A stretch of DNA of 13,200 nt from IMG/VR virus record IMGVR_UViG_2657245439_000001; one strand, 5' to 3'. The position numbers and the translations under genes were made by a program. The DNA comes from a virus. Lineage: Duplodnaviria > Heunggongvirae > Uroviricota > Caudoviricetes. Shown here one piece after another: positions 1-13,200 of the stretch (within the stretch, counting starts at the first letter, position 1; each line of letters starts with the position of its first letter). The notes under the pieces are model-generated. The model saw nothing but the letters and a program-made list of their open reading frames with translations. It ran no database searches and was not told the DNA's origin.

Positions 1-1399
1 CCTTCAGGCGCTGTTCCGTGCCTTCCCGTTCTGCCTGCCGGTCAGTCAGCCCCCGGCTTTTCGCATCAATGGCGGCCCGTTTTGCCCGTTGCTGCTGTGC
101 GAATTTATCCGCCTGCTGCGCCAGCGCGTTCAGGTGCTCCTGATACGTAACCTTGTCGCCAAGTGCAGCCAGCTGGCGCTTGTACTCCAGCGTCTCGTCT
201 TTATGCGCCAGCAGGGATTTCTCCTGTGCAGACAGCTGGCGACGTTGCGCCGCCTCCTCCAGTACCGCGAACTGATTCTCCGCCTTCCACAAATCCCGGC
301 GCTGCTGGCTGATTTTCTCATTCGCTCCGGCATGCTTCTCCAGCGTCCGGAGTTCTGCCTGAAGCGTCAGAAGGGCAGCATGAGCACTGTCTTCCTGACG
401 ATCGCCCGCAGACACCTTCACGCCGGAGTGCTTCGGCTTTTTCAGCGTCGCTTCATAGTCCTTTTTCGCCGCCATCAGCGTGTTGTAATCTGCCTGCAGG
501 ATTTTCCCGTCCTTCAGTGCCTTGTTCAGTTCTTCCTGACGGGCGGTATATTTCTCCAGCGGCGTCTGCAGGCGTTCGTAAGCCTTCTGCGCCTCTTCGG
601 TATATTTCAGCCGTGATGCCTCAGAGTCGGCCCAGTCCTTTGCTGCCATCTCTCTGGCCTTTTCAAGATCGGCCTGCAACGTGGCGGCTGAAAGCCCAAG
701 TTGCGCATTCGCTCTGTCCTCCCATGCTCCACGGAGATTGGCAAGAAATGCTGAGGTTTTACCGCGCCGGTGGCTTCGGCTCTGATACCACTGCCATTTT
801 TTATCCGCTTCATCAAAAGCCTTTTCAGCTTTGGCGAGCATATCTGCAGAGGAGTCCGGGCGGCCAATATCCAGCACCGCATCCCACATGGATTTGAATG
901 CCTGTGCAGTCTTGTCAGCCCAGGTCTCCAGCGTACCCATGTTATCTTTCAGGCGGCGGGTCTGGTCATCAAACCCTTTCGTTGCGGCCTCGTTCGCCGC
1001 CTGCAACGCCCCGGCCCCATCGCCGGAACGCTGCAACTGAGCAACATACGCAATCTGTTCCGCCGTCACGTTATGGAACTGGCGCGCCATCGCCGTCAAC
1101 CCAGACGTCGGGTCAGTGGTCAGCTTCCCGAAGGCTTCAGCGACCTTGTCCACCTCCACGCCGGATGCAGAGGAGAAACGCGCCACACTCTGGCTGATTG
1201 CCTCAAACTGCTCACCACCACGCACACCGGCATTCACCAGCGCCGTCAGTGACTCGCTGGTCTGGTTAAACGTCAGCCCTGCCGCCTGCCCGGTTCTGGA
1301 CAGGGCCAGCATACGATCTGCCGTCAGTCCCGCCTGATTACCGGAAAGGACCAGCGTTTTGTTGAAATTAGACAGGGTTGAGTCACCCTGATACCAGGC
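1..1399 (-). pseudogene. H: Tail tape measure protein H, portion downstream of the in-frame TAG; frame stays open to the window edge
   Basis: I translated the minus strand codon by codon from 1399 to 2 in the H frame and found no stop codon. The product (e.g. ...KRQLAALGDKVTYQEHLNALAQQADKFAQQQRAKRAAIDAKSRGLTDRQAEREGTEQRLK) is clearly tape-measure-like and continues past position 1. It is separated from the H start only by the TAG at 1400-1402. First in-frame ATG after the stop is at 1312-1310. Confidence 0.8.
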
Positions 1400-1810
1400 C
1401 TACGTCAGCGCACCGGTCGCCACCGCTAGCGAAGTGATACCAACCATCGGCAGGGTGATCGCACCGGCAAGTCCCCTGAACATGGGGATCATCCCGCCAA
1501 AGGCGTCCTTCACCTGACCGCCCTGTTGCAGCAGGATCAGCCACGGACTTTGCCCGCCTGCAAGCTGCGTGGCCACGTCGGTGAACTGCGCAGGCAGCAT
1601 ACGCATGGCAGCTTTATACTGCCCGACGGAAATCCCCGCTTTCTGTGCAGCCAGCGCCTGTCGGTTCATCGACTGCTCAACAACTGCCGCTGTTTTTTTC
1701 GCATCACTTTCCGTACCGGAAAAATGACGCCTGACTCTGGCCATCTGCTCGTCAAATCTGGCCGCATCCAGACTCAAATCAACGACCAGATCGCCTACCG
1801 GTTCAGCCAT
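1400..1810 (-). CDS. H: Tail tape measure protein H, N-terminal 136-codon fragment ending at an in-frame amber TAG
   Basis: ATG at 1810-1808 overlaps the T stop (ATGGCTGA arrangement). The 136-aa product MAEPVGDLVVDLSLDAARFDEQMARVRRHF... matches the lambda gpH N-terminus. TAG at 1402-1400 falls where a sense codon is expected. Confidence 0.85.
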   Translation of the reverse strand: MAEPVGDLVVDLSLDAARFDEQMARVRRHFSGTESDAKKTAAVVEQSMNRQALAAQKAGISVGQYKAAMRMLPAQFTDVATQLAGGQSPWLILLQQGGQVKDAFGGMIPMFRGLAGAITLPMVGITSLAVATGALT

Positions 1811-2321
1811 ACCGGACTCCTCCTGCGATCCCTTCTGATACTGTCATCAGCATTACGTCATCCTCCGTCATGTCCGCCACATCCGGGGAAGCGGGGATAA
1901 CTTCATTCCCGTCAGGGCCAAAACGAACGCCTCCGGCAAGCCCTGCCGCTTTCTGCATCAGCACATCATCTTCAGGCTCTTCGTCAACCTCACGCCGGCT
2001 CAGCAGACTGAAATCCAGCGGATGCATATCCGGATCGCTGAAAAACAGGCTGAGCACGGTGTACGTCAGCCCGGAAAAGTGCATATCCAGCAGAACATCA
2101 TGAAAATAATGGGTACTGTAAAAGCGGTGCCAGTCGGCATACTCCGTGGATGACATCCCGGCAAGCATGGCGCGCCAGTCGGGTCGCCCCATCTCACGCG
2201 CCAGTTTCAGGGCAAAACTCAGACATTCCGGACAGACGTAACACCACGTTTTCAGCCTGAGCAATTGCCTCCGTGGGCCAGGTGGTAAGCACTTCCTGCT
2301 CAATCTGTTTAACGGCTTCAT
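1803..2321 (-). CDS. T: Tail assembly chaperone T-domain ORF (the T part of G-T); homology to gpT begins near 2237, upstream codons are an out-of-frame shadow of G
   Basis: The product ...ALKLAREMGRPDWRAMLAGMSSTEYADWHRFYSTHYFHDVLLDMHFSGLTYTVLSLFFSDPDMHPLDF...GIAGGVRYG matches lambda gpT. Its stop TGA at 1805-1803 overlaps the H start. The frame is +1 relative to G, not the -1 expected for lambdoid G-T. Confidence 0.75.
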   Translation of the reverse strand: MKPLNRLSRKCLPPGPRRQLLRLKTWCYVCPECLSFALKLAREMGRPDWRAMLAGMSSTEYADWHRFYSTHYFHDVLLDMHFSGLTYTVLSLFFSDPDMHPLDFSLLSRREVDEEPEDDVLMQKAAGLAGGVRFGPDGNEVIPASPDVADMTEDDVMLMTVSEGIAGGVRYG

Positions 2322-2544
2322 TCATGGACGGCATCTGCGTCTTCTTCGGATGGTTATGCCACAGGGACATCGCCACCACAAAAGCGCCGGTTCTGATGAC
2401 GTCTTCCACAGTAAACTTCCGGTTGCTGTCGGATTCTGCCTGCTGTTTCATCAGGGCGAGATGCTCAATACGCTGCAGGGCTGACAGTTCAGAAAGCGTG
2501 ACAGTCACGCCGTTATATTCAAATGATTCGGTTTTCAGGAACAT
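2194..2544 (-). CDS. G: Tail assembly chaperone G, C-terminally truncated (116 aa versus about 140 in lambda)
   Basis: ATG at 2544. The first ~110 aa (MFLKTESFEYNGVTVTLSELSALQRIEHLALMK...VLRLSGMSEF) match lambda gpG, followed by 6 unrelated residues (CPETGA) and TGA at 2196-2194. Confidence 0.85.
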   Translation of the reverse strand: MFLKTESFEYNGVTVTLSELSALQRIEHLALMKQQAESDSNRKFTVEDVIRTGAFVVAMSLWHNHPKKTQMPSMNEAVKQIEQEVLTTWPTEAIAQAENVVLRLSGMSEFCPETGA

Positions 2545-2559
2545 CGCTGACTCTCCGGA

Positions 2560-3300
2560 TTAGCTGTCGGTGACGTTGATTTCTGCAACCGCAGCAAACT
2601 CACCATTACCGGATACGACCGGAATGTTGACCTTGCCTGCAGCAACGCCCTTCACGGTGATGGTCATACCACTGACCGACACGGTGGCTTTTGTTTTATC
2701 CGCTGACACCGCACGGAAGCTCTTGTCGGTTGCGCCTTCCGGCTGGAATGCCACGGTCAGCGTGGTGCTCTGCCCTTTCACTACGGAAGCACTGGCTGGC
2801 GTTACCGTCATGCCGGTTGCCGCTGTCACCGTGCTGCGATCTTCTGCCATTGACGGACGGCCCACATTGGTGACCTTCACCGTACGGGTGATCACTTCCT
2901 TCGCCGTCACCGCCTTACCGATACTGCTGACCCAGCCACGGAACACATCGACCGTGCCGTTCGGGAAGCGGATTTTATAGGCACGGGTATCGCCTTCATT
3001 AAACCACGCCAGCAGCGCCTGCTGCCCCTGCTCTCCGGGCATCCACGCCAGCGTGAAGCTGGTATCTCCGGCGGATTTCTGCCCCTGCCCGGTCGCGGCC
3101 CAGTCCGGATCTTCATCATCGAGATAACTGTCGTCATAGGACTCTGCGGTCAGTTCGCCGGGCGTCAGTTCTTTAACTTTTGCCAGACGCGACCAGTCAA
3201 CGTCTGAAAGCGGGTTCGCATAAGGGTCACCGCTCCCCTTATAAACCCACAGAGTGGTTCCGGCACCTTTCACCGGTGCCAGAGGATTTGGTGTTGGCAT
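2560..3300 (-). CDS. V: Major tail tube protein V with C-terminal Ig-like domain
   Basis: ATG at 3300 preceded by a GAGGA RBS. The 246-aa product [36 protein letters not shown]... matches lambda gpV in length and sequence. The track ORF is extended upstream to 3330, but the internal ATG is the conserved start. Confidence 0.93.
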
Positions 3301-3307
3301 ATCGTCC

Positions 3308-3703
3308 TCACATTTCATAGGTAATGACATAAGTCAGATCGGCTGAACTCCACAGGCCCGCATCATCGTCGCGCCGGTAGTCATAGCCACTGGCCACCAT
3401 ACTGGCGATCAAATCTGACAGTGCCGGGATATCGTTCATCACCGGATAAATCCGGGACTCCATCCACGCATCCAGCTCTGAATCCGGTACCTGAGCAGGC
3501 AGGAAAACTTCAATATGCAGCTCCGCCTGCCAGGTATCGCTGTCCAGCTCTTCGCCCGTGTATTCAGCGCCGGTGAGATAAACGGCAACTGCCGGAAAAT
3601 CCGCCTCATCAAAAACAGCGGGGCGACCATCAAAAAGCGTCGCCCCGGTGTCATGCTTCTCCAGTGCATCCAGTACGGCTGCACGGAGTTCAGTATGTTT
3701 CAT
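3308..3703 (-). CDS. U: Tail terminator protein U
   Basis: 131-aa product [36 protein letters not shown]... matches lambda gpU. Its ATG overlaps the Z stop (ATGA). Confidence 0.93.
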
Positions 3704-4233
3704 CGCTTTATCGCAATCCTCAGTTGTTGTTTCAGGGCGTATTCCAGTTCTTTCGGCAAACGTTCACGCCGTATCTGTTCAATATTCTGTTTAAACGCCG
3801 TGGTCAGCGGCACCGCCATCGGGATTTTCACCACATCAATGGGGTAACGGTTTTTCCCGGCCACACGCTGCATGACATGCCAGCGACCATTTTTTAATCG
3901 CTGGATAAATGCCCGCTGATAACGATGCTGACCGGCCCGTAGCGTACTGTTGGGACGACTTCCGGTGATCCGTATCCCCAGTTTGATGACAGGTAAATCA
4001 CCGCGGTTAACAATGATTTTTACGTGCGGATTTTTGACCGTGGCCTTTTTCAGTCTGGCCCTTTCCTTTACCAGTTTTCGCCGCACCTTTGTCTCACGGG
4101 CAACCTGTGACGCCGACTGATTCATTGCCGTTGTGGCCACGCGGTTAATGGCCATTGCGGAGGCACCGGGCACTGCCGTTTTGCTGATACGGCTGAGGTT
4201 TTCAACGGCCTGCTCAAGACCTTTTATGGCCAT
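3700..4233 (-). CDS. Z: Tail completion protein Z, with a divergent and shorter central segment
   Basis: ATG at 4233 with a GGAGGAGG RBS. The N- and C-terminal regions match lambda gpZ (MAIKGLEQAVENLSRISKTAVPGA... and ...KNGRWHVMQRVAGKNRYPIDVVKIPMAVPLTTAFKQNIE...). The product is 177 aa versus 192 as recalled for lambda. Confidence 0.88.
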   Translation of the reverse strand: MAIKGLEQAVENLSRISKTAVPGASAMAINRVATTAMNQSASQVARETKVRRKLVKERARLKKATVKNPHVKIIVNRGDLPVIKLGIRITGSRPNSTLRAGQHRYQRAFIQRLKNGRWHVMQRVAGKNRYPIDVVKIPMAVPLTTAFKQNIEQIRRERLPKELEYALKQQLRIAIKR

Positions 4234-4244
4234 ACCTCCTCCTT

Positions 4245-4598
4245 TCAGCGACGACGGTTAACGGCAGGCGGCACGCCACGCCCAAGCCAGAGATGACAGC
4301 TTCCGCCATCATCCGGTGAAATCCGGTCTATCCAGAAGTTTTCCTCACCGATGGTCAGCGTGTCGCCGCGCCGCAGCTGCCGCACATCATCAGTCCGGAC
4401 AAACAGGGACGGGCAGGAGCCTTCAACACGTACGCCCTGTCCGGCATAGCTGATATTTTCAGGGTCATCAAAAACACCACGTATTACTGCGCCGGACTGC
4501 TCACCGGATGTCATGGTGGCTGACGTTCCCATGTACCCGCGTATCGTTTCATCGGCGCGGGCAATGGCAGCATCGAACAGGTTATCGAAATCAGCCAC
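4245..4598 (-). CDS. FII: Head-tail connector / head completion protein FII (GTG start)
   Basis: 117-aa product (M)ADFDNLFDAAIARADETIRGYMGTSATMTSGEQSGAVIRGVF... matches lambda gpFII. The start codon is GTG at 4598-4596, preceded by GGGAGGCG. Confidence 0.92.
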   Translation of the reverse strand: MADFDNLFDAAIARADETIRGYMGTSATMTSGEQSGAVIRGVFDDPENISYAGQGVRVEGSCPSLFVRTDDVRQLRRGDTLTIGEENFWIDRISPDDGGSCHLWLGRGVPPAVNRRR

Positions 4599-4609
4599 AG
4601 CGCCTCCCG

Positions 4610-5005
4610 TTATTGCATTCTGGCCAGGCCATGTTCTGTCATTTCGGCTGCCACACTGGCAGAAACACGGAACGCCGTTCCCGGCAGCACAAATGCCACA
4701 GCCTCATCCCGCGTGGCGTGAAGTGCATCAGTATGCAGCGTCACCAGTGCCACAACCGTGACCAGATCAGCCGTATCAGTCACGGTACCCGGCTGCGCTG
4801 ACACCACCTCATTTTCATGCCCGGTCAGCGCATTTTCCGGGCTGACAGACGTGTCCTGACCGGCAGCGTCATCCGTGTCATCAAGCTCCTCTTCCAGCTC
4901 TGCCACACGGAGCGCCAGTTCTTCTTTCGTCCCCGTCAGGCTGACATCACGGTTCAGTTGCTCACCCAGCACCTGAAGACGGGAAATCAGTTCATCTTTC
5001 GTCAT
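4610..5005 (-). CDS. FI: DNA packaging accessory protein FI
   Basis: ATG at 5005 preceded by GGAGGAG. The 131-aa product MTKDELISRLQVLGEQLNRDVSLTGTKEELALRVAELEEEL... matches lambda gpFI. The track ORF is extended to 5044; the internal ATG with an RBS is chosen. Confidence 0.9.
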   Translation of the reverse strand: MTKDELISRLQVLGEQLNRDVSLTGTKEELALRVAELEEELDDTDDAAGQDTSVSPENALTGHENEVVSAQPGTVTDTADLVTVVALVTLHTDALHATRDEAVAFVLPGTAFRVSASVAAEMTEHGLARMQ

Positions 5006-5026
5006 GGACTCCTCCACAGAGAGAAA

Positions 5027-5044
5027 ATGGCCCCGAAGGGCCAT
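5027..5044 (-). other. Stem-loop with UUCG tetraloop directly after the E stop and before the FI RBS
   Basis: Minus-strand RNA AUGGCCC-UUCG-GGGCCAU (7-bp perfect stem, UUCG loop) starts 2 nt after the E TAA and is followed by UUUCUCUCU and the GGAGGAG RBS of FI. Confidence 0.5.
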
Positions 5045-5046
5045 GA

Positions 5047-6072
5047 TTACGCCAGTTGTACGGACACGAACGCATCAGGGTCAGCCAGCAGCATCAGCGG
5101 TGCTGACTGAATCATGGTGAACTCACGCGCCGGATCGCCGGTGGTCACCCAGTTTTTCGGGTAGCGGGCAGAGGCGTTAATACCTTCGCGCTGTGCGTCC
5201 GCATCCTGAATGCAGCCATAGGTGCGCAGACCGCGTGCCTGAGTGTTCCCCAGCACCATCGTGTTGTCCGGAAGGAAGTTCTTTTTGACGTCGTTTTCCA
5301 CGTACTGTCCGGAATACACGACGATCGCCGTATCGCCATACATCCCCTTATAGGACACCGCTTCGCCCAGGTCTTTTACCGCTGTCTCCAGCTCGGAATT
5401 AGAGCCGCGACGGGTATCCAGCTTCTCCTTGACGGCTTTGAAGGAACGGAACAGCGCCCAGCCTTTTGGATCGAACACGATGATATTCACCACACCGCTG
5501 GCGTTCAGCGCGTAGGCTTCGATATCGTCGGTCGGGTCATACGTGGACTTGTCACGCTTGCTCCACTCCGTGCCGCCGGACTGCGTGATGTTATTCGCCG
5601 CACTGCGGCCCATATCCACCTCAACCGGATCGAAGGCTTCACCGGTCATGGTGTATTTGCCCTTGAGCACGGCAGAAACGGCCTGCATCTCTTCGACCTG
5701 GGCAATGGCAAGCTCCTCATCGCGCATGTTCTGCAGGATGATGCGACGGCGGCGGTAAGCAGGGTCTGCCAGATTCTGTGGATCTTCATCCGGCAGGCGA
5801 CGCAGGATCATCTGCGGATTCACCTCATGCTTGGGTTTGACATATCCCGGCGTAAATTCAGAGGTGGAGCCGCCACGGGAGCGGATAACCTCACCGGAAA
5901 CAATCGGCGAAACGTACAGCGCCATGTTTACCAGTCCCGGAATTTGTGAGAGATAGACTTTCTCCGTGGTGAAGAGATAGCTCTCACGGAAAAAAAGACG
6001 CAGAAACAGCGGATCAAACTTAAATTTCTGCTCATTTGCCGCCAGCAGCTGGCCGGTTGTGTACATCGACAT
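5047..6072 (-). CDS. E: Major capsid protein E
   Basis: 341-aa product MSMYTTGQLLAANEQKFKFDPLFLRLFFRESY...FVSVQLA matches lambda gpE at the same length. ATG at 6072; the track extension to 6099 is rejected. Confidence 0.95.
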   Translation of the reverse strand: MSMYTTGQLLAANEQKFKFDPLFLRLFFRESYLFTTEKVYLSQIPGLVNMALYVSPIVSGEVIRSRGGSTSEFTPGYVKPKHEVNPQMILRRLPDEDPQNLADPAYRRRRIILQNMRDEELAIAQVEEMQAVSAVLKGKYTMTGEAFDPVEVDMGRSAANNITQSGGTEWSKRDKSTYDPTDDIEAYALNASGVVNIIVFDPKGWALFRSFKAVKEKLDTRRGSNSELETAVKDLGEAVSYKGMYGDTAIVVYSGQYVENDVKKNFLPDNTMVLGNTQARGLRTYGCIQDADAQREGINASARYPKNWVTTGDPAREFTMIQSAPLMLLADPDAFVSVQLA

Positions 6073-6084
6073 AAAAAAATCCCG

Positions 6085-6112
6085 TAAAAAAAGCCGCACA
6101 GGCGGCCTTTAG
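6085..6112 (-). terminator. Intrinsic-terminator-like hairpin in the D-E intergenic region
   Basis: Minus-strand RNA reads AAAGGCCGC-CUGU-GCGGCUUUUUUU: a GC-rich stem of 5-6 bp with a 4-nt loop, followed by a run of seven U. It lies between the D stop (6128) and the E start (6072). Confidence 0.45.
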
Positions 6113-6127
6113 TGATGAAGGGTAAGG

Positions 6128-6460
6128 TTAAACGATGCTGATTGCCGTTCCGGCAAACGCGGTCCGTTTTTTCGTCTCGTCGGTGGCAGCCTCCGGCCAG
6201 AGCACATCCTCATAACGGAACGTGCCTGACTTGTAGAACGTCAGCGTGGTGCTGGTCTGGTCAGCAGCAACCGCTAGGATGCCAACGGCAGCACCGTCGG
6301 TGGTGCCATCCCACGCAACCAGCTTACGGGTGGAGGTATCCGGCATCAGCGGGGTCATTGCAGGCGCTTTCGCACTCAATCCGCCGGGCGCGGTTGCGGT
6401 ATGAGCCGGGTCACTGTTGCCCAGCGGCTGGTAATGGGTAAAGGTTTCTTTGCTCGTCAT
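6128..6460 (-). CDS. D: Capsid decoration protein D
   Basis: 110-aa product [39 protein letters not shown]...[10 protein letters not shown] matches lambda gpD. ATG at 6460; the track ORF starts two codons upstream. Confidence 0.95.
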
Positions 6461-6469
6461 AAACATCCC

Positions 6470-7075
6470 TTACACTGGTGTGTTCAGCAAATCGTTAACG
6501 GCATCAGATGCCGGGTTACCTGCAGCCAGCGGTGCCGGTGCACCCTGCATCAGACGATCCAGCGCAGTGTCACTGCGCGCCTGTGCACTCTGTGGTGCAG
6601 CTGCCAGAATGCGGCGGGCCGTTTCCACGGTCATACCGGGGGTTCCGGCCAGCACACGTGCCTGTTCTTCGCGTCCGTGAGCCTCCTCACAGTTGAGGAT
6701 CCCCATAATGCGACTGTTTTCTGCCGCAACCGCTGCGGTGATCTGCGCGTTCACGTCCGGCTGCGCCGCGCTGGCGTTCTCGCCCTCCGTCGCTGACACC
6801 ACGTCAGTAACGTCAGCCTGCAAAGCAGTGGCTGAAACAGTTGTTGATTGAGTCTCTTTGGTCATTCGCCCTCCTGAGAGACGGGATTTACGTGCATCCA
6901 GTGCATCACGCATGACGGTGATCGTATCGGTGCTGTTAACAAGTTCATCAGCCAGTCCGGCATCAATGGCCTCCTGACCGCTGTACACTGCAGCCTCGGT
7001 ATCCAGAACAGCCTGCACGGACAGGCCGGTATATGCCGACACTTTCTGCGCAAACATCTGGCGGGTTGCATCCAT
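6470..7075 (-). CDS. Nu3: Scaffolding protein Nu3, nested in-frame in the 3' third of C
   Basis: Internal in-frame Met (MDATRQMFAQKVSAYTGLSVQ...) gives a 201-codon C-terminal ORF, matching the known C/Nu3 nested arrangement of lambda. Confidence 0.75.
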   Translation of the reverse strand: MDATRQMFAQKVSAYTGLSVQAVLDTEAAVYSGQEAIDAGLADELVNSTDTITVMRDALDARKSRLSGGRMTKETQSTTVSATALQADVTDVVSATEGENASAAQPDVNAQITAAVAAENSRIMGILNCEEAHGREEQARVLAGTPGMTVETARRILAAAPQSAQARSDTALDRLMQGAPAPLAAGNPASDAVNDLLNTPV

Positions 7076-7769
7076 CCGGGACTGCAGTGTTTCCCGGACG
7101 TCATCCGGAAGATGGCTGTAGGGGTTGCCATCCACCTTATGGCTGCCGCTGTAAATCAGCGTGATTTCCACGCCCTGTTTCTCCAGCGCAGCACCGTAAT
7201 TGCTGTGAGCCATCATGACGCCGATGGAGCCTGTCCGGGCGGTCTGCGTGACCAGACGCCGGGAAGCGGCACTGGCAAGCAACTGACCTGCACTGCAGTT
7301 CATGTCGTTGGCAAGCGCCCATACCGGTTTTATGTCACGCACACGGGCGATGATGTCAGCGCAGTCAAATGCCCCCGCCACCATCCCGCCGGGCGTGTCC
7401 ATATCGAGCAGAATGCCGTCCACCATCGGATCGCTGGCAGCCTGTTGCAGACGGGCGATAATGCCGTTGTAACCGGTCATCCCCGAATACGGCTGCAGCG
7501 CCCGCGTCCGGCTGACCAGCGTGCCGGAAACCGGCAGCACGGCGATGCCGTTCATGACCTGATAACTGCGGGCCTGTCGTGGTCCGTCATCATCACCGGA
7601 TAACGCCAGCGTCGCGGGTGCCTCTCCGGCAGTCAGGCTGTCACCGGACACCGCATCTGTCAGGCGGCTGATCCCAAGCTGGCCTGCAAGCGCACAAAAG
7701 AAAACCCGCGCATAGGCGGGTTCAAGCATCAGCGGCTCATTAAAGGCCATGCTGGCAATATGCGGGAGA

Positions 7770-7789
<20 letters not shown>
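6470..7789 (-). CDS. C: Prohead protease / head maturation protein C (GTG start, overlaps the 3' end of B by 20 nt)
   Basis: 1320 nt, 439 codons: (M)TAELRNLPHIASMAFNEPLMLEPAYARVFF...ASDAVNDLLNTPV. The GTG at 7789-7787 gives the same length and N-terminus as lambda gpC. The track's upstream ATG at 7924 would overlap B by more than 150 nt. Confidence 0.9.
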
Positions 7790-11470
<3,681 letters not shown>

Positions 11471-11496
<26 letters not shown>

Positions 11497-12016
11497 TCAG
11501 CAACCCCGGTATCAGTTCATCCAGCGCGGCTGCTTTGTTCATGGCTTTGATGATATCCCGTTTCAGGAAATCAACATGTCGGTTTTCCAGTTCCGGAAAA
11601 CGCCGCTGCACCGACAGGGGGATCCCGTCGAGAATACTGGCAATTTCACCTGCGATCCGCGACAGCACGAAAGTACAGAATGCGGTTTCCACCACTTCAG
11701 CGGAGTCTCTGGCATTTTTCAGCTCCTGTGCGTCGGCCTGCGCACGCGTAAGTCGATGGCGTTCGTACTCAATAGTCCCTGGCTGGAGATCTGTCTCGCT
11801 GGCCTGCCGCAGTTCTTCAACCTCCCGGCGCAGCTTTTCGTTCTCAATTTCAGCATCCCTTTCGGCATACCATTTTATGACGGCGGCAGAGTCATAAAGC
11901 ACCTCATTACCCTTGCCACCGCCTCGCAGAACGGGCATTCCCTGTTCCTGCCAGTTCTGAATGGTACGGATACTCGCACCGAAAATGTCAGCCAGCTGCT
12001 TTTTGTTGACTTCCAT
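11471..12016 (-). CDS. Nu1: Terminase small subunit Nu1
   Basis: 181-aa product MEVNKKQLADIFGASIRTIQNWQEQGMPVLRGGGKGNEVLYDSAAVIKWYAERDAEIENEKLRREVEELRQA... matches lambda gpNu1. ATG at 12016, immediately downstream of cosB. Confidence 0.95.
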
Positions 12017-12040
12017 TGTTCATTCCACGGACAAAAACAG

Positions 12041-12153
12041 AGAAAGGAAACGACAGAGGCCAAAAAGCTCGCTTTCAGCACCTGTCGTTTCCTTTCTTTT
12101 CAGGGGGTATTTTAAATAAAAACACTAAGTTACGACGAAGAAGAACGGAAACG
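12041..12153 (-). promoter_or_regulatory. cosB: cosB: three Nu1-binding R elements (R1 12041-12052, R2 12086-12097, R3 12142-12153) flanking an AT-rich IHF-type bend region
   Basis: Three copies of the CGTTTCC(T/G)TTCT motif: agaaaggaaacg at 12041-12052 and agaacggaaacg at 12142-12153 in one orientation, cgtttcctttct at 12086-12097 in the other. An AT-rich stretch (ttttaaataaaaacactaagtta) lies between R2 and R3. This is the arrangement of lambda cosB. Confidence 0.8.
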
Positions 12154-12193
12154 ACTTAAACCGGAAAATTTTCATAAATAGCGAAAACCCGCG

Positions 12194-12205
12194 AGGTCGC
12201 CGCCC
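12194..12205 (-). other. cosN: cosN cohesive-end sequence (minus-strand GGGCGGCGACCT, the 12-nt 5' overhang of the lambda left end)
   Basis: Plus strand 12194-12205 is aggtcgccgccc, the reverse complement of GGGCGGCGACCT. It is followed on the minus strand by CGCGGGTTTTCGCTATTTATGAAAATTTTCCGG, as at the lambda left end, and lies about 190 nt upstream of the Nu1 ATG. Confidence 0.85.
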
Positions 12206-12505
12206 CGTAGCCTGCCGGATCGCCGGAAAGGACCCGCAAGCGTTCTGGTTTATTCGCAATGAATTCAATGTCTGACAGACCAGCGTCGTGCGACCACGGT
12301 CGCACGCTCCTGAATACATGCCCTGTTTCTTCCACCCTCGCACAAGACTGGCGAGCATGAGGGACAAACCCGCGAATCATTAGCTCGGTAAAAACCCGGT
12401 GTGCATCGTTTTGATTATTCCCGCACACTCGCGCAGAAGGAATTCCCCGTCGGGCTACGGTCATGGTTAATGCGGGAATACGGCGACGATACAGCGCATA
12501 ATGTG

Positions 12506-13054
12506 TCAGGCTTGAATACCTTTATCGAATCCCGGTAATAAAAACTGTCCCTGTCTCTCCAGACGTTCCAGCTTTGCAAGCAATTGAGGTTTTTTCGTTC
12601 TCCCCCAGCGATTGAGCAGACGGCCTGACATGCTGGCGACATCCTTCTCTTTCATGTACTCCAGCATTACGGCGTTACGTTCTGCTTCATAACTTTCGCT
12701 GTACTTACGGAGTTCTGCTGACATCCAGTTAAACGCATTGATATAGGCTTCTTTAACAGCATCGGCTTTTGCCCCGTTAAATCCCATAACCAGCATAACG
12801 AAGCCACTAAAGTCCATGCGGTAGTAAATCTGTTTCTTGTCAAAAATCCCTAAGTCATTGATTTTCTCGACGGCCCAAAAATGGGTTGTCGAGAATTCCT
12901 CAGAACATCTCAAACATTTAATAGCCCTAATCACATGCTGATGGCGTTTACCAAATGCCCTGGCAATCTGGAAGGTGTCAGTTACCGGTTGACCTTCTGC
13001 TGCGGTAACTAACTGGCGAAAGTCGAAGTCATGATTCGCAATTAATTCATTCAT
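12506..13054 (-). CDS. Rha-family phage regulatory protein (putative; alternative GTG start at 13123)
   Basis: ORF in late-operon orientation. The N-terminal region MNELIANHDFDFRQLVTAAEGQPVTDTFQIARAFGKRHQHVIRAIKCL resembles the Rha-family (Phage_pRha) N-terminal pattern, including the FGKRH-x-x-V-(I/L)-R motif. No database search was possible. The ATG at 13054 is chosen over the upstream GTG. Confidence 0.55.
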   Translation of the reverse strand: MNELIANHDFDFRQLVTAAEGQPVTDTFQIARAFGKRHQHVIRAIKCLRCSEEFSTTHFWAVEKINDLGIFDKKQIYYRMDFSGFVMLVMGFNGAKADAVKEAYINAFNWMSAELRKYSESYEAERNAVMLEYMKEKDVASMSGRLLNRWGRTKKPQLLAKLERLERQGQFLLPGFDKGIQA

Positions 13055-13200
13055 GGCGTTGCCTGCTTCTTTGAAATGAACCTTTGCCGCACAGGAAACC
13101 AGCCCACCGAGGCTCGCCAGCACTAACTGGTATCCTCAAAGGCCCATTCCAAAGGGTCAGGTTCGGTGTTTATTGTGCGCTGCGGTGCGCGGTGAAATAC

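Follow-up and report, generated by a model that had tools for sequence, protein, structure and literature searches.

How should a contig be read in which the head and packaging genes of a lambda-type phage look complete and the tail genes are broken: as a prophage in decay, as an element that fills its own heads and borrows its tails, or as a conditional phage? The question is raised by a 13,200-bp stretch of DNA (the window, i.e. the whole stretch analysed), which is the entire draft contig JHTH01000118.1 of the E. coli assembly GCA_001266385.1. Our analysis indicates that the window is very probably part of a defective lambda-type E. coli prophage whose tail genes have been going one step at a time through ordinary mutation. 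Its virion genes carry inactivating lesions, as expected of a defective or cryptic prophage, with the essentiality of these genes taken from the lambda literature.

Map of the late operon

The window contains a lambda-type late operon with all genes on the minus strand. Comparisons with annotated relatives (tblastn and the relatives' own annotations) and Pfam calls on the contig gave the collinear order cos-Nu1-A-W-B-C/Nu3-D-E-FI-FII-Z-U-V-G-T-H. Gene integrity was assessed by tblastn, for which E. coli Z1323PEC0014, as the closest complete relative, supplied the query proteins; from Nu1 to V, the matches were end-to-end and free of stop codons. The features from the upstream side to V are as follows.

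12509..13123, minus strand: Rha-family regulator gene between the lysis cassette and cos (context, outside the lesions)
12194..12205, minus strand: cosN, GGGCGGCGACCT, intact, exact match
4248..12016, minus strand: head and packaging module, Nu1 to FII, 88.6-100% identity to the Z1323PEC0014 proteins (gene calls, Pfam)
11474-12016, minus strand: Nu1, full-length tblastn match
9574-11496, minus strand: A, full-length tblastn match
9371-9574, minus strand: W, full-length tblastn match
7773-9371, minus strand: B, full-length tblastn match
6473-7789, minus strand: C/Nu3, full-length tblastn match
6131-6460, minus strand: D, full-length tblastn match
5050-6072, minus strand: E, full-length tblastn match
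4613-5005, minus strand: FI, full-length tblastn match
4248-4598, minus strand: FII, full-length tblastn match
2563..4233, minus strand: proximal tail genes Z, U and V, intact, 98.5-100% identity (tblastn)
3703-4233, minus strand: Z, 177 aa, full-length match
3311-3703, minus strand: U, 131 aa, full-length match
2563-3300, minus strand: V, 246 aa, full-length match

The 12-nt cohesive-end site cosN is present upstream of Nu1; genome records of related phages start at window positions 12198-12206, and we take the surrounding sequence to resemble the left end of lambda. The full-length, stop-free matches and the exact cosN bear out the original prediction that the head and packaging module, cos included, is intact. 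No tRNA gene or known RNA element was found within the 13.2-kb window.

The same gene order is found in phage 2B8 (NC_049952, Alegriavirus) and in the prophage of Z1323PEC0014 (NZ_CP148268), both 98.3-98.7% identical to the window in nucleotide sequence from cos through H. Both relatives share with the window a Z protein of 177 aa, as against 192 aa in most relatives (presumably the length of Z in lambda itself); since 2B8 is a viable phage, the short form is not a lesion. Both also have a G of 140 aa, the slip site GGGAAAG, T and an uninterrupted H of 859 aa, where the window has an 88-nt deletion in G/T and a TAG at H codon 137.

Two separate lesions in the tail module

The original prediction placed one lesion in G/T and a second, separate one in H; the former was confirmed as an 88-nt deletion and the latter as an amber codon. 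The affected part of the window has the following features.

2194..2544, minus strand: G', truncated tail assembly chaperone (110 native residues, six out-of-frame residues CPETGA, then TGA)
2215..2222, minus strand: deletion junction, with the single remaining copy of the 8-nt direct repeat CTGAGTTT
1803..2192, minus strand: remaining T coding sequence, a free 129-aa ORF (PF06223, Phage_tail_T)
1403..1810, minus strand: N-terminal 136 codons of H (PF06791), with the H start at 1810
1400..1402, minus strand: in-frame amber TAG replacing Tyr137 (TAT to TAG) in H
1..1399, minus strand: H codons 138-604, open; the gene runs off the contig end

Save for the single TAG at codon 137, the H frame continues uninterrupted through 604 codons, where the contig ends; an uninterrupted tape measure ORF (about 850-860 codons) is not found in the window. 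Codon 137 is TAT in the 124 related sequences compared. At least 120 IMG/VR contigs have TAT or TAC at this codon in a matching 26-mer context, and none of them has TAG there. The H TAG was found neither in 5,426 complete E. coli genomes nor, as an exact 26-mer, in scans of GTDB and IMG/VR. An identical 136-aa H fragment is present on five contigs (at least four other assemblies), three of which are longer than 1 Mb (5-Mb contigs). A 3-nt difference from 2B8 at position 467 is in frame and is no lesion.

Comparison with 2B8 and with the sister prophage L126 described below shows what the deletion has taken away: the final 27 codons of G, the slip site GGGAAAG and the beginning of T. L126 has two copies of CTGAGTTT 88 nt apart, and the missing segment is exactly one copy plus the 80 nt between the two; the loss being bounded by 8-nt direct repeats points to slipped mispairing as its origin. 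The resulting G' protein has 116 aa. The T ORF starts with an ATG located 1 nt past the G' stop codon (TGAGATG) and, as 88 equals 1 modulo 3, lies in the +1 frame relative to G', so that an in-frame G-T fusion is not encoded. No GGGAAAG was found in the G/T region of the window; with the slip site gone and T in the +1 frame, the programmed −1 frameshift yielding gpGT is lost. A further 9-nt difference from 2B8 at position 2434 is in frame and allelic rather than a lesion, since the sisters' G has the same 137 aa.

In lambda both gpG and gpGT are needed, at a ratio of about 30:1; gpGT binds gpH through its G part and gpV through its T part (PMC3296357; PMC5009743). Lacking full-length gpH and gpGT, the prophage probably could not assemble tails of its own.

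Sister prophages and the order of the lesions

Sister prophages with 99.4-99.95% nucleotide identity to the window were identified: L126 (GCA_900449185.1, UGBR01000009.1), L125 (GCA_900450055.1, UGEV01000002.1), L145 (GCA_900449225.1, UGBW01000003.1) and L128 (GCA_053258235.1). The closest of them, L126 (99.9% identical), differs from the window by seven substitutions in 11.7 kb, the 88-nt deletion and an insertion of 1 nt in its own gene A. Its G (137 aa), GGGAAAG and T (144 aa) are all intact, and L125 likewise has all three undamaged.

L125, L126 and L128 all carry TAG at H codon 137 together with the same neighbouring ACG codon, and every sister inspected has the same ...CTGACGTAGGCC... 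context around the TAG. L145 ends before H; it probably has the amber codon too, being identical to L125 over 9.2 kb. Beyond the TAG, the sisters' H is open to codon 858, and M, L, K, I and J follow. J is split in L125 and L126 by an IS4-type transposase gene with a 13-bp target duplication. In L145 the order is ybhC-int-IS3-ninE...Q-lysis-Rha-cos; cI, cro, O and P are absent between int and cos, with an IS3-family element in their place. Without immunity and replication genes a sister of this type would be unable to induce or replicate alone. Given the close identity of the sisters (99.4-99.95%), we infer that the IS4 insertion in J and the early-region deletion may also be present in the strain from which the window comes.

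The lesions are nested across the relatives in a way that indicates accumulation by vertical descent. The amber codon is shared by five contigs, and the deletion is private: a 34-mer spanning its junction is absent from E. coli genomes, GTDB genomes, IMG/VR and JGI metagenomes, the deletion was not found in the 5,426 complete E. coli genomes, and the exact 116-aa G' product is known from JHTH01000118.1 only. Of the two lesions, for which the original prediction proposed a check of related genomes, the amber codon is found in sister prophages and the G/T deletion is not. Since L126 combines the amber codon with intact G/T and the junction occurs nowhere else, the deletion is the later event.

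An assembly or sequencing artefact is another way to explain the deletion, and possibly the TAG as well: the window comes from a short-read draft, as a contig of 13.2 kb, in which several near-identical prophages may have been confused, and the deletion is seen in this single draft assembly. We consider this improbable. Other strains, assembled independently and in part as 5-Mb contigs, have the same TAG, so it is real and inherited. As for the deletion, an 8-nt bounding repeat is typical of replication slippage and far below any assembler k-mer, and the flanks match the sister base for base.

Stepwise decay proceeded as follows. An ancestor acquired the TAT to TAG change at H codon 137, an allele now seen in several strains. 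IS4 entered the tail-tip gene J, as seen in sisters and presumed for this strain; in one type of sister, an IS3-family element has replaced the immunity and replication region beside int, on the ybhC side. In this strain alone, slipped mispairing between the 8-nt repeats dropped the 88 nt, and with them the gpG C-terminus, the site of −1 slippage and the residues with which the T extension begins, leaving gpG truncated and gpGT unmakeable. Of the three explanations originally offered, only prophage decay gains support, from the shared amber codon, IS4 in the sisters' J, the loss of the immunity and replication region in one sister type and the private deletion; 'early' is probably too generous for this lineage.

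That both lesions fall in the tail third of the contig carries no significance of its own, since two random hits would do so with a probability of roughly 0.12 (about 0.35 squared). The 120 related IMG/VR loci include 82 complete H genes; as many as 13 of these have no end-to-end match, and about 8-10 of the 13 look split or frameshifted. G, T, E and B are occasionally affected too. Related prophages commonly have lesions of this kind, at similar rates in head and tail genes. There is no sign of special preservation of the head genes and cos, which look intact because they have not yet been struck.

Helper tails and readthrough as unlikely alternatives

The intact head genes and cosN also fit a parasite whose heads are completed, by adaptation or incidentally, by the tails or by the gpH, gpG and gpGT of a co-resident lambdoid prophage. 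E. coli genomes with this tail module usually have it at least twice (median two places, maximum nine), and both contig ends lie in lambdoid-conserved sequence, which hints at related co-residents in this strain. Precedents exist as well: co-resident prophages help in packaging and transferring the defective lambdoid prophages of O157 Sakai (PMC2669165), and the cf-PICIs show that a capsid-only, tail-stealing lifestyle exists (10.1101/2025.02.11.637232). Nevertheless, we regard such parasitism as very unlikely. The lesions are rare or unique and do not recur; Z, U, V, T and almost all of H are retained rather than shed; one sister has no immunity and replication genes; and lesion rates in relatives show no asymmetry between head and tail. 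The proposed capsid-only lifestyle consequently found no support, and the expectation that DNA-filled heads should still form is undercut by the sister without replication and immunity genes. As an adaptation, helper-tail parasitism is even harder to accept; occasional incidental rescue is more plausible, and its biology is already known.

A related scenario concerns the spread of the H-amber lineage. The amber allele exists in two sub-variants set apart by a 60-SNP patch in A-B and has thus outlasted some diversification, more than is required if the amber codon is seen purely as a 'recent accident'. The lineage could conceivably have spread despite dead tail genes with the help of a lambdoid co-resident with matching Q: the helper Q would activate the late operon, the element's own terminase, portal and capsid would package DNA from its own cos, and helper tails would complete the heads, yielding a lambda-derived functional analogue of cf-PICIs reached through gene loss. 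In that case the two sub-variants, with their recombined A-B patch, would be a sign that the lineage still circulates and is not just passed on vertically. We hold this scenario to be very doubtful.

A leaky or conditional phage is scarcely credible. It would still form some tails by readthrough of the TAG, either basal or through an amber suppressor of the host or a prophage, and would reach T by re-initiation at the T ATG or by slipping +1 where the deletion has created GAG-UUU-UGC. With a suppressor that inserts tyrosine at amber codons, H codon 137 would again yield the wild-type residue, the U-run at the junction could let tRNA-Phe re-pair in the +1 frame (the frame of T), and the T ATG abuts the G' stop. 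However, any G'-T product would lack 27 G residues and the first T residues, unprogrammed frameshifting occurs at less than about 5e-5 per codon (PMC3296357), and the arrangement is conserved nowhere. Dependence on a suppressor host is excluded as a full explanation, because neither the frameshifting 88-nt deletion nor IS4 in the sisters' J, which would still block tail-tip function, can be suppressed, and the window has no tRNA gene.

The window is thus best described as an ordinary defective lambda-like prophage; nothing shows a new head-only parasite. It matters little beyond correct annotation, apart from offering a clean, datable example of lambdoid decay, from an inherited nonsense codon in the largest tail gene through IS insertions to a microhomology-mediated deletion of a programmed-frameshift site. 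When an 'intact head, broken tail' pattern is seen in one contig, sister genomes should be checked for recurrence before a helper-dependent lifestyle is proposed. Were the helper-tail reading true, capsid-only parasitism could arise directly from a complete temperate phage.

Comparison with known systems

The sus (amber) mutants of lambda in H and the G/T mutants known from the genetics of its tail assembly are affected in the same genes and by the same type of lesion as the window. The tape measure is lost when H has a nonsense codon, and gpGT when the slip site is missing (PMC5009743; PMC3296357). These mutants were made in the laboratory and are grown on suppressor hosts, whereas the window has a natural allele together with non-suppressible lesions.

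Both trans-complementation of defective lambdoid prophages and tail-stealing satellites have already been described. The O157 Sakai pool (Asadulghani et al. 2009, PMC2669165) is like the present element in consisting of lambdoid prophages whose morphogenesis genes have been hit by point mutations, IS elements and deletions; there, the defects are complementable by co-resident prophages with near-identical virion genes. The present element, in contrast, is known from its sequence alone.

The cf-PICIs are dedicated satellites that have no tail genes and recur across species. They make their own DNA-filled capsids and take tails from phages (He et al. 2025 preprint, 10.1101/2025.02.11.637232), and so match the helper-tail idea in concept, with self-made capsids and foreign tails. 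A cf-PICI-like satellite was rejected for the window, in which Z, U, V, most of G, T and at least 603 H codons are present, the deletion junction being found nowhere else and the amber codon on only five contigs. In contrast to cf-PICIs, the present element is an entire prophage of the lambda type, whose tail genes are almost complete and whose lesions are rare and recent.

Relatives of the window

An exact-protein look-up identified the window as all of JHTH01000118.1, a contig of 13,200 bp in the draft E. coli assembly GCA_001266385.1; it has a late operon of lambda type on the minus strand. Its closest complete relatives are a viable Escherichia phage, 2B8 (98.6-98.7% identity), and a prophage of E. 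coli Z1323PEC0014 (98.3-98.5% identity). In the annotations of these two, the genes run in the order Rha, cos, Nu1, A, W, B, C, D, E, FI, FII, Z, U, V, G, T, H. At position 1 the contig stops inside H, at codon 604; at position 13200 it stops 77 nt upstream of Rha, on the downstream side of the lysis genes. Both ends fall within sequence highly conserved among lambdoid prophages, which suggests that the source genome holds further related prophages and that these broke the assembly.

Head module and cos

Searches by tblastn with proteins of a relative produced end-to-end matches, free of stops, for Nu1, A, W, B, C, D, E, FI, FII, Z, U and V. The cohesive end site is intact as well:

12194-12205, minus strand: cosN, GGGCGGCGACCT, intact

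We take the sequence flanking cosN to resemble the left end of lambda. These matches, together with the intact cosN, bear out the original prediction that the head and packaging genes and cos are full length. The Z gene (window 3703-4233) encodes 177 aa versus 192 aa in most relatives and, presumably, in lambda. The 177-aa allele is also present in several prophages and in 2B8; since 2B8 is viable, the short Z represents natural variation and is neither a truncation nor a lesion.

Amber codon in the tape measure gene

The H gene starts at 1810, and its reading frame is open for 604 codons up to the contig end except for a single TAG at 1400-1402. The alignment places this TAG at codon 137, where TAT is found in 124 of 124 related sequences; the predicted disruption of H is thus confirmed. 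The adjoining codon is ACG (GCG in most relatives, with ACG in one of the 124).

The 26-mer with TAG had 0 exact matches in IMG/VR and none among GTDB representative genomes; in the positive control of the exact-pattern scan, TAY in the same 26-mer context was detected in at least 120 IMG/VR contigs. The amber allele was absent from the 5,426 complete E. coli genomes of the ecoli_genomes collection. The exact 136-aa N-terminal fragment of H is encoded on five contigs: that of the window, those of three sister prophages, UGEV01000002.1 (L125), UGBR01000009.1 (L126) and JBNDDE010000049.1 (L128), and one more contig longer than 1 Mb, very probably UGBW01000003.1. The locus on UGBW01000003.1, L145, is the same as L125 across 9.2 kb save one single-base gap. 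The ACG-TAG context was identical in every sister inspected. Since independent assemblies contain the same amber, it is inherited and real, and an assembly error is ruled out for the TAG.

An amber codon could also mark a laboratory lambda derivative. We rejected this origin, given that most records of lambda-like phages are just ~95-97% identical to the window (2B8: 98.6-98.7%) and that the allele is present in several natural and collection strains.

Deletion in G/T

In the G/T region, encoding the tail assembly chaperone, the window is 88 nt shorter than both 2B8 and L126. L126 has two copies of CTGAGTTT, one at 9501-9508 and the other at 9589-9596, offset by exactly 88 nt. Comparison with L126 identified the junction:

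2215-2222, minus strand: surviving single copy of CTGAGTTT, the deletion junction

This arrangement, with a single copy left in the window, is a classical mark of deletion by slipped mispairing at short direct repeats. Of the two lesions, the deletion alone could be an assembly artefact, which the 8-nt repeat renders improbable.

Lost with the 88 nt were the slip site GGGAAAG, the 27 codons at the end of G and the opening codons of the T extension; no GGGAAAG is left in the G/T region of the window. The truncated product, G', has 116 aa (110 native residues followed by CPETGA), and gene calling gives the T frame as a free ORF of 129 aa, with its ATG one base past the G' stop (TGAGATG). A constitutive in-frame G-T fusion was considered and rejected: it needs a deletion of 2 mod 3, but 88 is 1 mod 3, which puts T in the +1 frame. 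With the slip site gone and T out of frame, the claim that G-T is disrupted stands. At the junction (window 2190-2222, minus strand) the message has GAG-UUU-UGC, and the frame of T is +1. A G'-T fusion or free T might in theory arise by rare +1 slippage or by re-initiation. The junction 34-mer had no exact match in ecoli_genomes, GTDB genomes, IMG/VR or JGI metagenomes, and the 116-aa product is, as far as known, encoded on the contig of the window only.

Differences of 9 nt and 3 nt from 2B8 were rejected as lesions, both being in frame; the 9-nt difference is allelic, the 137-aa G being common to the sisters of the window. The G allele (window 2215-2560) is a mosaic outlier of this 137-aa type, whose middle part is shorter by 3 codons. 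Its protein is 81% identical to that of the otherwise closest relative; the neighbours T and V are >99% identical.

Relative age of the lesions

Over 11.7 kb, the window and L126 are separated by only 7 substitutions, the 88-nt deletion in the window and a 1-nt insertion in gene A of L126. L126 retains the slip site, with a 137-aa G and a 144-aa T. Since L126 has the amber with intact G/T, and G' and the junction were found nowhere else in the collections scanned, the deletion is later than the amber and private to the window.

Amber prophages of the L125/L145 type carry 60 clustered substitutions relative to the window and L126, all in A-B (window 8637-11389), and are nearly identical elsewhere. 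The cluster is a recombination patch, so the amber allele has outlasted one or more exchanges with other lambdoid phages. The private substitutions of the window (7, of which 4 are synonymous) and the codon changes in H of a sister versus an intact relative (11 synonymous and 7 non-synonymous) are too few to inform on relaxed selection.

Further decay in sister prophages

In L125 and L126, an IS4-type transposase interrupts gene J, leaving pieces of 846 aa and 271 aa; the insertion is flanked by a 13-bp target duplication, CAGCAAACTGGAG, at the same site in both sisters.

L125 17475-18926 and L126 17476-18927, opposite orientations in the two: IS4 in J, 100% identical 1.4-kb element

The opposite orientations may stem from independent insertions at an IS4 hot spot, from inversion in place or from an assembly artefact.

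Protein look-ups with B, Rha and a 49-aa ORF, aimed at the stretch upstream of Nu1 in UGBR01000009.1 and at further contigs of the assembly of the window, led to other genomes. L145, reached by the look-up with Rha, shows the other end of an L125-type prophage, with a ybhC homologue (presumably the neighbourhood of lambda attB), a lambda-type integrase, an IS3-family transposase, ninE, Q, lysis genes, Rha and cos.

L145 1324-7000: integrase, IS3-family transposase and ninE, directly adjoining

L145 has no repressor, cro, O or P gene; its immunity, recombination and replication region is entirely gone. Because it has none of these four genes, this sister would, by its gene content, be unable to be induced or to replicate alone. 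Given 99.4-99.95% identity, it is reasonable to infer that the strain of the window also has the IS4 insertion in J and the early-region loss; such regions lie outside the 13.2-kb contig.

Single-base indels split A (~717) and I (14390) in L126 and FI (~18350) in L145. They are absent from near-identical sisters and from the window, and may be long-read homopolymer errors or more private decay.

Lesions in related loci

The 120 related loci from IMG/VR include 82 complete H genes, of which up to 13 had no end-to-end match; about 8-10 of the 13 look split or frameshifted (e.g. L012, L078, L082, L100, L004). Occasional lesions were seen in G, T, E and B too. H is the largest target of the operon, and the chance that two random lesions both land in the tail third of the window is roughly 0.12, not significant. 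Lesion rates of head and tail genes in the relatives showed no asymmetry. One locus, L075, has lesions in H, G, T and V; the T common to L038 and L067 matches from residue 64 onward only.

Consequences for tail assembly

Lambda requires gpG as well as gpGT, in a ratio near 30:1; gpH, the tape measure, is bound by the G part, and gpV, the tail tube protein, is brought in by the T part (PMC5009743, PMC3296357). With gpH cut at residue 136 and gpGT not made, the prophage would be unable to build its own tails. The amber in H was inherited first, and the private G/T deletion came later, by slipped mispairing at CTGAGTTT. We conclude that the window is part of a cryptic lambdoid prophage in stepwise decay, an ordinary and already-known kind of object. 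The original prediction offered a prophage in early decay as one of three explanations; the inherited amber, the later deletion and the sister lesions support decay, but 'early' is probably too generous.

Incidental rescue of such a decaying prophage by lambdoid prophages residing in the same cell is plausible. Genomes with this tail module have a median of two copies. A head-only lifestyle, with heads completed by the tails of a helper, is unsupported. The lesions of the window are rare or unique: a check for recurrence in related genomes found the junction in no collection scanned and the amber on five contigs only. Moreover, the other tail genes were not shed, the relatives lack a head-versus-tail asymmetry, and one sister has lost replication and immunity genes. 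Dependence on a suppressor cannot explain the deletion, which shifts the frame, and no suppressor tRNA or recoding RNA element was found within the window. Rescue of defective lambdoid prophages by co-residents is known biology (PMC2669165), and true tail-stealing satellites, the cf-PICIs, have already been described.

Follow-up and report, generated by a model that had tools for sequence, protein, structure and literature searches.

An exchanged allelic cassette in the tape-measure gene H of a decaying lambda-like prophage

Within the tape-measure gene H of a lambda-like prophage, positions 617-865 of the stretch of DNA analysed here (the window, 13,200 bases) carry one of two deeply diverged homologous alleles that have been swapped by homologous recombination. 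The overall reading that we favour, with a probability of roughly 0.85, is that the block is an allelic cassette exchanged through homologous recombination, and that in the H gene of this decaying prophage it contributes to no working protein. An initial annotation had described a tape-measure segment at 650-900 that diverges from lambda between near-identical flanks. Codon and DNA alignments agree with that description, and the peptide quoted there is the exact minus-strand translation of window 602-865; the block exists, with both of its ends about 35 bases away from where they had been placed, as the codon alignment gives 617-865.

The contig and the extent of the cassette

The window is the entire draft contig JHTH01000118.1 of assembly GCA_001266385.1, and its minus strand holds the late genes of a lambda-like prophage, namely Nu1, A, the head genes, V, G, T and the start of H, with the gene order V-G-T-H present but the G/T overlap and its slippery site deleted (Table 1). 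Identity to lambda is 95.8% across 12.2 kb and rises to 98.6%, likewise across 12.2 kb, for the nearest phage to have been sequenced, Escherichia phage 2B8 (LR595859, Alegriavirus); this bears out the earlier suggestion that the element is a relative of lambda rather than lambda itself. The part of H within the window (1-1810) is 99.2% identical in DNA to the H gene of 2B8. PF06791 (TMP_2) is matched by both of the H fragments that flank an amber codon, with E values of 1e-29 (profile 2-86) and 8e-33 (profile 89-207), and PF09718 (Tape_meas_lam_C) is found on the downstream H product of the near-identical relatives L007 and L008, the window itself stopping at codon 603.

Table 1. Positions in the window of the genes, junctions and lesions discussed in the text
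Feature	Position	Strand	Basis and remarks
Nu1	11471-12016	minus	
Tape-measure gene H, first 603 codons	1..1810	(-)	start at 1810, truncated at 1 by the contig end; translation, Pfam, match to 2B8
Conserved 3' junction, 44 bases as in lambda directly downstream of the cassette	573..616	(-)	codon alignment
Mosaic cassette ("beta" allele), H codons 316-398	617..865	(-)	codon alignment; 83 codons vs 77 in lambda
Conserved 5' junction, 32 bases as in lambda directly upstream of the cassette	864..895	(-)	codon alignment
Codon of lambda residue A304	899-901	(-)	counted from the alignment; 12 residues upstream of the cassette
Small polymorphic patch, H aa 189-204	1199..1246	(-)	window TALVNAGVRGGEQFEA (NAGVRGGEQFEA), lambda SALVKAGVSGEAQIAS (KAGVSGEAQIAS)
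Amber TAG, H codon 137	1400..1402	(-)	Tyr TAT in relatives; interrupts TMP_2 and divides H into a piece of 136 residues and the rest
Remnant of tail assembly gene T	1803..2192	(-)	PF06223; -1 frameshift from G no longer reaches T
Truncated, altered tail assembly chaperone gene G	2194..2544	(-)	116 codons vs 137-140
88-base deletion junction	2222..2223	(.)	removes the G 3' end, the GGGAAAG slippery site and the T start

Several features lie outside the tail region. At 12199-13200 the sequence runs on beyond the position of the lambda left end (cos), and since it passes that position the element is taken to be in integrated or circularised order. An ORF on the minus strand at 12506-13123 matches in size and position a gene of the E. 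coli Z1323PEC0014 prophage whose annotation is that of a Rha-family regulator. Within the portal gene B, 1,200 bases (8001-9200) are 100% identical to lambda in surroundings of 96-99%, which suggests that this stretch may be a recent exchange. After the cassette, the part of the window that departs most from lambda is at 3801-4000 (77.8% identity, 49 gap columns), in tail gene Z, which has 177 codons in the window and 192 in lambda.

Nowhere in the window is the divergence from lambda greater than in the cassette. In the DNA alignment, for which KT232076 served as the lambda reference, window 598-847 shows only 15-33 identities per 50 bases and a length difference of 18 bases, against 45-50 per 50 on either side, and outside the polymorphic blocks the flanks of the cassette are 96-100% identical. 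The same contrast is seen in the protein, where 292 of 315 residues upstream and 200 of 206 downstream match lambda, whilst within the cassette, which is six codons longer in the window, the match falls to 27-28 of 83-84 residues (~33%); the segment is thus far from identical to lambda H, and identity there is what would have refuted the annotation. Synonymous sites are saturated there, with a pS of 0.84 in the cassette and 0.07-0.16 in the flanks, a contrast well outside what chance would give, and pN within the cassette is 0.47. With the cassette of 2B8, on the other hand, the identity is 100% (83/83 residues).

A search of the cassette against Pfam matched no family. A relationship between the two alleles can be recovered, as the cores of the window and lambda cassettes align with a BLOSUM62 local score of 77, whereas shuffled sequences score 32 +/- 6 and none of 1000 reach 77; judged from this alignment the two are diverged homologues rather than unrelated sequence.

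Distribution of the alleles and evidence for exchange

Both allele classes are common. The window type together with a relative of 77% identity is present in 2,031 of 5,426 complete E. coli genomes (about 37%) and the lambda type in 3,036 of the 5,426 (about 56%); when the best match per E. coli record is taken, some 960 are identical to the window allele at 90% or more, and another 1,072 lie at 60-80%. Among phage records the window type was counted in 21 (at least 92.8% DNA identity), the 77% form in 40 (Stx2a phages, PhiR12) and the lambda type in 61, N15 and HK225 giving a weak match to the lambda allele only. Carriers of the window type include phages 2B8, 2E9, PhiR34.1 and PhiR47.2. An identical cassette also occurs in E. 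coli 377323_2f, in a prophage annotated with many frameshifts; this genome was left aside.

A BLAST search for a donor lineage had been proposed for this segment. When 50,697 phage records were queried with the cassette by tblastn, the window allele came up only in H genes of the lambda type, all in E. coli phages, and no donor lineage outside the family could be named. Because the window allele is found only in such genes, the donor lineage is the H family itself.

A survey of variation across the whole of H drew on phages in IMG/VR and GenBank and took the best 80 matches per query, which gave 153 full-length genes encoding 111 distinct proteins; in these the variation is limited to three blocks, aa 189-204, 316-398 and ~780-830, the remainder being almost invariant. 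The first of these, the small patch, matches lambda at 31 of 50 bases over window 1198-1247 and exists as two allele classes whose frequencies are about equal in the same 153 loci (best 80 matches per query). The third block lies past the end of the contig and is seen in relatives such as L002 and L007 (GTPGSMADSRSQASGTFEQ vs GGAGSPAQMRRAEGINFNQ); the amber lineage has a lambda-like form of it and 2B8 the other form, and in the samples of the best 80 matches per query its forms combine freely with those of the cassette.

Samples made up of the best 80 matches per query are biased, whereas a sample drawn by a conserved 17-mer is roughly unbiased, and the distinction matters for the patch and the cassette, as a tight linkage between them proved to be an artefact of the best-80-per-query ranking. 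Among the 120 loci listed from the 17-mer draw all four patch/cassette combinations occur (a/a 57, b/b 27, b/a 11, a/b 3), with eight further a/a loci among the matches listed having a variant alpha cassette that the motif left unscored, and the four-gamete test applied to these listed matches accordingly indicates recombination. Patch and cassette are evidently partly linked, in linkage disequilibrium yet with recombination between them.

The surroundings of the cassette tell of exchange as well. The window-type allele is found in lambda-like flanks in PhiR68_2, whose H matches lambda outside the cassette at 303/315, 205/206 and 254/255 residues, and in flanks that resemble 2B8 and 2E9. In the downstream flank the window has a dS of 0.07 to lambda and 0.125 to 2E9, whilst in the cassette dS to 2E9 is 0.128 and that to lambda is saturated. 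Furthermore, among carriers of the window type the left junction takes at least four forms (GRPDSSADMLAKAEKAF, GRPDTAQGMLEKAEKAF, GRPDTAREMLEKAEKAF and GRPDTAQEMLEKAEKAF), a diversity that points to crossovers having taken place independently within the conserved GRPD...ML.KAE region; the conserved 5' junction is a likely crossover zone. Homologous recombination in the conserved flanking sequence in this manner transfers alleles between otherwise near-identical H genes. With saturation confined to the cassette, flanks and left junctions that vary between carriers, and all four patch combinations present, the recombinational mosaic that had been proposed from the sequence alone is upheld.

Two other origins for the cassette would seem very improbable. 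The region may contact host proteins, and its high pN would suit fast local evolution in place, for example through positive selection where the protein is exposed or touches the host, with lineages exchanging nothing; such a process would however have to account for a pS that is saturated as well, and because synonymous differences are saturated only in the cassette, selection at the protein level alone is insufficient to explain its divergence. Nor would it place the same allele in differing flanks behind differing junctions, or yield every patch/cassette combination among the matches listed. An equally slight probability is given to foreign, non-homologous DNA placed into H, whether a domain of an unrelated protein or a gene nested in another frame. 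Blastn shows no DNA similarity between the two alleles, as would be expected of foreign DNA, but they are of nearly equal length and align as proteins with a score that shuffling does not reach, the cassette drew no Pfam match, and by tblastn the window allele is confined to tape-measure genes of the lambda-H type in E. coli phages. As to a nested gene, the minus strand has at window 607-882, in the +1 frame of H, a 91-codon ORF whose extent is nearly that of the cassette. It is open in every window-type allele, and its frame runs for 113 codons without a stop in the window, in 2B8 and 2E9 and in the PhiR12_1 allele of 77% identity. Synonymous sites of H should change less where a second gene overlaps them; instead, dS from the window to PhiR12_1 reaches 1.56 in the cassette against 0.53-0.97 in the flanks, and off-frame stretches of 78-115 codons are open elsewhere in H. 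The ORF at 607-882 was accordingly rejected as a by-product, the synonymous change of the H frame not being reduced and similar open stretches existing elsewhere.

The picture of the lambda-type H gene that emerges from exchange between homologous alleles is of a near-invariant gene with three exchangeable blocks, the largest of which exists as two old alleles that are both very common in E. coli. The cassette is an ordinary, common intragenic mosaic block, already known in kind and with an allele class that is already in the literature.

Decay of H, G and T in the contig

The H gene that carries the cassette in the window has no uninterrupted frame of ~853-859 codons, being stopped by TAG at codon 137. 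Three to four other assemblies encode an identical product of 136 residues, including GCA_900450055.1, GCA_900449185.1 and GCA_053258235.1, in which H differs from the window at 2 of 1,810 bases, and this shared occurrence indicates that the amber is inherited and therefore not a read error. A search of 5,426 complete E. coli genomes gave no exact copy of the 121-base stretch that surrounds the amber, the nearest E. coli match having one mismatch and an annotated intact H of 853 codons. Relative to 2B8 there is also a 3-base in-frame deletion in H at window ~466, by which one Ala of MAAAKKDY is lost; this loss is likewise absent from lambda and 2E9 and is common to the amber lineage.

A further lesion is found upstream, where 88 bases have been deleted across the junction of G and T. 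In L008 the stretch that the window has lost is flanked by two direct repeats of 8 bases (AAACTCAG), and window 1800-2560 no longer contains a GGGAAAG. A fusion protein of G and T is required for tail assembly, and because the slippery site and the G/T overlap have been deleted this fusion can no longer be made. The deletion is private to the window contig, its closest relatives L007 and L008 being intact there; a search for the junction in one genome per species gave no match, and of the 30 best-matching complete E. coli genomes none spans the deletion in a single aligned piece, all of them aligning as two. In G there is also a 9-base in-frame deletion relative to 2B8, at window ~2433.

Other late genes of the close relatives have been damaged too. 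A transposase gene of the IS4 family interrupts the tail fibre gene J in L007 (17501-18829) and in L008 (17573-18901), and in L008 the terminase gene A (226-2152) is called as two ORFs, beside a 1-base indel relative to the window. With the interruption of J and the split A as further evidence, the prophage lineage is to all appearance decaying. The H of the window reads as a pseudogene of its family, in which the cassette is carried passively and would give no working protein, and because of the amber at codon 137 and the deletion of the G/T frameshift site the cassette is moot in this contig. For the window, then, it is of little import, being a common allele, identical in the sequenced phage 2B8, within the dead gene of a decaying prophage; what interest remains attaches to the idea that the two alleles may act as a switch of the entry route.

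A possible role in entry and comparison with known systems

The H protein is the ruler that sets tail length. The difference of six residues between the alleles, some 0.9 nm of helix, is judged too small to have an effect on tail length. In an AlphaFold2 single-sequence model of H residues 238-470 (mean pLDDT 58, mostly helical) the window cassette is predicted, at this low confidence, to comprise a helix, a basic loop (HRRGKTS), a second helix and then the start of a long helix, with a helix break at GRPDSS (residues 316-321).

After ejection gpH* forms a trans-envelope channel for DNA (PMC12617516), a protein which the authors of that study modelled in pieces with the cut point chosen at residue 319/320. 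In lambda the mutation A304V bypasses the inner-membrane mannose permease ManYZ; of the lambda-clade phages PhiR68.2 alone has no need of ManYZ and is only modestly inhibited by the SNIPE nuclease, and its tape-measure protein departs from the clade at aa 300-400, overlapping A304V (PMC13190303, Nature 2026). This region of PhiR68.2 proves to be the same cassette allele class as that of the window (77/83 residues, the six differences being accompanied by a different left junction).

Since the cassette starts 12 residues past A304 and PhiR68.2 shares the window allele, a role in the entry route is suggested, and the most likely function for the allelic difference, put forward tentatively and at less than even odds, is that it sets the inner-membrane route used by the phage. 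The link to ManYZ comes from one phage, PhiR68_2, whose H is lambda-like except for the cassette, a window-type patch at aa 189-204 and six scattered substitutions, and given these and differences elsewhere in the genome the cassette is not isolated as the cause; a text search of PMC13190303 found no report of a cassette swap experiment. A rather more speculative extension is that the cassette, possibly together with the aa 189-204 patch, may be a two-state entry switch, ManYZ-dependent or ManYZ-independent, both states of which would be kept at high frequency among E. coli prophages by selection from ManYZ loss, DicB and SNIPE-like nucleases. If this were true, balancing selection over a long time would have left its mark in the synonymous divergence, which is saturated in the cassette while the gene is elsewhere 96-99% identical. 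Given the published link of the region to ManYZ and to nuclease sensitivity, the cassette allele could serve as a sequence marker that predicts the entry route and the defence sensitivity of lambda-like phages.

It is also conceivable, and we would regard it as a substantial minority reading, that the recombinational polymorphism is real but neutral, the middle of the ruler accepting almost any helix so that old alleles persist and hitch-hike. Central lambda H reportedly tolerates in-frame deletions with only a shortening of the tail, in work ascribed to Katsura and Hendrix (1984) and Katsura (1987), and a neutral segment would be in keeping with the match of the cassette to no Pfam domain and with the mostly helical structure that is predicted, at low confidence, for both alleles. 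A uniform tolerance would not however predict variation packed into three blocks with the rest of the protein near-invariant (111 distinct proteins, best 80 matches per query), and the high frequency of both alleles also speaks against neutrality, as do the ManYZ-independent PhiR68.2 and the A304V mutation, both of which implicate the region. A role for the cassette in the entry route remains the function that we prefer, with the reserve expressed above.

Comparison with named systems places the window H close to, and yet apart from, each of them. Like lambda gpH (853 residues) it is the same gene, in the same position after G and T and with a TMP_2 domain, but it has the other allele at codons 316-398 and at aa 189-204, is without one Ala codon at ~466 and carries the amber at codon 137. 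Phage 2B8 is the nearest in both H and cassette; it differs in having Tyr137, a G/T region that is intact and keeps the slippery site, and the alternative C-terminal block. PhiR68_2 shares the allele class, whereas its left junction is lambda-like through DTAQ where the window reads DSSA, its flanks are lambda-like and its H is intact; the ManYZ and SNIPE phenotype belongs to PhiR68.2, the window H being non-functional. Lambdoid phage genomes are described, for example in PMC9836094, as mosaic through modular exchange by recombination, and the sharp transitions between near-identical and diverged sequence and the recurrence of the same blocks in varied combinations are features that H shares with them; the difference is that the unit here is not a gene or a group of genes but an 80-codon piece within one conserved structural gene.

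Follow-up and report, generated by a model that had tools for sequence, protein, structure and literature searches.

A premature amber codon in the tape measure gene H of an Escherichia coli lambda-like prophage: probable inherited decay of a tail-defective element

An in-frame TAG interrupts H, the tape measure gene, in the late operon of a lambda-like prophage of Escherichia coli. The question raised by this codon is whether it represents an inactivating lesion, a natural gene boundary, a stop that is bypassed in translation, or an artefact. The window, i.e. the whole stretch of 13,200 nt that was analysed, is the entire draft contig JHTH01000118.1 of the E. coli assembly GCA_001266385.1. 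Its minus strand carries the late operon (packaging, head, tail) in the order Rha-type regulator, cos, Nu1, A, W, B, C, D, E, FI, FII, Z, U, V, G, T and H, with the first 603 codons of H contained. We conclude, with a probability of about 0.9, that H of this defective prophage has been inactivated by an inherited nonsense mutation (Tyr137 TAT to TAG). On this reading it is ordinary decay of a resident virus and involves no new mechanism. The coordinates of the features are collected in Table 1.

Table 1. Features of the prophage late operon in the window
Feature	Position	Strand	Remark
Premature amber TAG, H codon 137	1400..1402	-	plus strand CTA; from TAT (Tyr) by one T-to-G transversion
ACG (Thr136) adjoining the amber codon	1403..1405	-	older polymorphism outside the lesion; GCG/Ala in most relatives
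N-terminal H fragment, 136 aa, the part that would be translated	1400..1810	-	TMP_2 positions 2-86 of 208 only
Remainder of the H frame, 466 codons, open to the contig edge	2..1399	-	untranslated unless readthrough or restart
First in-frame ATG after the stop, codon 167	1310..1312	-	gene callers start a 692-aa CDS here
T-frame remnant, unreachable from G by -1 frameshift	1803..2222	-	
Truncated, altered G (tail assembly chaperone), 116 aa vs 137-140	2194..2544	-	
Junction of the 88-nt deletion = retained copy of the 8-nt direct repeat CTGAGTTT	2215..2222	-	
Nu1, A, W, B, C, D, E, FI, FII, Z, U, V (packaging, head, proximal tail), intact	2560..12016	-	tblastn
Lambda cohesive-end 12-mer GGGCGGCGACCT, exact match	12194-12205	-	~180 nt upstream of Nu1

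The codons around the stop are GCG CTG ACG TAG GCC TGG TAT CAG GGT, which read A-L-T-stop-A-W-Y-Q-G. The initial annotation had described a frame that opens with ATG at 1810, is broken by TAG at 1402-1400 and stays open for more than 460 codons thereafter. Re-reading reproduces this frame as 136 sense codons, the TAG and 466 further codons, and the 603-codon translation holds exactly one stop. An open stretch of 466 codons after the TAG is far beyond chance, since its probability in random sequence is (61/64)^466 or about 2e-10. An intact tape measure protein matches the translation at 99% identity on either side of the stop. The assignment of the gene as H also stands, both by the match to the Pfam family TMP_2 (E = 1e-70) and by the gene order V-G-T-H, which is that of lambda.

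At codon 137 the relatives of this gene carry Tyr. TAT is found in lambda, in the phages 2B8, 1H12 and PhiR49_1, in 377323_2f and in the prophage of Z1323PEC0014, as well as in all 35 of the 35 IMG/VR contigs that share the identical downstream 27-mer. Lambda reads A-L-A-Y-A (GCG CTG GCG TAT GCC), in agreement with the Tyr that the initial annotation gave for this site. Two bases distinguish the window from these relatives here, GCG to ACG (Ala136Thr) and TAT to TAG. The closest sense allele is that of E. coli A25, which combines ACG with TAT in an intact H of 853 codons and whose 67-mer at the site is identical to that of the window but for T/G at the third position of codon 137. This agrees with the earlier claim of a point nonsense change from TAT. 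With ACG next to TAT in the intact gene of A25, Thr136 predates the amber. The amber itself arose by a single T-to-G transversion from the ACG TAT precursor allele. A two-hit cluster mutation that produced ACG and TAG together is excluded, as ACG is already present in A25 with TAT.

The allele is rare and restricted to one small lineage. A close homologue of H is present in 3,724 of the 5,426 complete E. coli genomes, and the TAG allele is found in none of the 5,426. The 29-mer containing the TAG has no match in the GTDB representative genomes, in IMG/VR or in the JGI metagenomes, and the IMG/VR scan was validated with a 27-mer control derived from the window. By exact-sequence look-up, the exact 136-aa product is found on five contigs, with the E. 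coli records STH57131.1, STH83577.1 and STL86533.1. The check at the DNA level covered three fetched assemblies besides that of the window: two 5-Mb chromosomal contigs from NCTC-type assemblies (L006 and L007) and one short draft contig (L009). The ACG-TAG DNA is identical in GCA_900450055.1, GCA_900449185.1, GCA_053258235.1 and GCA_001266385.1, the first two being the NCTC assemblies and the last the assembly of the window. The three fetched copies all read GCG CTG ACG TAG GCC, and their full H comprises 859 codons with stops only at codon 137 and at the end. Nowhere among the four carriers is there an uninterrupted ORF of about 850-860 codons. With H interrupted at codon 137, the locus is a pseudogene of the lambda gpH-type family and not a functional member.

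The carriers differ in haplotype. Upstream of the stop, two synonymous differences are private to the window; L006 and L007 are separated by a tract of about 60 SNPs in A/B, and L009 differs at the 3' end of H. These distinguishable flanks mean that the carriers are not one assembly deposited repeatedly. The H amber is a vertically inherited allele of a small group of E. coli strains. All TAG-bearing copies also share an in-frame 3-nt deletion at codon 446 of H (about 473-475 of the window, minus strand); their H has a length of 859 codons, compared to 860 in four intact relatives. Changes in H specific to the TAG lineage comprise one in-frame codon deletion, about 5 substitutions at codon positions 1 and 2 and another 6 at position 3. 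This set, too small to be informative, shows no obvious excess of non-synonymous changes. Prolonged relaxation of selection is thus not clearly indicated. The amber may be recent, or the lineage-specific differences may be older than the amber.

The remainder of the late operon allows the damage to be delimited. Across the full window, the closest relative among complete genomes is the prophage of E. coli Z1323PEC0014 with 98.3% identity, and phage 2B8 is the nearest isolated phage. From Rha through V, each gene gives one full-length, stop-free tblastn alignment to its counterpart in the Z1323PEC0014 prophage. With the genes from Nu1 to V intact, damage in the window is limited to G/T and H. 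The packaging site cos appears intact, as judged by the cohesive-end match listed in Table 1. Compared to the Z1323PEC0014 prophage, to which it is otherwise 97-100% identical, the window is mosaic: FI (4610-5005) shows 88.6% and G (2215-2544) 81% identity. Between L006 and L007, a dense tract of about 60 SNPs is restricted to A/B (positions 334-3086). The divergence of FI and G and the A/B tract point to recombination among lambdoid prophages. L007 and L006 each have a private 1-nt indel, at about 717 in L007, where it splits terminase A into 168 and 490 aa, and at about 14391 in the K/I region of L006, where it truncates K. These two indels could represent further decay or long-read homopolymer errors.

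Two further lesions affect the tail genes. In the window, right beside the amber and independent of it, an 88-nt deletion between two copies of CTGAGTTT has removed the last 24 codons of G together with the GGGAAAG slippery site of G/T. Relative to G, T now stands in the +1 frame, which precludes a GT fusion. In lambda, which depends on both G and GT, the latter arises by -1 frameshifting at GGGAAAG (PMC3296357). The window contig alone shows the deletion, with L005, L006 and L007 undeleted. L006 and L007 have an intact G/T, but in both of them J is interrupted by a 1,426-nt IS4 with a target duplication of 13 nt. The element lies at the same site in both (17488-18913 in L006, about 17489-18914 in L007); the window ends before J. 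The junction of IS4 and J is absent from all complete E. coli genomes searched. The two IS4 copies are 100% identical but reverse-complemented, i.e. in opposite orientation, which reflects an inversion in place or else an artefact of assembly. With G/T, and in the sister strains J, also damaged, a suppressor host (supE/supF) alone would not rescue the prophage.

How would the amber act on tail assembly? In lambda, a trimer of gpH is located inside the tail tube, with its C-terminal residues 818-842, a helix, held in the tail tip; together with the chaperones, gpH initiates polymerisation of the tube and sets its length (PMC10721106). In the amber allele, translation of H would halt after 136 residues, and less than half of the TMP_2 domain would be made. 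The fragment would have neither the long helical ruler nor the C-terminal tip anchor. By analogy with lambda, the prophage's own H would then be unable to provide a tail initiator or a tube of set length. A prophage whose H product lacks ruler and anchor cannot be expected to build tails from its own genes. In the window contig, the slippage deletion just upstream has in addition destroyed the G/GT chaperone gene, and in the sister strains the tip gene J is split by IS4. Given intact cos, packaging and head genes, induction would yield filled heads at most. Spread would be predicted only if a co-resident lambdoid prophage supplies tails or gpH. Both the loss of tail assembly and the possible rescue in trans are thus modelled on lambda. 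In genomes with an H homologue, the median number of homologues is two. It is conceivable, but unlikely, that the H-amber prophage persists as a tail-dependent hitch-hiker which packages its own genome and spreads by means of the tails or gpH of co-resident lambdoid prophages, with the amber of several haplotypes tolerated or even favoured.

Could the stop be a natural boundary between two functional proteins, a short N-terminal one and a separately initiated one of 692 aa? Gene callers do give two CDSs of 136 and 692 aa, and two phage records (1H12 and PhiR49_1) list H in two pieces. The structure of the gene speaks against it, and we give such a two-gene tape measure next to no credence. With the stop read as Tyr, TMP_2 (PF06791) scores 237.8 bits against a cut-off of 30.2 and covers residues 54-256, while the 136-aa fragment alone scores 104 bits; since the fragment ends at position 86 of the 208 of the model, the stop cuts a conserved domain. 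The tip-anchoring end, Tape_meas_lam_C, is found in the downstream 692-aa CDS of L006 and L007, where H is followed by M, L, K, I and J; the window contig stops at codon 603. The next in-frame start lies 88 nt past the TAG, and no good Shine-Dalgarno sequence precedes it at the right spacing. Intact relatives, all with Tyr at the site, have H annotated as one CDS of 2,562-2,580 nt. The H region is matched by 1,511 phage records. Among 30 phage homologues, picked at even intervals down to about 27-30% identity, 29 align across the stop site in a single tblastn piece. Homologous tape measure genes that end naturally at this position were looked for and none was found: the other short N-terminal fragments of this protein cluster break off at 118, 120, 132, 133, 137, 144, 146, 154 and 161 residues and are labelled partial, i.e. 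they stop at contig ends. The split of H in the two phage records is due to unrelated 1-nt indels elsewhere in the gene. The initial annotation was therefore right that the stop is not a gene boundary. A sequencing or assembly error, with TAT as the true codon and the G as a base-calling artefact, is somewhat less far-fetched and still highly improbable. The window is a short draft contig that ends inside H, drafts contain errors, and the private indels in A and K of the NCTC-type sister assemblies are possibly errors. At codon 137, however, we observe the same substitution, not an indel, in four assemblies from separate projects, and with distinguishable haplotypes around an identical TAG a shared base-calling error is not credible. 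As for a laboratory origin, amber mutations in lambda H are classical genetic tools, which could suggest a Ham allele or engineered phage DNA. The sequence is not that of lambda, to which the protein is only 93% identical over the first 318 residues. The allele moreover resides on chromosomal contigs of 5 Mb from E. coli isolates, and its surroundings show natural mosaicism as well as an IS4 insertion. We consider this origin practically negligible.

It is harder to dismiss, though still very unlikely, that the lesion is conditional or leaky, so that a host amber suppressor, basal readthrough of UAG or a restart at codon 167 provides enough full-length or nearly full-length H for the gene to be functional. 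Several observations are in line with such a leak: the downstream frame is perfectly kept in all four assemblies, the allele persists in several haplotypes, the substitutions show no non-synonymous skew, and the RNA downstream of the stop can fold. The 73 nt from the TAG (1330-1402 of the window, minus strand) form a nested hairpin of -24.9 kcal/mol with z = -3.0 versus shuffles. This fold is, however, no outlier, as 28% of equal-length windows in H fold as well or better. It is also identical in the relatives with TAT and so did not evolve for the amber stop. A downstream RNA structure as stimulator of readthrough is rejected on these grounds, namely a stability typical for this mRNA and the same fold in the sense alleles. 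No tRNA gene was found in the window or in the 20 kb around H in L006 and L007, and no Rfam family matched. The conservation of the stop codon that programmed readthrough would lead one to expect is not seen, TAG being confined to one allele. None of the 15 other reading frames in the window (14 genes and the T-frame remnant) terminates with TAG, which is unremarkable, since E. coli uses TAG less often than any other stop codon. Basal readthrough of UAG is low in wild-type E. coli. Such a level would have to meet a stoichiometric need, as each tail takes a trimer of H (PMC10721106). Finally, the additional lesions in G/T and J argue that selection on tail function was already lost. The inherited inactivating mutation of H remains our preferred reading.

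The two phage records with a split H deserve a description in their own right. In phage 1H12 (L003), H is given as the CDSs 3001-3234 and 3206-5581, with a 1-nt indel at codon 66, where an extra C follows AAAG. In phage PhiR49_1 (L004), the CDSs are 3001-3300 and 3267-5561, and the indel falls at codon 98, where GGGCGG has lost a base and reads GGG-GG. Should both indels be real and the phages viable, damage to the N-terminus of H may be better tolerated than assumed; otherwise they are sequencing errors. Literature searches returned nothing on the PhiR49 phages and nothing specific on nonsense mutations in tape measure genes.

For annotation, the CDSs of 136 and 692 aa are best joined and marked as a single pseudogene. 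Predictions of inducibility or of gene carriage between strains should treat the prophage as tail-defective. Beyond that, the amber provides a clean, datable marker of the prophage lineage, as its precursor allele is known and lies one T-to-G step away. No new biological question is opened by the H amber.

The locus can be compared to three known systems. Similar to the Ham mutants of lambda, it carries an amber lesion in a gene of the same TMP_2 family, located after V-G-T and about 93% identical in protein over the N-terminal 318 residues, and the expected phenotype is likewise filled heads without tails. Unlike those laboratory mutants, it occurs naturally, in a prophage on the chromosome of wild E. 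coli isolates, and its background is mosaic and non-lambda, with 2B8 and the Z1323PEC0014 prophage as nearest relatives. With phage genes that depend on programmed readthrough or on a suppressor, it shares a UAG that is in frame and precedes a long open stretch. It differs from these in that the stop is conserved in no relative and that neither a suppressor tRNA nor a specific stimulatory element was found nearby, and the evidence points to damage rather than recoding. It also resembles the defective lambdoid prophages of E. coli, for which multiple damage is typical; examples are the Sp prophages of O157 Sakai and the CP-933 series. In O157 Sakai, lambdoid prophages with defects in morphogenesis are the norm and some are still transferred via prophage-prophage interactions (PMC2669165). 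The element described here belongs to another strain lineage and has another set of lesions. It shares with these prophages a lambda-like organisation in which lysis, packaging and head functions are intact while tail genes are disrupted, the accumulation of several lesions of independent origin (a point mutation, a small deletion and an IS insertion) and the possibility of rescue by co-residents.

What the first reader, a model, noticed from the sequence alone, without database searches (positions are those of the whole stretch)
2194..2321. Deletion at the G/T junction removes the programmed -1 frameshift site and puts T in the +1 frame
G ends after 116 codons, with the last 6 residues unrelated to gpG. 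The T-homologous frame (…LSFALKLAREMGRPDW…) is +1 relative to G, whereas lambdoid phages make G-T by a -1 slip at a GGGAAAG-type heptamer near the 3' end of G. No X-XXY-YYZ heptamer is present in the G frame across the overlap. Coordinate bookkeeping against lambda gene lengths indicates roughly 90-100 bp missing (length 1 mod 3), which would cover the last ~25-30 codons of G plus the slippery site. From memory of lambda, the junction lies at a short direct repeat (GAGTTT), which would fit a replication-slippage deletion, but this cannot be verified from the window.
Basis: partly seen in the sequence, partly recalled or inferred. Interest (0 to 1): 0.6.

Follow-up and report, generated by a model that had tools for sequence, protein, structure and literature searches.

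The report
Slippage deletion kills prophage G-T frameshift
A lambda-like prophage in a draft E. coli-type assembly has lost 88 bp between two copies of an 8-bp repeat, which removes the frameshift signal needed to make the tail chaperone G-T; the tape-measure gene was already broken, so this is ordinary prophage decay.

Summary
Genes lie on the - strand. Compared with lambda, with other E. coli prophages and with a sister prophage that is 99.9% identical, the window lacks exactly 88 bp at the G/T junction. In the parental allele the lost segment is bounded by a perfect 8-bp direct repeat, CTGAGTTT, and one copy survives at 2215-2222. The deletion removes the G GGA AAG slippery heptamer and the last 27 codons of G. 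G' is 116 aa, with 6 new C-terminal residues, and the T domain now sits in the +1 frame. No X XXY YYZ heptamer remains. The junction was found nowhere else: not in 5,426 complete E. coli genomes, phage or plasmid records, GTDB representatives, viral or metagenome contigs, nor among about 15 billion proteins. Sister prophages with intact G/T share this amber, so the prophage was already tail-defective when the deletion arose. The best explanation is a short-repeat (slippage or template-switch) deletion in a decaying prophage. One curiosity remains untested: the junction creates UUU_U in the G' frame, a known +1-prone motif, and a slip there would give a G-T fusion missing 30 linker residues. 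Interest is low.

The parts
2194..2544 (-). Truncated tail assembly chaperone gene G' (116 aa). Residues 1-110 match gpG, followed by 6 new residues (CPETGA) and a UGA stop at 2196..2194.
   Evidence: Translation. Pfam PF06894 Phage_TAC_2, E=4.7e-52, covers profile positions 1-114 of 126, against 1-125 in the 137-aa sister G.
2215..2222 (-). Deletion junction. This is the single surviving copy of the 8-bp direct repeat CTGAGTTT. The parental allele has two copies 88 bp apart (start to start).
   Evidence: Alignments. Repeat family D10 in the sister locus L006, at 9501-9508 and 9589-9596. Gap position.
2214..2217 (-). UUU_U tetranucleotide in the G' reading frame (GAG UUU UGC), created by the junction. 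A +1 re-pairing of tRNA-Phe here would enter the T frame at GCC. This is hypothetical.
   Evidence: Frame bookkeeping and the predicted 246-aa fusion. UUU_Ynn is described as +1-prone in bacteria in PMC5009743.
1803..2222 (-). T-domain coding region (LSFALKLAREMG...GVRYG*), now +1 relative to G'. The nominal T-frame ORF extends upstream to an ATG at 2321, but 2223-2321 is only G sequence read out of frame.
   Evidence: Translation. Pfam PF06223 Phage_tail_T profile 1-73 of 73 is retained. Alignment to lambda.
2190..2192 (-). AUG in the T frame, 1 nt after the G' stop (UGAGAUG). Gene callers use it as the start of a free 129-aa T'. There is no properly spaced Shine-Dalgarno sequence.
   Evidence: Gene call 10353-10742 in L004. 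Sequence.
1400..1810 (-). 5' fragment of the tape-measure gene H, ending in an amber codon (TAG at 1402..1400) at codon 137, where relatives have Tyr.
   Evidence: Translation against the reference H. Sequence. The identical 136-aa product occurs on 5 contigs.
1..1399 (-). Remainder of the H reading frame downstream of the amber codon. It is open to the contig end.
2560..3300 (-). Intact major tail protein gene V (246 aa) immediately upstream of G. It gives the V-G-T-H synteny context.

Best explanation
The window is a whole 13.2-kb contig of a draft assembly. It carries the head and proximal tail genes of a lambda-like prophage. A spontaneous deletion between two copies of the 8-bp direct repeat CTGAGTTT removed one repeat copy plus the 80 bp between them. 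The mechanism would be replication slippage or RecA-independent template switching. The lost segment held the last 27 codons of G and the G GGA AAG programmed -1 frameshift site. G is therefore truncated, the T domain is stranded in the +1 frame, and the essential G-T fusion chaperone can no longer be made by the normal route. The prophage was already tail-defective, because the tape-measure gene H has an amber stop at codon 137 that is shared with sister prophages. The deletion is therefore a selectively neutral secondary lesion of prophage decay. What is shown: the deletion, its repeat-bounded ends, the loss of the slip site, the frame change, the H amber and its presence in sister prophages. 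What is inferred: the molecular mechanism of the deletion, the order of the two events, and the loss of function.
For: 1. There is an 88-bp gap against lambda, NCTC86, the closest complete E. coli prophage and the sister loci L005 and L006.
2. L006 differs from the window over 11.7 kb by only 7 SNPs, one 1-nt indel and this deletion.
3. The parental allele has CTGAGTTT at both ends of the lost segment, spacing 88.
4. GGGAAAG lies in the X_XXY_YYZ register of G in L006, and no such heptamer is present in G'.
5. The junction is a singleton. It had no match in 5,426 complete E. coli genomes, phage records, plasmid records, GTDB representatives, viral contigs or metagenome contigs. The 116-aa G' occurs on one contig among about 15 billion proteins.
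6. H has an amber codon at codon 137. The identical 136-aa product is found on 5 contigs. The two sister loci read across that region (L005, L006) have an intact 137-aa G and 144-aa T, and J split by an IS4-family element.
7. The other 13 genes in the window are full length.
8. gpG and gpGT at a ratio of about 30:1 are crucial for lambda tail assembly (PMC5009743). RecA-independent deletions between close direct repeats are well documented in E. coli (PMC7145654).
Against: No reads are available, so the junction cannot be verified at read level, and it is seen in only one draft assembly. The deleted segment shows no hairpin that would favour slippage (z = 0.57), so the mechanism rests on the microhomology alone. 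Loss of function is inferred from lambda genetics and was not measured. G' keeps 114 of 126 Pfam profile positions and could retain chaperone activity. Low-level +1 slippage at the new UUU_U could still give some G-T. The rest of the prophage in this strain is not in the window, so its overall state is known only from the sister prophages.
Confidence: 0.85

Rival explanations
1. The 88-bp gap is an assembly, library or sequencing artefact, or is present only in a minority of the sequenced culture. In that case the real prophage has an intact G/T like its sister prophages.
For: The junction and the 116-aa product occur in a single draft contig only. The sister prophages, 99.9% identical, carry the full sequence. 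The protein is listed from NCBI only, with no independent Logan or ENA assembly.
Against: Inference from how assemblers work: k-mer or overlap assemblers do not join sequence across an 8-bp repeat unless reads span the junction. Typical sequencing errors are 1-2 nt homopolymer indels, not clean 88-bp repeat-bounded deletions. The flanks are otherwise collinear and error-free, and all 13 other genes are intact. Repeat-bounded deletions are a classic real mutation class.
Confidence: 0.07
2. The locus has been rewired and is still functional. G-T would be made by +1 ribosomal slippage of tRNA-Phe at the junction-created UUU_U (GAG UUU UGC to UUU GCC). This would give a 246-aa fusion identical to native G-T minus 30 residues (VVNNAPEQTDDAGPAEPVSAGKVFDGELSF). 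Alternatively or in addition, a free 129-aa T' would be made by termination-reinitiation at UGAGAUG.
For: UUU_U lies in the G' zero frame, and its +1 frame is exactly the T frame. [quoted passage not shown] The T Pfam domain is fully retained, as is most of the G domain. An AUG follows the G' stop by 1 nt.
Against: The arrangement is a singleton with no conservation. No stimulator is evident from direct reading of the sequence: there is no Shine-Dalgarno-like element upstream and no stop or rare codon in the A site (UGC). The UUU_U is an automatic by-product of the repeat sequence. G' loses about 12 conserved profile positions. H is amber-truncated, so no tail could be built anyway. From lambda genetics, free T is not known to be functional.
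Confidence: 0.05
3. The deletion was positively selected, for example to abolish tail or particle production, or to escape a host defence that senses tail chaperone or tape-measure proteins. It would then not be neutral decay.
For: Both inactivating lesions seen in the window fall in the adjacent G/T/H module, while 13 other genes are intact.
Against: Two lesions are too few to test for clustering. The deletion is unique to one assembly. H was already inactivated in the shared ancestor, so removing G-T adds no further phenotype. The sister prophages also carry an IS in J, which is typical of random decay.
Confidence: 0.03

Closest known systems
Bacteriophage lambda G / G-T tail assembly chaperones made by programmed -1 frameshifting at G GGA AAG (Levin, Hendrix and Casjens 1993; Xu, Hendrix and Duda 2004; reviewed in PMC5009743)
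   Same: The genes are homologous (PF06894 and PF06223). The synteny V-G-T-H is the same. DNA identity to lambda in this region is 96%.
   Different: The slippery heptamer and the last 27 codons of G are deleted. T is +1 rather than -1 relative to G. The defining recoding signal is absent.
Spontaneous RecA-independent deletions between short direct repeats in E. coli, by replication slippage or template switching. The lacI deletions of Albertini et al. 1982 are cited from my own knowledge; see also PMC7145654.
   Same: A perfect 8-bp direct repeat flanks the lost segment in the parental allele. One copy is retained, and the repeats are close together at 88 bp.
   Different: No palindrome or hairpin lies between the repeats. 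The event was inferred by comparison and not observed.
Defective or cryptic lambdoid prophages of E. coli, such as the K-12 cryptic prophages and the defective prophage pool of O157 Sakai (from my own knowledge)
   Same: Point and indel lesions have accumulated in essential morphogenesis genes: the H amber, the G/T deletion, and an IS in J in the sister prophages.
   Different: The decay is at an early stage. Thirteen of the 16 genes in the window are still full length and about 97% identical to lambda.
Incidental or utilised +1 frameshifting at UUU_Y in bacteria (argI, Fu and Parker 1994; Yersinia YopN-TyeA), as summarised in PMC5009743
   Same: A UUU_U tetranucleotide sits in the zero frame, and the +1 frame is open into a downstream functional domain.
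   Different: There is no experimental evidence, conservation or stimulatory context here. The motif arose as a by-product of the deletion.

Membership tests
Lambda-type G/G-T tail assembly chaperone pair with programmed -1 frameshift | A G homologue (tail assembly chaperone domain) encoded between the major tail gene and the tape-measure gene | tested here: met
   PF06894 E=4.7e-52, profile 1-114 of 126. Gene order V-G-T-H.
Lambda-type G/G-T tail assembly chaperone pair with programmed -1 frameshift | A T-domain ORF directly downstream that overlaps the 3' end of G | tested here: met
   PF06223 profile 1-73 of 73. The T-frame ORF 2321..1803 overlaps G' by 128 nt.
Lambda-type G/G-T tail assembly chaperone pair with programmed -1 frameshift | A slippery heptamer X XXY YYZ (G GGA AAG) in the G frame near its 3' end | tested here: not met
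   No XXXYYYZ heptamer in any frame of G'. It is present at L006 9568 in the correct register and in lambda.
Lambda-type G/G-T tail assembly chaperone pair with programmed -1 frameshift | The T frame is -1 relative to G | tested here: not met
   T is +1 relative to G'.
Short-direct-repeat (slippage or template-switch) deletion | The parental allele has identical short direct repeats at both deletion ends, and the derived allele keeps exactly one copy | tested here: met
   CTGAGTTT at L006 9501-9508 and 9589-9596. A single copy remains at window 2215-2222.
Short-direct-repeat (slippage or template-switch) deletion | A near-identical undeleted relative exists, so the polarity is deletion rather than insertion | tested here: met
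   L006 is 99.9% identical and L005 99.3% identical. All phage records and E. coli genome records listed carry the 88 bp.
Short-direct-repeat (slippage or template-switch) deletion | The junction is verified in the raw reads | not testable with these tools
   No read data are accessible. The junction is seen in one assembly only.
Defective (decaying) prophage | Inactivating mutations in genes essential for virion formation | tested here: met
   H amber at codon 137. G truncated and the G-T signal lost. In the sister prophages J is split by an IS4-family element.
Defective (decaying) prophage | Failure to yield infectious particles on induction | not testable with these tools
   This needs induction and plaque assays or electron microscopy.
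Programmed +1 frameshift site (UUU_Ynn type) | UUU_Y in the zero frame, with the +1 frame open into the downstream domain | tested here: met
   GAG UUU UGC at 2220..2212. The +1 reading gives ...SEFALKLAREMG....
Programmed +1 frameshift site (UUU_Ynn type) | A stimulatory context: a slow or stop A-site codon, or an upstream Shine-Dalgarno-like element | tested here: not met
   The A-site codon is UGC (Cys). The upstream sequence UCCGGAAUGUCUGAG has no AGGAGG-like element at a suitable spacing (direct reading of the sequence).
Programmed +1 frameshift site (UUU_Ynn type) | Evolutionary conservation of the arrangement | tested here: not met
   The junction is absent from every other collection searched.

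The most novel reading that the evidence does not exclude
The deletion accidentally replaced lambda's -1 recoding signal with a +1-prone UUU_U. A small fraction of ribosomes would still make a linker-shortened G-T fusion (246 aa, native G-T minus 30 residues) at roughly the low ratio that tail assembly needs. This would be a natural example of one programmed-frameshift solution being swapped for another in a single mutational step.
Probability: 0.05. Interest if true: 0.45.

Novelty: new member of a known kind. Interest (0 to 1): 0.15.

Why it matters
The finding matters little beyond annotation. G' and T in this contig should be flagged as remnants of a disrupted G/G-T recoding unit in a defective prophage. 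They should not be annotated as two normal genes, and no -1 frameshift product should be annotated. It is a clean example of an 8-bp microhomology deletion, and the near-identical undeleted sister prophages allow the order of the decay steps to be inferred (H amber first, G/T deletion later). The only wider point is the junction-created UUU_U. It could serve as a small natural test of how easily a low-level G-T ratio can be regenerated by a different frameshift direction. With H inactivated, this has no consequence in this strain.

Tried and rejected
1. I looked for the same junction elsewhere. I used a degenerate 32-mer against GTDB genomes, viral contigs and metagenome contigs. I used a 46-mer, designed so that neither flank alone can seed megablast, against E. 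coli genomes, phages and plasmids. There were no matches, so a conserved variant lineage is rejected.
2. I tested whether a hairpin in the deleted segment could have promoted slippage. Its fold is no better than shuffled sequence.
3. I scanned both strands of the window against Rfam for any RNA element. Nothing reached the gathering thresholds.
4. I searched solved structures with native G-T to judge whether the lost residues form a linker. There was no PDB relative. I ran no further search on this, because H is already inactive.
5. I searched the literature for the assembly accession JHTH00000000 to identify the strain. There were no hits.
6. At first I thought H might be truncated by a deletion or frameshift. 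It is a single in-frame amber codon.

Full report
**What the window is.** The genes lie on the - strand and follow the lambda order: rha-like, nu1, A, W, B, C/nu3, D, E, FI, FII, Z, U, V, G, T and the first 1.8 kb of H. The window is the entire 13,200-bp contig JHTH01000118.1 of draft assembly GCA_001266385.1. It is about 94-97% identical to lambda across the aligned segments. It is 98.3% identical to the closest prophage in a complete E. coli genome.

**Checking the observation.**
- The ORF 2544..2194 (- strand) encodes a 116-aa protein, MFLKTESFEYNG...RLSGMSEFCPETGA*.
- The overlapping ORF 2321..1803 reads ...CPECLSFALKLAREMGRPDW...GVRYG*.
- The T-homologous frame is +1 relative to G, and G' contains no XXXYYYZ heptamer in any frame.
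- Alignment to lambda 9695-10260 shows a single 88-bp gap. It covers ...TGAGTTTGTGGTGAATAAT...TCTGCGGGAAAGTGTTCGACGGTGAGC, and so includes the G GGA AAG slip site and the G stop codon.
- All 40 phage records listed, and every E. coli genome record listed, match the region in two pieces separated by the same extra 88 bp.
The size is 88 bp rather than 90-100.

**The parental allele.** An exact-protein look-up of the neighbouring H fragment led to two NCTC assemblies, GCA_900450055.1 (L005) and GCA_900449185.1 (L006), that carry the same prophage.
- L006 differs from the window over 11.7 kb by 7 SNPs, one single-base indel and the 88-bp segment.
- In L005 and L006 the sequence reads GGAATGT-CTGAGTTT-GTTG...GGTGAG-CTGAGTTT-TGCC.
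- The lost segment is thus bounded by a perfect 8-bp direct repeat with start-to-start spacing of 88, and it is listed as repeat family D10.
- The window keeps exactly one copy, at 2215-2222.
- The chance of 8 bp of microhomology at an arbitrary junction is about 4^-8.
- The deleted segment does not fold better than shuffled controls, so the short repeat is the only visible promoting feature.
- RecA-independent deletion between close direct repeats, by slippage or template switching, is well documented in E. coli (PMC7145654).

**Consequences for coding.**
- The parental G is 137 aa. The deletion removes residues 111-137 and adds six new ones.
- G' keeps Pfam PF06894 profile positions 1-114 of 126, whereas the parental G matches 1-125.
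- The T domain (PF06223, 73 of 73 positions) is untouched but now lies in the +1 frame.
- In lambda, gpG and the frameshift product gpGT are both required, at a ratio of about 30:1. The G part binds the tape measure H, and the T part recruits the tail tube protein V (PMC5009743).
- With the heptamer gone and the frame changed, the normal route to G-T is abolished.

H carries an in-frame amber codon (TAG, 1402..1400) at codon 137, where relatives have Tyr.
- The identical 136-aa product occurs on five contigs. One is the window itself.
- L005 and L006 have an intact 137-aa G and 144-aa T. Their J gene is split by an IS4-family element.
- A further place similar to L005 was not shown, and the 2.8-kb contig L008 starts inside T and does not reach the junction.
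- By contrast, the 116-aa G' occurs on one contig only among about 15 billion proteins.
- The junction sequence is absent from complete E. coli genomes, phage records, plasmid records, GTDB representatives, viral contigs and metagenome contigs.
- The parsimonious order is that the H amber came first, in a shared ancestor, and the G/T deletion came later in this lineage alone.
- All 13 other genes in the window are full length, so the prophage is at an early stage of decay.

**Best explanation (confidence about 0.85).** This is a real deletion between short repeats in an already tail-defective lambdoid prophage. It destroys the G/G-T recoding unit and is selectively neutral.

**Rival explanations.**
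- *Artefact or minority allele (about 0.07).* The junction is a singleton from one draft assembly, and I cannot see the reads. However, assemblers do not join sequence across 8-bp repeats without reads that span the junction, and the flanks are clean.
- *Functional rewiring (about 0.05).* The junction places UUU_U in the G' frame (GAG UUU UGC). A +1 re-pairing of tRNA-Phe would continue as GCC CUG AAA... in the T frame. The product would be a 246-aa fusion equal to native G-T (276 aa) minus VVNNAPEQTDDAGPAEPVSAGKVFDGELSF. UUU_Ynn is reported to be especially +1-prone in bacteria, and it is the likely site of the YopN-TyeA fusion (PMC5009743). The G' stop is also followed after 1 nt by a T-frame AUG (UGAGAUG), which gene callers use for a free 129-aa T'. 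Against this reading, there is no stimulatory context and no conservation, part of the G domain is lost, and H is inactive anyway.
- *Positive selection for loss of tails (about 0.03).* Nothing supports this beyond the two lesions being adjacent.

**Comparison with known systems.** The locus is homologous to lambda G/T but fails two defining features of the programmed -1 frameshift unit, namely the heptamer and the -1 frame. It should be filed as a disrupted remnant and not as a functional member. It meets the sequence criteria for a short-direct-repeat deletion and for a defective prophage. It meets only the minimal motif criterion for a UUU_Y +1 site.

**Verdict.** The feature is an ordinary, previously unrecorded pseudogenising deletion in a decaying prophage. 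Interest is low (0.15). The only non-trivial lead is the untested +1 slip at the junction.

Noticed in passing
window 1400-1402 (- strand), within H at 1..1810: The tape-measure gene H has an amber (TAG) codon at codon 137, where relatives have Tyr. The identical 136-aa product occurs on 5 contigs, including NCTC assemblies. Gene callers also predict a 692-aa downstream H ORF in the sister prophages, starting 88 nt after the amber codon. Whether that ORF is expressed is unknown.
   Followed up: partly
L005 17487-18914 and L006 17488-18915 (sister prophages, gene J): Gene J is split by an identical 1,428-bp IS4-family element at the same site in both sister genomes, but in opposite orientation. 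This could reflect independent insertions at a preferred target, an in-place inversion, or an assembly difference.
   Followed up: partly
L006 about 717 (terminase A): A single extra A in L006, relative to the window, splits terminase large subunit A into 168-aa and 490-aa ORFs. The window's A is intact at 641 aa. It may be a long-read homopolymer error or a further decay lesion in that strain.
   Followed up: no
window about 2441 (- strand, within G): There is a 9-bp in-frame gap relative to lambda, with CAGGCGGAG absent (the three residues EQA of lambda's QAEQAESD repeat). The sister prophages share it, and it gives the 137-aa G allele also seen in E. marmotae and other Escherichia. It is a natural length polymorphism at a short tandem repeat and not a defect.
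   Followed up: partly
window 4777 (FI) and 473 (H): Two further 3-bp in-frame gaps are present relative to the closest complete E. coli prophage. FI is 131 aa against 132 aa.
   Followed up: no
window 1 and 13200 (contig ends); cos at about 12205: The window is a complete draft contig. It starts upstream of a Rha-family regulator gene and breaks off inside H. Lambda position 1 (cos) aligns to about window 12205. The breaks probably reflect repeats shared with other lambdoid prophages in the same genome.
   Followed up: no
window 2190-2196 (- strand): After the deletion, the G' stop codon UGA is followed 1 nt later by a T-frame AUG (UGAGAUG). This creates a stop-start arrangement that does not exist in lambda. 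Automatic annotation therefore calls a free 129-aa 'T' protein.
   Followed up: partly

Follow-up and report, generated by a model that had tools for sequence, protein, structure and literature searches.

Between the gene for the major capsid protein, E, and the gene for the DNA-packaging chaperone, FI, a lambda-type late operon carries a short hairpin capped by a UUCG loop. The question raised by this locus is what such a hairpin does there: whether it ends transcription, sets translation of FI, marks off the E part of the message, or has no function at all.

The stretch of DNA that was analysed (the window, 13.2 kb at its full length) is the late operon of the left arm, with the head and tail genes, of a lambda-type phage or prophage; its genes lie on the minus strand. 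Matching of open reading frames gave the gene order Nu1, A, W, B, C/Nu3, D, E, FI, FII, Z, U, V. The 1.7 kb around the hairpin was 96–98% identical to many Lambdavirus genomes, whose records name these genes major capsid protein E and DNA-packaging protein FI. The features needed for what follows are these:

6086–6110, minus strand: canonical intrinsic terminator predicted by folding in the D–E gap, AAAGGCCGC-CUGU-GCGGCUUUU then UUU
5047–6072, minus strand: E, major capsid protein gene, 341 aa from the AUG at 6072, about 97% amino acid identity to lambda E
5045–5049, minus strand: E stop codon UAA (5049–5047) and a 2-nt spacer, UC (5046–5045)
5027–5044, minus strand: the E–FI hairpin, with 5′ arm AUGGCCC (5044–5038), loop UUCG (5037–5034) and 3′ arm GGGCCAU (5033–5027)
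5016–5026, minus strand: 11-nt pyrimidine/U-rich tract UUUCUCUCUGU, a weak to moderate terminator tail
5003–5015, minus strand: FI ribosome binding site, with Shine–Dalgarno GGAGGAG (5015–5009), spacer UCC and AUG (5005–5003)
4610–5005, minus strand: FI, DNA-packaging chaperone gene, 131 aa

Structure and setting of the E–FI hairpin

Read on the minus strand, the junction runs CUGGCG UAA UC AUGGCCC UUCG GGGCCAU UUUCUCUCUGU GGAGGAG UCC AUG ACG AAA, and positions 5006–5046 coincide exactly with the 41-nt gap between E and FI. A first-pass annotation had described a perfect 7-bp stem closing a UUCG loop 2 nt past the E stop, followed by a U-rich tract and the FI Shine–Dalgarno sequence; each of these elements was confirmed, on the minus strand. 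Three points went unmentioned in that annotation: the terminator-like character of the element, whose homologues in phages N15 and HK225 have been annotated as such; its partner, a canonical terminator upstream in the D–E gap; and the minus-strand orientation of the genes. The FI AUG used here is the annotated FI start of lambda. Five of the seven perfect pairs are G–C, the 4-nt loop is closed by a C–G pair, and the hairpin taken alone has a ΔG of −12.3 kcal/mol; it was found in the MFE and centroid folds of both the 76-nt and the 41-nt contexts. The loop and its closing pair, C(UUCG)G at 5038–5033, form a UNCG tetraloop closed by C–G. The CUUCGG tetraloop is unusually stable and fast-folding whatever the context (PMC4371310). 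The hairpin shares with other C(UUCG)G hairpins the exact CUUCGG motif and the C–G closing pair, but these have a structural motif in common and are not a functional family.

Folding stability nevertheless proved a weak argument for function, every measure of it being unremarkable. Each strand held 6 perfect hairpins with 7 bp or more and loops of 3–8 nt, where 5.7 ± 3.0 were expected. The 76-nt context folded no better than its shuffles (z = −0.65) and the 41-nt gap modestly better (z = −2.3), while the best 40-nt fold after the capsid gene stood, in close relatives, at about the 10th percentile of tiles across the related loci; the folding strength of the E–FI site is nearly matched by that of GC-rich phage coding DNA. 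A search with the Rfam families gave no match at gathering thresholds in the window, and none at the hairpin with E values up to 1.

The placement of the hairpin is more telling. Nearly all genes of the head cluster overlap or lie within 15 nt of one another; gaps of more than 20 nt occur only between D and E (55 nt) and between E and FI (41 nt), and both contain a hairpin, one after D and one after E. D and E encode the two most abundant proteins of the virion. The E–FI hairpin is a real feature, and the case for it is built on placement and conservation, not on stability.

The hairpin in close and distant relatives

Loci with an E homologue were drawn from genome contigs, viral contigs and phage records. 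Usable downstream sequence was available for 414 of them, 127 of which were distinct. The close set comprised 84 distinct variants with E at least 75% identical, and the alignment used for covariation held 51 distinct hairpins. Contigs resembling lambda contamination were not counted as independent evidence. Among the genome contigs, loci L003–L018 and L035–L071 included many short, low-coverage contigs with lambda E at about 97% identity, in host assemblies of unrelated bacteria (Chromatium, Paenibacillus, Kitasatospora, Prevotella and others), and bear the hallmarks of contamination by lambda control DNA rather than of real prophages. Of 5426 complete Escherichia coli genomes, 3204 (59%) carried the junction itself at an identity of at least 90%.

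A GGCCC-loop-GGGCC stem was found in the gap in all 84 close variants, one of them with a U·G wobble. Across these variants the ten core stem positions had an entropy of 0.009 bit per site, as against 0.93 in the loop and about 1.3 in the flanks. In the last ten codons of E, third positions reached 1.19 bit, and first and second positions 0.10–0.18 bit. The FI protein, in turn, was only 43–50% identical where E was 87–90% identical. The divergence of FI, together with E synonymous sites near saturation, rules out hitchhiking of the stem with conserved neighbours, and the conservation of the stem rules out chance occurrence without function.

The core was invariant in all 51 aligned hairpins, and its five inner pairs never covaried; for these pairs it is conservation only that would argue for a structure. 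The two outer pairs did covary: one was GC in 14 hairpins, GU in 14, AU in 12 and UA in 1, and the other UA in 34, CG in 6 and UG in 1. The covariation score was 0.143, compared with 0.086 in shuffled alignments; none of 500 shuffles reached it, and all slid controls scored lower. When RNAalifold was applied to the whole gap, only the 5-bp core hairpin was recovered as conserved, and a larger conserved structure that takes in the FI ribosome binding site was accordingly rejected.

Loops among the 84 variants were UUCG (34), UGCG (17), UGUC (12), UCCG (6) and UGUU (5), with eight rarer ones. UNCG loops on the sense strand (UUCG, UGCG and UCCG) made up 57 of the 84 (68%), the remaining 27 being of other types. 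A UNCG loop thus appears to be preferred, not required, and the bias of the sense strand points to an RNA element in the orientation of the mRNA. The surroundings of the stem were looser. The gap measured 38–52 nt in relatives, with 2–13 nt from stop codon to stem. The distance from the end of the stem to the FI AUG was always 17–27 nt, and that to the Shine–Dalgarno sequence mostly 5–14 nt (81 of 83 variants, the other two reflecting a start-codon mis-call). At least five T residues in the 8-nt tail were present in 33 of 83 variants, and four or fewer in 50.

The check for conservation and covariation in related phages that the first-pass annotation had proposed was therefore carried out with a positive result. 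Its suggestion of a structured element, taken as one under selection, was borne out on both counts, while translational coupling between E and FI, which it had also put forward, emerged as the weaker option among the proposed roles. Taken together, these comparisons show that selection acts on a very stable, fast-folding hairpin of the sense-strand RNA, and neither on the U-tract nor on base pairing that involves the FI ribosome binding site.

More distant E homologues (28–68% identity) mostly carried unrelated GC-rich hairpins at the same position. Examples were GGGGC-UACG-GCCCC in L312, GGGGGC-GAAAU-GCCCCC then U6 in loci of the D2 type, GAGYC-GAAA-GGCUC then U6 in those of the 569R10 type, and GGCGGG-UUUAU-CCCGCC in Alteromonas P24. 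A Pseudomonas clade had GGCGCGC-UGCG-GCGCGCC with compensatory variants (e.g. GGCGCAC...GUGCGCC); here the extended stem abuts the Shine–Dalgarno sequence of the next gene, and the U-tract was absent, as it was from several other distant hairpins. A convincing hairpin after E was not seen in a few loci (L061, and the group of about 30% identity). A stable hairpin past the major capsid gene is thus a recurrent positional feature with turnover of its sequence.

In phage D2 (OM475427), FI is annotated to start at 1748, on an AUG that falls within the post-E hairpin, in its loop and 3′ arm (GGGGGCGAAAUGCCCCC). An AUG further on (at about 1785), preceded by GGGGG, looks like the real FI start, and the one at 1748 is probably a mis-annotation.

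Known counterparts and candidate roles

The hairpin is already known, in that it is present in the lambda reference and its homologue in N15 and HK225 has been labelled a putative terminator. Lambda (J02459, 7163–7180) shares with the window an identical 18-nt hairpin, 41-nt gap and FI ribosome binding site; the tail differs at two positions, being UGUUUCUC in lambda and UUUCUCUC in the window, and the lambda record annotates no feature at the site. In N15 (AF064539, 7053–7073) a stem-loop after gene 8 is annotated as a ‘putative rho-indep. transcription terminator’, and in HK225 (JQ086371, 7009–7028) one after gene E as a ‘rho-independent terminator’; both annotations are predictions. These stem-loops occupy the homologous gap, between an E homologue (89% amino acid identity) and an FI homologue, and have the GGCCC...GGGCC core stem with 7 pairs, together with a second annotated terminator in the D–E gap. 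They differ from the window hairpin in their loops (AUUC and UGUC versus UUCG), their spacer (9 nt versus 2 nt) and their tail (CUUUCUGG). The full texts searched contained no experimental study of the E–FI site and no mapped RNA 3′ ends of lambda late mRNA.

Similar arrangements occur elsewhere. The P22-like phage L has terminators within its late operon after the procapsid/coat module, which are not unique and of which it is said that ‘their roles are not known’; partial termination, or the halting of transcription that lacks antitermination, has been proposed for them (PMC8022706). The likeness to the window lies in a terminator-like hairpin directly after the capsid genes of an antiterminated late operon with a single promoter. 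The differences are that phage L belongs to an unrelated phage group with another capsid family, has no sequence similarity here, and that its predicted terminators have U-tracts. Functionally the hairpin also resembles the terminators that follow the coat genes of phiX174, f1 and T7. Stem-loops that confer segmental stability on mRNA are exemplified by the REP sequences of malE-malF, the hairpins of the Rhodobacter puf operon and the terminators of phiX174 and f1 gene VIII. With these the window hairpin has in common a stable hairpin at the 3′ end of the most-needed cistron of a polycistronic message, proposed as a barrier to 3′ exonucleases; in those systems there are direct decay and 3′-end data, whereas the window hairpin is known from its sequence, and REP elements are longer and repeated.

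Could the hairpin be a leaky Rho-independent terminator, one that reduces transcription of FI and the genes beyond it relative to E, or that serves as an insulator or surveillance point against transcripts that are untranslated or not modified by Q? It has the stem of a terminator (GC-rich, within the range of about 5–14 bp, with a short loop) and a T-rich tail, UUUCUCUC, with 5 T in 8 nt; it ranked second among terminator-like sites of the window in a terminator scan. Its homologues in N15 and HK225 are annotated as terminators, some relatives have excellent tails (GGGCCG-UUUUUUCU, GGGCC-UUUUUUAU), and the same kind of terminator with the same roles has been proposed in phage L (PMC8022706). 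The tail, however, is poor in most of the close variants and the U-tract is missing from several distant clades, while the terminator of the D–E gap keeps its T6–9 in nearly every clade. A working terminator is also expected to have its stem far from the upstream stop codon, and here that distance is 2 nt, and 2–13 nt in relatives, which is the range in which a translating ribosome represses termination. Lambda tR2 terminated with about 90% efficiency, but with less than 10% once the stop codon was placed 5 bp from it, and more than 27 nt were needed for full activity (PMC4824070). With an equivocal U-tract and a stem this close to the stop, the hairpin should not be classed as a working terminator on present evidence. 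Antitermination by Q, established for late transcription in lambdoid phages, argues in the same direction, and we consider termination as the main role rather unlikely. A terminator acting on the antisense strand was rejected: the opposite strand has a CGAA loop and no T-run past the stem, and the UNCG bias of the sense strand also opposes it.

Roles in translation meet a different difficulty. The stem might act as an insulator that parts termination on E from initiation on FI and so sets ribosome loading on FI independently of traffic on E, either because ribosomes coming off E would be kept from re-initiating or scanning, or because the FI ribosome binding site would stay in a set local context. 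The spacing of 17–27 nt between stem and FI AUG, at the edge of the 30S footprint, would suit this, as would the Pseudomonas clade, in which the stem reaches the next Shine–Dalgarno sequence. In the window there is also a second small hairpin, in which UUUCUCU pairs with the Shine–Dalgarno GGAGGAG; in the isolated 41-nt gap this pairing (5009–5026) brings the total to −17.4 kcal/mol, and with more context an alternative small hairpin, GUGGA/UCCAU, covers part of the FI AUG. Neither pairing was conserved outside the lambda-type 41-nt gap. RNAalifold gave no conserved pairing of the ribosome binding site, the hairpin that engages the Shine–Dalgarno sequence is confined to gaps of that type, and with a stop-to-stem distance of 2–13 nt the interplay with a terminating ribosome would differ between relatives; an insulator is thus improbable. 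Coupling of the two genes is likewise weaker because of that variable distance, the lack of conserved pairing at the ribosome binding site and the fact that an AUG within the stem is not conserved. This AUG (5044–5042), which lies in the 5′ arm 2 nt past the E stop, could in principle start an FI protein extended by 13 codons, in frame, through termination–reinitiation. The corresponding reading frame (4610–5044) is open, in lambda too, but relatives have GUG in place of the AUG, or else CCG, GCG or CUG, which are not start codons, gaps of 38–52 nt shift the frame (a close relative has a gap of 42 nt), and no Shine–Dalgarno sequence precedes the AUG at 5044. With neither codon nor frame conserved, the arrangement expected of termination–reinitiation was not found; the extended FI is essentially refuted and scarcely credible. 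A role for the sequence as such, as an RNA or DNA site for a specific protein or as a recombination ‘linker’ at the E/FI module boundary rather than a generic stem, would account for a core that never covaries and is more constrained (0.009 bit) than the first and second codon positions of E, and would fit the very different rates at which E and FI evolve on its two sides. Against this, distant clades of the E family have wholly different stems at the same position, the loop varies freely and is yet biased to UNCG on the sense strand, a review reports no proteins that bind the CUUCGG tetraloop (PMC4371310), and short all-GC stems offer no neutral path for compensatory change. We regard such a site as very improbable.

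We tentatively favour the reading of the hairpin as an intercistronic RNA stem-loop that marks off the E cistron at its 3′ end, quite possibly as an exonuclease barrier or a processing boundary and at most as a leaky terminator. In nearly all clades examined a hairpin follows the major capsid gene, as is expected of a stabilising stem-loop, which should be kept as a structure and close off the cistron with the higher expression. Termination at the stem would be suppressed jointly by the Q-modified polymerase and by the ribosome finishing E, 2 nt away; with termination largely suppressed, the hairpin would therefore act mainly after transcription. Once the mRNA had been cleaved beyond the stem, plausibly within the unpaired U-rich stretch directly 3′ of it, 3′-to-5′ exonucleases would stall at the stem, so that the E-containing (D–E) RNA would outlive the part of the message with FI and the tail genes. 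Family members with a good U-tract probably also show, as a side activity, slight true termination, or termination of transcripts that are untranslated or not antiterminated.

The D–E gap and other hairpins in the window

E is bracketed by two hairpins, one in the D–E gap upstream and one in the E–FI gap downstream, and the arrangement recurs in the majority of E-family clades examined. Written with its full run, the upstream terminator is AAAGGCCGC-CUGU-GCGGCUUUUUUU (6110–6086), in which a GCGGC arm is followed by U7; it was missed by a simple scan because its A-tract pairs with the T-run. GCCGC-loop-GCGGC followed by T6–9 was found, with a freely varying loop, nearly throughout the E family, even in clades of about 40% identity; this T6–9 form was absent from the D2 clade and from a few distant loci. 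Conservation of the terminator type is thus stronger in the D–E gap than at the E–FI hairpin. U-rich stretches flank the E ribosome binding site (ACGGGAUUUUUUUAUG).

Hairpins after D and E, the genes of the most abundant virion proteins, are consistent with segmental stability of the message. In its wider form this reading would have the two bracketing hairpins carve a long-lived E or D–E RNA out of the Q-antiterminated transcript, segmental stability thereby making a measurable contribution to capsid protein stoichiometry; we consider this wider form doubtful. Lambda late-protein ratios were reportedly attributed mainly to translation initiation by Sampson et al. in 1988 and in classic lacZ-fusion work, and with control at that level any effect of mRNA stability would be limited in size. 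If true, segmental stability would qualify the view that translation initiation alone sets these ratios. As a finding the hairpin itself matters little: it is in the lambda reference, is shared by the majority of complete E. coli genomes noted above, and has a homologue that is already labelled. What the comparison contributes is a narrowing of the roles open to capsid-flanking hairpins, the stem being very strongly selected and the U-tract not; the modest added value lies in how differently the hairpins on either side of E are conserved.

The top-ranked terminator-like site of the window was neither of these. It is GAACCCGC-CUAUGC-GCGGGUUU then UCUUUUGU, at 7692–7723 on the minus strand, within the 5′ part of the C coding sequence (LEPAYARVFF) and about 47 nt past the B stop. 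Its CCCGC...GCGGG stem and T-run were also present in relatives with 87–97% E identity, and the two clades of L055 and L061, each at about 40% identity, had a similar form. This could be a third hairpin, placed after the portal gene, or could simply reflect coding constraint.

At the far end of the window, a cohesive-end site is expected at about 12206, by offset from Nu1 (start 12016); since it is expected within the window, the window would span the genome ends, as in a prophage or a concatemer. A perfect 8-bp palindrome, CGTGCGAC-CGUG-GUCGCACG, lies at window positions 12287–12306, some 80–100 nt past the expected cohesive-end site.
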